From Candidatus Latescibacterota bacterium (GTDB lineage Bacteria; Latescibacterota; UBA2968; GCA-2709665): a stretch of 64,000 nt of DNA. This document shows, in pieces, positions 1-64,000 of the stretch (the first letter of the stretch is position 1; each line of letters starts with the position of its first letter). The stretch is from positions 176,705 through 240,704 of the forward strand of contig CAXXXF010000013.1 in the NCBI GenBank assembly GCA_963667175.2, in the 5' to 3' direction. Under the pieces are notes generated by a model. That model saw nothing but the letters and a program-made list of their open reading frames with translations, had not been told where the DNA came from and did not search any database. The position numbers and the translations under genes are program-made.

Positions 1-1
1 G

Positions 2-931
2 GGCCGCAGAAAGGAACAGTTTTTCACAGTGACTACCCCAACAGGACGTACGGTTAATCCCCCTCCGGGCCGATGCTGGCTATATACGGAAGAGCGATTT
101 GCAGAAATGGTTGCAGACAACCGTATATGGTTTGGAACTGAAGGCACTAACGTCCCCCGGGTAAAGAAATTCCTGTCGGAAGTTCAACAAGGACTCGTTC
201 CATCTACACTCTGGCTTTACAGAGACGTCGGTACGACTGGAGAAGCAAAAAGTGAAACCACGGGCCTGTTTCCTGGAGAGATACCTTTTTCAACCCCGAA
301 ACCGGAACGTCTGCTTCAACGAATCCTTCATATCGCTACCAATCCAGGCGATCTCGTCCTCGATTCCTTCCTCGGCTCCGGCACGACCGCAGCGGTGGCG
401 CACAAGATGGGTCGGCGGTACATTGGCATAGAAATGGGTCAACACGCGGTGACACATTGTGTTCCGCGTTTGAGGAAAGTGATCGACGGCGAACAGGGCG
501 GCATCTCAAAGCTTGTAAATTGGCAGGGCGGTGGTGGATTTCGCTTCTATCGGCTCGGTCCGCCCGTCTTCGACGAGGACGGGCACATTCGATCGGATAT
601 CCGCTTTTCCGTGCTGGCCGCACATGTCTATTTCAGCGAGACCGGGCGTCCTTGGCGCGGCAACGACGATTCGCCACTCCTCGGTCTGCACGAGGGGCGC
701 GCCTACGCGCTACTGTACAACGGCATCCTCGGCGACGGGCAACCGGGCCCCGGCAATGTCTTGACCCGAAGGACTCTGACGATGATTCGTCGAGAGATTG
801 CGCGAAAGGATGCGGGTTTCGACGGTCCAGTGACCATCTACGGCGAACAGTCGCGCTTATCGCCTTCAACTCTCGATCGTGAGGGCATCGTTTACAAGCA
901 GACACCTTATGACGTCAAAGTGAGTCGATGA
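2..931 (+). CDS. mod: Type III R-M DNA adenine methyltransferase (Mod), 5'-truncated by the window edge
   Basis: Frame is open from base 2. Contains FSTPKPERLL, SAM-binding motif I DSFLGSGTT and YIGIEMG, plus a C-terminal extension typical of Mod proteins. A Res gene lies downstream. Confidence 0.9.
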   Translation, partial: GRRKEQFFTVTTPTGRTVNPPPGRCWLYTEERFAEMVADNRIWFGTEGTNVPRVKKFLSEVQQGLVPSTLWLYRDVGTTGEAKSETTGLFPGEIPFSTPKPERLLQRILHIATNPGDLVLDSFLGSGTTAAVAHKMGRRYIGIEMGQHAVTHCVPRLRKVIDGEQGGISKLVNWQGGGGFRFYRLGPPVFDEDGHIRSDIRFSVLAAHVYFSETGRPWRGNDDSPLLGLHEGRAYALLYNGILGDGQPGPGNVLTRRTLTMIRREIARKDAGFDGPVTIYGEQSRLSPSTLDREGIVYKQTPYDVKVSR

Positions 932-971
932 ACCTGCGGAATGCGTCAGCATGTGGGTGTAATCCTACGTC

Positions 972-2369
972 GTGCTGTCATTTACGGAGGAGCATTCACG
1001 AGGAGAATGGACGATCGATAGTGAAACATCGCGCATCCGCGACCCGGTCCATGGGCTAATTGTGTTCGGGGACCGAAATGACAAAGCCCGAAACGAGACG
1101 GATGACATCGCCTGGCGTCTGCTCAATACGCCCGAGTTTCAGCGATTGCGCCGAATCCGCCACTTGGGTTTCTCCGACCTGGTATATCCCGGCGCGACGC
1201 ATAGCCGATTTGCACACGCGGTCGGCGTCTATCACACAGCACGTCTGCTCATTGAAGTGATCAGGCGCCGCCTGAAGAACCGTGAGTTTGACAAGGAACG
1301 AGCAACGGTTGCGCTGTTGGCAGCGCTTCTGCACGATATCGGGCATGGGCCTCTGAGTCACGTCTTCGAACAAGCGTCTCAGGCCACGGGCGGTACAAAA
1401 CGCCATGAAGACTGGAGTGCGGAGATCCTCCAGGGAGATACGGAGGTCAACAGCATATTACAGGAGGTGGACAAGGGGTTACCGAGAGAAATTAGCGCGG
1501 TTATTAAGGAGGAAGAGCCGAAGGACATCTACGCCACTGTGGTTTCCAGTCAGTTCGACGCCGACCGACTCGACTACCTGCAGCGGGACCGCCTGATGAC
1601 CGGTGTCGAGTTCGCGCATCTCGATCGTGACTGGCTGTTCGACTGCCTGGAGGTCGGCTCGGTCACAATAGATGAGGATGCGCCGGTAAGGGTACCCTGT
1701 CTATATCTCAATCTCAAGGGTCTGCAAGTGGCGGAGGAATATCTGGAGGCCCGTTTCCGCCTCTACAAGGCGGTCTATATGCACAAGACCACACGGGCCG
1801 CCGAGAAGATGCTTGGCTCTATGCTAAAAACCTTCACGCTGGATTATCGAGACAGCCAACTGGCACAGCAAGAGCCATTATTGCGGTATTTTGTGGACGA
1901 ATCGCCGTCGTTGGGTTCGTATCTCGAACTCGACGATGCGTCGGTTTGGACCACCCTGGCGACTCTTGCTGCTTCATCCGACACTCACGTCGCTGAGTTA
2001 GCAAGCCGTCTGCGCGAACGCCGTCTATACAAGTGCCTGGACGTCGGAATGCAGGCGCAGGACGAAGCACAAGGCAATCTATTCCTCCGCTTCCGGCGAG
2101 AATTGAGGTATCGTTACCTGGGCTTCGACAGCCTTCTGTTCGACGACGCGCCGGTCACGCTATACGACTGGTACAGTTTCGAGGATTCCTCTGCACTCAA
2201 TAAAATACTCGTCAAGACGCGCGCCGAAGATCACGAACCAAAGGACATCGCCAACGTGTCGAGCATTGTACCTGCGCTTCGAGACGCGGAGCGTATTCAG
2301 CGGGTTTACGCCCCGTGCCAACGCCAAATAGAAGAAATCACTCGCATTATGGAGGAGATCAATAAATGA
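972..2369 (+). CDS. HD-domain phosphohydrolase, SAMHD1/YwfO/YdhJ-like (putative dNTP triphosphohydrolase)
   Basis: Motifs RDPVHG, PEFQRLRRIRHLG..VYPGATHSRFAH, LLHDIGHGPLSH, DADRLDYLQRD and VYMHKT. Start codon uncertain (GTG). Confidence 0.9.
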   Translation: MLSFTEEHSRGEWTIDSETSRIRDPVHGLIVFGDRNDKARNETDDIAWRLLNTPEFQRLRRIRHLGFSDLVYPGATHSRFAHAVGVYHTARLLIEVIRRRLKNREFDKERATVALLAALLHDIGHGPLSHVFEQASQATGGTKRHEDWSAEILQGDTEVNSILQEVDKGLPREISAVIKEEEPKDIYATVVSSQFDADRLDYLQRDRLMTGVEFAHLDRDWLFDCLEVGSVTIDEDAPVRVPCLYLNLKGLQVAEEYLEARFRLYKAVYMHKTTRAAEKMLGSMLKTFTLDYRDSQLAQQEPLLRYFVDESPSLGSYLELDDASVWTTLATLAASSDTHVAELASRLRERRLYKCLDVGMQAQDEAQGNLFLRFRRELRYRYLGFDSLLFDDAPVTLYDWYSFEDSSALNKILVKTRAEDHEPKDIANVSSIVPALRDAERIQRVYAPCQRQIEEITRIMEEINK

Positions 2370-2899
2370 ACGCGAAAGACGTCGTAGTCGACATAGTTAA
2401 ACTGAGCGGTCACGAATTGAACGGCCAGACCCGGCTGCAGAGGGAAGCCTACCTGCTGGATCGCTGCGGGGCGAAATTCGGGATCTCGTTCTTCTACTAC
2501 CATCACGGTCCGTATTCCTTCGAGCTAGCGGATGGATGGGCCGACGCAAAAGCCGAAGATCGGATTGAAATCAAGCAAAAGCTCGGCCGGTACGATGTCT
2601 CATACTTGAGTTTCAAGAAGAAAGCGGCCGATGCCCATCCGGAAAACCTGGGCGAACTTTCAGCCGCCGATGCTCGGGAACGACTACAGAAAATGGCGCA
2701 GGTATCAGACGTCGTTTTGGAACTCGCCGCTACTATCGTATTTCTGAAGGAAAATGGTTATAGTGAGCGGCCAATTGAAGAGTTGAAAATGCGCAAGCCT
2801 ATCAAAGCCGCGGGTGGTCGGACCGAGAAAGCCAGGGCTCTTCTCTGCGACCTCGGCCTCAAAAGTGAAGCGACGCTTTCAGAGTCGGCTGCGATTTAG
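2366..2899 (+). CDS. YwgA/SocA-Panacea-like winged-helix protein
   Basis: GQTRLQREAYLL...FFYYHHGPYSFEL matches the G-x-T-R-L-Q-K...Y-G-P-Y-S signature. ATGA overlap with the HD gene. Confidence 0.65.
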   Translation: MNAKDVVVDIVKLSGHELNGQTRLQREAYLLDRCGAKFGISFFYYHHGPYSFELADGWADAKAEDRIEIKQKLGRYDVSYLSFKKKAADAHPENLGELSAADARERLQKMAQVSDVVLELAATIVFLKENGYSERPIEELKMRKPIKAAGGRTEKARALLCDLGLKSEATLSESAAI

Positions 2900-2921
2900 A
2901 TAGGATTTCAGGAACTGATCC

Positions 2922-5567
2922 ATGCAACTCAAACAATTCCAGATAGATACTCTCTCAGTCCTGCGCCGGTTTTTTGAGGAGGCACGAATCGCCGGGCCGA
3001 AGAACGCCTATGAAGCGATAACGACGGAACCGGAGCAGGCCGCGCGGCTTGGCGGATATTGCGCAGAATATATACCCTTGATGGAATTGCCTGACGTTCC
3101 GTATATCTGCCTGCGCCTGCCCACGGGCGGTGGCAAGACCATCCTGGCTGCGCATTCCGTTTCCGTTGCCCAGGGCGCATGGATTGAGAAGGACTATCCG
3201 TTGGTTCTGTGGCTTGTGCCGACGAATACGATCCGTCGGCAGACGGTCGACGCGCTGAAGAACACGCGCCACGGTTATCGGCAGGTGCTGGACGAGGCAT
3301 TTGAGGGGCGAGTGCGAATATTTGACATCTCAGATTTCACGTATATCCGCCCTCACGACCTGAGAGACCGGTGCTGCATTGTGGTGGGTACGATCCAGAC
3401 GTTGAGGGTGAGAAGCACCGAGGGCCGCAAGGTCTACGCGCACAGCGAAGAAATGGAACCCCACTTCGCCAGGGCGCCGATGAAGGCGCCTGGTCTGGAG
3501 TTGCTGAATAACGGAACGGCCAAATACTCCTTTGCCAACCTGCTGCATCTGCATCGCCCGCTGATGGTGGTCGACGAGGCGCACAACGCCGTGACCGGGC
3601 TCACCAGGGAGATGCAGGCGCGAGTAAACCCATGCGGTATTATCGAGTTTACCGCTACGCCACGGACAAGATCAAACATTCTGCACAGCGTTTCCGCGCT
3701 CGAACTCAAGCGTGAGGAGATGATCAAGTTGCCGATCGCACTTTCCGAGTGCGACACGTGGCAGAGCGCCGTTAACGGCGCAGTGGCCGCCCGTGCCGCG
3801 TTGTCGGAAAAAGCCCGGGATGACTCCGCCTACGTCCGTCCAATCGTTCTCTTACAGGCGCAGGCGAGAAATCAGGACGTGCCGGTTCAGGCGTTGAAAG
3901 CGCATTTGATTGACGTCGAGCAGGTAACTGAAGAGAAGATCGCTGTGGCGACCGGCGATCAGCGGCAGCTCGACGGTATAGACCTATTCGACCGGGCTTG
4001 CCCTATCGAGTACGTCATTACGGTCGAGGCGCTCAAGGAAGGGTGGGACTGTTCGTTTGCGTACGTTTTCTGCTCTGTCTCGCGCATTCAGAGCGCGAAA
4101 GACGTGGAGCAGTTACTCGGTCGCGTGCTTCGAATGCCTTACGCGAAAAGGCGAGAGGTTGCAGATCTCAATAAGGCTTATGCCTTCCTTTCCGAACCGT
4201 CTTTTGGACAGGCTGCGCGTGGGCTTGCTGACAAGCTTGTGGCCATGGGCTTTGAGGAAGACGAGGCTTTGGAAAATATCGAGCATGTTCAGCGCACGTT
4301 CGACGATGAGGGTGACCTGTATCGCACACGGGACAAGCAGGATCCGATATTTGCCCACGAGGTCACAGCGACTACCGAGGTCTTGTATGCACTCAAGGAG
4401 GTCAACCACGAGAGATTGCTGGTGCGCGAAACGGCTGAGGGGAAGGTCGAAATCGCGATAGCGGGCTGGATCAACGAGAGCAGCGAGAAGGCCATTTGGG
4501 AGACGTTGCCTGCGCCGGAGAGAAAGCCTTTCGCCAATGCCGTTGCGAAATATCGCGTCAACGTCAAGGATCAAGTCGCACCCGCCGAACAGGGCCTGGA
4601 ATTCCAGGTTCCGCGTTTAATGTCGGAAATTCAGGGGACGCATGAATTCGCCGATGCCGACGTGTTCATGGAATATAACGAATGGTCGTTGCTCAACCAT
4701 TCTCCAAAGATTGATGAGCACGAGTTTTCGATCCATGAGACTGCCCGCAGCTTCGAGATCGACCTGGACGGTAAGCGCGTTACCTACCGTTTCGCCAGCA
4801 CGGAGGAACAAATGACGCTGAACGTCGACGTGGAAGGTTGGACACCGGAAGCACTCGTCCTGTGGCTCGACCGAAAGGTGCGCCAGGTGGATATTCATCA
4901 GCGCGAACTATTAAGATGGCTGCGCGATTTGGTTGGCCATCTGCTTAACGTACGCGGCATGGGCATCTCTGCGCTGATGCGCTGCAAATTTCTGCTTGCC
5001 AGGAAGATTCAGGACAAGATCAACGGTATTCGCAAGATGGAACGGGACGCCGTATACCAGCGTTACCTATTCGCGCCCGGGTCTGGAGTATCGGTATCGT
5101 TCGATAACGCCTTTTCGTTCCAAGCCGGTATGTACCGGGATCAAAGAAATTATCGCGGGCGCTGGAAACCACGAAAGCACTACTTGGGTTCAGATAACGT
5201 TCCGGCCTTTGACGGCGCTGAAGACGGTGAGGAGGTTCAGTGCGCTCAGGTAATCGACAGCCTCCCGGAAGTCGCATACTGGATTCGCAACGTGGCGCGT
5301 CATCCGAGTTCGTTCTGGTTGCCGACTGCGACGGGTAAGTTCTATCCAGACTTCGTAGCGCAAATGTCGGATAGCCGCCTCTTTGTGGTCGAATACAAAG
5401 GCGCGCATATTGCTGATGGGCCGGATACCGCTGAAAAGCGCACGATTGGCGCCCTATGGGAGAAAGCGAGCGAGGGGAAGGGTCTTTTTATCGTCGCTGA
5501 GAAAACCGTCGACGGGAGCGACGTTCGAGAGCAACTGACGCAGAAAATCCGCAGTTTCAGATATTAG
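2922..5567 (+). CDS. res: Type III restriction enzyme Res subunit (SF2 helicase-like ATPase + PD-(D/E)xK nuclease)
   Basis: Walker A LPTGGGKT, DEAH, TATP, ALKEGWD, QLLGRVLR and C-terminal FYPDFV...VEYKG. Confidence 0.9.
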   Translation: MQLKQFQIDTLSVLRRFFEEARIAGPKNAYEAITTEPEQAARLGGYCAEYIPLMELPDVPYICLRLPTGGGKTILAAHSVSVAQGAWIEKDYPLVLWLVPTNTIRRQTVDALKNTRHGYRQVLDEAFEGRVRIFDISDFTYIRPHDLRDRCCIVVGTIQTLRVRSTEGRKVYAHSEEMEPHFARAPMKAPGLELLNNGTAKYSFANLLHLHRPLMVVDEAHNAVTGLTREMQARVNPCGIIEFTATPRTRSNILHSVSALELKREEMIKLPIALSECDTWQSAVNGAVAARAALSEKARDDSAYVRPIVLLQAQARNQDVPVQALKAHLIDVEQVTEEKIAVATGDQRQLDGIDLFDRACPIEYVITVEALKEGWDCSFAYVFCSVSRIQSAKDVEQLLGRVLRMPYAKRREVADLNKAYAFLSEPSFGQAARGLADKLVAMGFEEDEALENIEHVQRTFDDEGDLYRTRDKQDPIFAHEVTATTEVLYALKEVNHERLLVRETAEGKVEIAIAGWINESSEKAIWETLPAPERKPFANAVAKYRVNVKDQVAPAEQGLEFQVPRLMSEIQGTHEFADADVFMEYNEWSLLNHSPKIDEHEFSIHETARSFEIDLDGKRVTYRFASTEEQMTLNVDVEGWTPEALVLWLDRKVRQVDIHQRELLRWLRDLVGHLLNVRGMGISALMRCKFLLARKIQDKINGIRKMERDAVYQRYLFAPGSGVSVSFDNAFSFQAGMYRDQRNYRGRWKPRKHYLGSDNVPAFDGAEDGEEVQCAQVIDSLPEVAYWIRNVARHPSSFWLPTATGKFYPDFVAQMSDSRLFVVEYKGAHIADGPDTAEKRTIGALWEKASEGKGLFIVAEKTVDGSDVREQLTQKIRSFRY

Positions 5568-5599
5568 TGGAATTCTCGTGCGGGATCATTGACATGCGT

Positions 5600-8473
5600 C
5601 TACCTCGGCGCCAGATATCGATCTCCATTGAAGTGAATCATGTGATCCGGTATTTCGGATAACCAGACTTCCGTCTGCCAAGCGATTTCGGTGATGAAAT
5701 CCTTGAAGATGTTGAAGTCCGGGAATGCACTCACGTAAACTCGGGTGGCAGGACAATCTCCAAACATCTCCTCGAGTTCGACGTGGCGTTTCGGAGAAAC
5801 CGGACCGTGGGATGTGACGGCTTCGATCAAGTACAGTCGACTCTGATTTTCTCCATAAAGTACGATATCCGGCAATTTGTCGTGACTGGGAACAGGTAGA
5901 CCAAGCCCGTCGAAACCTTTTTCATTGAGGATCAACGACTTATTTTCTGCATCGCCAAGATAGAGAAGCTGGGCGCCGGGGGCGAATCTTGGCCCGAATT
6001 CCTCAACAACGGCGGCCTGTAATTCGTTGTGTTGCCCGGGCGAGAGGTGAAATTCCTCGCCAGTTGGCAGTTGTAAAGGCACTCTGTGCTGATCTCGGCG
6101 TTTCTGATAGACTTCGAAGAGTGCGCCCTTTACCTCGTTGAAGGATGCGATTGCCTGTTGCCACATCTCGGTACCGTACGCGCTAATTGTCCGAATCGCG
6201 GATTCAGATAGTGTGTAATGGGTGCGCGGACTGTTTGTCGGGAGGGACACGTCATCAGGGTTTCGAATTACGAGACCTGCCTGCTCGAATTGATGAATGA
6301 CCCGGCGACGAATGGTCTCTCGCGTATTCTCCGCGTATTCGCGATCGTATCTGTCCCTGATTTCTTCCAATACGTCGTGAATCCGCAAACTACGGGATCT
6401 CGCTTCAGCCCAGGGGGTATCTTCAGAAAGTTGCGCAAGGACAAGCAATGTCAGAGCCGACGTTTCGTTTTGTTGTGCGGGTGGCAGCCCTAAGGATTTC
6501 AATACCTCTTGAGCCTCCTGTATTCTTCCGATTGACATACGGGATTCCTTTATTGTAGGGAAATCTCTCGGAATACATCCGGTTTCTCTCAACGTGGTAA
6601 AAACCAGAGCGTCTGAATCCACTCCTTTTTTTGATTCTTCGACTGACCGATGCCGTTCTCCAATTCGCCTGATGACTTTTCGGGGCGGAAGCGGCAATGC
6701 GCGCAATTCCATTGCGTTTACCTGGGTGTTTCCACTTGAAATGCGGAAATACCGATCCAATAGCGCGCAATTTAACACGGCTGACAGTCCAAGCGTTTCT
6801 TCGACGTCGAGTTCGCCGTTCTTCCTGTATATGTAATTGAGATGATTCTCAAGCCCGATCCTCTTATGGCTAAATTGGTCTTTCAGTAACGGCGCTGAAA
6901 TCAGACGACGTGGTTCTTCCTTTGCGCTAAACCGGCAAAGCAGGACGTAGTTCGAAACCGGGACGGACAGATCCTCAGCGGATTCACCGAGAGAAAGGCC
7001 CTGTGGTTTGGCGCCTTTTAACGCGGGCCATTCAACCTTTCGGCGTCGCACATTGTTCATCCACAGAAGCGGGACCGCGTGGTCGCGTTCAACTGCGACT
7101 TCATCTGTCAGAGACCCTCTGGCACGGAAGCCAACCACCGGACCCGTTGACACTTCCAAACCGTATTTCTGCAGGGTGCCCGGCCAGCGATCCACGATTT
7201 CGATAACCTGCTCGTCGAACTCGCTCGTGGGCAATCTGAAATTGAGCTTGTTCTTGTACTCCCGTATGAAATGCCTCCGGGTCACCATGCGGGCTATCGA
7301 TTCGCCCAAATCCAGCGCGTTTTTCGATGATGAAATCTTGATAAATGAAGACTCGGGTGCTTTTTCGTCCGGTAATCTTCGGAACGCAACGATAACATTT
7401 TCCTGAAGGACGGAATCTTTACCAAATGTGTCGTGGCGCGATTCAAACAAGTGAACAGACACAGGGAGCGTTAGGTCGACAAACTCCCGCCTGAATGCGG
7501 AAAAGTAAGCGCCCGAACAGAAGCTTCGTGGGACGATAAAACACGCGCATCCCTGAGGCGCAAGCATTCTTGCGGAGAGCGCCATGAACAGTGTATAGAT
7601 ATTCGAATGTCCTTTTATCTGGCCTGCTACTGCTTTTACGCGAGGGTCGTTGCTATTCAGTTTGAAATACGGTGGATTCGCGATAATCTTGTCATACAGT
7701 AATGGCTTTCTCGGATTGACTGGATTGTCGACCTGGAAGAGCGAAGGCTGAGGCGATGGGATGCAATCAACGACAAAATCGCGATTATATACATGTGCGT
7801 GAACGGTAATGCCTCTTTCTTGAGCGCGTCTTGCTGCCCGTTCAAGTGCCGTGCGGGCAACTTCAGACAAGCCCTCGTCGATTTCATATCCGTCGATCCA
7901 TAATTCCATCGGGCGGCCTGCGATTATCGTGCGTTCAATGAGCGCACATGCCAAAACGCCGGAACCAATGGATGGATCGAGCAACCTTTCACCGTCTCGC
8001 ACCGGCCCGAGTTGCCCGGCCATAAAGCGGCCAACCAGCTCGGGCGTGAGGAATTGGCCGTTTTGCTTGCGGTGAGCAATAGGCCGTTCTGATAGAGCGT
8101 CTTCACCCAACTTAAGACTGAAATCCACTAAGTCCGGTACTCGATATGCAGGGACGCTTTCTGCGACGGACATCGTCGACACACGGCGCAGGACGGATGT
8201 GGCAAATTCAGGATCTTTTTTTATAAACTCCCTCATCGAGGTTGTTTGTCTTCCGGACAGAAGCTGCAGTTCCTCCGGATCGCATTTCAGAATCTGGGTC
8301 AGCCGTAAGATTAACGACTCAGATGGCCGGACTTTTCCAGCTTCGATTCGTGACAGGTGAGCCGGGTCGACTCCAATCGCAAACGAGAGTGACCGTAAGC
8401 TGATATTTTCCCTTTCTCTCAGCGAACGCATGTACTGGCCGAATTCCATTCGCATCCTTCGCCTGTAAACCAT
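5600..8473 (-). CDS. Fused XRE-HTH / gamma-class N6-adenine methyltransferase / BsuBI-PstI-family restriction endonuclease
   Basis: N-terminal HTH (SLRSLSFAIGVDPAHLSRIEAG). MTase motifs GQFLTP, LLDPSIGSG, NPPY, ENHLNY and GNTQVNA. From aa 646, a BsuBI/PstI-type REase (EAQEVLKSLGLP, YAENTRETIRR, LSPGQHNELQ, KLPDIV...IEAVTSHGP, HMIHFNG). No stop codon between the parts. Confidence 0.85.
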   Translation of the reverse strand: MVYRRRMRMEFGQYMRSLRERENISLRSLSFAIGVDPAHLSRIEAGKVRPSESLILRLTQILKCDPEELQLLSGRQTTSMREFIKKDPEFATSVLRRVSTMSVAESVPAYRVPDLVDFSLKLGEDALSERPIAHRKQNGQFLTPELVGRFMAGQLGPVRDGERLLDPSIGSGVLACALIERTIIAGRPMELWIDGYEIDEGLSEVARTALERAARRAQERGITVHAHVYNRDFVVDCIPSPQPSLFQVDNPVNPRKPLLYDKIIANPPYFKLNSNDPRVKAVAGQIKGHSNIYTLFMALSARMLAPQGCACFIVPRSFCSGAYFSAFRREFVDLTLPVSVHLFESRHDTFGKDSVLQENVIVAFRRLPDEKAPESSFIKISSSKNALDLGESIARMVTRRHFIREYKNKLNFRLPTSEFDEQVIEIVDRWPGTLQKYGLEVSTGPVVGFRARGSLTDEVAVERDHAVPLLWMNNVRRRKVEWPALKGAKPQGLSLGESAEDLSVPVSNYVLLCRFSAKEEPRRLISAPLLKDQFSHKRIGLENHLNYIYRKNGELDVEETLGLSAVLNCALLDRYFRISSGNTQVNAMELRALPLPPRKVIRRIGERHRSVEESKKGVDSDALVFTTLRETGCIPRDFPTIKESRMSIGRIQEAQEVLKSLGLPPAQQNETSALTLLVLAQLSEDTPWAEARSRSLRIHDVLEEIRDRYDREYAENTRETIRRRVIHQFEQAGLVIRNPDDVSLPTNSPRTHYTLSESAIRTISAYGTEMWQQAIASFNEVKGALFEVYQKRRDQHRVPLQLPTGEEFHLSPGQHNELQAAVVEEFGPRFAPGAQLLYLGDAENKSLILNEKGFDGLGLPVPSHDKLPDIVLYGENQSRLYLIEAVTSHGPVSPKRHVELEEMFGDCPATRVYVSAFPDFNIFKDFITEIAWQTEVWLSEIPDHMIHFNGDRYLAPR

Positions 8474-8508
8474 GCTCCCAAATACATTCTCACGGCGCCA
8501 CCATTGCT

Positions 8509-8538
8509 AATGTATTCGCTGTTGATCGATTTGTCAAC
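8509..8538 (-). promoter_or_regulatory. sigma70-type promoter of the fused R-M gene with an overlapping inverted-repeat operator
   Basis: Minus strand reads TTGACA-17nt-TACATT (8537-8532; 8514-8509). Inverted repeat GTTGA-N8-TCAAC at 8521-8538 covers the -35 box. Confidence 0.6.
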
Positions 8539-8731
8539 GGCATATATTCGGTTCGATCGGGTATGAGACTGTCTTGATACTTCGGCTTGAAAGACCGACA
8601 CCATTTGGTTCTTGTGTGTTTGGCACGCGGACCCACGCTTCACGTCGCGTGAGGATGCTTCCGCTGACTGACTCACGCCAGTACCAAAAAAGATCCTGAA
8701 TTTGTGCCAGCTTCCAACCCGGGAGTCTACG

Positions 8732-10049
8732 ATGGGTATCTTGCGAGGCCACATTATCGACGGCGCGACGGGAGAGCCAATCGACGCCAAGGTCCACGTG
8801 CTGACGTCCGACGGCCGTTTTACGCAACCACGCGACGCCGTGTTGAAGCGTGGCCCGGGCACGCCGTTCTTCTTTTGCGACGGTTCCTTCGAGGTTCGGA
8901 CGGGTCGTGGACGCACCGACGTTCGGGTCGAACGCGGCACGGAGTACGAGCCCCTGCGCACGGTTATCGATATGCCGGAACACGGCGCCAGGGACGTCCA
9001 GATCGTCCTGAACCGATGGTATTTCCCGCAGGAGAACAACTGGTATCCCGGCAACACCCACATCCACTACGATGAAAGGGAAACGCGGCCTGACGACAGG
9101 CTGGCGATCGACTGCAGCGTCGAAGGCTATAACGTGACCGTCGTCAGCGTTCTGGACAGAAGGCAACTTCCGTACGCCAGCAACAAATATCCCATTGGCG
9201 TGATGAACGATTTCACCACCGCCCATCACGTGCTGGACATTGGTGAAGAGAACCGCCACTACGGTGAAAGCTCGCCATGGGGTTTCGGATACGGACACGT
9301 GATGTTTCTCAACATCCGGAACCTCGTCCAGCCCGTCAGCCGCGGTGCTGGGGAAACTGGACGCCTTCAATCTGTTCGATCCATTCTGGATGGACCCCGA
9401 ATACGATCTCTGGTACAAGCTGCTCAATTGCGGCATCGCTCTGCCCGCTTCCACCGGCACGGACTGGTTCGTCTGCTCCAACAACCGCGTGTACGTCAAC
9501 ACCAGCGATACGTTCTCCTACGAGAACTGGATCGCCGGCATGAAGGCGGGCAATACGTTCATCACCAACGGTCCCGCCGTCGATCTGCGCGTCAACGACC
9601 ACCCGATGGGATCTACGGTTCAGTTGCCCACCGGCGGCGCCCTCGACGTCGAGGCAAATTATACGTCATTCTACCCCGTTCATCGCGCGGAGATCGTGAT
9701 GAACGGCCGCGTGATTCACTCCGAGTACGAGCCAGAAGGCAAACGCGATGGCTCGCTCCGCCACCGCGCGGAGGTCGATCGCGACGGCTGGATCGCAGCG
9801 CGGCTCTGGGGCGACGGGCGCGACAGTTTCGACCAGTCCATCTACGCCCACAGCAGCCCGGTCTATTTTTCGTGTGGCCGTCCGCCCGCCGAACGGGAGG
9901 ACTCCGCCCGGCATTTCATAAACGGGATCGACGACTCGCTCAAATGGATCGACACCTGGGGACGTTTCAACACCGACCGGCAACGCGAAGACGTGCGGGA
10001 ACTCTTCCGCCGCGGGCGGGAAGGTTTCCTGGGGCTGGCAAAGGGTTAA
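8732..10049 (+). pseudogene. CehA/McbA-family PHP-type metallohydrolase, frameshifted/internally deleted near 9339-9347
   Basis: ATG 8732 has a GGGAG SD. The first frame gives GNTHIHYD...GEENRH...GHV...QPVSRG, then coding sense continues in another frame (VLGKLDAF...LWYKLLNCG...GTDW...RVYV...FITNGP...AHSSPVY) to TAA 10049. Confidence 0.75.
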
Positions 10050-10242
10050 CAGTCCGTTGAAAAAGTCGCTCTGCAGGCGAGGCCGAGCCATTGTGGCCGA
10101 AGACAAGGCGCGCGACCGACGCGAATCCCTGGATTCGGGGAGGGAGCGCCTGCCTGCCGCGCTTCGCTTGGCGCAGGCAGGCAACGCCGTACTTCGGTCA
10201 CAAGGGCCGGACACAGCCCGGATGGACTTTTTCAACGGGCTG
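10050..10242. mobile_element. MITE copy 1 (193 bp; non-autonomous, IS5/IS1182-like ends)
   Basis: 18-bp terminal inverted repeats CAGTCCGTTGAAAAAGTC / GACTTTTTCAACGGGCTG, flanked by TTAA duplication (10046-49, 10243-46). Near-identical to 33264-33423 apart from a 33-bp insert. Confidence 0.9.
10149..10181. repeat. 33-bp palindromic mini-element CCTGCCTGC-N15-GCAGGCAGG inside MITE copy 1
   Basis: Present in copy 1 and absent from copy 2 at the same site (GAGCG^CAAC). Related copies at 56833-56901. Confidence 0.85.
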
Positions 10243-10293
10243 TTAAGCTTAGTGAAAAGAAAAATGAAGCGCGCCCCCGCGTGGGTTAACAGA

Positions 10294-11403
10294 ATGAGGG
10301 TCGCGCTCGCTCTTTGCCTGCTCGGCGCCGCGCCTTCGGTCCACGCCGAGGACTGGAATGCGGCGCGCCCCGATTACGCGTGGTCCTTTCCGCGCGATCA
10401 CTGGGCCCGGGCTGGATACAAGACCGAGTGGTGGTACTTCACGGGGCATCTGGCGTCCGCGGACGGCCGGCGTTTCGGGTACCAGTTCACCTTCTTCAGG
10501 GTCGGGATGTTGCCCCAAACGCCTTCGCTGGCGTCGGAATGGGCGACCGCCGATCTGATCATGGGCCACGCGGCCATCGGCGATCCGGCTACGGGACGGC
10601 ATTTGTTCAGCGAGATCATCTACCGGGTCACGCCGCTGCTGGGCGGGTTCGGCGCGTATCCCGACGCGCTTATCGCCTGGAGCCGGGCGCCCGCGGGTAC
10701 GGACGGGACGTGGACCCTGCGCTGGAACGGGTCCGGCTTCGATTTTTCGATGACCGACGTCCGGCAGGGTATCGCGTTTTCGCTGTCGACCACGCCGGCG
10801 AAGCCGCTGGTATTTCAGGGGCCGGACGGATACAGCCGAAAAGGAAAGGGACCGGCGTCCGCCAGCCAGTATTACAGCTTTACGCGCCTTGCGACGACCG
10901 GCGAGATCAGGCTGGCCGATGAGCGATTGGCGGTAACCGGCCAGAGCTGGATGGACAAGGAATTCGGGTCGCAACAACTCGAACCCCATCAGGCGGGGTG
11001 GGACTGGTTCAGCCTGCAGCTTGACGACGGGCGGGAGGCGATGCTGTACGTGCTTCGCGATACGACTGGCGCCGTGGATTTTTCGGGAGCGACCATCGTC
11101 TCGGCGGCTGGCGACGCCCGTTATCTGGCGCCGGAAGCGTTTTCCATTCGCGCGACGGAGACGTGGGAGAGCCCGGAGACCGACGCGGTCTATCCCGCGC
11201 GATGGGAGATCGCGCTGCCGGGCGAGGGCCTTCGGATGCTGATCCGGCCGGTCATGGCCGACCAGGAGAACCGCAGCCGGCTGATGAAATCGATGTTCTA
11301 CTGGGAAGGCGCGGTGGAAATCACCGGCCCCGACGGCAAATCTATGGGGCGGGGTTACGTGGAACTCGTGGGGTACGGGACGGGCAGCCGCCCGCGGCTA
11401 TAG
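10294..11403 (+). CDS. Secreted AttH/CrtC-like lipocalin-domain protein (carotenoid 1,2-hydratase-like)
   Basis: Signal peptide, then FPRDH, TEWWYFTG, GYQFTFFR, SWMDKEF, GWDWFSLQL and YWEGAV. The upstream ORF extension comes from the MITE. Confidence 0.85.
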   Translation: MRVALALCLLGAAPSVHAEDWNAARPDYAWSFPRDHWARAGYKTEWWYFTGHLASADGRRFGYQFTFFRVGMLPQTPSLASEWATADLIMGHAAIGDPATGRHLFSEIIYRVTPLLGGFGAYPDALIAWSRAPAGTDGTWTLRWNGSGFDFSMTDVRQGIAFSLSTTPAKPLVFQGPDGYSRKGKGPASASQYYSFTRLATTGEIRLADERLAVTGQSWMDKEFGSQQLEPHQAGWDWFSLQLDDGREAMLYVLRDTTGAVDFSGATIVSAAGDARYLAPEAFSIRATETWESPETDAVYPARWEIALPGEGLRMLIRPVMADQENRSRLMKSMFYWEGAVEITGPDGKSMGRGYVELVGYGTGSRPRL

Positions 11404-11481
11404 CAAAGAGCCGATTGAAGACGCGGATGGCGTGGGGATTCCTTCCAATGGATCGGGAACGGGATCCCCATTTTTCATGCC

Positions 11482-12720
11482 CTATCTGATTGACGTCGTT
11501 TCCTCCGGGAGTTCGCCCACGTACCGCGCGCGCGGGCGGATGATCCGTCCGATGCCGTACTGTTCGATCGCGTGGCCGATCCAGCCGACGGTTCTGCCCA
11601 TCGCGAACAGCGTCATCGCGCCCCCTGGCGGCAGGTTGAGAACGCGGGCGAGCGTTGCCAGCGCAAGGTCGACGTTATACGAAAGGCTGGTGACCTCGGA
11701 CGCCGCCGCAATGATCTCGAACGCGAGACCCACGGCCGGATGCTCCGAATGGGTTTCCCGGAGCATCCGGAGCAGAAGTCTCGCCCGGGGGTCATGGTCC
11801 CGGTAGATGACGTGACCGAAGCCCGGAAGGGCTTCGCCCCGCTTGAGGCGGTCGCGCATGGCCTGCTTTACGTCGGGACGGCTCTCCAACTCTTTGAAGA
11901 GGGCCTCGACCTGTTCGCTGGCGCCGCCGTGTTTATGGCCCTGAAAGGCGCTGAGTGCTGCCGTCACGACGGCATAGAGCGTCGCCCCTGTCGAGGCCAC
12001 GCAACGCGCCGTGAAGGCCGAAGCATTGAGTTCGTGGTCGGCGCAGAGGATGAGCGCGGCATTGATGAGAAACTCGGCGTGGTCGTCGCAGGGAGCCCAG
12101 GCCTGCTGGAGCGTACTCGCGATGCCCCCGCCATGGGTCCCGCCGCAGGCGACGGTTGCAAACCGGCGAAGGATTCGGCTGCCCGTCCGGACGGCCGATT
12201 CCGTTCGCAGGTCGTAGGACGCGTAGTCTTCACGCGCGGCCAGCGGCAGAAGGGTCTGGAGCGCCTCGACGGGCCGCATGTCCGGAAAGGCAGGCAGACC
12301 CATCTCGAGGGTCGGAGAGACAAGGCTGCCGCCGGAAGAGACCAATTCGGGAATTTCCGCTTCAGGGTTGCCCGTCCAGATGAGCGCCGCGACCTGTTCG
12401 ATACTGCGCTGCCGGGCGAGAACCATCGCGCTGCGGCCCCGGTAGTAGACGCAATCGTCGGTGATGAGGGTAATGGCCGATTCGAGGACCGGCGCGCCCG
12501 CGTGCAAGGCGTCTTCCGCGACGGTCTCCGGATTCCTGCGGCCCTTTTTCCTCGCCTTGTGCGTCCGCACGTCGTCTGCGTGGTACCTGCGGGTCCGACG
12601 GTTGTGTCCCGACGCCTCGGAGCGGATCAATCCGCGGCTCACGTAGGCGTAGAGGCTGTCCACGGAGACGTTCAACTCGCCGGCCGCCTCCCGGGCGGTG
12701 AGGTATCGGGCGTTTTTCAT
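11482..12720 (-). CDS. HTH-fused citrate synthase family protein (putative regulator)
   Basis: N-terminal YLTAREAAGELNVSVDSLYAYVSRGLI HTH, then DHELNAS, HGGA, GFGH..Y...DPRA and NVD. Confidence 0.85.
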   Translation of the reverse strand: MKNARYLTAREAAGELNVSVDSLYAYVSRGLIRSEASGHNRRTRRYHADDVRTHKARKKGRRNPETVAEDALHAGAPVLESAITLITDDCVYYRGRSAMVLARQRSIEQVAALIWTGNPEAEIPELVSSGGSLVSPTLEMGLPAFPDMRPVEALQTLLPLAAREDYASYDLRTESAVRTGSRILRRFATVACGGTHGGGIASTLQQAWAPCDDHAEFLINAALILCADHELNASAFTARCVASTGATLYAVVTAALSAFQGHKHGGASEQVEALFKELESRPDVKQAMRDRLKRGEALPGFGHVIYRDHDPRARLLLRMLRETHSEHPAVGLAFEIIAAASEVTSLSYNVDLALATLARVLNLPPGGAMTLFAMGRTVGWIGHAIEQYGIGRIIRPRARYVGELPEETTSIR

Positions 12721-12761
12721 GGCCAAGCCCTTTCTGAGAATACGATTAAATATACGATATA

Positions 12762-12796
12762 TTGATTTTACAATCAAGGTTGACAATATATATCAA
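12762..12796. promoter_or_regulatory. Tandem TTGA...TCAA inverted-repeat operators between divergent citrate-synthase genes
   Basis: TTGAT-N6-ATCAA (12762-12777) and TTGAC-N7-ATCAA (12780-12796) in an AT-rich divergent intergenic region. Confidence 0.55.
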
Positions 12797-12889
12797 TTGT
12801 TTAGAATTCATACAGAAACGGCGAATGCAAGCGGCAATTCGGTGTGTGCAAAACGCCCGCGAACGCGGGCAAGATTACAGGAGGACGAT

Positions 12890-14026
12890 ATGCCGGAACT
12901 GGAATTCGTTCCCGGCCTCAAGGGCGTGGTCGCGGCGCGGACGCGGCTGAGCAGGATCGACGGCGATGCGGGCGAGTTGATCCTTGGCGGGTTTCCGCTG
13001 GAATCGGTGGCGCGCAACGCGTCGTTTGAAGAGATGCTCTCCCTGTTGTGGCACGATCGGCTTCCGGATGCCGGTAAGTTGAACGAAGTCACGGAGGCGC
13101 TGGCAATACGGCGCGGGCTTCCTGAGGCGACCCACGCGGTACTCCGGGCAGCGGCAGCGAAGCGCGCGCCGGTGATCGATGCGCTCAGAATGGGCACGGC
13201 CGCGTTGAGCCTCGGGGTCGATGAAGACTCGGACGCATGGATGGACGCGTTGACTGTCGTCGCCCGGTTCCCCACGCTGGTCGCGGCATATTGGAGGTTG
13301 CTGAACGACGAGGAACCGGTTGGGCCGCGTCACGATTTGGGTCATGCGGCGAACTATCTATACATGTTGAATGGCGAGGAGGCGAGCGCCGCCCGGGTCC
13401 GCGCGATCGAAACCTACCTGAATACCGTGATGGACCACGGGATGAATGCATCCACCTTTACGGCGCGGGTAATTATCTCCACGCGATCCGATATGGTCTC
13501 CGCGGTAACGGGCGCCATTGGCGCTTTGAAGGGACCGCTGCACGGCGGCGCGCCGGGACCGGCGCTGGATATGGTGTTCGAGATCGGGAGCGTGGAAAAC
13601 GTGGAGCCGTATCTGCGTGCGAAACTGGATCGCGGGGAGCGGCTGATGGGGTTCGGCCACGCGGTCTACCGGGTGCGGGATCCGCGCGCGTCGGTGCTGG
13701 CGGCGGAGGCGGCGCGGTTCTTCAGCGAAGAAGGCGACCGGAAGGTGTACGATCTCGCCCTCGAGGTGGAACGTACCGCCGTGCGCCTGCTGGCCGAATT
13801 CAAACCGGGCCGGAATCTGGAGACGAACGTGGAGTTTTACACGGCGTTGCTGCTGCACGGTCTGGGCCTGCCGTCCGCGTTGTTCACGCCCACGTTTGCG
13901 GTGGGCCGCGTGGTTGGGTGGACGGCGCACGCACTCGAGCAGCGGGCGCAGGACCGGATCATCCGGCCGCGGGCGGAATACGTCGGCGCGACGGACCGGC
14001 GCTGGAAGCCTCTCGGCGAGAGATGA
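12890..14026 (+). CDS. Citrate synthase / 2-methylcitrate synthase
   Basis: AGGAGG SD. Motifs PGLKGV, DHGMNAST, KGPLHGGA, MGFGHAVYRVRDPRA, NVEFY and IIRP. Confidence 0.9.
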   Translation: MPELEFVPGLKGVVAARTRLSRIDGDAGELILGGFPLESVARNASFEEMLSLLWHDRLPDAGKLNEVTEALAIRRGLPEATHAVLRAAAAKRAPVIDALRMGTAALSLGVDEDSDAWMDALTVVARFPTLVAAYWRLLNDEEPVGPRHDLGHAANYLYMLNGEEASAARVRAIETYLNTVMDHGMNASTFTARVIISTRSDMVSAVTGAIGALKGPLHGGAPGPALDMVFEIGSVENVEPYLRAKLDRGERLMGFGHAVYRVRDPRASVLAAEAARFFSEEGDRKVYDLALEVERTAVRLLAEFKPGRNLETNVEFYTALLLHGLGLPSALFTPTFAVGRVVGWTAHALEQRAQDRIIRPRAEYVGATDRRWKPLGER

Positions 14027-14090
14027 CGTTGACGCAGGGCGGTTGAACTGCCTTGTGCAGTGAAACCGTCGCGCGGTTACCTGTTCGGAC

Positions 14091-14117
14091 GTACGGGCGA
14101 CCCTTGTGGTCGCCCGT
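14091..14117. repeat. GTAG-family REP-like hairpin
   Basis: GT-ACGGGCGACC-CTTGT-GGTCGCCCGT, a perfect 10-bp stem in the intergenic region. Confidence 0.5.
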
Positions 14118-14251
14118 TGTCATAATGGTTTGCTGTCAGAAAGGAATTGATCGGCTGGATTGCCAAAGGTATCTTGTCGGCGGTGTCAGAAGCGAATGGC
14201 GCCGCCGATTTTCAGTCTTTGCGTAGAGTACTTCCCGTACAAGAGGTGGGT

Positions 14252-15388
14252 ATGGACAGCGAAAGAGGGCGTCGGATATACGAAGATTTGGGCGTGAACC
14301 CCGTGATCAATGCGATGGGCAGCCAGACCGTTCTGGGCGGTTCACGGCTGTCTCCCGGGGTGCTGCGGGCCATGCAGGACGCGAACCGGTATTTTGTGGA
14401 TATGAAGGAACTGCTGAAGCGCTCGGGGGAAGTGATCGCCGGGATGCTCGGGGCGGAGGCGGCGCTGGTGACGCCCGGGTGCGCCTCGGTGCTGTCGCTG
14501 GGGTCGGCCGCGTGCATGACGGGAAACGACCCTGGAAGGATGGAACGGCTGCCGGACACCGCGGGGATGCGCGACGAGTTTCTGATTCAGTCCCGGCAGC
14601 GTTACAAGTACGAACGCTGTGTGACGGTGTACGGCGGAAAACTGGTGGAGGTGGGCGCCGAGAGCGGCACGACCGCGAGCCAGTTGCGGGAGGCGATGAC
14701 CGGTCGAACGGCCGGCCTGCTCTACGTTGCGCCCGGGGGCGGGGATGGCGTCGTTCCGCTGGAAGACGCCCTGGGCGTCGCGAAGGAGTGCGGTGTACCG
14801 GTGATCGTAGACGCGGCCTCCCAGATATTCCCGCTGGACGACATGTGCCGGTATCCGAGGATGGGCGCGGACGTGGTGGGGTACGGCGCCAAATATTTCG
14901 GGTCGTGCAACTCCACGGGGATCATGTGCGGGCGGAAAGACCTGGTGGACGCGGCTTTCACGCAGGGCTTTATCGGATTCGAGACCGAGGAACGGCGCAC
15001 GGTGGGACGCCCCATGAAGGTGGACCGCCAGGAGGTGATTGCCGTCACGGCCGCGCTGAAGGAGTGGTTCGAGATGGACCACGACGCGCGCTTTGCCGAT
15101 CACCGGCGCAAGGCCGATGAACTTTCTCACGCCCTGGATGGCGTCGTTCACGTCGAAGTCAATCACGTCGACGAAAAGCGCGGGCTCGGAAGCGGGCTGC
15201 TGATCCGGTTCGACGAGAACGCCGTGGGCAAGACCCGGTCGCAGGTCCTGGCCGAACTGAAGGAGGGCCGCCCGAGTATCGTGCTGGGGGATTCCGCAAA
15301 TGCGCTCCACGTGTCGGTGCCCACGTTGACGGACGAAGACCTGGGCGTCGTCGCCACGCGCCTGCGGGAGGTTCTGGGCGCGGCGTAA
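14252..15388 (+). CDS. SelA-like / DgaE-family PLP-dependent enzyme
   Basis: GVNPVINAMGSQTVLGGS, VIVDAA, GAKY (PLP lysine) and GRPMKV. GAGGT SD. Confidence 0.8.
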   Translation: MDSERGRRIYEDLGVNPVINAMGSQTVLGGSRLSPGVLRAMQDANRYFVDMKELLKRSGEVIAGMLGAEAALVTPGCASVLSLGSAACMTGNDPGRMERLPDTAGMRDEFLIQSRQRYKYERCVTVYGGKLVEVGAESGTTASQLREAMTGRTAGLLYVAPGGGDGVVPLEDALGVAKECGVPVIVDAASQIFPLDDMCRYPRMGADVVGYGAKYFGSCNSTGIMCGRKDLVDAAFTQGFIGFETEERRTVGRPMKVDRQEVIAVTAALKEWFEMDHDARFADHRRKADELSHALDGVVHVEVNHVDEKRGLGSGLLIRFDENAVGKTRSQVLAELKEGRPSIVLGDSANALHVSVPTLTDEDLGVVATRLREVLGAA

Positions 15389-15457
15389 GCGGCATGGGGG
15401 TGGCAACCGCGCCGGATGATCGGCGCCTGACTGTACGGCGACGTTACCACTTGGGGA

Positions 15458-16225
15458 ATGAGATTGAATTCAGCCGGGAAACAGTTCCATCGCCAGGCGG
15501 CGAAATACGCGGTGAGCGAAGCACATTCCTCCGGAGAAAGCCTGCGCATCCTCACGGAGTGGGCAGCCCTCGAACGCTACCCGCTGGGTCTGGATATCGC
15601 CACCGGTCCCGGGTTTACGGCGTTTGCGGTTGCAGCGTTCTGCGATACGGTCGTCGCCTCGGACGTCGCCCCGGGGATGCTGGATCAGGCCCGAAGAATC
15701 GCGGCCGAACGCGGCATTGCAAACGTCCGGTTCGAGATCATCGACGCGGGAGATATTCCGTATCCGGACGCATCCATCGATCTGGTCACCTGCCGGACCG
15801 CGCCCCACCATTTTCAGGACGTTCGGAAATTCCTCTCAGAAGTCCACCGGGTGTTGAGACCAGACAGCGTCTTTCTCCTGTGCGACACCACGACGTCGGA
15901 CGACCCGGACGTCGCGGCGTGGCACCATCGCGTGGAGGTGGCTCGGGACCCCACGCATGCAACCGCGGCAACACCGTCCGAGTGGCGCCGATACGTGACG
16001 GAGACGGGTTTCGACGTCACGCATGACGCGGCCACACGGGTGGACATGACGCTTCGGGAGTGGATAGACAGGTCAGGGACGCCAGCAGCGGCCCGTGAGA
16101 GATTGCATCGGGAGTTCGCCGCCGCGCCGGAGAACGTCAAGAGCGAGTTTGGGATTTGCCGTTCGGGCGACGACGACTTCGCGTTTTACTGGCCGGTTTT
16201 CTGTTGTCGGGCGGTGAAGATCTGA
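15458..16225 (+). CDS. Class I SAM-dependent methyltransferase
   Basis: LDIATGPG, DLVTCRTAPHHF, RVLRP and RDPTH. Confidence 0.85.
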   Translation: MRLNSAGKQFHRQAAKYAVSEAHSSGESLRILTEWAALERYPLGLDIATGPGFTAFAVAAFCDTVVASDVAPGMLDQARRIAAERGIANVRFEIIDAGDIPYPDASIDLVTCRTAPHHFQDVRKFLSEVHRVLRPDSVFLLCDTTTSDDPDVAAWHHRVEVARDPTHATAATPSEWRRYVTETGFDVTHDAATRVDMTLREWIDRSGTPAAARERLHREFAAAPENVKSEFGICRSGDDDFAFYWPVFCCRAVKI

Positions 16226-16298
16226 ACGGAGAGTCGGAAATCTCTGAAACCGCCCTATATCGATTTGCATCAACCATCGAAACCGGGAGATCGAAACC

Positions 16299-16712
16299 AT
16301 GCCGTCGACAACCGTTCCGACATGCAAGCTGATTCGCTCGCAGAAACGCTACACCGGCAAGCAGGACTTTACGTATCTCGAGGGTGTCATGGCCGAGAAC
16401 ACCGGCTCGCGTGCCTTATGCATGCACCTGCTGTCGATTCCGCCCGGCGAACGCGCCCGGGCCCACCTGCATGAAGACCACGAGACCGCGGTCTACGTCA
16501 TCAGCGGCAGGTCCGGACTGTGGTACGGCGACAAACTCGAGGAGCACATGTGGGTCGACAGCGGCGATTTCGTCTACATCCCGCCAGGCATCCCCCACCT
16601 TCCATATAATCCGAGCGAGACCGAAACCTGCACCGCCGTGATCGCCCGCACCGACCCCAACGAACAGGAAAGCGTCCGGCTGCTGCCGGAGCTGGACGAC
16701 ATTCACGGCTGA
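16299..16712 (+). CDS. Cupin-domain protein
   Basis: AHLHEDHETAVYVISG and GDFVYIPPGIPH cupin motifs. Confidence 0.85.
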   Translation: MPSTTVPTCKLIRSQKRYTGKQDFTYLEGVMAENTGSRALCMHLLSIPPGERARAHLHEDHETAVYVISGRSGLWYGDKLEEHMWVDSGDFVYIPPGIPHLPYNPSETETCTAVIARTDPNEQESVRLLPELDDIHG

Positions 16713-16773
16713 GGTGGCTTGCACCGTCGACGGAGACGCCAGGTGTGCCGACGAGGCTGCGAAGGATATCGAA

Positions 16774-17379
16774 TTACGACAATACACTTCGAATATACCC
16801 TAAGCCGTCGACGAATTTTGTCAGCAGTCGGCAATCGCGTTGAGTCAGTTCGGTTTCAATGTCCGGATTGGCGAAATCTCTGGAGTTTGTGGTTATGAAA
16901 CAGCGTGACTCGGGAGAACTCCTGTTCAGATGATCGACAACCGAAGCGTAAACGATCGAGTCTTGCGGAGAAAGGGTAAGCGTCCTTTGGAAATTTATCG
17001 CCGCTCTGATAATATTCAATCCAGTCGGTATTACTTCAACGGTCCCCAGGATTTCTTCCAGGGTTTCATCCAACCGGCGCTTCTCCTCCTCACCACTTCG
17101 GATCAACACGCCGGTGAGTTCGTCGAAATGTTTGGATGCATCCTCATAAGGACTTGAACGAGAAAGTTCCCGAATGGCTGTTGTAAGATCTTCGTGAATC
17201 CCGACTCTTCGCTTCGAGCGGCGAACCCACGTTTCGTAAGGTTCACCGATACTGAATGCGGGTAACACCATACGAATCTCCCCCGATTCCGATAGACGCA
17301 AAAGTGCCGAGCAATGCTCATGCTCGGCTTGAAGAAATGCCAGTTCAAGTACGAAATTCGACTCCAGGTATACAATCAT
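16774..17379 (-). CDS. PIN-domain ribonuclease-like protein
   Basis: VYLESNFV, SIGE, LSPQDSIVYAS and FITTNSRDF acidic PIN motifs. Confidence 0.75.
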   Translation of the reverse strand: MIVYLESNFVLELAFLQAEHEHCSALLRLSESGEIRMVLPAFSIGEPYETWVRRSKRRVGIHEDLTTAIRELSRSSPYEDASKHFDELTGVLIRSGEEEKRRLDETLEEILGTVEVIPTGLNIIRAAINFQRTLTLSPQDSIVYASVVDHLNRSSPESRCFITTNSRDFANPDIETELTQRDCRLLTKFVDGLGYIRSVLS

Positions 17380-17843
17380 GTCGTAGCTTCGAGTTCAAGG
17401 GAACCGTTTGTAACTGCTCTATATAATCCCGAGTCAAATATCCATTTGAGATTACCGTCAATCGAGTCAGGTCTCAGGTCCGCATGAAGTATATCTTCCA
17501 GCCACGACACCGTAAGCATTTCCAGCCCATATCGACTTAGTTCGATAAGGGATTGGTTGTATTTGAGATATGGTGCGAGTATGTCGCCAGCCTCGATCTT
17601 ATAGTCAGGTTTTGCCAGACGATCTGCTGTAGAAGACTCCGTCCAAAGGTATAGAAAGTCGGGGAGTACTAGCAGAAAGAAGGGCGCAGGAGGCAGAAAC
17701 GAATGGGCCAGCAAGTTGCGACGCATCAGGGTGACCCACTCGGCAGATGCACCGGGTACGTTCTTAATTTCCAGGACGAGTTGGAGTGTTCCATCGGCGC
17801 CGGACACCGCTATGTCGACGTTTCTCACTGTACGGACCTCCAC
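17376..17843 (-). CDS. Hypothetical protein with PD-(D/E)xK-like motif
   Basis: VDIAV...LVLEIKN. ATGA overlap with the PIN gene. Confidence 0.6.
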   Translation of the reverse strand: MEVRTVRNVDIAVSGADGTLQLVLEIKNVPGASAEWVTLMRRNLLAHSFLPPAPFFLLVLPDFLYLWTESSTADRLAKPDYKIEAGDILAPYLKYNQSLIELSRYGLEMLTVSWLEDILHADLRPDSIDGNLKWIFDSGLYRAVTNGSLELEATT

Positions 17844-17926
17844 GACGCGACTGGCTTCTAACGCGCGGAAAACTCACCCCGGGATTTGTGGAATAGACAG
17901 GCGGCTGTGATCCTGGTCGTGCCTTG

Positions 17927-17955
17927 ATAATACCCATGCTGTTCTGTCGTGTCAA
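17927..17955 (-). promoter_or_regulatory. sigma70-type promoter for the PD-(D/E)xK-PIN pair
   Basis: Minus strand TTGACA-17nt-TATTAT. Confidence 0.65.
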
Positions 17956-18135
17956 GCGATTGCTGGAAGAAAAATCCTCTAAATTGCGTTCGTCCATCGC
18001 TGGTTCTTCAGCAGCCTTCCCTTCTGGTAGTACAGCTCCGCCAGGGGCATTTCCTTTAGTGCTTCGTGCCCGAGCGCTTCCGCCCTGGTCAACCACTTCG
18101 AAACCTTCCCTCAGTTCGATTTGTTATCGATTGAT

Positions 18136-18168
18136 GCGCCGGCGGCTTTTGTCGCCGGTGTTTTTTTT
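18136..18168 (+). terminator. Rho-independent terminator
   Basis: GCGCCGGCGGC-TTTT-GTCGCCGGTGT stem running into a T8 tract. Confidence 0.7.
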
Positions 18169-18344
18169 GCGGGAAGCAGAGGTTGCGGCAGGCTGAAGAC
18201 CGTGCAAAGTGCAACATCGTTTCAGACGTGTGATGACGATTGGAACGGATCATTCAACGTTCCGCAGCGGGACGGCCGCCTGGCGAAGGGTTGAAGATAA
18301 ACTCGCATTTGCGGGCCAGCCAGTTACGCCGAGGGCATTGCGAA

Positions 18345-18359
18345 TGGCACGAGGATTGC
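18345..18359 (+). promoter_or_regulatory. sigma54 (-24/-12) promoter upstream of the precursor peptides
   Basis: TGGCACG-AGGA-TTGC matches the TGGCACG-N4-TTGC consensus exactly. Confidence 0.65.
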
Positions 18360-18587
18360 GAGTCAACTGCATCGACGGCGTCACGAACGGCAGATGTTGC
18401 GTGACAGGGCAATTCCGTTGATTCGCAGCCGAAGCGGACCCCGCGGCAGGTACGCCGCGGTCGTCAGACGCCATTCGAAACGCTTCGGACATCCTGGCAT
18501 TTCAGCGACGCGCAGCCGGCGCACTGATCTGCGACGTTGAAGATTGTTCCGGCATCGCTGAGATGTGAACGAAAGGAGGTGAGGGAC

Positions 18588-18779
18588 ATGAACAGAAGCA
18601 TTGCATCGAGCCCTGCGGCGTCTCACGAAGTTCCGACCCGTCTGCCGGTTCAGACGGAAGACCTGACCGCCGGGCAAACCGCGCGGGTCTCGGGAGGAAG
18701 AATACGCTGGTGGAACATATTCGGAGAACTATTCGGCGCCGATCCGCCGGAGACGGGTGATTCCGGTTCGGTACTGTAG
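18588..18779 (+). CDS. Double-glycine leader precursor peptide 1 (63 aa)
   Basis: AAAGGAGGT SD. Leader ends EDLTAGQTARVSGG; predicted core RIRWWNIFGELFGADPPETGDSGSVL. Confidence 0.7.
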   Translation: MNRSIASSPAASHEVPTRLPVQTEDLTAGQTARVSGGRIRWWNIFGELFGADPPETGDSGSVL

Positions 18780-18850
18780 TGGTGAAGGAACTCGTGAATC
18801 AGGTCTGACTGAGAGGCATCGCAGAGACAATTCAGAAAGGAGTTGACGAA

Positions 18851-19039
18851 GTGACTGATCGAATCCGACCGCAGCCGGCACATGCCTTCTTGGCCTGTGG
18901 CCAACTTCCAGGGCGGGAAACCAACCTTGCACCGCCTGAGATGAGGAATGCATCTGGTGGAATTGGTATGCCACCCATTTTACCAGTAGCGATTGCCAGA
19001 CTTATCGCCGAGGCAGTCGTAGATTATTTCGACGACTGA
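18851..19039 (+). CDS. Double-glycine leader precursor peptide 2 (62 aa)
   Basis: AAAGGAG SD, GTG start. Leader ends TNLAPPEMRNASGG; predicted core IGMPPILPVAIARLIAEAVVDYFDD. Confidence 0.7.
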   Translation: MTDRIRPQPAHAFLACGQLPGRETNLAPPEMRNASGGIGMPPILPVAIARLIAEAVVDYFDD

Positions 19040-19466
19040 AATTGAGTGCGGGGCCTGTCAGGCGGAAAGTAATCCATCCTGCCGATATCGACTACTGATG
19101 TAGCGGGCTTCTCAGAAGACTCCGTGAAGCCAGCACGGAATCGTCCGCAATTCAACCCAACGGAGAATTGCCCAGGTTGCATTCAGAGTCGGTAGCCGGA
19201 TCCTGCCGGGCCTTGCTGAAGCGATCGAGAAAGGCCGTGATAAAGTGACGGTCCATGTTACATTGGGGTCCAGTGGATTTTCGAAAGGCGGACGCCGATC
19301 TACCGCCAGGGCTATCGAATGAGCACTGAATTTGAAGTCCCACCCAAGAATGCAGCTCGATTCTCGAACCCAATGACCGTCCGGAAAAGACACCGTATCC
19401 GTAACCCGAGATTCAGGCCATTTGGCTGCAAGACCGCAAATCCGATTAACTCTTCAGGAGGACATC

Positions 19467-19739
19467 ATGACACATGCATTGGCTTATCCGGCGGTGACCG
19501 ATGCTGGTCACAAGCTTGTAGCCTGCAACACACTGCAGCGACGGGAAGAATTGCTTGATAATGGACAGATGGGAGAAACTCAGGGTGGTGGTATCTTTAT
19601 ACCATTCCTCATCGTGGCCGCCAAAGCTGCAGCACCCTACGTAGCGACTGGTGTGACTGCTATCGTTGTTGGAGTGACAGTCGCTGAGTTAACGTCCAAA
19701 GACGACAACAAGTGCTGTAGCTGCAGCTGCAAAAAATGA
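19467..19739 (+). CDS. Double-glycine leader precursor peptide 3 (90 aa)
   Basis: AGGAGG SD. Leader ends ELLDNGQMGETQGG; hydrophobic 49-aa core ending KCCSCSCKK. Confidence 0.8.
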   Translation: MTHALAYPAVTDAGHKLVACNTLQRREELLDNGQMGETQGGGIFIPFLIVAAKAAAPYVATGVTAIVVGVTVAELTSKDDNKCCSCSCKK

Positions 19740-19766
19740 GAAGTAAGCACCAGTAGTTCTGAACAT

Positions 19767-19802
19767 GGGATAGGGGCAACTCGCGAAACCTGCTCCTATC
19801 CC
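19767..19802. terminator. Stem-loop after precursor 3 (attenuator, mRNA-stabilising hairpin or reverse-strand terminator)
   Basis: GGGATAGGGGCA...TGCTCCTATCCC 12-bp stem followed by GAAAAA. Confidence 0.5.
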
Positions 19803-19838
19803 GAAAAAGTTCGGTTGATTCAACAGTGGAGGTCCAGA

Positions 19839-20732
19839 ATGAAGTACTCGGTACTCGGTGGGAGATGGAGACGTTTTTTTCTCACGGCTTTGTTATATGC
19901 GTTCTTTTCCGTTGCGCCGGCGATGCTTATTCTCAGATTCGTCTTTAATCTGGACAATTCAGTGCTGTTAGCAATTCTCGTTGGTCAAGCATTTACGTTA
20001 TTAATCCTCCAAAAGACATTCTCCGAGTACGCTGGTAGAATATTGACCTCCGTCTGCAAACTCTATTCACCGAATTTCGGCCAAAAAGAAACCGGTGAAG
20101 ATCAAAAGGTCATGGAAGTGATCTACGACAAGGAAGATATCTACAATTTGTCCTTCTTGATGCTCTGGTTTTTGGGGATGACGATTTTCGTGTTGGGCGC
20201 CTTTCTTCCTTGGGAAATCGAGTTTCGATTTCCCGTCGACGATCTGTTGATTCTGTTGGGAAGTACTGTTGTTTTGTTCGTTATTCACGAAGCACTTCAC
20301 GGTCTTGCAGCAATAACGTGGGGAAAGTTCCCGATTAAATCGCTGCACTTCGGATTCAACATGCGCTTGATCGTGTTTTACTGTCACGCGGACAGGCCCA
20401 TGACGGTGAGCGCTTACCGGATGTTCGCGATCTTGCCGATGATCGTGACCACTCCGGTCGCTGGTCTGATAATATGGTGGGACCCGGCGATCTGGTCGCT
20501 ATTATTCTTCAGCGTCGTATTCTGCGGATGTGCTGGAGATGTGCTCGTCGTTTTCGGAATTCGTGGAGTAGAGAATGACAAATGGATTCAGGATCATCCG
20601 TCGGAAGTCGGATTCTACGTGTTGTCATCCAGAGAGACGCCGATAATACGCGATGATGAACCCTACGAACCAATGCGGAACGACCCGCATTCTTCATCCC
20701 CAACTTCTAAACTTCTACGCATTCTGCGTTGA
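19839..20732 (+). CDS. DUF3267-family membrane zinc metalloprotease with extra N-terminal TM segments
   Basis: IHEALHG (HEXXH), FYCH, GCAGD, DHPSEVG and multiple TM helices. GGAGG SD. Confidence 0.75.
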   Translation: MKYSVLGGRWRRFFLTALLYAFFSVAPAMLILRFVFNLDNSVLLAILVGQAFTLLILQKTFSEYAGRILTSVCKLYSPNFGQKETGEDQKVMEVIYDKEDIYNLSFLMLWFLGMTIFVLGAFLPWEIEFRFPVDDLLILLGSTVVLFVIHEALHGLAAITWGKFPIKSLHFGFNMRLIVFYCHADRPMTVSAYRMFAILPMIVTTPVAGLIIWWDPAIWSLLFFSVVFCGCAGDVLVVFGIRGVENDKWIQDHPSEVGFYVLSSRETPIIRDDEPYEPMRNDPHSSSPTSKLLRILR

Positions 20733-20760
20733 AGTCAAACTGTAAGGCTAAGGTATTCAG

Positions 20761-21603
20761 GTGGCGTACCCAAACCTGAAGCAGGCGATTTGGTTGCTTG
20801 CCTTATTTTTTATTTTTCAAGGGGTTTTAGCAGTGCCTGTAGGTATCGTCGACAGTTGCCTACTTGAAAACGAACTCCTGTGGGGAATTCTGTCGTTCGT
20901 GAGTCTCCTGGTCATTTTGGGTTACGTGACCAGCCGCACCGATCTGGACTGGAAATACCTGCGGCAGCTATTCAGCACAGGTTTCGATTGGCGGGTCTGG
21001 GCCTGCGTTGTAATTACGATCGTTGGCGTGCTTATATTTGACGTTGTTCTGATTGATGCATTGACTCGAATCGTTCCTTTGCCGGAGTGGCTGCACGATA
21101 CCTTTTCTCCGGAGATCGGACGCGAAACACCCATATGGTCAATCTTCGTCACCTCGGTCGTTATTGGGCCGTTTGTGGAAGAGTTGCTTGTCAGGGGTAT
21201 TATCCTGAGCGGCCTGCTGGCACACTACACAAGGGCCTCTGCAATAGTGTGGTCGGCAGTTTTATTTGGTGTTTATCATATCCACCCCTGGCAAGTTGTG
21301 CTGTCCTTTTTTACCGGCCTGGTCTGGGCATGGTGGGTGGTCCGGACCGGGTCCTTGCTTCCCGCGTTATTCGGGCACGCACTGATCAACTTCGTCGCGG
21401 CCACGACTGGGCATCTCCTTAACTCATCGCACCCGGTTTCAGAAGACCTCGATAATGCGTCATTTCTTCCGTGGTGGTTAGGTGTAGCCGGGCTGGCGCT
21501 CGCTACGCTTGGACTGTGGTGGTTTTCCCGGGTTGCAGTACCCGTTCAACACGATTCCGGGGGTGAGACGCTGCATGAAGACGTCGGTACGGATGCAGGA
21601 TAG
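20761..21603 (+). CDS. CPBP (CAAX/Abi) intramembrane metalloprotease, paralog 1
   Basis: EELLVRG, FGVYH and HALIN motifs; hydrophobic. Confidence 0.9.
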   Translation: MAYPNLKQAIWLLALFFIFQGVLAVPVGIVDSCLLENELLWGILSFVSLLVILGYVTSRTDLDWKYLRQLFSTGFDWRVWACVVITIVGVLIFDVVLIDALTRIVPLPEWLHDTFSPEIGRETPIWSIFVTSVVIGPFVEELLVRGIILSGLLAHYTRASAIVWSAVLFGVYHIHPWQVVLSFFTGLVWAWWVVRTGSLLPALFGHALINFVAATTGHLLNSSHPVSEDLDNASFLPWWLGVAGLALATLGLWWFSRVAVPVQHDSGGETLHEDVGTDAG

Positions 21604-21785
21604 CGACTGATGGGCCATGTCCGGCACTGAACGTAGCGGCGTCGATTGCGGGTCCATTGCTACGGCTGAAAACGGTGGATCACGAGCGCCTACATACTAT
21701 ATATAGTAAATACAGAATCGGAAAACAACGTGCGGTAGCCCGTCGGACATTGGTTAAGATCCAGACAATCGAATAAACCTCCAGT

Positions 21786-24700
21786 ATGCGTAAGAGTACA
21801 ATGGACGTTCTCGAGTTCTTTTCACAATCGTCGATTCGGTCGGAAACCGCTCGATTTCCCTTCGGGTCGGTCGTCTTCGATCAAGGGGAGCCCGGCGAAG
21901 CGTTCTACGTCGTCCAATCCGGCCGGTTGCGAGTGATCAGGCGTAATGCGGACGGCGATTCCGAAACGATCGGTTTCCTGTATCCCGGCGACCACTTCGG
22001 TGAGGGAGCGCTGCTGACCGGTCGCGGGCGCCGGGCATCGGTGCGCGCGGTGGAGGATTCAGATGTATTGCGGGTGTCCCGGGACGATTTCGCCAGGTTA
22101 TTGAGAAAAGAACCCGAACTGAAAGCACATCTCCACGATCATGTGGCGAATATCGCGCACAGGAATTTCACCCGATATCTGAAGGGGTCCGTTTCCGGCG
22201 ACGGGACGCGGAGACTGCTCCGTCGTTTGAAGCGGGAGGAGATTGCGAGGGGAGCGACGGTTGCCGGTCCCGGTCACTCGCGAGGGCGGTTCTGCGTGGT
22301 GGGAAGCGGCGAGTTGGTGATGACGTCCGGGGATGGCGGCGACCATCGTCTGGGCGCGGGTCATTTCTACGAGGAAACCGATCACTCCGACGGAGAGACC
22401 CCGGTTGTCCGCAGTTCCCGGGACAGTGTTCTGTTCTACCTGGACGAGAGCGACTTTCGGGTACTTGGCGAAGCGGCCGCCGAGTTGGGGTCGGCGACCG
22501 CCCTGGTGCGCCAATTGCGCGCAGCAGAGAATTCGAACGTGTCACCGTCTCTCGGGACCCGTCCTTCCGAGGCGCGCGCCCTGGTCGAAGCCCGATCGCC
22601 AGATGGGAAAGACGTCACCGACGCGAATGGACCGGCAACCGGAATCGGGAGCGGCGAATCGGAACAGGGCAGAAACCGCGCGCCGTCGTCGTTCCGTTTT
22701 CCATTCCTGAAACAGCACGATCAGTCGGATTGCGGCGCGGCATGTCTGGGGATGATCTGCAAGTATTACAAGATGCCGATCGGGCTGAACCGGCTGCGCG
22801 ATATGTGCAACGTTTCACGCGACGGCACGTCGATGGCGGCGCTGGCCGAGGCGGCGGAGACGCTCGGGTTCGTCACGCGGGGCGTGCGCACGGGTTATGA
22901 AGCGCTGATGCGGACCGGGCTTCCGGCGATTCTGCACTGGAAAGGCAACCATTTTGTGGTGTTGTATGAAATATTCAAAAAGAAGGTGAGAATCGCCGAC
23001 CCCGGCCTGGGTATCCGCACGCTCTCCCGTGAGGAGTTTGAGAAGAGTTGGACCAATATGGCCCTCTTGCTGGAATACACGGATCAGGTGTCCGAGAATG
23101 AACCCTCCAGGTCTTCCTTCAAACGGTTCTTCCCCTTGATCAAACCCTATACGCCCATCCTGATCGAGGTGTTGCTGGCGTCCCTCGTGCTCAGCCTGTT
23201 CGGGCTGGCTTCACCGGTATTCACGCAGACAATCGTGGACCAGGTGCTTGTGCATCATGACAGGGATCTGTTGAACCTGATGCTGGCGGGAATGGTCGTT
23301 GTGGCGCTGTTCCAGATGGGCACGTCGACGTTACGGGCTTATCTGATCGGTTATATCAGCGCGCGTCTCAGCCTGACCATGCTGTCCAGGTTCTACCGGC
23401 ACCTGCTGGGTCTTTCCATGCGGTTCTTCGCGCTCAGGCGCACCGGCGATCTGACCACGCGGTTCAAGGAGAATGCCACAATCCAGCGCCTGTTTACGGA
23501 TACAACCGTGTCCGCGATACTGGACTTCATCATGTTATTCGTCTACCTCGGGCTGATGTTCTATTACAACTGGGAGTTGACGCTCGTGATGTTGATTTTC
23601 GCGCCGCTATCCGTGGGTCTCACGCTGATCTATACGCCGATATTGAAGTCCTTCAGCCAGCGCGCCTTTCTTGCCCGCGCGGAACAATCGTCCGTGCTGA
23701 TCGATTCATTGCACGGCGTCGACGTGGTGAAGGCCGAGGCCGTCGAACGCGTCACCCGCTGGCAATGGGAAGGGAAGTTCACGAAAGAAATCCAGATCGG
23801 GTTCAAGCGTCTGAAGATGGAGATGCTGTTCGGGGCGGGGGGCAGTATGATCAATCTTTTGAGTTCAACCGTGATCCTGTGGTACGGCGCGTCCCTGGTT
23901 ATGGAAGGGGAGTTGTCCGTGGGGCAGTTGATGGCGTTCAACGCGCTCATCGGCAACGTTATGGGACCTGTAATGGGGTTGATCGGCGTCTGGCCGGAAG
24001 TGCAGGAAGCCCGCGTCGCACTGGACAGGCTGAACGACGTGTACGACGCGAAGATGGAGGACGCGCGCCAGCGAGGACAAGGCATGAGACTGAAACGGGT
24101 GAGAGGGCGCGTGGAATTCGACGAGGTGTTTTTCAGGTACGGCGTGGGCTCCGACGAACCCTACGTGTTGAACAATATCAACCTGAATCTCGAACCGGGA
24201 CGCAAAGTCGCAATCGTAGGGCGGAGCGGGGCGGGCAAGACCACGCTGGTGAAGCTGGTGCCGCGCCTGTTCGATCCCTCTGAAGGGCGGGTGACCCTCG
24301 ATGGGGTGGACGTGCGCGACCTGGATCCGCACTGGCTTCGGCGCCAGGTGGGCATGGTGATGCAGGATCCGTTCCTGTTCAGCGGCACGATTTCGGAAAA
24401 CATCGCGGTCGGAGAAGCGGACGCCGATATGGATCGGGTCCTTGAAGTGGCGAGAATGGCCTGTGTACAGGACTTTGTGACCGAGATGCCCCTGGGATTT
24501 GAGACAAGAGTCGGTGAGCAGGGGATCGGATTGTCCGGCGGACAGCGGCAACGGATTGCGATAGCGAGAGCGCTGTACCGTGATCCGGGAATCCTGATCT
24601 TCGACGAAGCCACAAACGCGCTGGATACGGACTCCGAAGGCGCGATCCAGGCCAACCTGGACCTTTTCCTCGAAAACCGCACGGCGATGATCATTGCTCA

Positions 24701-24842
24701 TCGTTTGAGTACCGTGCGGGATGCAGACGTGATTGTCGTGTTGGAAAAGGGCCATATCGTCGACACGGGGACGCATGAAGAACTCATGGATCGCCGCGGC
24801 CTCTACTACCACATGGCCGGCCAGCAGTTGCATATGGCTTGA
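21786..24842 (+). CDS. Peptidase-containing ABC transporter (cNMP-binding domains + C39 peptidase + ABC)
   Basis: cNMP domain (QGEPGEAFYVVQSG...GDHFGE...RRASVRA) plus a degenerate second copy. C39 QHDQSDCGAACL...HFVV...ADP. GRSGAGKT, LSGGQRQR, DEAT and IAHRL. Confidence 0.95.
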   Translation: MRKSTMDVLEFFSQSSIRSETARFPFGSVVFDQGEPGEAFYVVQSGRLRVIRRNADGDSETIGFLYPGDHFGEGALLTGRGRRASVRAVEDSDVLRVSRDDFARLLRKEPELKAHLHDHVANIAHRNFTRYLKGSVSGDGTRRLLRRLKREEIARGATVAGPGHSRGRFCVVGSGELVMTSGDGGDHRLGAGHFYEETDHSDGETPVVRSSRDSVLFYLDESDFRVLGEAAAELGSATALVRQLRAAENSNVSPSLGTRPSEARALVEARSPDGKDVTDANGPATGIGSGESEQGRNRAPSSFRFPFLKQHDQSDCGAACLGMICKYYKMPIGLNRLRDMCNVSRDGTSMAALAEAAETLGFVTRGVRTGYEALMRTGLPAILHWKGNHFVVLYEIFKKKVRIADPGLGIRTLSREEFEKSWTNMALLLEYTDQVSENEPSRSSFKRFFPLIKPYTPILIEVLLASLVLSLFGLASPVFTQTIVDQVLVHHDRDLLNLMLAGMVVVALFQMGTSTLRAYLIGYISARLSLTMLSRFYRHLLGLSMRFFALRRTGDLTTRFKENATIQRLFTDTTVSAILDFIMLFVYLGLMFYYNWELTLVMLIFAPLSVGLTLIYTPILKSFSQRAFLARAEQSSVLIDSLHGVDVVKAEAVERVTRWQWEGKFTKEIQIGFKRLKMEMLFGAGGSMINLLSSTVILWYGASLVMEGELSVGQLMAFNALIGNVMGPVMGLIGVWPEVQEARVALDRLNDVYDAKMEDARQRGQGMRLKRVRGRVEFDEVFFRYGVGSDEPYVLNNINLNLEPGRKVAIVGRSGAGKTTLVKLVPRLFDPSEGRVTLDGVDVRDLDPHWLRRQVGMVMQDPFLFSGTISENIAVGEADADMDRVLEVARMACVQDFVTEMPLGFETRVGEQGIGLSGGQRQRIAIARALYRDPGILIFDEATNALDTDSEGAIQANLDLFLENRTAMIIAHRLSTVRDADVIVVLEKGHIVDTGTHEELMDRRGLYYHMAGQQLHMA

Positions 24843-24869
24843 ACTTCCTGCCTACGAGGCGCCGGTACT

Positions 24870-26270
24870 ATGACGGGACACCCGCCGAAACCCTCACCGG
24901 GCACAACGCCGCCGGTCGTTGCCGGGCAACGGGACGACCCCGCAGAAGACATGCGCGCGTTTATCGGTTCTCTTCGACCGTTTTGGGGTCGGGCGCTGCT
25001 ATATATCGTGCTGCTTTTTGTCGGCATCGCGGTGGTCTGGGCGTGGTGGGGCGAGGTAGACGTGGTCGCGTCAGCGCCATTCAGGCTCGTGCCGCTCGGA
25101 AAAGTGAAGATATTGCAGGCCCGTCGAGGCGGTGAGATCGAATACATCGGAATCGCGGAAGGCGACCACGTCGAAGAAGGCCAACTGCTGTTCAAGCTCA
25201 AATCGTGGGAAACCTGGGGAGACCTGCGTGAACTCGAACAGGCGGAAGTAGCGTTTCAGAAGGCCGAGTACGATTTCCACCAGGTGTTGCCTCAGAAGAC
25301 CGGATTAAACCGGGAGACGATCGCTTCGCTGAAGAAACGGCTTGCCGTTCTGGAGCGGTTTGCGGCAGCACATCAGAATGCCCTGGAGGACTACCAGGCC
25401 GACTCGGGTGACGTCGAGGCCACCGGAAGGAGCCCGTCGGACGGGGAACTGCAGGCGCAAATCAGCTTTCGGCAGGCCGAGATCGACCATCTGAAACAGG
25501 ACTACACGCAGCAGAAAATGCTGTACGAACGCCAATTGATCAGCAGGGCGGAGATCAATCGCGCACGCGTCAGATATCTGAGCGCCCTTGCGGCGCTTCC
25601 CGGACGCATGTCGGAAATCTACAAGAACGAAACGGCGGTCCAGGATCTCAAGCGCCAGATTCTCGAGGCTCGCATCGCCCACGGTCGCGAGGCCGCGCAG
25701 ATAAGGCACGCACACAAGACCGCGCGGCTGAGACTGGATCAGGCGCACAAACGCGTCGATCGCCAGCTTGACGCCGAATCGGACCTGATTCTGGCCCCGG
25801 AGTCCGGAATGGTAACCCGGGTGGAGGTGAATACGCTCGGACAGGTCATCAACAAAGGACAGGCTCTGGTGACACTGGCGCCGGCGTCCGCGCCGATCGT
25901 CGCCGAATTGACTGTTTTGAACAAGGACGTGGGCCTGCTCAAGCCGGGACAGATCGTCAAACTGAAATACGACGCATTCGCGTTCCAGGACTTCGGAATC
26001 AAACGCGGATGGCTCAAGCAGATCTCGCCGGATGCCGTCATCGACGAGACCGTAGGACCGATATTCAAAGGCGTCGTTGAATTGGAGGAGACCACCATGG
26101 CCGTGAAAGGACAGGAAAAGCCGCTCCTCTTCGGCATGAAGGGCACGGCGGAGATCATGACGGACCGTCAGTCGGTCCTTCTGATGCTGCTGAGTCCATT
26201 GCGAAAGCTGTACGAATCCGCAACGTACGACGCCGCGACAATGCCGTCCGTGCGCCGGGGTGAAACGTGA
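24870..26270 (+). CDS. HlyD-family membrane fusion protein
   Basis: N-terminal TM, EGDHVEEGQLL, long coiled coil, ILAPESG, KYDAFAFQDFG and GMKGTAEI. Confidence 0.9.
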   Translation: MTGHPPKPSPGTTPPVVAGQRDDPAEDMRAFIGSLRPFWGRALLYIVLLFVGIAVVWAWWGEVDVVASAPFRLVPLGKVKILQARRGGEIEYIGIAEGDHVEEGQLLFKLKSWETWGDLRELEQAEVAFQKAEYDFHQVLPQKTGLNRETIASLKKRLAVLERFAAAHQNALEDYQADSGDVEATGRSPSDGELQAQISFRQAEIDHLKQDYTQQKMLYERQLISRAEINRARVRYLSALAALPGRMSEIYKNETAVQDLKRQILEARIAHGREAAQIRHAHKTARLRLDQAHKRVDRQLDAESDLILAPESGMVTRVEVNTLGQVINKGQALVTLAPASAPIVAELTVLNKDVGLLKPGQIVKLKYDAFAFQDFGIKRGWLKQISPDAVIDETVGPIFKGVVELEETTMAVKGQEKPLLFGMKGTAEIMTDRQSVLLMLLSPLRKLYESATYDAATMPSVRRGET

Positions 26271-27070
26271 TGCGCCGTGAGGATGAACACGAAGCCACAA
26301 ACGCGGCCGGGACTGCATCGCTGGTTCGGGTCAATGGAATCGACGTGTCCCTGAAGCAGGTCGTGCGACATCTGGGCGTCGCAGACAAGCTCGGATTCCT
26401 CGGTGACTACGCTCGAAGAGAACTGGTGCGGCAACTCGCGGAGAGGGAGGGCATCCACGCGAAGGCTGAGGATATCCAGCGCGACGTGGACGACTGGCGG
26501 TATCGACGGCGCCTGGAACGCGTGGAAGATACGGAAGCCTGGCTCCTGTCCAGAGGCATTACGCTCGGTGACGTCGCCGAAGACGCCCAGGTAAGACGAT
26601 TGGAGCGTATGATGTCCCAAAAAGTCTCGGAGGGAAGGATCGAAGCCTACTTCGCACAGCACACGCTGGATTTCGACGAGGCCGAGGTCTGCTGGATTTT
26701 CCATCAGAATCGTGGCGTCATAGACGAAATCGGATCTCAGACCCGTGAAGAGGGCGCCAATTTCTGCGCATTCGCCCGCGAATTCTCTCAGGATGAGCGC
26801 ACGCGGCCGGCAGGCGGGTTTATGGGGCGGTTGCGGCGAGAGCATTTGCCGAAGGGCATTGCCGCGCGCCTCTTCGCTGCCGCGCCGGGTGAAATCTTCG
26901 GTCCCGAAAAAGCGCCGGGTGGCTTCGCGCTGTATATGCTGCAGAGAAGCTACCCGGCAACGCTGGCCGATCGCGTCATCGACGAGATTCGCGACACATT
27001 GTTCAACCACTGGCTGCACGGGGAGATGCAACGGGCGGACATTCGCTATCCGGTCAGGGAATCAGTATAG
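26270..27070 (+). CDS. PpiC/parvulin-like rotamase-related protein (putative peptide maturation/export accessory)
   Basis: FCAFAREFSQDERTRPAGGFMG...GEIFGP parvulin-like motif with a SurA-like N-terminus. Overlaps the HlyD stop. Confidence 0.75.
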   Translation: MRREDEHEATNAAGTASLVRVNGIDVSLKQVVRHLGVADKLGFLGDYARRELVRQLAEREGIHAKAEDIQRDVDDWRYRRRLERVEDTEAWLLSRGITLGDVAEDAQVRRLERMMSQKVSEGRIEAYFAQHTLDFDEAEVCWIFHQNRGVIDEIGSQTREEGANFCAFAREFSQDERTRPAGGFMGRLRREHLPKGIAARLFAAAPGEIFGPEKAPGGFALYMLQRSYPATLADRVIDEIRDTLFNHWLHGEMQRADIRYPVRESV

Positions 27071-27314
27071 CAGGACTTTCATCATACGCGAAGCGGAAGC
27101 GGTTGATGGGGTAGTTCGACTGTGCCGATCCTTCAGTTCTGAAGGCGCGGCTCTCACTGCAAGGGATGCGCCGGAATGATGAATCCGGGAAGTCCGCCGC
27201 TTGTTACCGGCGCGCGAACCTGGATCTAATGGACAATGAAGAATCGTCTGCGGCGGCAGTGTCCTCCGGATATCTGATTTGCCGGCAAATGACGTTCGAA
27301 TGAGGAGGGAGTAG

Positions 27315-28142
27315 ATGGCCTATCCGAATCTGAAGCAATCCGTTTGGTTGGTGGTCCTGCTTTTGGTAGCAATGAACGCATTGGGGTTGGTGCTTCATTT
27401 CCTCGGCGCCGCGTCGGGCAATGCGACACGGATCTTTTATTACCTGGCATTGATCGCAAATCTGCCCGTTATTGGTCTGTTCGTGCTATACGCGCAACGT
27501 CGATCCGGTCGGCCGTGGTCCGAAGTCCTGCTTTTCAATACAGTGCCGTGGAAAATGTACTTTCCCATTTCCGTCTCGATCGTGGGATTGGGCATTTTCA
27601 TATCCAACCTTGCGAGCTTTGTTCAATATCTGATTCCAATCCCAGAAGAAATACTCGGCATGTTTCTTGATTTAATGGGCAGTAAAACACCATTTGGTCT
27701 TGCGTTTTATGTTCTGGCGATTCAAGCGCCGCTTACCGAGGAGGTCCTCTGCAGAGGCGTTATTCTGGGCGGGTTGTTATCCCACGGAACCCGGGGGCGT
27801 GCCATGCTGTGGTCCGCGTTTCTGTTCGCCGCGCTCCATATGAATCCCTGGCAATTTCCCGGAACATTGATACTGGGTATCGTATTTGCGTGGTGGGTCG
27901 TACATACGGGTTCCTTGGCGCCGGCGTTGTTCGGTCACGCGCTGAACAATTTCCTGTCACTGATAACGGTGCGTATGGAATTATTCCGACCTAACGAGGA
28001 TTGGCATATTGTAGAGTTTCTTCCCTGGTGGCTGTTTGCGAGCGGTATCGTCCTGGCCGTGGCCGGTTTGTGGTGGTTCAAGCAGATGGCGCAGCGCGAA
28101 GCGAAGCCGGTCGTTGCGCCGGAGGACCAGGAGCCCGCCTGA
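27315..28142 (+). CDS. CPBP (CAAX/Abi) intramembrane metalloprotease, paralog 2
   Basis: EEVLCRG, FAALH and HALNN. Shares the MAYPNLKQ start and FLPWWL with paralog 1. Confidence 0.9.
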   Translation: MAYPNLKQSVWLVVLLLVAMNALGLVLHFLGAASGNATRIFYYLALIANLPVIGLFVLYAQRRSGRPWSEVLLFNTVPWKMYFPISVSIVGLGIFISNLASFVQYLIPIPEEILGMFLDLMGSKTPFGLAFYVLAIQAPLTEEVLCRGVILGGLLSHGTRGRAMLWSAFLFAALHMNPWQFPGTLILGIVFAWWVVHTGSLAPALFGHALNNFLSLITVRMELFRPNEDWHIVEFLPWWLFASGIVLAVAGLWWFKQMAQREAKPVVAPEDQEPA

Positions 28143-28495
28143 TGTCACGACCCGTACGAATTCCTGTGTCAGATCTGCCGACCGATAACGTGATCCGTGG
28201 ATCAGGCGAAGCCAGGGGCGGGACGTTCGCCAACAATCCAGGGTTTCGCGAAGCCGCGGGCGGTCGCCCGCGTTTCCGTGCTGACACTTCGAATTCAATT
28301 AAAGTCTTGCAGCATGTGCTGCGTAATGGCTATTATGGAGGCGATCCGTTGGCAAGACCGCCTGCGCCGAGGAAGTACTATCCTTCAGGGCCGGAAGTTC
28401 GGGCTCTTCCCGAAAAAGCGCTCGCCTCATGTGGAATCGGTTCCGCCACACCCTCCCGAAATGCCCGGCCGTGCCGGCGAACGAGTGAATCGGTT

Positions 28496-29692
28496 ATGAT
28501 TCCTCGAAAAAGATTGGACATCGGCTGGCGCGATCTCTTCTTCGGCATGGGCCAATGCCTATCGGGCGATAACCGCGCGAAAGGGCACGCTGCCTGCCGC
28601 GAAAACACCGGCAATCCCGACGAGGCCCTTTTCTTTCTTTCGCTTCGCAGCGGCTTCGATGCCGTTCTCCAGGCGGCCCGTTTTCCGCGTGGATCGCACG
28701 TCCTCGTGTCCGCCATCACCATCCCCGACATACTCGAAATCATCAGGAGCCACGGTCTCGTGCCCGTTCCGGTCGATCTGGATCCCCAAACGCTCGAACC
28801 CGATCCGGACAGCCTGAACAGCGGGCTTACGCCAAGAGCCGTCGCGCTGCTGGCCACCCATCTATTCGGGGCGCGTATCCCAATGGATCCCCTGGTGCGC
28901 TTCGCGCGAAAGCATGGCCTGGTGCTGTTCGAAGACTGCGCCCAGGCCTATTGCGGTGACGGCTTTACTGGTCATCCGGAGAGCCACGTGCGCATGTTCA
29001 GCTTCGGCCCGATCAAGTACTATACCGCGTTGGGCGGCGGCCTGCTCTTCGTGCGCGATCCCGACCTCCGAGACGAGGTCAGACGGTTGCATCACAGCTA
29101 TCCGGTCCAGGGCAAGGCACGGTTCTTCTTGCGCCTCGCAAAATACGGCGTCGTTCTCCTGCTCAACAGACCCGGTCCCTATACGCTTCTATGCGCCGCG
29201 TGCCGCCTGCTGGGCATGTCGCACGATGCCGTGAGTTACCGCGCAACCCGCGGTTTCCGGGGGTTGGAACTGCTCAAGAAAATCCGCCGTCAACCCTGCG
29301 GCGCCCTTTTGCATTTATTGTCGAGGCGACTGCGCTCCAATGCACAGGAGCGCACGGGTTGCCGTAAGGAGGTCATCGCGTTTCATCGAAGCGTTCCGGA
29401 ACTCTGTTATCCGGGCCGACGCGCGGACCACTCGTACTGGCTCTTCGTCGTCCGTGTCGGAAATGCCGCGGACTTGTGTCGGCAACTCTGGGACGCCGGC
29501 TTCGACGCGCACCTGTGGCCGCCGTCGCTATGCGTGGTCCCGCCAGACCGTAATCTGCCGGGCCAGGCGCCAACTTTCGTCAGGGCGCTGTGGCCGCAAC
29601 TCCTGTTCCTTCCCGTTTACCCCCTCGTGGGGCGGGTCCGCGCGGGGCGTCTGAGCCGTATCGTGGGGAAGTGGGTCCGGATGCATGGGTGA
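28496..29692 (+). CDS. DegT/DnrJ/EryC1/StrS-family PLP aminotransferase
   Basis: VPVDLD, THLFG, FEDCAQ and FSFGPIK..TALGGG. Start placed at ATG 28496. Confidence 0.8.
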   Translation: MIPRKRLDIGWRDLFFGMGQCLSGDNRAKGHAACRENTGNPDEALFFLSLRSGFDAVLQAARFPRGSHVLVSAITIPDILEIIRSHGLVPVPVDLDPQTLEPDPDSLNSGLTPRAVALLATHLFGARIPMDPLVRFARKHGLVLFEDCAQAYCGDGFTGHPESHVRMFSFGPIKYYTALGGGLLFVRDPDLRDEVRRLHHSYPVQGKARFFLRLAKYGVVLLLNRPGPYTLLCAACRLLGMSHDAVSYRATRGFRGLELLKKIRRQPCGALLHLLSRRLRSNAQERTGCRKEVIAFHRSVPELCYPGRRADHSYWLFVVRVGNAADLCRQLWDAGFDAHLWPPSLCVVPPDRNLPGQAPTFVRALWPQLLFLPVYPLVGRVRAGRLSRIVGKWVRMHG

Positions 29693-29963
29693 AACTCCCA
29701 TCCCAATTGCAATCATCCCTCCCTGCCGCGGCCCGCGCGGCTGGGCCACCTTGTCTTCGGGGTCTACCCGTTCTCCCTGCAAATGCGACCCGGGACACCC
29801 CGATCCTGAATCCGCAGCCCCGGACGCGGGGTCATCAGAAACCGTCCGCCTATTTTGGTTTTTCCGCCGGTGTCTTGATATTATATTTGACCCGATCGAT
29901 CCACCCTTCCATCTGAAACATCCGCTCCCCGGCGCCGCGCGGAAACCCAACGGAGGCAATCCT

Positions 29964-31826
29964 ATGTCTGGTTCAAATACCGAAGCGATGGGTAACGGCT
30001 TTTTTCATCACGGCGTCGCCACCCCGATCAGCAACCATCGTGGCACGGCCGTAACGGTGGACGGCGAGGGCCGTAACGTTGTTCTGATCTGGCTTTACGA
30101 CCACCGCGGCGGATACGCGCTTCTCATGATCGATGCGGAAACCGGCAAGAGCGAAGAATTCCTCATGCCGTATCCGCCGGGCGGCGACGGACCCTTCGCG
30201 GCCATCCTGTCCAGCCGAAACAGGTACTACACCCACTTCAACAGCCACTTTGTGGAATTTAACCCCGAAGAGCGCGCATTCACCTTCCATCACAAGACCG
30301 TGCCGCAGATGGCCATGAGCATGACCGAGGACGACGACGGCCGCATCTGGTCCGGAACGTACCCAAACAGCGCGGTGGCATCCTACAACCCCCGGACCGG
30401 AGAGTTCCGCGACTACGGCAATCTCTACGACCAGAACTGGCGTCAGTATCCCAGAGCGATCGCGGCCGACGATACCGGTTGGGTCTATTTCGGCATCGGC
30501 AGCACCGCCAGTCAGATTATTTCCCTGGATCCGGAAAGCGGAAAGGCGGAACCTCTCCTTGTCGAAAGCGAGCGAAGCCAGGCCCACGCGCCGGTGTACC
30601 GTGACCTGAACGGAAAGGTCTACGGGCACACAAGCGGCGGAACCGAAGATGGGTGGATGGAACTGTATCGGGGTGTGAGAACGGACGTCGGCAAGATCGA
30701 GAACAGACGTGAAAAACCCTTTATCGCCGGCAGTCAGGGCCTCTTCCACACCGATTTCCCCGACGGCAGGCGTATGGTCGCATGCAGCCTGGTCGACCGT
30801 ACTCTGGACGTGGAGGATCCCCGTTCCGGCGAAATCCGCCGGGTTTCATTCGACTATTCGAGCGAAGGCGCCCACATTATGGGCGTTGCAACGGCGCCCG
30901 ACAATACCGTCTGCGGGGGCACCGCCTTTCCCATGCACTTCTTCAGCTTCAATCCGGAAACCGACGCCTGGACCAACCGTCCGGCACTGGGGCAGTGGAA
31001 TACCGTCGCCAGAGAAGGTGGAATGTTCTTCATTGGCGCATACACCCACGGACTGCTTGAAGAATGGGACCCGGCCAGACCGTGGGTACACACAGAGCGT
31101 GGCAAGGCCGGCTGCAACCCGGATTTGCTATACGAATGCCACGAGGTCATCAACCGGCCTCACATGCTGCTTGCCCATCCGAACGGGAGAACCGTCGTCC
31201 TTGCCGGTACCCCCGGATACGGGTTGACAGGCGGCGGGATGCTGTTCTGGGACAGGCAGACCCGCAAGCACACCCTGCTCGAGCATACCGACGTCCTGCC
31301 CGACCAATCCACAATGAGCCTGGCGCCCCTGCCCGACGGCAAGCTTCTGGGGGGCACCACGACCAGCGCCGGTACGGGCGGCGAACAGAAAGCCAGTGAA
31401 GCAGAACTCTATATCATGGACATGGAATCGAAGCGGCTCGACTGGCACGCCGTAGTGTTCCCCGGCGCGCAGGGGTATACCGATATGTGTTCGGGGCCGA
31501 ATGGTGTCGTCTACGGCGTGGTCGACCGCAGGCGCTTTTTCGTCTTCGATCCCGGAGCCAGGGGGGTGGTCCACCAGAAGGAGCTCGAATCCGAGTTCGG
31601 CCCTACAACGTCTCAGCAGGGCCCGAGGGTGTTCGTCACCGCGCCGGACGGCGCCGTTTACATCCTCTTCACGAAGGGTATCGCCACCGTGGATCCCGAC
31701 ACGTACGCGATCCGGTTGCTGGCGGAATCGCCCGTACCCATCGGTCCGGGAGGAGACATCCTCAACGGCCGCATCTACTTCGGCAGCGGGTCCCACGTAT
31801 ACAGCTACAGGGTCCCGGAAGCGTAG
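29964..31826 (+). CDS. Hypothetical beta-propeller protein
   Basis: GGAGG SD. Repeated blades (DDDGRIWSGTYP, DTGWVYFG, PDGKLLGGT, GPNGVVYG, APDGAVY). Confidence 0.7.
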   Translation: MSGSNTEAMGNGFFHHGVATPISNHRGTAVTVDGEGRNVVLIWLYDHRGGYALLMIDAETGKSEEFLMPYPPGGDGPFAAILSSRNRYYTHFNSHFVEFNPEERAFTFHHKTVPQMAMSMTEDDDGRIWSGTYPNSAVASYNPRTGEFRDYGNLYDQNWRQYPRAIAADDTGWVYFGIGSTASQIISLDPESGKAEPLLVESERSQAHAPVYRDLNGKVYGHTSGGTEDGWMELYRGVRTDVGKIENRREKPFIAGSQGLFHTDFPDGRRMVACSLVDRTLDVEDPRSGEIRRVSFDYSSEGAHIMGVATAPDNTVCGGTAFPMHFFSFNPETDAWTNRPALGQWNTVAREGGMFFIGAYTHGLLEEWDPARPWVHTERGKAGCNPDLLYECHEVINRPHMLLAHPNGRTVVLAGTPGYGLTGGGMLFWDRQTRKHTLLEHTDVLPDQSTMSLAPLPDGKLLGGTTTSAGTGGEQKASEAELYIMDMESKRLDWHAVVFPGAQGYTDMCSGPNGVVYGVVDRRRFFVFDPGARGVVHQKELESEFGPTTSQQGPRVFVTAPDGAVYILFTKGIATVDPDTYAIRLLAESPVPIGPGGDILNGRIYFGSGSHVYSYRVPEA

Positions 31827-31963
31827 GAAACCACGGATACACCTTCGATCCCTGAGGGGCAGTGCCCCTGAGGATGGAGGTGGATTGTCCGAACGCGGGG
31901 CGGATCGGGAATCGGAAGGCAATCGTCTCAGGGGAACGCGCCGGGTTGATTAACCTGACGCGC

Positions 31964-33250
31964 TCAACGTGAGCGGGGCCCGGTATCGGGCAGGTCCGGC
32001 ATCACCTCGTTCGCCGTTATCTGCTCAAGCGTCTGTCGTTTCCGAATCAGGCGCAGCGTTCCGTCGGGGGCCTGCAGTACCTCAGCGGCCTCGGGAAACG
32101 AATTGTAATTCTTCGACGCCATGCCCGAACAGTACGCGCCGGACCCGCCCACCGCCAGCAGATCGCCGATCCTCGCTTCGGCAAGCAGGCGGGGTCGCAA
32201 TCCTTCGGGATCTCCAGGGGCCGGCGTCAGCACATCCCCGCTTTCGCAGCAATGTCCTGCAACCAGATATTCTCTCTGCCGCCGCGACCCCGGCTGCGCG
32301 GGCACGGTCATGATCGGGTGCTGCGCACCGTAAAGGCTGATGCGCAACAGCTCGGTCATACCGGCATCCACCTTCAAGAACTCGTACCCGTCCCTGCCCG
32401 TATCGACACAGTCGATCACCGAACAGATCAGCGCTCCCGCATTGGCCACCAGAAAGGTGCCGGGTTCGACCTCCAGCCGAAGCCTGCGCCCATGATCGCT
32501 CCGAAAGGCCCGAAACGCTTCCATAACATGCGTTCCGATCCTCTTCAGGTCGGTAGACGCCTCCCCTGGCATACGTCCTACCTTGAATCCGCCTCCGAGG
32601 CTGAGCACCTCCACCTTCGGCAGCCTGGCGGCGATGCGCAGAGAAATCATCGCGCAGTGTTCCCAGACCTCGGGATCGTTTCCAGAACCGATGTGGGTAT
32701 GCATACCCGAAATCCGCAAGTTGCAGACCCTGGCGATAGCCAGCACGTCATCCAGATGCTCGTGCCAGATTCCGAAACTGGCGGATGGACCGCCGACATT
32801 GGTTTTCTTGCTATGGCCCGATCCCAGACCGGGGTTCATTCGTACGGTCAGGGAACATCCCGGAAACAGTTCCCCGTAGTCCCGCAACTGCTGCAGAGAA
32901 CAGGCATTGAATCTGACGCCCTGTTTCACCAGGCTTTCCAGATTTTCGGGCGTACGCTGTGCCGTAAGCTGGATCTGCCCTGGAGGCACGCCGGCCCGCA
33001 TGGCCCGCTCCGCTTCGTAACCGCTGCTGGCATCGATGTGCAACCCCGCCCGGTTGAGTATTCGCACAACCGCCGCTGTCGGTAACGCCTTCATTGCGTA
33101 CCGGGCGGTCAATCCAAAGGCATGCGGAAAATCCAGCACGTCACTCGCCCGGGCTTCCAATGTCGCCTGATCATAGACGAAGACAGGCGTGCCGAACCGG
33201 CGCCCGATCTCACGGATTTTTTCCTCGGTCAAGAACGCAAGCTGATCCAT
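31964..33250 (-). CDS. lysA: Diaminopimelate decarboxylase
   Basis: FGTPVFVYD, YAMKA, DASSGYE, HTHIGSG, LGGGF, EPG, CCESGD and GAY. Confidence 0.92.
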   Translation of the reverse strand: MDQLAFLTEEKIREIGRRFGTPVFVYDQATLEARASDVLDFPHAFGLTARYAMKALPTAAVVRILNRAGLHIDASSGYEAERAMRAGVPPGQIQLTAQRTPENLESLVKQGVRFNACSLQQLRDYGELFPGCSLTVRMNPGLGSGHSKKTNVGGPSASFGIWHEHLDDVLAIARVCNLRISGMHTHIGSGNDPEVWEHCAMISLRIAARLPKVEVLSLGGGFKVGRMPGEASTDLKRIGTHVMEAFRAFRSDHGRRLRLEVEPGTFLVANAGALICSVIDCVDTGRDGYEFLKVDAGMTELLRISLYGAQHPIMTVPAQPGSRRQREYLVAGHCCESGDVLTPAPGDPEGLRPRLLAEARIGDLLAVGGSGAYCSGMASKNYNSFPEAAEVLQAPDGTLRLIRKRQTLEQITANEVMPDLPDTGPRSR

Positions 33251-33263
33251 CTTCGCTCCCTGA

Positions 33264-33423
33264 CAGTCCGTTGAAAAAGTCGCTCTGCAGGCGAGGCCGA
33301 GTCATTGTGGCCGAAGGCAAGGCGCGCGACCGACGCGAATCCCCGGATTCGGGGAGGGAGCGCAACGCCGTATCTCGATCACAAGGGCCGGGCGCAGCCC
33401 GGATGGACTTTTTCAACGGGCTG
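33264..33423. mobile_element. MITE copy 2 (160 bp)
   Basis: Same terminal inverted repeats as 10050-10242. CTGA target duplication at 33260-63 and 33424-27. Confidence 0.9.
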
Positions 33424-33600
33424 CTGAGCTTCGAATTGCCGGAATTCGGCTTGACTCACTTTCCGAAAAACGGAATATTGATTAAATCACCTTGTGCTGC
33501 GGGCTGGTCTGCATTACGTCTGTACAATGGGAAAGCCGTGCGCCAGAAGTGCAGCAACGCACGGCCCGAGTTTTCGCAGCCCGCCGTCCGGCTTCAACAC

Positions 33601-33686
33601 TGGTGCGGAAGGGGGGATTCGAACCCCCACGGGCAATGCCCACCAGATCCTAAATCTGACGTGTCTGCCAATTCCACCACTTCCGC
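33601..33686 (-). tRNA. tRNA-Leu (TAG)
   Basis: GCGGAAG acceptor stem, D-loop GGAATTGGCAGAC, anticodon loop TTTAGGA, long variable arm, GGTTCGAATCC and encoded CCA. Confidence 0.95.
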
Positions 33687-33976
33687 ATGAAATACAGTGC
33701 GTTACCCTTCGAAATCATCCGCACTGCGCGTCATTTCCAAGCGACGTCGTGCTATAGAGCAACCGCCTAAAATAACGGGAAATACACAAAAAAGTCAACC
33801 GCTATTGTCTTCTCCTGACCGCGGTGTCGTTCCCGTCCGGCGCATGTAGACGCGGGCGCTGAGACAGCCTGCAAGGTCGTGAAACGGGACGCCCCGAGAC
33901 CTTCCAGGAGTGCGTCGCCGCTGTTTTTTCAGGATGCCTCTCGTTCATTCGCGAAAACAGGCGGCGCCTTGAGAAC

Positions 33977-36349
33977 ATGAACTCGCATCAGTCACATCCT
34001 GTATCTGCACCCTGGAAGGCGATTCACCGCGCTTCCGGCGCGCTTCTGCTCCTGGCGTCGCTTCTGGTCAGTACGGCGCTTGCGCGGACGGCGCCCGGGC
34101 CGACTCGCGTCCGTCCGGCGGCAATCGCGATGGATTCGATGCTCTACGAGTATTCAGCCGACCGGGTTGAGGACGACGTTGCAGCGGGTCGCGTCGTCTT
34201 CACGGGAAACGTCGTCGTCAAATACAGGGACGTGGAACTGCGCGCCGGTCGTATCGTCCTGTACCGGGATGCGAAGCGCCTGGAGGCCGAGGCTCTGCCG
34301 GATTCCTCCGGGGCGAAAACCATAGGAATGCCCGAGTTCGTCCGTGGCAGCGAACGGTTCACCGGTTCGTCGATGGTCTACAACCTGGAGACCGGCCGCG
34401 GCCGGGTGCAAGGAGGCCGGGCCCGTCACCGGCGTCGATATTATCGGGGCGAGCGGATCCTCCTCGATCGCCGGCGTGAACTTCACGCCCGTGCGATTTC
34501 CATGTCCTCCTGCGACAAAGACCACACCCACTACGACTTTCTGTGCCAGGCGCTGAAGGTGGTTGAGAACGACAAGGCCATTGCGCGCTCCGTTACCTTT
34601 CGCGTCGGTCCGGTCCCCTTGATGTGGCTGCCGTTCTACGTCTTTCCGCTCACGCAGGGCCGGCGTTCCGGCATTCTGACCCCCCGCGTCGGCAGCAACA
34701 GCCGCGACGGCGTAACCGTAAGCAATATCGGCTACTATTGGGCGCCGAGCGACTATTGGGACGCCACGTTGAAGACGGCCCTGCGGGAGCGCAACGGTTT
34801 CCTCTTTGACGCGGGCATCGACTACGCCGTGCGCAGACGACTCAGCGGCTACGTGAATCTTTCCTTTGAGCGGGGCCGGCGGCCGTCGGGTGATTCGCAT
34901 CGTGCCTGGCGTTTGAACTTCCACCATCAGCACCGCCTGAATCCGACGCTCAACATGAGAGCCAGGGGGGACTTTACGAACAGCTCCAGTTTCGACCTTC
35001 ACAATTCCAACAACCTCTATCGTTATCTGAATCGACAACTCAGGTCGTCCTTTTCCATGGACAAGCGCTGGACGGAAGCCAGGAGGAGCTTGGATATCAA
35101 TCTCAACTACTACCGGGACCTCGACCAGAACCAGAACCGGTTTCAGGGATTTCCCCGCCTGTCGTTCCGCCAGGGAAGGCGTCGTGTTTTCGGCCAGCCT
35201 GAAACAACGCGGGAAGCCCAATGGTACCACGCGTTCTACTACGACCTTTCCGGCGGCCTGACCAATGCCTTCACACGCAATGAGGACCCGTCGGACAACA
35301 CGCGCAATCTGACTCTCAACTCCCGTCTCGGGCTCAGCAGCCAGCACCGCCCGTTCGGATGGCTGGATCTCGCTCATCGAGTCAACGTCAGTCAGACCTC
35401 CTCGCGTCTGAACCCGGATGCGCGCACGCGCCGGGAGTCCTACAACGCCAGTCTCGCCGCAGGTACCGCGCTGTATGGCATCTTTAAGCCACGCGTTGGA
35501 CGGTTGAGGGGTATCCGGCACCGGTTTCAGCCGCAGATCGACTTCAGGTATTCCCAGAGCGCGAGGGTCGAGGGAGCCACTCTGGGCTTTCACGGCCGCC
35601 GGGACTGGAACGACCCCAGGCGAACCCTCAATATGCGGCTCAACAACACAATCGAAATCAAGACCGAGGTGGACGACAAAGTGCGGCGATCCACGTTCGC
35701 CACGGCGAGTTTCTCTACCGGGTACGACTTCGACACCAACCCGATGCGGCGATGGCGCGATCTGCGCACGTCAGCTTCGATAAAGCCGGCCCGCCGGATA
35801 GACGTTCGCCTGAATACGTCCCACACGTTTTACGACGAGGCGGACCGTCTGATCCTGCATCGCCCTCGACTTCGCAGCCTCACCGTCAACACCAGTCTTC
35901 GCTTCAGCGGCCGGACCGATCGGGGATCCGATTCGCTCCGGACCCACAGATCCATGCTGCCCTCTGCCGGTACAGGCTTTAATTTTGAAGACGACCTCTA
36001 CAGAGACTTCGGCGACGTCACACAACCGTGGCATTTCAACCTCGGACACTATTTCAGCCATCGGGAGTCTTTTGCCGCGGGCTTCGGATCCACGAAGCGC
36101 TCGTGGTTGAAGGCAGATCTGGCCCTGAATCCCACGCGCGCCTGGCGCGTCAACTACTCCGTCAACTTTGATCCGATAAACACGCGGCTTATCTCTCAGT
36201 CCGTCTATGTCTACAGGGACCTTCACTGCTGGCAAGCCACGTTCAGCTGGTATCCCACGGGCTTTAACAAGGGATTCCACTTCAAGCTCAATATCAAGGA
36301 GTTCCCCCAGATCAAACTGGAACATCGCCGGGGCGGTTTCGGGCTGTGA
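33977..36349 (+). CDS. lptD: Putative LPS assembly outer-membrane protein LptD
   Basis: Signal peptide, OstA-like N-terminus, RRSGILTP, GYYWAPSDYWD, beta-barrel strands and C-terminal RDLHCW. Confidence 0.8.
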   Translation: MNSHQSHPVSAPWKAIHRASGALLLLASLLVSTALARTAPGPTRVRPAAIAMDSMLYEYSADRVEDDVAAGRVVFTGNVVVKYRDVELRAGRIVLYRDAKRLEAEALPDSSGAKTIGMPEFVRGSERFTGSSMVYNLETGRGRVQGGRARHRRRYYRGERILLDRRRELHARAISMSSCDKDHTHYDFLCQALKVVENDKAIARSVTFRVGPVPLMWLPFYVFPLTQGRRSGILTPRVGSNSRDGVTVSNIGYYWAPSDYWDATLKTALRERNGFLFDAGIDYAVRRRLSGYVNLSFERGRRPSGDSHRAWRLNFHHQHRLNPTLNMRARGDFTNSSSFDLHNSNNLYRYLNRQLRSSFSMDKRWTEARRSLDINLNYYRDLDQNQNRFQGFPRLSFRQGRRRVFGQPETTREAQWYHAFYYDLSGGLTNAFTRNEDPSDNTRNLTLNSRLGLSSQHRPFGWLDLAHRVNVSQTSSRLNPDARTRRESYNASLAAGTALYGIFKPRVGRLRGIRHRFQPQIDFRYSQSARVEGATLGFHGRRDWNDPRRTLNMRLNNTIEIKTEVDDKVRRSTFATASFSTGYDFDTNPMRRWRDLRTSASIKPARRIDVRLNTSHTFYDEADRLILHRPRLRSLTVNTSLRFSGRTDRGSDSLRTHRSMLPSAGTGFNFEDDLYRDFGDVTQPWHFNLGHYFSHRESFAAGFGSTKRSWLKADLALNPTRAWRVNYSVNFDPINTRLISQSVYVYRDLHCWQATFSWYPTGFNKGFHFKLNIKEFPQIKLEHRRGGFGL

Positions 36350-36544
36350 GAACGGCCGTCAGGAAACCGGATCCGGCCGCGCCGTCCAGCGTTCCGGTGT
36401 CCGGTTTTGCGGCGCGTTCTTTCGCTTGCTTCGCCCTCGTGAATCGGCTAAATTAGACATTGGCATGACGGCTTGTGCCGCGTGTCGCGAATTTTCTTAC
36501 ACAACCCACCTGATGGTGGTATTTTTCGAATTCCGGGAACCAGG

Positions 36545-36982
36545 GTGCGCGCGCTTGTACAACGGGTCAGTCGTTCCGCGGTGTCCATCAACGGGCAGCT
36601 CAGCGCCGAAATCGGCCGGGGGATGCTGATTCTTCTGGGTGTCGGTCGGCAGGACGCTCCCGCCAACGTTCAGTACCTGGCCGAAAAGTGCATCCACCTT
36701 CGAATATTCGGAGACGAGCAGGGAAAGATGAACCGTTCCCTCGTCGACGTCGGCGGGCAGGCCCTGGTTGTCTCGCAGTTCACGCTCTATGGCGACACCC
36801 GGAAGGGCCGCCGTCCCGGCTATTCAGGTGCGGCCCCTCCCGGGATGGCCGAGGCGTATTATAACGATTTCGTGGACGCGTTGCGCAGCCGGGGTGTGTC
36901 CGTACGCACGGGGCGGTTCGGCGCCAACATGCAGGTTGAGATTCACAACGACGGCCCCGTCACCTTCTTGATAGAAACCTAG
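36545..36982 (+). CDS. dtd: D-aminoacyl-tRNA deacylase
   Basis: RALVQRV, LRIFGD, VSQFTL, KGRRP and NDGPVT. GTG start. Confidence 0.95.
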   Translation: MRALVQRVSRSAVSINGQLSAEIGRGMLILLGVGRQDAPANVQYLAEKCIHLRIFGDEQGKMNRSLVDVGGQALVVSQFTLYGDTRKGRRPGYSGAAPPGMAEAYYNDFVDALRSRGVSVRTGRFGANMQVEIHNDGPVTFLIET

Positions 36983-37033
36983 GAAGCGGAGCTTCGCCGT
37001 CGCGCGGCCGTACCGGGCAATACCCTTCCCATC

Positions 37034-37639
37034 ATGAAAAGACTCATCCTGGCCTCAGCATCACCAAGGCGGTCCGACCTTCTGCGTCTTCTCGGCATGT
37101 CCTTTGACGTTGTGCCGAGCAACGTTTCGGAAAACCTGGACCGATCGATTCCACCCGCCGACTACGTCCGCGAAATCTCCAGTCGAAAGGCGCGGGCGGT
37201 CGCCACCAACTTTCACGAGGAAATCGTCCTTGGCGCCGACACCGTTGTCGTGCTGGAAGGCGACATTCTAGAAAAGCCGGCAGGGGAAGACGAAGCGGTA
37301 CAAATGCTGGGCAGACTCTCAGGAAAGACGCACCGTGTATATACCGGCCTGGCGTTGATCGATACCGGGTCCGGTCGTTCTCTCCAGGACGTTGCCGTCA
37401 CGGATGTCTCCATGAGACCGATCACACCTGAGGAGATCCGGCAGTACGTTCAGACGCGGGAACCCATGGACAAGGCGGGCGCGTACGCGGTTCAGGGCAA
37501 GGCGGCAGCGTTCGTTCACTCCATCTCCGGCTGTTTCTACAATGTGGTGGGGTTGCCGCTTTCGCTCTTCTGCTCACTCCTCGAACGCATGGTGGGCGCG
37601 TCATCGTTGATGGTTGCCGCCGGACAACGCAAGGACTGA
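37034..37639 (+). CDS. maf: Maf nucleotide pyrophosphatase
   Basis: ILASASPRR, GADTVV, KP, DKAGAY and NVVGLP. Confidence 0.95.
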   Translation: MKRLILASASPRRSDLLRLLGMSFDVVPSNVSENLDRSIPPADYVREISSRKARAVATNFHEEIVLGADTVVVLEGDILEKPAGEDEAVQMLGRLSGKTHRVYTGLALIDTGSGRSLQDVAVTDVSMRPITPEEIRQYVQTREPMDKAGAYAVQGKAAAFVHSISGCFYNVVGLPLSLFCSLLERMVGASSLMVAAGQRKD

Positions 37640-37653
37640 TTTCGGAGCCTTTC

Positions 37654-38556
37654 ATGCGGGAATTCGCTTCAGAGTTGAGGACCCATCGTGAAGCCAGCGG
37701 GATGTCACTGGAAGAGTTGTTCGACCGGACGCGGATCAACCCGGAGTATCTCCGCGCTATTGAAACCGGCAACTTCGACATTCTTCCGGAAATCTATGTT
37801 CGACTCTTCCTGAAAAAATACGCACAGGAAGTCGGCCTCGACGTCGAGGAGACCCTGGGCAAATACGAAAGAGTCAGGCCCTTACCGGATTCCGGTCAGA
37901 CTGCTGTGCGCCGACCGCGCGACCGTTCCCTGCCTCTCGGACGCATCCTGGCGATTCTGAGCGTGCTGACGCTCGTTGTGGTTATCGCGTACGTTTTCCT
38001 CAGGCAAGATTCGACTTCCGCGCCGGAGGTCGTGACGGAAACGCCGACGTCGGGGAACGTCGTACCGTCGACGACGTCCGCACCGGAACCTTCAACGGCG
38101 CCGGAGCCCGTGATCCCTCCTGAAGCGGCCACCGGCCACGTCGCCGCAGCGAAGCCGGAATCCCTTTCTGCTCCGCCACAGGAGCCGGACAATACGCTGA
38201 ACTCCCTACACGGCGAACAGGTGGTGTCGTCCTATTCGCTTTCGCAGCAGTATTCGGGCATTTGGGAAGACGAAATCATCCTGTCCGCTCGTGCGCTGTT
38301 GGACACCAGGATGAGCGTCTTCAGCGACGGTGATTCCTCCTTTGAAGGGGGCCTGCTGTCCGGTACCAGCCGCCAGTGGACCGCACGCGATCGGTTCCGT
38401 GTGGAAATTGAAGACCCCGCAGCCGTCACCCTCTCCCTGCAGGACAAGCCCGTTTCCCTACCTGCAAAACACGGCCGCAAGCACCGTCTGTTCATCTCCC
38501 GATCCACCATTTGGGTTGAAGAGATTGAATCCGTGGCCCAGCCCCCCGTGCGTTGA
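37654..38556 (+). CDS. rodZ: RodZ-like protein (HTH-TM-DUF4115)
   Basis: HTH_25 (TRINPEYLRAIETG...YVRLFLKKYA), one TM, Pro/Thr linker and C-terminal beta domain. Confidence 0.7.
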   Translation: MREFASELRTHREASGMSLEELFDRTRINPEYLRAIETGNFDILPEIYVRLFLKKYAQEVGLDVEETLGKYERVRPLPDSGQTAVRRPRDRSLPLGRILAILSVLTLVVVIAYVFLRQDSTSAPEVVTETPTSGNVVPSTTSAPEPSTAPEPVIPPEAATGHVAAAKPESLSAPPQEPDNTLNSLHGEQVVSSYSLSQQYSGIWEDEIILSARALLDTRMSVFSDGDSSFEGGLLSGTSRQWTARDRFRVEIEDPAAVTLSLQDKPVSLPAKHGRKHRLFISRSTIWVEEIESVAQPPVR

Positions 38557-38563
38557 TCCGTCA

Positions 38564-40993
38564 ATGGATTCAAACTACGCGCAAATTGTTCCCCTTGCCA
38601 CGCCGATCGACAGGGAGATGACGTATCGGATTCCCGACGACCTGAGACAGCAGATTCAAGTCGGAAACAGGGCGCTTGTTCCGCTGGGGCCCAGGTGGAC
38701 GACAGGCATCGTCGTCGGTTTTCAAGACACGACCGACCTGGAAAACGTCAAGTCTATCGGCATTCTGCTCGACCCCTATCCCGTCGTCTCTCCGGGCGTT
38801 CTCGACCTCTGCCGTTGGATGGCGGGTTATTATGTCTGCACCTTGTCCGAAGTGCTTACGGCCGCCCTTCCCTCCGGCATCCATACCCATAGCGGACAAC
38901 GCATAGCCGTCAACGCCCTCAATGGCGCCGGTCGCGATGCGATAACACCCGGCCAACGGCAGGTGCTCGACCACCTGCAGTCGCGGGGCCCGGCCAGCCT
39001 CCGCCAGCTGCAGCTTCGTCTGCGCGGGAATGGGGTCCGCAGTGCCGTCTACGGTCTGATTCGACGGGGCATGCTCACAACCCATCAGATCATCGAAGAT
39101 CCCCGGGTCAGGCCCAAACGGGAGCGCGTCGTTCAACTGGTGCCTGATGCGCGGTGGTTCGAAGTGGAATGGCCCGCTCTGAAACGCAGGGCGCCCCGAC
39201 AGGCGGAATGTCTCACGCGTCTTCGGGCATGCGGGGGCGCGATGCCCGCTGCCGCACTCAGCCGCGCGGGGATCGCGGCGGGCATCCTCAAAGCGCTGGC
39301 CGGCCGCAGACTGGTCCGGATCTTCCAGCGGGAAGTCCGGCGTGATCCATACGCGGACGTGGCGTCCGCTACTCCCGAACGGTTTACGCTCACCGGGGAT
39401 CAGAAGAAAGCGATAGAGCAAATCCAGGAGTCACTCACGCCCCCCAAATTCAGTTCCTTTCTTCTTCACGGAGTGACCGGCAGCGGCAAGACGCTGGTCT
39501 ACATCCGGGCTGTCGACCATGTTCTGAGATCCGGTCTTGGCGCATTGATTCTGGTACCCGAGATTTCGCTTACCCCTCAGACCGTGCGCCGCTTCAGAGC
39601 CCATTTCGGCGACCGGGTTGCCGTTCTCCACAGCGCACTGTCGGAAAGCGAACGCTACGACGCCTGGCGGGACGTCCGCGAGGGGAACCGGACGATTGTC
39701 ATCGGCGCTCGATCCGCCGTCTTCGCGCCAGTTTCGAACCTTGGTCTTATTGTTGTGGACGAGGAACATGATGGCGCTTACAAGCAGTCGGAGCCGGCGC
39801 CCCGTTACAATGCGCGCGATGTTGCGGTGATGCGTGCAAAAATGGAAAATATCCCTGTCATTCTGGGCTCGGCGACGCCCGCGCTCGAGTCCTTTCACAA
39901 CGTGGACACCAAAAAATTCCATCTGCTTACCCTGCCCGAACGGATCGACTCCCGCCCCCTGCCCGAAGTCATCCTGGTCGATATGAAGAAGGAGAGCGGC
40001 GGGCTCTTTTCCCGGGTCCTGAGGGAAAAACTCAGGGATCGCCTGAATAGAAGGGAGCGGGTCATCCTGCTGCAAAACCGAAGAGGTTATGCTCCCTTCG
40101 TCCAATGTCAGGATTGTGGTGAAAGCGTACAATGCCCGAATTGCAGGGTCACGCTCACGTACCATGCCCAGGGCCGGCGGATGTTGTGCCACTATTGCGC
40201 CTTCGATACCCCGGCGCCGTCCGTTTGCGGCGCTTGCGATGGAAACAACCTCCGGCAGTTCGGCGCAGGTACGCAACGGGTGGAAGAAGCACTTCAGGAA
40301 CAGTTTCCCGACGCGCGTCTGCTTCGCATGGACGTCGATACGACCCGCCGAAAAGGGGGCCACGACCGCATCCTCGAATCCTTCAGGTTGGGACGGGCGG
40401 ATATTCTGCTGGGTACGCAGATGGTCGCCAAAGGCCTGGATTTTCCCGGTGTCACCCTTGTCGGCGTCATTTCTGCAGATACCGGCATTCATCTTCCGGA
40501 CTTCAGAGCCGGTGAACGCACATTTCAGTTGCTGACGCAGGTGAGCGGCCGGGCCGGACGAGGGAACTCACCGGGTGAGGTCGTCATACAGACCCACCTG
40601 CCTGAGGGCGAAGCCGTGCGCTGCGCGCGGAAACATGATTTTCTGAAATTCGCCCGGCATGAACTCGTGGGCCGACGCAGCGTACTCTATCCGCCGTTCG
40701 GTCGGATGGCCCTGCTTCTCTTTAAAGGCAGACATGAACGGGACGTCGAACGAACCGCGGGGCTGTGCGCTGAGGCCCTGCGTGCAATGGCATTGCCGCG
40801 CGTTGACGTGATGGGACCCGCACAGGCGCCGCTTGCCCGTATCCGAAGGAACTACCGGTGGCAGGTCGTGCTTAAAACGCCCTCATCCAGACAACTGAAC
40901 GTCCTCGCCCAAAGGGCCGTGCGCGAATTCGCCCGGAACCGCGGCGCCGCAGTAACCCTGGACGTGGATATCGATCCTGTTTCCATGTTGTAG
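38564..40993 (+). CDS. priA: Primosomal protein N'
   Basis: HGVTGSGKT, DEEH, two CxxC pairs, GTQMVAKG, QVSGRAGR and DIDP. Confidence 0.95.
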   Translation: MDSNYAQIVPLATPIDREMTYRIPDDLRQQIQVGNRALVPLGPRWTTGIVVGFQDTTDLENVKSIGILLDPYPVVSPGVLDLCRWMAGYYVCTLSEVLTAALPSGIHTHSGQRIAVNALNGAGRDAITPGQRQVLDHLQSRGPASLRQLQLRLRGNGVRSAVYGLIRRGMLTTHQIIEDPRVRPKRERVVQLVPDARWFEVEWPALKRRAPRQAECLTRLRACGGAMPAAALSRAGIAAGILKALAGRRLVRIFQREVRRDPYADVASATPERFTLTGDQKKAIEQIQESLTPPKFSSFLLHGVTGSGKTLVYIRAVDHVLRSGLGALILVPEISLTPQTVRRFRAHFGDRVAVLHSALSESERYDAWRDVREGNRTIVIGARSAVFAPVSNLGLIVVDEEHDGAYKQSEPAPRYNARDVAVMRAKMENIPVILGSATPALESFHNVDTKKFHLLTLPERIDSRPLPEVILVDMKKESGGLFSRVLREKLRDRLNRRERVILLQNRRGYAPFVQCQDCGESVQCPNCRVTLTYHAQGRRMLCHYCAFDTPAPSVCGACDGNNLRQFGAGTQRVEEALQEQFPDARLLRMDVDTTRRKGGHDRILESFRLGRADILLGTQMVAKGLDFPGVTLVGVISADTGIHLPDFRAGERTFQLLTQVSGRAGRGNSPGEVVIQTHLPEGEAVRCARKHDFLKFARHELVGRRSVLYPPFGRMALLLFKGRHERDVERTAGLCAEALRAMALPRVDVMGPAQAPLARIRRNYRWQVVLKTPSSRQLNVLAQRAVREFARNRGAAVTLDVDIDPVSML

Positions 40994-41122
40994 ACATCCC
41001 ATCCTTCCGACCCGGCGCCGCGTCGGCCTGGGCACGGATTCCGACGTGCGTTCTCCGGTTCCAGCGCGGCGCGGCGGCGGTCGTGTCCGACACCGGTGAA
41101 GTTGGATGGCCGCGATTTCTCC

Positions 41123-42610
41123 ATGCGCTTGCGTCACGTCAAATCGCTCGCAAAACACACTGCCGTCTATGGGATGGGCGACCTGCTCGGCAAGGCGACG
41201 GGCATCCTGCTGGTGCCGGTCTACGCCCGACTCCTCTCGCCTTCCGAGAACGGCGACATGGCCCTGGCGTACGCGTTTGTCAGTTTCAGCGTGCTCCTGT
41301 ACGCACTGGGTCTGAACCACGCGCTCGTCCGCCATCTTTCCGTCGAGCGCGGCGCCGAAGGCGCTCGCCTCAAGTTCAGCACGGCATATTGGACACTTCT
41401 GGTCGTCGGCATCCTTCTTTCTGTCCTCGTATGGACCTCCTCGGCGCGCCTCGCTGTTTTCTTTCTCAATTCCCCTTCCTACGCCGACGTCTTCCGGATA
41501 ACCGCGGCCATTCTGCTGCTGGACACCCTTTCCGAGCCCTTTTTCACGTTGTGCAGGGTGCGGCAGCAATCCGGAATTTACGCGGCTGTCCGGTTCGTCC
41601 AGCACACATTGCAGCTTGGCCTCACCGTCTACCTGATTGCGTGGGAAGGACACGGGGTGCGTGCCATATTCTGGAGCAACCTGGCAAGCTCGACGTTTGC
41701 CTTTCTTGCCCTGTGTCCGGTGGGTTTCCGTGAACTCCGGCCCGTCTATTCGCGTGCGATCCTGTGCGAGCTTCTGCACTTTGGCCTGCCCTTCGTTCCC
41801 TCCGCCGCGGCCCTTCTGCTGATTAACCTGTCCGACCGGTTGCTTCTGAAATTTTTAATCGGCAAGGATCCCGTCGGGATCCTTCAGATCCTCTTCCGCT
41901 TTTGTCTTCCCATGCAGATGCTTACGCGCGTATTCCGCGCCGCGTGGGCGCCCGGGGTCCTTGCCATTTCGGACAGAACGGAAGCCCGCAACGTCGTTGC
42001 CCGGATGACCACGTACTTTGCCGCTGGAGCGACCCTGCTGCTGCTGGTTCTTTCCACCTTTGCCCGGGATCTCATCCTGCTGGGCTGTGGTGACATGGCC
42101 TCCGAATACCTGCCCGCGCAGGGTGTCATCCCCATTGTAACCCTTGCATTCCTTTTGTCCGGCATTTACATTATATTGACCGCCGGCGTCTACGCGGAGG
42201 GGCGTTCACGCATGCTGCCCTTCATTGTGGGCCTGGGCGCGGGCGTCAACGTGGGACTCAACCTCCTGCTCATCCCGCGCATGGGCGTGATCGGTGCGGC
42301 CTGGAGTACGCTGGCCGCGTACGGGGTCATGGTCGTTTTCCTTTATCTCCACACCCGACGGTTTTACCCGGTCGCCTACGAATACGCCCGTCTGGGGAAG
42401 GTTGCGGTCGCCGGCGGCATCGTTTTTCTCGTCGTATCCGGAACTGTTTCCGATGCCAGCCCGTCCGGCGTCGCGACCCGGTGCATTCTGTTGCTGGCCT
42501 ATCCGTTCGTCCTGTGGGGCTGGAACTTCCTTGAAGCCGGAGAGTGGGGGGAGATTCGGCAACTCTTCCGGCTGTCGACTCCGACAGGCGTAGAACGGGA
42601 CCCAACGTGA
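41123..42610 (+). CDS. Polysaccharide flippase (Wzx/MATE-like)
   Basis: LAKHTAVYGMG, many TM helices, SDR and LNLLLIP.MG..GAAW. Confidence 0.85.
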   Translation: MRLRHVKSLAKHTAVYGMGDLLGKATGILLVPVYARLLSPSENGDMALAYAFVSFSVLLYALGLNHALVRHLSVERGAEGARLKFSTAYWTLLVVGILLSVLVWTSSARLAVFFLNSPSYADVFRITAAILLLDTLSEPFFTLCRVRQQSGIYAAVRFVQHTLQLGLTVYLIAWEGHGVRAIFWSNLASSTFAFLALCPVGFRELRPVYSRAILCELLHFGLPFVPSAAALLLINLSDRLLLKFLIGKDPVGILQILFRFCLPMQMLTRVFRAAWAPGVLAISDRTEARNVVARMTTYFAAGATLLLLVLSTFARDLILLGCGDMASEYLPAQGVIPIVTLAFLLSGIYIILTAGVYAEGRSRMLPFIVGLGAGVNVGLNLLLIPRMGVIGAAWSTLAAYGVMVVFLYLHTRRFYPVAYEYARLGKVAVAGGIVFLVVSGTVSDASPSGVATRCILLLAYPFVLWGWNFLEAGEWGEIRQLFRLSTPTGVERDPT

Positions 42611-42668
42611 GGAAAGGGCCAGGAGTTCCCTGAGGAAACCTCTGCGACAGATGAGAAACGGAGCACAC

Positions 42669-43016
42669 ATGAAATTGCCGTTCAGGGCTCGTCAGGCCGC
42701 AGGAAAAGTTCGCCGACTGATCCTGGTTCACTTTCGGAAGTCCTATGTTGCGCAGCAGGCAACGCTCCTTGCGGGCGAATGCAACCGGTGCGGCAATTGT
42801 TGCGAGATTCTCTTCAAATGTCCCTTCCTGGTCAAACAGGACGATGGAATCTCAGTTTGCAGCATCTACGAAAACCGGCCGCTTCAGTGCGACGCGTTTC
42901 CGATCGACGAAAGATGTCTGGCCGACGTGGAGTTCGATTGCACGTTCAGTTTTGAAAAGAACCCCGCGCCGGCGCCGGGCCGGGCGAGACGACTGCTTCA
43001 GATCGATTCCGATTGA
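42669..43016 (+). CDS. YkgJ-like CxxCxxCC cysteine-cluster protein
   Basis: CNRCGNCC...CPFL...CSIYENRPLQCDAFP. Confidence 0.75.
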   Translation: MKLPFRARQAAGKVRRLILVHFRKSYVAQQATLLAGECNRCGNCCEILFKCPFLVKQDDGISVCSIYENRPLQCDAFPIDERCLADVEFDCTFSFEKNPAPAPGRARRLLQIDSD

Positions 43017-43162
43017 CCGGAGCCCTGGAACTTCCCATTGCCTGTCACGTCTAAACTGGGGCCGGACGCCGGAACGCGGGCCACACACGCCTCCGTTCCC
43101 CTCGCCCGGCCCCAGTTTCGCTGATTCCGGTCGCAATCCAGAGACAGATAAACAGGATTTCA

Positions 43163-43867
43163 ATGCCCGACAACGCCGCAGGACGATCCGCCCGATGGGG
43201 AGTGCCCTGTGCCTTGTTTTGCCTTCTGGCGGTTGGCTCCGCCCGCACTCCGGCGCAACTTCCGGGACCTCCCGCGACGTTCACGATTGCGCGGCTCAAG
43301 TTCGGCGGGGGGGGCGACTGGTACAACGGGCCCACCGAGATTCCCAACCTTCTGGCATTTATCCGAAGTCAAACGACGATCCAAACGGCAGACCGGGAAG
43401 CCAGGGTCGAAATCATGGACGAGAACCTCTTCGCCTATCCCGTACTTTACCTCACCGGGCATGGAAATATCCGATTTTCCGAAGACGAGGTCAGGCGCTT
43501 GCGCACGTACCTTGAACATGGCGGCTTCCTGTTTGCCAACGACGACTACGGACTGGACACAGCGTTCCGCCGTGAAATCAGACGAACGTTTCCGGATAAG
43601 GAACTGGTCGAGTTGCCGCCCTCGTTCGGCATCTTTCAACACCCGTTCTCGTTCCCGGACGGCCTTCCCAAGATCCACGAGCATGACGGGAAACGACCAC
43701 AGGCCTTTGGCATCTTTCACGAAGGAAGGCTTGTGGTCTTTTACAATTACGAATGCGACCTCGGGGATGGTTGGAACGACGCGGCTGTCCACGAAGATCC
43801 GCCGGAAAAGCGGGATGCCGCATTGAAGATGGGTACAAACGTTATCGTCTGGGCGCTTACGCACTGA
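43163..43867 (+). CDS. DUF4159-domain protein
   Basis: IARLKFGGGGDWY, YLTGHG, GGFLFAND, PKIHEHD and DLGDGW. Confidence 0.85.
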   Translation: MPDNAAGRSARWGVPCALFCLLAVGSARTPAQLPGPPATFTIARLKFGGGGDWYNGPTEIPNLLAFIRSQTTIQTADREARVEIMDENLFAYPVLYLTGHGNIRFSEDEVRRLRTYLEHGGFLFANDDYGLDTAFRREIRRTFPDKELVELPPSFGIFQHPFSFPDGLPKIHEHDGKRPQAFGIFHEGRLVVFYNYECDLGDGWNDAAVHEDPPEKRDAALKMGTNVIVWALTH

Positions 43868-43905
43868 CCGCTCGACGCCTCCGAAACGGCGCTCCCCTCA
43901 CTTTT

Positions 43906-46900
43906 ATGTCCGGAACATCCGCAAATGCCGCGTACCGGAACCTGCTGCGCAGGCTGTACGCGCTTCGGAAGAGGCAGATTGCCGCCCGTGTCCTGTACGG
44001 CGCGGGTTTGACGCTCTGCTGCGCGCTGGGGTGCTTTTTCGTTTTGCTTCTCCTTGAAACAGCCCTCTATCTCCCGCCGACGGTCAAGGTGGTAGTGGTG
44101 GGGGTTATCGGGCTTGTTCTGGCCTTTCTCGCGGTATTGTACTGCTTTCGTCCGTTACTCCTTCCGCCGTCGCCGGAAGACGTCGCCCTGCAGGTCGAAC
44201 GCGCGTTCGGCGGACTTCATCAGCGTCTGATCAGCGCGCTGCAGCTCTGGACTACGGAGAGGCACGTCGACCATTCTGCCCGGATGGTCGACGCCGCCGT
44301 GATTCAGGCGGACGAAGCCCTCGCGAGCTTGAATCTGGATCCGCTGGTCGCCCGCGTCCAACCTCTGCGGATGGCCGTTCTCTGCGGTGCGCTTGGCGTC
44401 GCCATTCTCGTGGCATTCGCGATTCTTCCCGGGCCGTTAACCGCTGCCGCGGGCCGGATTTCCCGACCGGCCACCGCCTACGCCCGCCCGCCCGAGACGT
44501 TTATCGCGGTCCATTCCGGGAGCGCCGAGATCGTCGCCGGCGAGCCGTTCGCAATCGAGGCGACACTCACCGGTCTCGTGCCCCTCCAGGCCAGAATCAC
44601 CCTCCGGGAAGATGACGCATGGACGCCCCTCGAGCTTTCGGTGCGCAACGGGCGGATCGAGCACAGGATTCCCGCCGTTACCCGATCACTTCAGTACCGA
44701 CTTCAAGCAAACGACGCGGTAACGCCGGTTTACACGGTTACGGCGAAACCGCGGCCGATGGTGGTGCGGCTGCGCCACGACAACCGCTATCCTGCCTATA
44801 CCCGGCATGAGGAAGTCCACGGCGTGGATGGCGGCGATATTGTGGCCGTCACCGGAACCTCGACCGCCCTTCACGTGGGATCCAGCCTGCCGCTGGGCGC
44901 CGCTGAAATCGTCTTCGACGACAGCATCAGGTCAATGGCGCGAATAGACGGACGATCCGCTCTCTTCAATCTGATTGTCGGCCGGGACCGGCGATATACA
45001 ATCGCGCTGCGCGATACGCATGATATCGCCAGCACCGATCCTGTCGAATACCGCATCGTGGCCCTGCAGGACCGTCCTCCTGAAATCCGCTTGCTCCGGC
45101 CGGGAAGAGTCACCGAACTGGGGGAAGACATGCAGGTACCCCTGTTCGTGGAAGCCCAAGATGATTTCGGCGTTGCAAAGATCGAAATTCGATACCGCCT
45201 GAACGATGACGAGGCGGCGGAGATCCTCCCCTTCCCCCTGGATGAACCGGGTGTCGGAGAGCTCACCCGGTCCTATGTATGGGATCTTTCGGGCCTGGAC
45301 CTGTTGCCCGGCGATCGAGTCGTCTTCAGGCTGCGCGCGTACGACGCCAACACGGTTTCCGGACCAGGCATGACGGAAACACCGGCATTCACCGTCCGTT
45401 TTCCTTCTCTGCTGGAGATTCATCGGCAGGCGCAGCAGGCCCACGAAGAGGGTCTGACAGATATGACCGCCATCAGGCAGGAGGGGGAGGCGGTACGGGA
45501 ACGACTGGAAGCGTTCGCCCATCGACTGTTGAAAGAACGACAGATGCAATGGCAGCACGGCAAGGAACTGGAAACCGCGATCGACGACCAGGCCCACGCC
45601 GGGGAACGTCTTGAGAAGGTGAGCGAGAAACTTGAGGAAACACTGGACAGGTTGGAACAGAGCGGACTTCTGGGCGACGAAACCCTGCAGAAGCTGACCC
45701 AGATACAGGAACTGCTCTCCGAAATCGAGACACCCGGATTGAAAGAAGCCATGGAGGAACTCCGGGACGCCATGCAGCGCGTCGATCCCGCAGCCGTCGA
45801 GGAAGCCCTGAAGGCGTTCCGAGGCGAACAGCAAGGGTTTCAGCGGTCTCTGGCGCGGACGATCGACCTGCTGCGGCAACTTCGATCGGAACAGGCCCTC
45901 GAGGCCCTGACCCGGGCGCTGAAAGCGCTTTCGGAAGAGCAACGTCGCGTGGTCGAGAACATCGGCGATGATCACGCGCCTTCGTCACTGGCAGGCCGGC
46001 AGGACGCGATCAGAAAGCGGACAGGTTCATTTGAAGACGAACTCGCTGAAACCACCGGGAAGATAGCGGAGCACCCCACGGCCGCGAATCAGCTGAGACG
46101 CCTGGCGGAGCGGTTCGAAGCACAGCGCATACCCGAACGCATGCGCCTCGTGAGCCGCGATCTGCGCGAGGAATCGGCGCAGTCGGCTCGAACCCGGGGC
46201 GAACGTATCGCCGGAGAACTCGACAGGTTCGCGAAGGACTTCGACGCGGTCAGGCAGGCTTTTGTCAACCGACGGAAGGAAGCGCTGACCCGTCAACTCG
46301 ATCAGCTGACCCACAACCTGCTGGGCCTCTCGACCGCTCAGGAAGAGACCGCGCGCAAGGCGGAGGAATTCTCCCGGGACAGCGATCCGGCAGTGCTGGC
46401 GGCTGAACAGGCACGTATACTGGCCGGCGCGACCCGTCTGGCCAACCACTTGATGGAAGCCGCTCACAGGACCTATTTCGTCACGCCCGAAACCGGCGCC
46501 GCGCTGGGTCGGGCGCTCATCAGGATCAGGGAGGCTGCCGGTCATATGCAGGCCGGCGCCGGTTCCCGGGCAGCCGAAACCGGCAAGGACGCCATGGGCG
46601 CCCTGAATGACGCCGCACTCGCGCTCCGAAAGGTAATCGAGGACGTCTCCGCTGCCGGTTCTTCGGTGGGCCTGGAAGAAATGCTCCAGCGCATGCAGGA
46701 ATTGGCCGACCAACAGTCGGGCCTGAACACCCTGAGCGAATCCCTGCTCGATTCGCGGCGTCCGTCGGCCGAGGGGCGAAGTCGCCCGATGAGCTTCGCC
46801 CGGATGGCGGCCAGGCAGAGAGCCATCCTGCAGGCGCTGCAGGAAGTCCGCCGGTGGATGGGCAGCCGGCGGCAGGCGCTGCTCGGCGATCTGGATCATA

Positions 46901-47241
46901 TCGCATCCGAGATGGAAGCCGTGGTTCAGGAGATGCAGGACCGGCGCGCGGGCAGCGGAACGCTGGAGCGCCAGCGCAGGATTCTCTCTCGCCTGCTGGA
47001 TGCCCAGAGATCGATCCGCCAGCGCGGCCGAAGCTCGGAACGGCGCGCACGACGGGGTTCAGACCTGGCGTACCAGGGTCCGGGCTCGTTGCCCGGGAAT
47101 CTGGGCGAAGCCGACAATCCGCTCCGCAAACGTCTCCGGGAGGCGCTCGATGCAGGGTTCGCCGTCGAATATCAGCGGCTCATCCGGAGCTACTTCGAGT
47201 CATTGATGCAGGACGCGCTCAAGCGCGAAGATGCCCGATGA
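43906..47241 (+). CDS. Large membrane-anchored coiled-coil protein (DUF4175-like)
   Basis: Three N-terminal TMs, Ig-like segments, AQDDFG, LPGD, long Q/E-rich coils and C-terminal EYQRLIRSYF. Confidence 0.75.
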   Translation: MSGTSANAAYRNLLRRLYALRKRQIAARVLYGAGLTLCCALGCFFVLLLLETALYLPPTVKVVVVGVIGLVLAFLAVLYCFRPLLLPPSPEDVALQVERAFGGLHQRLISALQLWTTERHVDHSARMVDAAVIQADEALASLNLDPLVARVQPLRMAVLCGALGVAILVAFAILPGPLTAAAGRISRPATAYARPPETFIAVHSGSAEIVAGEPFAIEATLTGLVPLQARITLREDDAWTPLELSVRNGRIEHRIPAVTRSLQYRLQANDAVTPVYTVTAKPRPMVVRLRHDNRYPAYTRHEEVHGVDGGDIVAVTGTSTALHVGSSLPLGAAEIVFDDSIRSMARIDGRSALFNLIVGRDRRYTIALRDTHDIASTDPVEYRIVALQDRPPEIRLLRPGRVTELGEDMQVPLFVEAQDDFGVAKIEIRYRLNDDEAAEILPFPLDEPGVGELTRSYVWDLSGLDLLPGDRVVFRLRAYDANTVSGPGMTETPAFTVRFPSLLEIHRQAQQAHEEGLTDMTAIRQEGEAVRERLEAFAHRLLKERQMQWQHGKELETAIDDQAHAGERLEKVSEKLEETLDRLEQSGLLGDETLQKLTQIQELLSEIETPGLKEAMEELRDAMQRVDPAAVEEALKAFRGEQQGFQRSLARTIDLLRQLRSEQALEALTRALKALSEEQRRVVENIGDDHAPSSLAGRQDAIRKRTGSFEDELAETTGKIAEHPTAANQLRRLAERFEAQRIPERMRLVSRDLREESAQSARTRGERIAGELDRFAKDFDAVRQAFVNRRKEALTRQLDQLTHNLLGLSTAQEETARKAEEFSRDSDPAVLAAEQARILAGATRLANHLMEAAHRTYFVTPETGAALGRALIRIREAAGHMQAGAGSRAAETGKDAMGALNDAALALRKVIEDVSAAGSSVGLEEMLQRMQELADQQSGLNTLSESLLDSRRPSAEGRSRPMSFARMAARQRAILQALQEVRRWMGSRRQALLGDLDHIASEMEAVVQEMQDRRAGSGTLERQRRILSRLLDAQRSIRQRGRSSERRARRGSDLAYQGPGSLPGNLGEADNPLRKRLREALDAGFAVEYQRLIRSYFESLMQDALKREDAR

Positions 47242-49064
47242 AAACACGGACTTTACCCCATACCGTTTCCGTTCTCGTTGCGTTTCTCCTGATCGCGCCG
47301 GTGGATCTCCCCGCCGCCACGCCCCGAGAAACCCTGAGACAGGCCAATGCGATGGAAGCCTTGGGCGACCTGCGGGGCGCACTGCGGCTCTACCGGAAGC
47401 TTCTGAAACGGTATCCCTACCGCGCCGACGTTCTCCTCCGTATTGAATCGATCCTCGTCCGCACCGGGCGCCGCGCCGAGGCCGTACGCCTTCTGGCGTC
47501 CCATCTCAAAGAGCGACCGCAAGACCGGTCGGTCCGTCTCAGGCTGGCGGACGTCCATTCCGAAACGGGCAACCTGAAGGAGGCCATTTCACACTGGGAC
47601 ACTATCGTCGCCAACGCATCCGATAAGGGCGCCTTTGCGCTGGTTGCGGGGCGTTTCCTGAAACACAACCTTCCGTCGCGAGCCCTGTCTGTGTGCCGGC
47701 AGGGACGCAAGACCCTGAATAACCCGCTGCTTTTCGCAAGGGAGATGGCTGAAATCGCCGAGCGACTCGCGCGCTATCCCGATGCTGTCGCCGAGTACCT
47801 GGTTTATGTTCGCCAGCAGCCGCACGCCGTCGGGTCGGTCGAAACCCGATTCAGGCGTTACGCGCGGGAGGGCGACCGGCACGACCGGATTCTTGCCATC
47901 CTGGGCCGGGAGCTTCGGGCGCATCCCCGGGACGATATCTCTCTGAGGCTGTTCACGGAATACGCCATGGCGGCAGGTCGCGAGGAGCCGGCGCTACGGG
48001 TCTTGGCAACGTTTTCACGCCTTCATCCGAATCAAGCGACGTTTCTGTCGCGTCTGGCCAGGCACGCCTTCGATGCCGGCCGGTTCGAGCAGGCGGCCAC
48101 CGCCTACCGATTGCTCCTGTCGGCCTCCGAGGCCGCTGCCCGACGCCCTGGCGTACTCCTGGGCCTGGGGAGGGCCAACGAAGGACTGGCGCGGGTCGAT
48201 ACGGCTGCGGCCCTGTACAACGACCTGATTGGCAGATATCCTGGAACCCTCTATGCCCATGAGGCCGGGTATCGGCTGGGCCGCCTCCTGCGCCGCGTCT
48301 ACGGGGACACCGCGGCCGCACTGGATGCGTTCCGCGCGGTCGCCGGTTCGAAAAGGCGTACTTCCTGGCGCTATCGGGCCCTATTCGAAATCGCGGACGT
48401 CATGCTCATTGCGGATCGGCTTGACGAGGCCGAATCGGTGTACGCTCGCGTTGCCGGGGAACAGCAGGGGAAGGAAGACGCCGTTCAGGCTCGTTTCGGC
48501 ATTGCCGAATGTCGTTATCTATCGGGCGACGTCGATGCCGCCCGGGCTATGATCGACACGCTGCTGTCGGGGGCGTCGAATCGATTCGCGTACAATGACG
48601 CGTTGGCGCTCTCGGTTCTGCTCGAGCATGCCGACCGCGAGGACGTCGGGGTGCTTCGAACCTACGCTGCGGCATCCAGGCTCGTTCGCCGGCAGATGCC
48701 TGAAGCGGCCCTGAACGCGTTCCGCGGGTTTGTGGAAATCCATCCGAAATCGGGCCTTCTGGATCGTGCCCTTGCAAATCAGATGACGCTCCTGGAAAGA
48801 CTCGGAAGGTACAGCGAAGCCATTCGGATGTCCCGGCGCCTGCTGGCAAGCGTACCCTGGAGTCCGTTGTGTCCCCAGGCGATGTTGACCGCGGGAAGGA
48901 TCTACGCCCGGAGACTCGGGCAATACCAGGACGCTTTACACGCCTACGAATCCGTGCTGGCGGCATATCCGCACAGCCTGGAGGCCGGGGAAGCCCGGGA
49001 ACGGGTTCGAGCGCTTCGAGAGAAAATCAAAGCCCTGGAAACCACCCGCGAGGAGCCCGGATAG
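47238..49064 (+). CDS. Secreted TPR-repeat protein
   Basis: Signal peptide and TPR repeats (RYPGT, AYPHS). ATGA overlap with the upstream gene. Confidence 0.8.
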   Translation: MKTRTLPHTVSVLVAFLLIAPVDLPAATPRETLRQANAMEALGDLRGALRLYRKLLKRYPYRADVLLRIESILVRTGRRAEAVRLLASHLKERPQDRSVRLRLADVHSETGNLKEAISHWDTIVANASDKGAFALVAGRFLKHNLPSRALSVCRQGRKTLNNPLLFAREMAEIAERLARYPDAVAEYLVYVRQQPHAVGSVETRFRRYAREGDRHDRILAILGRELRAHPRDDISLRLFTEYAMAAGREEPALRVLATFSRLHPNQATFLSRLARHAFDAGRFEQAATAYRLLLSASEAAARRPGVLLGLGRANEGLARVDTAAALYNDLIGRYPGTLYAHEAGYRLGRLLRRVYGDTAAALDAFRAVAGSKRRTSWRYRALFEIADVMLIADRLDEAESVYARVAGEQQGKEDAVQARFGIAECRYLSGDVDAARAMIDTLLSGASNRFAYNDALALSVLLEHADREDVGVLRTYAAASRLVRRQMPEAALNAFRGFVEIHPKSGLLDRALANQMTLLERLGRYSEAIRMSRRLLASVPWSPLCPQAMLTAGRIYARRLGQYQDALHAYESVLAAYPHSLEAGEARERVRALREKIKALETTREEPG

Positions 49065-50423
49065 ATGGAACCTCACGGACGGGCGAACCTGAAGACGACT
49101 GGCGCGGTTCCACCCGGGGAACCGGATTTTGAAAACCTTCCTGGCGCCTGCAACGGCATCATATTCAGGGTCCTCGTCCTGAGTGTGTGTCTGTTGGGCG
49201 CCCCTTCGAATGCGGTTGCGAACAAGCTGCTCATTCCCATGGATCTCGAGCAGACGAATCACCTCAAGGCCTATGGTCTGGCCTACTGGGCGCTTCAGCA
49301 AAGCTTCGTGGTGGAGTGGTTGCTCAATTACCGGGGCGGCGCCTTCTTGTTGGACTATGTCGAATCGGCGGCCGGGGAAGCCCGTCTGCGCGACGTCGAC
49401 TACGAGCGCGTCTCGGGAGCCGATGCCGCACGCATTTACGCGGAGATCGAACAGGGAAACATGAATGCCGTCCGCCTGGAGAAGGCGCCGAAGATCGCAG
49501 TATATACGCCACCCAACAAACAGCCCTGGGACGACGCCGTCACGCTGGCGCTATCGTACGCCGAAATCCCGTACGACGTCCTCTGGGACGAGGAAGTGCT
49601 GGCGGGGAAGCTTGCCGAGTACGACTGGCTGCATCTTCATCACGAGGATTTCACCGGTCAGTACGGAAAATTCTACCGGAGCCATGGCCATGAACTCTGG
49701 TACCGGCGCCAGCAGGCCCAGTTCGAAAGTCTTGCCATCCGCCTCGGTTTCAAGAAGGTCTCCACGGAAAAAGGCGCCGTTGCCCAGGCCATTCTGGCGT
49801 ACATTTCCGATGGCGGGTTCATGTTTGCAATGTGTTCCGCGACCGATACCTTCGATATTGCGCTGGCTGCTACCGGTGTCGACATTGTGGATACCGTCTA
49901 CGACGGCGACCCGCCCCACCCTCAGGCGCAGTCCAGACTGGACTTTTCGAGGACGCTCGCCTTCGAGAACTTCTCCCTGGTCTCGGACCCGATGGAATAT
50001 GAGCACGCGGACATCGACGTCTCGCCCACCACCGGCGCGCGGCTTATGGGCCCCGACGCCGACGCGTTCACCCTGTTTGAATTCTCGGCAAAATTCGATC
50101 CCGTGCCCGCCATGCTCACCCAGAACCACGTGCCCGTCGTCCGCGGTTTTCTGGGCCAGACCACGGCATTTCGCAGGAATCGAATCAAGAAGTCCGTCAC
50201 CATTATGGGCGAGGTCAGCGGTACGGATCAGGTGAAGTACATCCACGGAAACGTAGGCCGCGGCACGTTTACCTTTTACGCCGGGCACGATCCGGAAGAC
50301 TATCGCCACTTCGTGGGAGACCCCCCCACCCAGCTCGCGCTGCGTCGAAACTCGCCCGGGTATCGACTGATTCTGAACAACATCCTGTTCCCCGCGGCGA
50401 AAAAACAGAAACGGAAAACGTGA
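49065..50423 (+). CDS. Conserved secreted protein (often labelled 'asparagine synthetase B'; function unknown)
   Basis: LIPMD..QTNHLKAYG, WLLNYRGG, PWDDAV, YDWLHLHHEDFTGQYGKFY and GHDPEDY. True start may lie downstream. Confidence 0.7.
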   Translation: MEPHGRANLKTTGAVPPGEPDFENLPGACNGIIFRVLVLSVCLLGAPSNAVANKLLIPMDLEQTNHLKAYGLAYWALQQSFVVEWLLNYRGGAFLLDYVESAAGEARLRDVDYERVSGADAARIYAEIEQGNMNAVRLEKAPKIAVYTPPNKQPWDDAVTLALSYAEIPYDVLWDEEVLAGKLAEYDWLHLHHEDFTGQYGKFYRSHGHELWYRRQQAQFESLAIRLGFKKVSTEKGAVAQAILAYISDGGFMFAMCSATDTFDIALAATGVDIVDTVYDGDPPHPQAQSRLDFSRTLAFENFSLVSDPMEYEHADIDVSPTTGARLMGPDADAFTLFEFSAKFDPVPAMLTQNHVPVVRGFLGQTTAFRRNRIKKSVTIMGEVSGTDQVKYIHGNVGRGTFTFYAGHDPEDYRHFVGDPPTQLALRRNSPGYRLILNNILFPAAKKQKRKT

Positions 50424-50491
50424 ACGCGACCCCGTCATCCGGAAACGTCCGCGACCAGGGTTCATCCCGCACCGCGAAGGAATGCCCGCCC

Positions 50492-51487
<996 letters not shown>

Positions 51488-51508
51488 CACCACAGGCTCA
51501 CCGCGTCC

Positions 51509-52405
51509 ATGTCCGATTTCCGCACCTATCTCCAGCCCGAAGTCGTCGCCCGCCTGTCCGGCCTCGACCTGGTCGCCCGCCTCGTGGTCGAGGGATTCAT
51601 CACGGGCCTGCATCAGAGTCCGTACCACGGATTCTCGGTTGAGTTCTCCGAGTATCGTCAGTATATACCGGGTGACCCGCCGCGCAACGTCGACTGGAAG
51701 GTCTTCGGCAAAACCGACAGGCTTTACGTGAAACAATTCGAAGAAGAAACCAACCTCAAGGCCTACATCCTGCTGGACGCAAGCGCGTCAATGGCCTATG
51801 GATCGAGCGCCGTCACGAAATTTCAGTACGCAACCTTTACCGCGGCGGCGCTGTCGTACCTGATGCTGCGCCAGCGGGACGCGGTCGGTCTGGTGTCCTT
51901 CGATCGCGGGATCCGATCCTACCTGCCGCCAAGGTCCGCGGGGACCCATCTGCCCGCCCTGCTTGAAACGCTTCAGAGTACCGATCCGAAAGGCGAAGAC
52001 ACAGACCTGGCCACAACCTTCCACAGCCTTGCCGAACGCATTGTTCGCCGGGGCCTCATCGTGGTTCTGTCCGATCTGATGGACGACCCGCGTTCACTGC
52101 TTTCCGGCCTGAAACACTTCCGTCACCGCAAGCACGAAGTCATCGTCTTCCACGTACTGGACCCGAGGGAACGGGACCTCGATTTCGGTCGGGAAACTCG
52201 ATTCGTCGACCTCGAATCCGGCGCTTCCGTGACCACCGAGCCCTGGCATATCGCAACCGATTACAGGGACCGCATGGACGCCCTCACCGCGCAATTCGGC
52301 CTCGAATGCCGGGAAAGCCTCATCGACTACGTGCTGTTGGATACTGCCAGGCCCTTCGATACGGTGCTGTTCAATTATCTTGCCAAGCGCAAACGCCTGA
52401 TGTAA
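51509..52405 (+). CDS. DUF58-domain protein
   Basis: GLHQSP, EFSEYRQY.PGD, DWK, EEETN and DASASM. Confidence 0.9.
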   Translation: MSDFRTYLQPEVVARLSGLDLVARLVVEGFITGLHQSPYHGFSVEFSEYRQYIPGDPPRNVDWKVFGKTDRLYVKQFEEETNLKAYILLDASASMAYGSSAVTKFQYATFTAAALSYLMLRQRDAVGLVSFDRGIRSYLPPRSAGTHLPALLETLQSTDPKGEDTDLATTFHSLAERIVRRGLIVVLSDLMDDPRSLLSGLKHFRHRKHEVIVFHVLDPRERDLDFGRETRFVDLESGASVTTEPWHIATDYRDRMDALTAQFGLECRESLIDYVLLDTARPFDTVLFNYLAKRKRLM

Positions 52406-52451
52406 AGCAGAACTGCAGCTTACGGCCGATTCCAACGATTGAGAGGACCCC

Positions 52452-53492
52452 ATGGAAAGCGTTCGCGTGGGCATCGTCGGCGCGGGGAAAATGGGGCGTA
52501 CGCATATAGACGCCCTGAGAGACGTGGCGCAGGGAAAAGCCGTTGCCGTGAACGACCCGGCCCGCCTGCCTGGAGTCGGTCCCGGCCTCGCCTGCGAATA
52601 CGGCCTGGACTACGAGGAAAGCCTGGAATCTCTGGTTTCCAGAGACGATATTCACGCGGTTATCGTAACCACGCCACACGCCATGCATGCGGAACACGCC
52701 ATCGCCGCGCTCGAAGCGGGCAAGCACGTCCTCGTGGAAAAACCGTTGGAAATTACGCTGGAGAAGTGCGACGCCATCATTCGGGCAGCAGACCGCATGG
52801 GCAGCAAACTCATGGTCGCACAGAGCCACCGGTACTGGGAAGGCGACGCGATATCCAAACGCCTGCTGGACGAAGGCGCCATCGGCCGGCTTCTGATGTG
52901 CCGGGACACCCTCGCCACGCCCGGGTACCGCAAGCCCAATCCCGACCGGGCATGGTTTACAGACCTGGATCTCTACGGCCCGGGCGGCCTGATCGGGTGG
53001 GGCGTACACAATATCGACCGTTTGCGCTGGTGGTTCGAAAGCGATGCCGACTATGTTTTCGCCCGGTCCTATTCGCTACGTACGGAAGTGCCCGGCGACG
53101 TCACGTCCAACATGGTGATGATTGGCTTCCGGAACGGCGGCAGCGCTCATCTCATCTACTCCGAAGCCCTTCCCCCGCCGGGCTGGAGGGGCTTCAGTTG
53201 TGCCGCGGAACTCGTCGGTGACAGGGGCCTGATGGAGGTGGATCCCTACAATAAAGTCAGGGTCGCCCGCGACGGCGCGTCGAAATGGGAAACCGTGTAC
53301 GACCACGCGGCGGTGGACGATCCCCGGCAGAAAGCGTTTGCCGACGAGGTGCGGGATTTTATCGACTGTATCGTTAACGACACCGTTCCTCCGGTTACCG
53401 GGGAAGACGGCCGGGCTGCGGTCGAGATCGCCCTGGCCGCTTACCGATCGTCGCAGACCGGTGAGGCGATAAGGCTGCCGCTGGAAGATTGA
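52452..53492 (+). CDS. Gfo/Idh/MocA oxidoreductase
   Basis: GIVGAGKMG, GKHVLVEKP, GGLI..GVH.ID and AAYRS. Confidence 0.9.
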   Translation: MESVRVGIVGAGKMGRTHIDALRDVAQGKAVAVNDPARLPGVGPGLACEYGLDYEESLESLVSRDDIHAVIVTTPHAMHAEHAIAALEAGKHVLVEKPLEITLEKCDAIIRAADRMGSKLMVAQSHRYWEGDAISKRLLDEGAIGRLLMCRDTLATPGYRKPNPDRAWFTDLDLYGPGGLIGWGVHNIDRLRWWFESDADYVFARSYSLRTEVPGDVTSNMVMIGFRNGGSAHLIYSEALPPPGWRGFSCAAELVGDRGLMEVDPYNKVRVARDGASKWETVYDHAAVDDPRQKAFADEVRDFIDCIVNDTVPPVTGEDGRAAVEIALAAYRSSQTGEAIRLPLED

Positions 53493-53494
53493 CG

Positions 53495-55693
53495 ATGAAT
53501 TCCTTTCTCAGAGATCTCGCGTTCGAGCTTCGCGCCGACCTGCGGTCAGCGAAAGCGGTTCCGGCACTGACGGCCGGATTTACGGCGGGCCTGGGGCTGC
53601 TGGTTGCCCAGGTGGCCTTCGCGAGCTTTATCTTCTCGGGACCTCTGGCGTCCTATTCCTCGCAGGGCGTCGGGCTGGTGCTGTTCGGGAATTTCGCCGC
53701 GTGTCTGTTCATCGCCCTCGGGGGCGGGTACCGCGGCGCCATTGCCGGATTGTCTCCCGTCCTGGTCGTCGTGATGGCTGCGGTCGGATCCACGATGGAT
53801 GCCGAGGGCCACGCGCTTTTCGTCACGACGTCGGTCGCGCTCAACCTGACCGCGGTGGTCACGGGCGCGGGCTGTCTCATCATCGGGCGCTTCCGGCTCG
53901 CAAACCTGATGCGCTTTATCCCCTATCCGGTGGCGGGTGGATTCGTGGCCGGAATCGGTGGAGCCGTATGCCTCGCCGCGATGTCGCTGATGGGTTCTAA
54001 ACCGGACTGGCAAGCGATTCCCGCGCTCTTCGACCCATCCACGTTCTGGAGATGGAGCCCGGGCGCGGTGTATGGGGTCGCTCTGTATCTCGCGATGAAG
54101 CGCTGGGCGAACCCGCTGATCCTGCCGGTGAGCGTCGCGCTTGCCGTAGTCGCGTTCCATTTCGCGCTCGCCAGCCTCGGCATTTCGGGCGAGACGGCGC
54201 GTGCGGAGGGCCTGCTGCTCAGCAGAACGACGGACGGGAACCTGTGGCCGGCCGTGTATCCGGCCGACCTGGCACACGTGCAATGGTCCTCCATGGCCAG
54301 ACAGGCCCCCCACATGTTGACGCTGATTCTGGTTGCCTTCATTGCCGTGGTGATGAATTTCGCCGGCCTGGAACTGGCAGTGAATCAGGAGTTGGACTGG
54401 GACCGGGAGTTCCGGGTGACGGGCGTCGCGAGTATGGTCGCCGGTCTCGGCGGCGGCACGGTGGCGACGATAGTCGTGCCGGCCTCCCTGCGCAGCAAGT
54501 TGCTTGGGGCCACAACCAGGTTGACCGGAGCGGTCGCCGCGCTGGTGATCGGGGGGGCATTGCTTCTTGGTGACGCGATGCTGGAATTCGTTCCTGCGCC
54601 GCTCGTCGGCGGAATCCTGGTCTTTGCCGGCGTGGGCTTGCTGGACCAGGGTCTCGTGGCAAGCCGCAGGCGGCTCCCGTGGTCTGAATACGGCATCATT
54701 CTGCTGATCTTCGTTGTGATCACGTCTTTCGGTATGATCGAGGGCGTGGGCGTCGGGATGCTCGCCACACTGGTATTCTTCGCCTTGCGCCTCAGCCGCG
54801 TAGACCCGATCGAATCGCAGTTCACCGCGCGCGAACGGAGGAGCAACAGGGTCCGTCCCGTCCCCGATCGCGCCATCCTGATGGAAGAAGGGGAGCGGGC
54901 GCGGGCCTACCGACTGCGGGGCTACATCTTCTTCGGTAGCGTGTGCCCTCTCGTTGACCGTCTCAGGAAGTCCCTGAAAGGCGATTCGCGACCCGTATGC
55001 CTGATACTGGACTTCAGCGCCGTTTCCGGATTCGACTATTCGGCGGTTAACGTCCTGAGCAGGTTTCTGCAGGCGGCAAACGCGTCCGGCGTACGTGTTG
55101 TACTCAGCGGATTATCCATAGGTTTGCAGACCGGGCTGGAACACAACCTTCCGCCCGTCGTATTTGCCGGGATTCAGGTTGAGCCGGATGCGGATCGCGC
55201 ACTCGAGCGCGGGGAGGAGATCCTCCTGTCTGCCTGGAAGGCGGACGACGACAGGACCGAGGTGCGGCGCGCCTCTCTGCTGGAACACGCAGCCGAAGAC
55301 CTCGAGCGCTACCTGGCGCGCCAGATCGATTTCGAAAGCCTTACGGAGCAACTGAGGAGGTGGTTGGACCCTCGTCAATATTCTGCCGGCGAGGCCCTCG
55401 CAGGACAGGACAGGCCGCAAGGCGGTCTGCAACTGCTGCTTTCCGGCAGGGCCACCGGGTACGATTCCGCCGGCGCCCGCCTTTTTCAACTCGGCCCGGG
55501 GGATTCGATCTGGCCGGCGGGCGCGCCCGAGCAGACGGCGGCCCTGATCGTTGCGGACCAACCCTGCCGAACCCTGGTGCTGACGCCGGTTGATCTGGGC
55601 AGGCTGGAGGAGAAGGAGCAGAAGCTTACCCTCAAGCTGTATCGATACCTGCTCGCCGGGCGTCTGCGGGTTGAGTTGGGAACGGAGCGATAG
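53495..55693 (+). CDS. SulP-family anion transporter with STAS and degenerate cNMP-binding domains
   Basis: RFIPYPVAGGF, multiple TMs, LRGYIFFGS and LDFSAVSGFDYSA (STAS), plus a C-terminal cNMP-like segment. Confidence 0.85.
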   Translation: MNSFLRDLAFELRADLRSAKAVPALTAGFTAGLGLLVAQVAFASFIFSGPLASYSSQGVGLVLFGNFAACLFIALGGGYRGAIAGLSPVLVVVMAAVGSTMDAEGHALFVTTSVALNLTAVVTGAGCLIIGRFRLANLMRFIPYPVAGGFVAGIGGAVCLAAMSLMGSKPDWQAIPALFDPSTFWRWSPGAVYGVALYLAMKRWANPLILPVSVALAVVAFHFALASLGISGETARAEGLLLSRTTDGNLWPAVYPADLAHVQWSSMARQAPHMLTLILVAFIAVVMNFAGLELAVNQELDWDREFRVTGVASMVAGLGGGTVATIVVPASLRSKLLGATTRLTGAVAALVIGGALLLGDAMLEFVPAPLVGGILVFAGVGLLDQGLVASRRRLPWSEYGIILLIFVVITSFGMIEGVGVGMLATLVFFALRLSRVDPIESQFTARERRSNRVRPVPDRAILMEEGERARAYRLRGYIFFGSVCPLVDRLRKSLKGDSRPVCLILDFSAVSGFDYSAVNVLSRFLQAANASGVRVVLSGLSIGLQTGLEHNLPPVVFAGIQVEPDADRALERGEEILLSAWKADDDRTEVRRASLLEHAAEDLERYLARQIDFESLTEQLRRWLDPRQYSAGEALAGQDRPQGGLQLLLSGRATGYDSAGARLFQLGPGDSIWPAGAPEQTAALIVADQPCRTLVLTPVDLGRLEEKEQKLTLKLYRYLLAGRLRVELGTER

Positions 55694-55694
55694 C

Positions 55695-56435
55695 ATGGGT
55701 ACTCGGGTAGTTGGAATCGAAATGACCCCTCTCGATTACGGCCGTTCGTTCCTCATTGGAAAGGGGGCCGCCAACGAGGTGCGTTTCTGGATCGAGTCAC
55801 GCACCCGCGTCATCGACGAGGTCGAGGGGAACAGCGAGGACTTCTACCAGACCGCCTCATGCAAGAGCGAAAACACGTTTCAGGAAAGGGACCTGTTCAA
55901 ACGCGACAATTACGATTACCTCCCGATCTTCAGCGCACGTTACGGACTCATCTTCCGCCGTCACGCCCGATTGAGTCACCGTTACCGTGATACGCGAGTG
56001 TACGAGGAGATGTTCGGCGGCTACGACCTTCACCTGGTCGAGGGTGGCAAGATTCTCGAATTGCCGTCGAACGCGGCCATCCGCGAGGAAACGTACCGGT
56101 TCGCGCCTCTGGTCTCGCAGACCGAAATCCACAACGAGGACACCGGTCTCAGGGCCGTCATCGAATGTCCGGTGAAGACCATGAACACCCGCCGCGAAGG
56201 CGATCTCTATCAGGTGGATACCGGTCCGATCGCCTTTCCGGACCTCTCGAAGCGGCGCGAACGGCTCGTCGACTGCCTGTCGCTGGCCTTCGTGGCCTTC
56301 AACGCGCCGCACTTCGCCGATTTCGTCATCGAGGCGCCCACCCCCGTGGATCCAGAAAATTCCGATCTGAAAGTCCACCACTATTCGAAGATCGTCAGCC
56401 TCCCGGCGCGCAACCGCCTGTTCGCGGTGGAGTAG
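55695..56435 (+). CDS. Conserved hypothetical protein
   Basis: Long ORF with coding-like codon pattern, directly following SulP. Contains ASCKSENTF, IECPVKTMN and YQVDTGP. No family recognised. Confidence 0.6.
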   Translation: MGTRVVGIEMTPLDYGRSFLIGKGAANEVRFWIESRTRVIDEVEGNSEDFYQTASCKSENTFQERDLFKRDNYDYLPIFSARYGLIFRRHARLSHRYRDTRVYEEMFGGYDLHLVEGGKILELPSNAAIREETYRFAPLVSQTEIHNEDTGLRAVIECPVKTMNTRREGDLYQVDTGPIAFPDLSKRRERLVDCLSLAFVAFNAPHFADFVIEAPTPVDPENSDLKVHHYSKIVSLPARNRLFAVE

Positions 56436-56809
56436 AATGTGGCCGGTCCATATAGATTCAGCGTACGAGGACGATCCCCGAGTTCAATTGAAATAGCCGG
56501 CGGGACCGAATCTCCCCAACCGTCCGTATTGCGATCACCGGTCAGAATGGTGAGTGAAACGTAGCTGAGCCGGCACAATCATTGCCTGTGTGATGCTCCT
56601 TGACAGAGAATCTGAAAAGGGGCATTTATTATATCAGGTACATACATCCGGTTGAGACCGGGATGAATGGCCAACGGGATCGAATTCCCGGGTTGGACGG
56701 TATCGCAGGTAGCCGGTCGTTCGTGCCAAAAACCTATCCTGGCTTCGCTCTGTTCAGCCGCAACCAAATCGATTGAATTGAACGTCTGAGACCGTTTGAC
56801 GTTGCAATC

Positions 56810-56942
56810 ACTCCCCCCTTGAGGGGGAGTCGCCTGCCTGCGCCAAGCGGAGCGCCTGCCTGCCGCGGGAAGCGCAGCGGCGCAGGCAGGCGGCAGGCAG
56901 GCAGAAGCCGAGCCGTCAGGCGGCGGCTGATGCGGTGGGGGG
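56810..56942. repeat. REP-like palindromic repeat carrying two nested CCTGCCTGC...GCAGGCAGG mini-elements
   Basis: ACTCCCCC-CTTGA-GGGGGAGT hairpin and a G-rich end. Outer 33-bp unit at 56833-56901 is interrupted by an inner 36-bp unit at 56855-56890. Confidence 0.75.
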
Positions 56943-57099
56943 ATTCCAACGCGTTAACATGAGCAAACTGCACGAATAAACATGCACGCATTTTGCGTAG
57001 AAGCCTTAACTGTAAGATTCTCACGCTTTTGCCAAGAAACAAGCCGCAAGATGGTCCGACTCACGTAAAGTCGGCAATCGGATTGAAAGGGCTGTACCC

Positions 57100-58392
57100 A
57101 TGATTACTGAAATCGAAATCGGGGGTTACCGGCTACTCGACGACTTCAAGGCCGATTTCAAGCCGCTGACGGTGGTGATTGGTGCGAATGCCGTGGGAAA
57201 GAGTACGCTAATTGATTGTTTGCAGCTGATAGGCGAATGCTGTGAAGTACCGCTGAATACCGCGTTCGGGTGGCACTATGGAGCCGCTTCCATTTTAACC
57301 TCGGGCAATGAGAATATGCGCATGAACTGGAATATCACTTTTCGCAATCCGGCTAAGTCGGATGCTTTACCACTGCGACTCGGGGAATCTCTAGTATACG
57401 AGGTTGTTCTCCGGGCCGACCAACATGGCCAGATCCATCCACAATACGAGGTATTCAGGACTCAAGAGCCGCGACAGGGGCACGCCAATCCTCTTAAGTT
57501 TCTGGAGGTGACCCCGTATCGGCGTCACATATTTGACAGGAAACAACGACAGTTTATCCCATTTGATGAAACGCAAACAGCAAATGATGTCGTCAATGAG
57601 CCTGATTCACAAGAAATCGAAGCGATGCGCAATCCGGACCAACCGGCAAAACAGGAGCCGGCATTGCTACTGTCACAGATTCGATTCTTCAATGAGTTTC
57701 CCGTTGCTTCCTGGGTGCGTTTCTTATTTACAAATATGGCGTTCTATCCGGGTTTCGATGTGACACGGTCGTCCAAGCTCCGTACCGGAGCTGTGGATAT
57801 CAAGCCTATTACGACGTTATCGGCCAACGGCGACAACCTTGGTACCGTACTGCACGAGATTCTGACACGATATGACTACCGTTCCGCTGCTGAGGAGTTG
57901 CGGGAGTTTCTTCGCGCAGCCTATCCTGCATTTGAAGAGATCCATTGCGACACTACATTCGGAACGCCGCCTCAGGTTCTCGTTCGGATCCGCGAGAAGG
58001 GAATGGCCCGGTCGTTCTTTCTGTGGGAACTTTCTGATGGCATGCTTCGGTTTCTCTGTCTGGCGACAGCTTTGTTGAATCCAAGGCCGGGGATGCTCAT
58101 AGCTATAGACGAACCTGAATTGGGCTTGCATCCTGGATTGTTGCCTGTCGTCGCGGAGATGATCAAAACAGCCGCAGAACGCACGCAGGTGCTTGTGACG
58201 ACCCACAGCCCGGATCTGCTTGACTGTTTTGACATTGAAGACGTTGCGGTGATGGCTCGGGATGACGACAATACAAGGGTCCTCTGGCATCGTCCGGCGA
58301 ACCGCAGTACGCTTGTGGAAATGCTTAAGAACGTAACGGGTGAAACCCTTGGAGACCTTCATCGCTCAGGCGAATTGGAGGCAGGCGCATGA
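57100..58392 (+). CDS. ABC-type AAA ATPase (AAA_15/AAA_21 family)
   Basis: GANAVGKST, LSDG signature, IDEPELGLHP and VTTHS. Confidence 0.9.
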   Translation: MITEIEIGGYRLLDDFKADFKPLTVVIGANAVGKSTLIDCLQLIGECCEVPLNTAFGWHYGAASILTSGNENMRMNWNITFRNPAKSDALPLRLGESLVYEVVLRADQHGQIHPQYEVFRTQEPRQGHANPLKFLEVTPYRRHIFDRKQRQFIPFDETQTANDVVNEPDSQEIEAMRNPDQPAKQEPALLLSQIRFFNEFPVASWVRFLFTNMAFYPGFDVTRSSKLRTGAVDIKPITTLSANGDNLGTVLHEILTRYDYRSAAEELREFLRAAYPAFEEIHCDTTFGTPPQVLVRIREKGMARSFFLWELSDGMLRFLCLATALLNPRPGMLIAIDEPELGLHPGLLPVVAEMIKTAAERTQVLVTTHSPDLLDCFDIEDVAVMARDDDNTRVLWHRPANRSTLVEMLKNVTGETLGDLHRSGELEAGA

Positions 58393-59051
58393 AGGTGTGG
58401 ATTTACGTGGAAGGAAAGTCGGACGCTGAGGGACTGAAGGCATTGTGGGGCGGATGGATGCGAAGGCTCGGACAACGAGGTTGGGGAATACGATTCGTCC
58501 CTCTCGCAAATAAACAAAAATTCCTCAGAAAAATCACCGCGCGAGCGAGCGAAAAATTGTTGGATGATCCGCGCGATCTTGTTGTGGGCCTTTCAGACCT
58601 ATATCCGATCAAAGGAATTGCTCCGGTATACAAGCACGAGAATTTGACCGAACTGCGCGACATACAGACTCGCCTGGTAGAAAGTGACTTACGGAAGCTG
58701 GCTGCAAGTGCGGGTTATAGCGATAATATAACGCGTTTCTATGCAAGTGCTTTCAAATACGACATGGAAGTCCTGCTTCTTGCAGCGACCGGTCAGCTTC
58801 AGTCCCGCCTCAGAATGGCGAACAAGCCGCGCGGCTGGCGACGACCACCGGAACATCAGAACCAGAACAAGCCACCGAAGAGAGTCGTTGAGGAACTCTT
58901 TCGCACAAGTCTTAAAAGACGATACAATGATATCACGGATAGCGGTGCAATCCTGAAATGCGCGGATCTTCACGACGTCGCAACGCAGTGTCCGACCTTT
59001 CGCGCCATGATTGATTGGATTGGCGAAAAGACGGGCGTGCCCGCGTATTGA
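58389..59051 (+). CDS. DUF4276-like TOPRIM-fold protein
   Basis: IYVEGKSD, DLY, EVLLLA, PE.Q, PPKR, Y....D and CPTF. ATGA overlap with the ATPase. Confidence 0.7.
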   Translation: MKVWIYVEGKSDAEGLKALWGGWMRRLGQRGWGIRFVPLANKQKFLRKITARASEKLLDDPRDLVVGLSDLYPIKGIAPVYKHENLTELRDIQTRLVESDLRKLAASAGYSDNITRFYASAFKYDMEVLLLAATGQLQSRLRMANKPRGWRRPPEHQNQNKPPKRVVEELFRTSLKRRYNDITDSGAILKCADLHDVATQCPTFRAMIDWIGEKTGVPAY

Positions 59052-59085
59052 CTCGCCGTTCGAGTCGTTCAGCACAATAACAGAA

Positions 59086-62000
59086 ATGAACAGATCAACT
59101 GGCGAGTCCAACACTCCAGGATGTCCAACATGCGGCGCTCCAATGGCGCTTCGTACGGCGAAGCGGGGACCCAACCCCGGAGAGCGGTTCTGGGGTTGCA
59201 CGAAGTTTCCCAAGTGCCGGGGTACGAGGCGGCACGGTAAAGAGCGGAGGCCGGAGCATACTTCCCCCGCGGTCCATTCAACTCATCGGGAATTGCTTCC
59301 GGTCGAATGGATCGAAGGCGCACGCCGCAACGATTTCATCCCGGAATACGTGTCCGTGGGAGCGAGGCCGGGGATCCTAAATGATCGGCTCGGTCAGGAC
59401 GCGCGTTTGACGCGGGCCCTGAGTCAGTGTGTTCTGCTCTCGCGAAGAAGCCGAGAGCGCGGAGATTCCGTCGAGTACGTTCGCTTCGCGGTCTCGCTCC
59501 TGCTCAAGTTGCTGCGTCGCGGGCAGACGCCCATGCCAACTCTGGAGGTCGAACGCGAAGCGCTTCGCACCCACGGCTTGTTCGATCGTGTTAACGCAGC
59601 AGGCCAGAACGAGGCGGAAGTCGGTTGGGAGTTGCGGGCGGGCCCGCCGTTGCGTTTCACCGCTGAAACCATTCTTGCGAGGATTACAGAGAAGACCCCG
59701 TTCATTCTCGACTCCGCATTCGACTTCGATCCCGATTCGGAAGCGTCGTTGCTGCAGAGCCATGTGGAAAGCTGGTTTCTCAATCAGTGGGCGCCTGCGG
59801 CGCTCGGGCCCTGCGCCGGTCACTGGTTCACCCCTCAGGCGCCGCTTGACCGGCTTGTTGAGTCCTCGGGCGGATACGGGAACGGCGCCCGCCGCGTCGA
59901 CTTTCTCTTCAGCCATCCAGGTGGGACCCCATTCGCCGTAGAGATCGACGGTCCGGAACACGCTGGTGCGGTCGAGGTGGACGAGGCGCGTGATGAAGCA
60001 CTGCGATCCGCAGGGATCGACGTTCTACGTATCACCAACGCGGAAGTGCTGGATGGCCGCGGTACCACGCTCGACGAGATTCGCGGTCGATGTCTACGTT
60101 CCCTGACGTCATTCGCACGTGCCAATGGCAACGAGAAGGACGTCGCGTCGTTCGCTCTCGATTGCGCTAATTCGGCCAAGGTGCAGTTTGTGGTCGCCAG
60201 GGCCCTGGAGTACGGATGGCTGACGCCCGGCGGAACATGGGCCATTGACATCCGTGGGGCCGGAGCGCCCGCCGCGGCCGGCGTGCTGGATGTGCTTCGG
60301 TTCATGGCCGGCATCGACGTTCTGTATGGCGGTTGTTCGGTCCCGGAACGATGTTCCGTGAGGGCGGACGACGGGTTCGCAACGACCTGGATGCGCGAAG
60401 ACGAGGACAGGTGGATCGAGGCCGCGGATTTCGAAACGGCCGGAGAACCGTTGCGCATCAGCGTCGAAACGGGAACCAGCCCGTACCATGCCATTTCACG
60501 CGAAGGACAGGATTTCGTCATTCGCTCAGTGTACGTCCCTGCATTGATCGCGGCCGCGCCGTCGTTCGACTTGCGAAGAAGAGCTGCGGAGGTGTCGACC
60601 TTCGAAGAAGCTCAGGGTCCGCTCCGGTTTTGTCTCCGGAACATATTTCGGAAACGAGATTTCCGCCCGATGCAGGGTCAGGCCATCGTTAACGCACTGC
60701 GACAAAACGACAGCGTCGTGTTGCTTCAGACCGGCGGGGGAAAGAGTATCGTCTACCAGCTTGCGGGTCTGCTTATGCCCGGCGTCACACTGGTGGTCGA
60801 TCCGATAACCGCGTTGATCGAGGACCAGGTTGAGGGACTGAGGTCTTACGGAATCGACAGAGCGGCTTCAATTACAAGCTACCTTGCCGGCCGGGAAGAT
60901 CGCGAGCGCCTGCTGTGCCGAGTTGAACGAGGCGAGTACCTGTTCGTGCTTCTTGCGCCCGAACGATTGCAGTCGCCCCAGTTTCGGACGGCGCTCCGCG
61001 CATTGGTGGAGTCCACGTTTGTCAACCTGGCGGTCGTCGATGAAGCTCACTGCGTTTCCGAGTGGGGGCACGACTTCCGGCCCGCGTATCTGAAACTCGC
61101 GGATAATCTGAGAAGGCTCGGGGCAGACCGCGAATCCAGCCCACCGCCACTCCTGGCCCTCACAGGGACCGCCTCGCGCGCCGTCCTCCGGGACATGCTC
61201 GCCGACCTCGGTATCGACAGGAATCGCTCGGATGTATTGATTCGTCCGGATTCGTTCGACCGTACCGAAATTCGCTTTGAAATCGTGCGCACGTCGCCGG
61301 TCGAAGACTCGTCGGCGGCCCTGCGCGGCGTGCTGAATGCACTGCCCGGACGATTCGGCTTGCCCCGGGCTGAGTTCTATCGGTCGTCCGGCGCCGACAC
61401 AGCTTCAGGTATCGTTTTCGTGCCTACGGTAAGAGACCGTATCTACGGGGTCCAGGCCGTCCGCAGTGTCGTGCGCCAAGCAACCGGCGCGGAAGTCACG
61501 ATCTATTCCGGCGGCCATCCCCGGTCCGTGGATGCGGGCGAGTGGGATGCTCGAAAACGCGAAAACGCGGCCGATTTTAAGTCCAACCGTGTACCCGTGC
61601 TTGTCGCGACCAAGGCATTCGGGATGGGGATTGACAAGCCGAATATCAGGTATACGGTGCATTTCGGAATGCCCATGTCGCTCGAGAGCTTCTATCAGGA
61701 GGCAGGCCGTGCGGGGCGAGACCGAAAACTCGCGCGCGCAACCGTCGTGTTTTCGGAGTACGACCCGGCCCGCTCCTCGGAGTTGATCGATCCCGATCTC
61801 GATATCGAGGCACTTCGCGACAAGTTTGATGTGATTGAAGGAAATCGCAGTACCGCGGATGACCTGAACCGTGCATTGTGGTTCCACCTCCGCTCGTTCA
61901 GCGGTGCGGCACAGGAAATCGAGGACGTGACCGATCTGCTGAACGATCTGGGCGATCTCTCTTCCAGACAACGCATTGAACGACCCTTTGAGGACGACGA

Positions 62001-62946
62001 AAACCGTATCAGAAAGGAAAAAGCCGTCTATCGGCTTCTCAGGATTGGCGTGATTGACGACTATGAAGTCGAGTTCGGATCCCGCAGGTTTGTGCTTCAC
62101 GTGGACGCGTTCGATTTCGAGCGATGTAGGGACAGACTGCTTGAATTCGTCCGCTCGGCGCAACCTGGAAGGAGCAAGTCCCTCGTTCGAAAAGTGAATG
62201 AAGTCGATACCGGCCAGGCGCAGGAAGCGGCGCTTGCACTTGCCACGATTCTGATTGAGTTTACGTACGACCTGGTCGAACGTTCCCGGCGTGGCATGAT
62301 CCGTGAAGCACTGCTGCTGGCCCGTCAGGCGCGAGACGACGCGGAGATTCGTCTGCGGCTGCTCGACTACCTTCAGGAAGGCTTCGGCGCCGAACACATT
62401 GAAGGACTGCTACAGAATGAGGAGGTCGAGCTGGTGGCGTGGTGGGATCTTGTTGCCAAGGTGCAGTCAGCGATGGACGCGGGCGAGCTTCGGGGTCTGT
62501 GCATTCGCGCGCTCGAGTCCTACCCGGACCATCCGGGGCTTCTGATCGCCCGCGCGCTTTCCGAGTCCATGTGCCCCGATCACGATGAAAACGTGAGCGC
62601 CAGGGGAATCAGCGCCGCCATCCGGTCTGGGGTGGAGAAATACGGCATTTCCCGTAACGATATCGAAACGGCCATCGACCAGATGTACGACCTCGTGGCG
62701 ACCCGCGCGAGCGATCTCGGTCCGCCCCTCACCTTCGCGCTACTTGATCTCGCTGATGCCGAGCCTGATTTTGCGTACGTGGAGAAGAAGGGGATTCAGC
62801 GTGCGGTTGAACTGGACGATCCTCAAGTCCGTGCCGTTATTGCCGCTAGATGCATTCGCGACGTCTTCGATGAATTGCACGACGTATGCGACCGGGTCGC
62901 GCGACAGTATGAAACGCCCGGTGTGGCAGAGGTATTGGGAGCGTAA
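59086..62946 (+). CDS. Zn-ribbon / DUF559(Vsr)-like nuclease / RecQ-family helicase fusion
   Basis: CPTCGAPM...FWGCTKFPKC. VDF...AVEIDGPEH...DEARDEALRSAGIDVLRI. QTGGGKS, DEAHCVSEWGHDFRP, ATKAFGMGIDK and YQEAGRAGRD. Long helical C-terminus. Confidence 0.88.
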   Translation: MNRSTGESNTPGCPTCGAPMALRTAKRGPNPGERFWGCTKFPKCRGTRRHGKERRPEHTSPAVHSTHRELLPVEWIEGARRNDFIPEYVSVGARPGILNDRLGQDARLTRALSQCVLLSRRSRERGDSVEYVRFAVSLLLKLLRRGQTPMPTLEVEREALRTHGLFDRVNAAGQNEAEVGWELRAGPPLRFTAETILARITEKTPFILDSAFDFDPDSEASLLQSHVESWFLNQWAPAALGPCAGHWFTPQAPLDRLVESSGGYGNGARRVDFLFSHPGGTPFAVEIDGPEHAGAVEVDEARDEALRSAGIDVLRITNAEVLDGRGTTLDEIRGRCLRSLTSFARANGNEKDVASFALDCANSAKVQFVVARALEYGWLTPGGTWAIDIRGAGAPAAAGVLDVLRFMAGIDVLYGGCSVPERCSVRADDGFATTWMREDEDRWIEAADFETAGEPLRISVETGTSPYHAISREGQDFVIRSVYVPALIAAAPSFDLRRRAAEVSTFEEAQGPLRFCLRNIFRKRDFRPMQGQAIVNALRQNDSVVLLQTGGGKSIVYQLAGLLMPGVTLVVDPITALIEDQVEGLRSYGIDRAASITSYLAGREDRERLLCRVERGEYLFVLLAPERLQSPQFRTALRALVESTFVNLAVVDEAHCVSEWGHDFRPAYLKLADNLRRLGADRESSPPPLLALTGTASRAVLRDMLADLGIDRNRSDVLIRPDSFDRTEIRFEIVRTSPVEDSSAALRGVLNALPGRFGLPRAEFYRSSGADTASGIVFVPTVRDRIYGVQAVRSVVRQATGAEVTIYSGGHPRSVDAGEWDARKRENAADFKSNRVPVLVATKAFGMGIDKPNIRYTVHFGMPMSLESFYQEAGRAGRDRKLARATVVFSEYDPARSSELIDPDLDIEALRDKFDVIEGNRSTADDLNRALWFHLRSFSGAAQEIEDVTDLLNDLGDLSSRQRIERPFEDDENRIRKEKAVYRLLRIGVIDDYEVEFGSRRFVLHVDAFDFERCRDRLLEFVRSAQPGRSKSLVRKVNEVDTGQAQEAALALATILIEFTYDLVERSRRGMIREALLLARQARDDAEIRLRLLDYLQEGFGAEHIEGLLQNEEVELVAWWDLVAKVQSAMDAGELRGLCIRALESYPDHPGLLIARALSESMCPDHDENVSARGISAAIRSGVEKYGISRNDIETAIDQMYDLVATRASDLGPPLTFALLDLADAEPDFAYVEKKGIQRAVELDDPQVRAVIAARCIRDVFDELHDVCDRVARQYETPGVAEVLGA

Positions 62947-63366
62947 ATGGATATCATGAAGGAACTCCAGAAGCGGCTCGGAGAAACGGAGCGGCGTGCC
63001 GCGGAGGTGGTCGGGCGGCTCGAGCAATTCGATGAGCTACAACGGTCACTCGCAGACGCCGGAAGAGGGCTCGGCGAAGCCAATACCAACGTCTCGGAAC
63101 TCGCGTCTGCGGCGGGAGCCGTAGTCGATTCGCTGAACAGCGTCCTCGCTGAATTCCGGAAGGCCGTTGATCTATTGCAGGCCGCCGACCCGGTACTGAT
63201 TGGCGACAAGCTCGTCAAGATCGAGCAACAACTGGAAGGAATCACTGCAAAACTCGGCACAGTGGACGAGCTTTCGTCCGAAATCCGCAGCACCCGAATC
63301 GCGCTGGAACGGCTTTCGCGAAGGTCGTTTATCGACAAGATCTTCGGGCGGAGCCGCGAAACCTGA
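62947..63366 (+). CDS. Small coiled-coil hypothetical protein
   Basis: ATG immediately follows the helicase TAA. Heptad-rich, with amphipathic C-terminal SFIDKIFG. Confidence 0.7.
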   Translation: MDIMKELQKRLGETERRAAEVVGRLEQFDELQRSLADAGRGLGEANTNVSELASAAGAVVDSLNSVLAEFRKAVDLLQAADPVLIGDKLVKIEQQLEGITAKLGTVDELSSEIRSTRIALERLSRRSFIDKIFGRSRET

Positions 63367-63665
63367 ACGAGGATCATGAGACGTACCCCTCGACTTGGAA
63401 AGAGATTTGTCAGCCGAGCTTCGGTGACAACGTGTCGAAATCGACCAGCGTCAAAGCCTTTAAAGAGTTCTACCGACAAGACTTGAGACGGCCAGTGGGA
63501 TTCCCAGCAGGCTGTTGGGTGTGCTAAATCCCTTGACAGACAGTTGAAAGTCGGATTCATTATGTTTGTACCCGAGTCGTTTCCGCCACGGCGGTCTTCA
63601 GGTAGCGCTTATACGCAGAGTTACGTGACTAACGCGGATCCCGAAAAACTGGGGGAGCACAAGGC

Positions 63666-64000
63666 ATGCCGCAATTAAAAACCTATGACCTATTTTTAAG
63701 CCACGTATGGCGAAGCGCCGAAAACTCCGAATACTACCGCCTCGAGAATCTTCTCTACGAAGCGCCATACTTCTATTGGCGGAATTATTCTGTTCCCGAG
63801 CACGATCCACTAGGAACAAAGACAGATCAGGCACTGCGTCAAGCACTTTATCGGCAAATTGCTCCAATTAACTGCTTTCTTGTGGTTTCCGGAATGTATG
63901 TCAATCACAGAAAGTGGATTCAGCAAGAAATCGATATTGCTATCAGATACAATAAGCCGATTGTTGGCGTAATACCGTGGGGCCAAGAACGCGTGCCTGT
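63666..64000 (+). CDS. TIR-domain protein, MTH538/DUF1863 (Thoeris ThsB-like), 3'-truncated by the window edge
   Basis: Manual translation: MPQLKTYDLFLSHVW...WRNYSVPEHDP...GMYVNHRKWIQQEIDIA..YNKPIVGVIPWGQERVP. GGGAG SD. Missing from the ORF track because there is no stop in the window. Confidence 0.85.
   Translation, partial: MPQLKTYDLFLSHVWRSAENSEYYRLENLLYEAPYFYWRNYSVPEHDPLGTKTDQALRQALYRQIAPINCFLVVSGMYVNHRKWIQQEIDIAIRYNKPIVGVIPWGQERVP

Follow-up and report, generated by a model that had tools for sequence, protein, structure and literature searches.

The 64,000-nucleotide stretch of a Candidatus Latescibacterota genome analysed here (the window) carries what is, as judged from its sequence, a genuine gene cluster whose products would cleave and export three small peptides. 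Nine ORFs, all open and all on the + strand, lie where a preliminary description had placed them. Three short ones encode precursors: P1 (18588-18779, 63 aa, SD AAGGAGGTG) with a 37-aa leader and a 26-aa amphipathic core, P2 (18851-19039, 62 aa, GTG start, SD AAGGAG) with a 37-aa leader and a 25-aa core ending in an acidic tail, and P3 (19467-19739, 90 aa, SD AGGAGG) with a 41-aa leader and a 49-aa hydrophobic core ending in a Cys tail. The remaining genes encode a DUF3267 (S2P-clan) intramembrane metalloprotease (19839-20732; PF11667, 1.8e-14), predicted to be the P3-cognate immunity or maturation protein, CPBP (Rce1-like) intramembrane protease 1 (20761-21603), a cNMP-C39-ABC exporter (PCAT, 21786-24842), a HlyD-type membrane fusion protein (24870-26270; TIGR01843, 206.5 bits for a cut-off of 208.65), a PrsA/SurA-like (PpiC-like) protein (26267-27070; rotamase domain, 6.6e-10) and CPBP protease 2 (27315-28142). 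Both CPBP proteins match PF02517 (2e-18) with motifs intact (EExxxR/FxxxH/HxxxN in protease 1). Domain matches upheld all these assignments; the start of the DUF3267 gene, formerly set at 19815, was moved to 19839, the most likely one (ATG with GGAGG). On balance, we regard it as moderately probable that the locus encodes polymorphic bacteriocins akin to class II microcins, with immunity provided by proteases and with peptides that would be unmodified in the window's genus.

The preliminary description had aligned the three leaders, each behind an SD, on L(-12), Q/E(-8), T/M(-7) and GG, and had found H-x3-AC-x2-L-x2-RE-x2-L common to P2 and P3. These features were verified, and the motif further reaches an invariant L(-19). 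The leaders belong to a long (37-44 aa) double-glycine family, C(-22)xxL(-19)P..L(-12)..G(-2)G, present in 41 of the 168 genomes of the phylum and confined to two families. We counted 100 precursors in 41/43 related loci; of 121 leader-profile matches, 20 long proteins were discarded as repeat artefacts. Genes of the related loci were called with a simple ORF tool, at the cost of a few missed genes and of splits at frameshifts. All 15 genomes of the window's genus contain precursors, and G(-2) is invariant across the 100-sequence alignment. None of the 100 matched NHLP, Nif11 or HetP models at E<=0.1, and by this measure the leader family is uncatalogued. In the window's own genome, short-ORF and leader-profile searches gave no orphan precursor. 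There, the profile built from relatives, with P1, P2 and P3 included in its training set, matched these three solely (E<=1.4e-10; next best 0.25, among 100,087 six-frame ORFs). The loose leader-spacing pattern alone is weak, with 14 distinct ORFs (P1-P3 included) among 1509 SD-preceded short starts genome-wide.

The three precursor ORFs are conserved and, as substitution rates indicate, under purifying selection. Pooled pairwise dN/dS was 0.28-0.36 for leaders and 0.22-0.35 for the cores of four groups out of five (covering P1, P2 and the P3 type seen most often), compared to 0.80-1.54 for the frame +1 reading of leader DNA used as control. For the four copies of the window-type P3, the core gave 0.72 and the leader 0.23. 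From their distribution, P1 and P2 are near-constant and P3 is a swappable slot. P1 occurs as two allele types (7 and 7 loci) dispersed across the transporter tree, and the Trp-rich core noted earlier holds for the window's allele but not for the other P1 alleles. P2 was found in 12/14 main loci of the genus, while the P3 slot holds five core types in 14 loci, its Cys tail being conserved. Cores of related loci reach 50-115 aa and form 18 sequence clusters; many of those of sister lineages are strongly acidic (net charge <= -5 in 43/52), which is unusual for membrane-active bacteriocins and counts against the bacteriocin reading. Domain-model searches with the window precursors gave no match to any bacteriocin model, another point on that side; Bacteriocin_IIc was weakly matched by 4/100 relatives' cores (best 2.6e-5).

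The P3 core type co-varies, as far as the loci compared indicate, with the next gene, a DUF3267 or CPBP protease. The window locus and two relatives (L028 and L029) are about 90% identical in ABC/HlyD yet bear three different P3 core types. Among 45 run-terminal precursors, a protease gene is directly next in 24/26 of those with a hydrophobic segment and in 4/19 of those without, with a hydrophobicity threshold picked after viewing the data and kin that are not independent. In 14 units of the genus, core similarity followed first-protease similarity (rho 0.48; 0/5000 permutations) and not transporter distance (rho 0.00); this pairing test kept 21/28 units, proteases <150 aa being excluded. Two loci from different families (L038 and L051) share one core type and have the same deep CPBP clade next to it, L051 carrying three tandem precursor-precursor-CPBP units. 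Another core type adjoins, in two genomes, an 80-aa membrane ORF, both lying a long way from transporter genes. Some loci retain proteases after replacement of the matching core, and the CPBP protease 2 type is present in 1-4 copies after the PpiC-like gene within the genus. Because adjacent genes recombine together, co-variation is not proof of function; the protease swapped together with P3 would probably provide self-protection.

Six hydrophobic segments were counted in the window DUF3267 protein, with HExxH at 150 and a distal Asp motif at 230-234. Several observations on such proteins count against the bacteriocin reading: the characterised DUF3267, TmcP, acts in leader removal and not in immunity (PMC13712780, in the part available); roles demonstrated for CPBP proteins comprise immunity, processing, receptor and regulatory ones (PMC9298176, likewise in part); and validated microcin immunity proteins have <=216 aa in the available text of PMC12219008, whereas the membrane proteins adjoining the window P3 have 297 and 280 aa and locus proteases overall 275-297 aa.

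The exporter keeps the C39 catalytic residues (Q310/C316/H389/D405), as had been reported, and the triad is kept in 42/43 loci, the 43rd match being truncated. It is the only C39 protein detected in the genome, which has six TolC-family ORFs; among solved structures, those of PCAT1-type bacteriocin transporters and of ComA are nearest to this exporter. With the precursors conserved under selection and a leader without family model, the intact triad supports the previous proposal of an undescribed multi-peptide system. The naming of a parvulin-like protein stands for its rotamase-domain match and not for its active site: W143 and A221, which we equate with the parvulin His positions (the second seen in a SurA alignment), replace the two His. 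This PpiC-like protein has no hydrophobic signal segment, scores 91.3 bits with the TIGR04500 peptide maturation model (cut-off 180) and is a probable cytoplasmic chaperone.

Upstream, a promoter-like site TGGCAC-N5-TTGC (18345-18359, + strand), which we take to be the sigma-54 -24/-12 consensus, lies 243 nt 5′ of P1; the distance is 241-245 nt in 14/14 main genus loci. Strict-form sites number 15 in the 5.5 Mb genome, which encodes RpoN and 10 full-length sigma-54 activators, and we infer that the site serves as promoter. A sigma-70 scan gave 4 sites for 4.8 expected, and Rfam just two weak matches, far under gathering score, over a terminator-like hairpin. Some related loci carry activator or AraC-type regulator genes upstream. 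On the opposite strand, 17970-18191 (-) retains just the C-terminal portion of a gene for a TMEM260-like membrane glycosyltransferase, a gene that flanks the locus in other genus members; in tblastn this remnant matched relatives' ORFs at 54-66% over residues ~550-735, and one relative matched PF11028. The remnant is probably a neighbour outside the system; TMEM260-like, GtrA and DegT-type genes are treated as neighbours because their position is fixed in one genus and the TMEM260-like gene is lost in several loci.

In the mechanism that we propose, sigma-54 would drive transcription of the locus, and the precursors would be made in the cytoplasm, probably kept unfolded by the PpiC-like chaperone. 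From the intact motifs and established PCAT biology, the C39 domain is expected to cut after the double glycine and the peptides to leave via PCAT-HlyD and one genomic TolC. P3 would act on membranes as an antagonist, its core being one of several that can be exchanged. The DUF3267 and CPBP proteases encoded behind it may protect the producer by destroying or neutralising peptide that enters its inner membrane, and extra protease copies would perhaps be remnants of immunity against cores that other strains carry. P1 and P2 could be constant helper, second-component or inducer peptides; this is the least certain step. Save for possible disulfides, the peptides of the genus would be unmodified, since the ancestral glycosyltransferase pair appears to have been lost.

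That pair is found in sister lineages, where two GT-B glycosyltransferases sit between promoter and precursors. These conserved upstream genes were also considered as a kinase and a regulator, an assignment rejected on their Pfam matches to glycosyltransferases. One of them has an extra domain, and 40/41 matches to this enzyme have a leader no more than 700 nt downstream; this family was found in 0/15 genomes of the window's genus, which appears to have lost it. Structure comparison gave a GT-B fold (Z up to 33). The C-terminal extra domain has a beta3-alpha3 order; in a comparison with 48,161 chains, its best 23 matches included four RRE structures (Z 4.8-5.2, rmsd about 3, 52-59 residues aligned), a ribosomal protein scoring higher (7.2). 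For this domain there was no PDB sequence match, no Foldseek match of the isolated model (pLDDT 67), no usable match in Atlas searches and nothing in a profile comparison with the genome's two PqqD-type sequences. The sister lineages may make glycosylated peptides of an undescribed kind. Glycosylated RiPPs include glycocins, cacaoidin and class IIb microcins, and likewise have glycosyltransferases within the peptide operon. The sister-lineage enzyme combines a GT-B/GT4 fold with its additional C-terminal domain, unlike the GT2 type SunS; the loci have no lanthionine or siderophore genes, and the window's genus is devoid of the GT. We hold as a tentative, though serious, proposal, all its parts taken jointly, that the window locus descends, without the sugar, from an undescribed class of glycopeptide RiPPs: the RRE-like C-terminal domain of the GT4 would bind the extended C-x2-L-P leader; the GT4 and a double GT, often with a UDP-GlcNAc 2-epimerase, would glycosylate very diverse, often acidic or N-terminal-Cys cores; and hydrophobic cores would move as cassettes with cognate S2P/CPBP proteases as immunity.

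Other readings of the locus were weighed. The cores could be strain-specific pheromones which the membrane proteases shorten, remove or help to detect, the loop being closed by a sigma-54 activator encoded elsewhere. The pherotype-like spread of the two P1 alleles, the conserved sigma-54 site, which requires an activator, the regulator genes upstream of some relatives and the MroQ and SilX precedents (in the available part of PMC9298176) fit this reading. We nevertheless consider it rather unlikely, given a window locus without receptor kinase, cores as long as 50-115 aa in 18 clusters, and tandem precursor-protease units and orphan pairs that better match toxin-immunity. Distinctly improbable in our view is that the proteases are maturation enzymes, with membrane-entering hydrophobic cores cut again by the cognate DUF3267/CPBP as TMcin is by TmcP. 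DUF3267 is indeed an S2P-clan protease that cuts a membrane-spanning precursor, and the six hydrophobic segments of the window protein resemble the subset that includes an escort part (both from the available part of PMC13712780); hydrophobic cores also have proteases next to them. Leader removal is, however, already explained by the intact C39 domain, and proteases kept after core replacement are expected of leftover immunity, not of processing enzymes.

Of the two possibilities left by the preliminary description, unmodified peptides or modification in trans, the latter is the weaker and seems to us very unlikely. Contig C15 carries a candidate cluster (G000:C15:872-892 kb) with GT4s, a sigma-54 activator and a pair of radical SAMs, of which one matches PqqD. 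The cluster's radical SAM shares 53% identity with a radical SAM encoded upstream of two related loci, and one of its GTs shares 45% with one half of the double GT found in sister lineages; P3 offers a conserved Cys tail. Yet this RRE-radical SAM occurs in 4/15 genus genomes, compared to 15/15 for the precursors, and the cluster is without leader match and has its own small upstream ORF. YcaO was not found in the genome by a search whose control rang; nor was LanC, but there the control was likewise silent. The last alternative, that the exporter serves type I secretion of a large RTX-type protein encoded elsewhere and the small ORFs are incidental, is already largely refuted and we give it next to no credence. 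The best NCBIfam score of the exporter is to the HlyB-type TIGR01846 (625 bits), below the 726 cut-off; the C39-like domain of HlyB is inactive, and the catalytic Cys is retained here. No RTX repeat was detected in the 95%-complete genome (control ringing in 2/14), and precursors under selection are present in 41/43 loci.

The bacteriocin reading can be set beside known systems. Class II loci such as blp, pln and sil carry CAAX/CPBP proteins. These streptococcal/lactobacillal loci share with ours several double-glycine peptides, CPBP genes and allele swapping (PMC9298176, in part), and differ in that our locus has no peptide-sensing kinase, a sigma-54 promoter and Gram-negative export. As described in the available text of PMC12219008, class II microcins and bacteroidetocins are likewise made by Gram-negative bacteria as small precursors with a double glycine and rely on PCAT, membrane fusion protein and TolC, and microcins encode a membrane protein directly after the peptide; our leaders (37-44 aa with C-x2-L-P) contrast with a published motif of about 15 aa, the PCAT cNMP domain, PpiC-like gene and several precursors per locus are additional, and intramembrane proteases adjoin in place of the shorter immunity proteins. 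Cyanobacterial bacteriocin clusters of groups I/II, likewise predictions, resemble the locus in their long-type cNMP-C39-ABC, HlyD and SurA/rotamase genes and arrays of diverse precursors, and a Latescibacterota sister subtype has M16 peptidases as in group II (PMC3140520, in part); they belong to another phylum, our leaders match none of the NHLP, Nif11 and HetP models, and the available text of that paper contains none of the terms CAAX, Abi and glycosyl. The TMcin pathway (available part of PMC13712780) has a DUF3267 protease (HExxH, distal Asp) beside a hydrophobic-helix precursor with C-terminal cysteines; it is Gram-positive, with leader removal by TmcP, export by TmcBC and no PCAT, HlyD or double-glycine cut, whereas our locus has a PCAT with intact triad. 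The accessible literature on Latescibacter bacteriocins/RiPPs, GT4 with RRE, DUF3267, and CPBP and double-glycine peptides in Gram-negatives gave no account of the locus; the supplements of PMC3140520, PMC11832590 and PMC12219008 may list such clusters.

For an uncultured lineage, this amounts to a polymorphic peptide system spread across the lineage, in which a single leader precedes >100 natural core variants. Two questions become testable with the locus: whether DUF3267/CPBP intramembrane proteases confer immunity specific to individual cores in Gram-negative bacteria, and which function the PpiC-like protein has beside cNMP-PCATs. Should the linked GT4 prove to be a leader-directed peptide glycosyltransferase that accepts cores this diverse, RiPP tailoring would gain a new enzyme.

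The nine ORFs of the preliminary description were all located in the window, G000:C13:176705-240704, as described, with matches to the expected Pfam domains; no Pfam or NCBIfam model matched the three double-glycine precursors P1, P2 and P3 (18588-18779, 18851-19039 and 19467-19739, all +). GC content falls to 46-55% over the precursor-protease part, from about 64%. The comparison set (43 loci, 33 genomes) joined the window and a pair of titled loci to 40 regions at the stronger matches to the PpiC-like protein; relatives matched by this protein are labelled Candidatus Latescibacterota or Gemmatimonadota MAGs. Iterated profile searches recovered 100 precursors across 41 of the 43 loci. The small ORFs are thus real, given these relatives and a leader dN/dS within the genus of 0.28-0.36 versus 0.80-1.54 for frame-shifted controls (HlyD, 0.14).

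Leaders are 37-44 aa long. Counting back from the predicted cut, the 100 precursors carry C(-22) in 71, L(-19) in 100, P(-18) in 84, L(-12) in 93, E/Q(-8) in 84, M(-7) in 67 and G(-2) in 100, counts biased towards these positions by the anchor used for alignment; an independent alignment again gave invariant L and G. The final pair is GG in 78, GL in 17 and GA in 3. When all 100 were scanned against models, every match was weak and driven by the core, Bacteriocin_IIc for instance matching 4 of them. The leader profile matches 41/168 genomes of the phylum and 6/49 genera, all within two families of one order, including 15/15 genomes of the window's genus; against 1.84 billion representatives it gave 121 matches, 101 of them short precursor-like proteins. 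In a more distant subtype marked by M16 peptidase pairs, very acidic precursors of 150-200 aa show the same C/L/GG spacing (by eye, three loci), so the leader extension is independent of glycosyltransferases. Loci of this sister subtype (L075-L081, genus g6) encode a ~200-aa Cys-rich membrane ORF with PCAT, HlyD and PpiC-like proteins and no glycosyltransferase, and resemble cyanobacterial group II. Elsewhere, cores in related loci L047 (15763-16014, -) and L051 (3311-3574, +) end with up to seven consecutive Cys and acidic flanks, possibly for metal binding.

Among the 14 main loci of the genus, P1 occurs in all, as two alleles, and P2 in 12, whereas five core types alternate in the P3 slot; ABC and HlyD proteins are ~90% identical between the window, L028 and L029, yet the P3 types of these three differ. 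In some relatives a further precursor stands between P2 and P3. A DUF3267 or CPBP gene comes next after the last precursor for 24/26 hydrophobic cores versus 4/19 others, at a hydrophobicity threshold chosen after the data were seen. Within the genus, protease similarity tracks core similarity (rho 0.48, 0/5000 permutations) and is unrelated to the transporter tree (rho 0.00); with all 21 units included, a partial correlation of 0.23 is obtained (14/5000 permutations). One core type common to two families is accompanied in both by the same divergent CPBP, and other types have their own partners, for example a TPR gene set or a membrane ORF of 80 aa, including at sites away from any transporter. 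Since linkage alone could yield such patterns, this co-variation, seen in sequence comparisons, demonstrates cassettes rather than function. Catalytic motifs are intact in all three proteases of the window. DUF3267, a protease of the S2P clan, cleaves off the leader of TMcin (PMC13712780), and CPBP proteins have roles in immunity, processing, reception or regulation (PMC9298176). We favour the window proteases as candidate immunity proteins, because C39, the transporter's peptidase domain, already accounts for leader removal and because proteases of this kind persist behind replaced cores.

The C39 residues Q310/C316/H389/D405 are intact in 42/43 loci, and the nearest solved proteins to the transporter are PCAT1-type transporters and ComA. 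It is the sole C39 protein found in the genome, where six TolC-family ORFs lie elsewhere and no RTX repeats were found. Both PrsA and SurA align with the PpiC-like protein; as no hydrophobic signal segment was found in the latter and near-invariant W143 and A221 hold the parvulin histidine positions, a chaperone role seems likelier than isomerase activity. The protein scores half of the cut-off for TIGR04500, proteins of which type are reported close to graspetide loci (PMC8939145); a cNMP-C39-ABC/HlyD/SurA trio is the defining feature of cyanobacterial groups I, II and VI (PMC3140520). Between precursors and transporter, L047, L051 and L090 encode an S41 peptidase together with two uncharacterised proteins that look exported. 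In a relative's genome, L080 (G024:C1:396000-415999) is a degraded PCAT locus beside an acyl-carrier-like ORF, an S8 peptidase-DUF1611 fusion and a glycosyltransferase.

A sigma-54 promoter-like site, TGGCACGAGGATTGC (18345-18359, +), fits the sigma-54 (-24/-12) consensus. Such a site lies 241-245 nt upstream of P1 in 14/14 main loci of the genus, and a similar one, with one mismatch allowed, stands just before the first glycosyltransferase or regulator in 13/24 glycosyltransferase-bearing loci, 4 more having upstream DNA beyond the fetched stretch. The genome encodes RpoN and sigma-54 activators. A strong terminator-like hairpin (18136-18169, +), kept in several relatives, lies ~180 nt upstream of the site. 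The long conserved 5' region before P1 (18370-18587) and the 427-nt spacer before P3 (19040-19466; 77-83% identity to L028 and L030) had no Rfam match. Further upstream, a PIN-domain gene and its 155-aa partner (16774-17843, -; GC about 49%) recur at the same site in 6 related loci, replacing a TMEM260-like/GtrA pair. Immediately after the locus, and likewise in 15 loci of the genus overall, comes a DegT/DnrJ-type aminotransferase gene (28139-29692, +) that could be co-transcribed with it.

In sister lineages, a 467-aa GT4 glycosyltransferase lies directly upstream of the precursors in 23/43 loci, usually preceded by a double glycosyltransferase, and a UDP-GlcNAc 2-epimerase gene follows the PpiC-like gene in 10. 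The GT4 C-terminal domain occurs in 25/168 genomes, every one leader-bearing; no genome of the window's genus is among them. In 40/41 matches to the domain (a few being pieces of one broken gene) a leader follows within 700 nt, mostly at 51-65 nt, and in longer proteins the domain accompanies GT4 in 42/43 matches. The GT4 model (pLDDT 90) has a GT-B fold, to which three strands and three helices are added. With the isolated domain, four structures of the RiPP leader-recognition type (RRE) were among the top 23, at noise-level Z, and PDB sequence search, Foldseek and PqqD-type profile comparison gave no match. Cys falls within the first three residues of 20/52 cores in these lineages and 0/47 in the genus; strongly acidic cores number 43/52 versus 4/47. 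Gene position suggests that the glycosyltransferase acts on the peptides. Tentatively, and at somewhat below even confidence, a leader-directed GT4 would sugar the sister cores, with cassette proteases as immunity proteins and the window locus as a sugar-free offshoot. When the M16 subtype serves as root of the transporter tree, the window's genus nests among glycosyltransferase-bearing loci, and a topology uniting the latter in a single clade is rejected (p-AU 5e-7, based on 23 of the loci); loss in the genus is the simplest reading, although recombination could mimic it.

The preliminary description had proposed peptides either unmodified or modified in trans, and the second option is the weaker: no YcaO was found in the genome, and on contig C15 a cluster lying apart combines radical SAM and GT4 genes with a PqqD-type domain, but its radical SAM enzyme occurs in 4/15 genomes of the genus. 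A LanC search of the genome gave no match, its control being likewise silent. The C15 cluster (G000:C15:872000-892000, L068) encodes a kinase-GAF-sigma-54 activator, two radical SAMs (one PqqD-type), GT4s, a methyltransferase and an acyltransferase; a 75-aa ORF at C15:879123, with a good ribosome site, is its candidate precursor. A stand-alone PqqD-type protein lies amid housekeeping genes at G000:C5:51724 (L070:8536-8958).

Among the papers searched, no description of a window-type system was found. Judged from its sequence, the window locus would most likely function as polymorphic class II microcin loci do. Class II microcins differ in having a short signal and a small immunity protein, both absent here, and for this reason we file the locus not as a plain class II microcin but among the double-glycine peptide systems exported through a PCAT, as a new variant.
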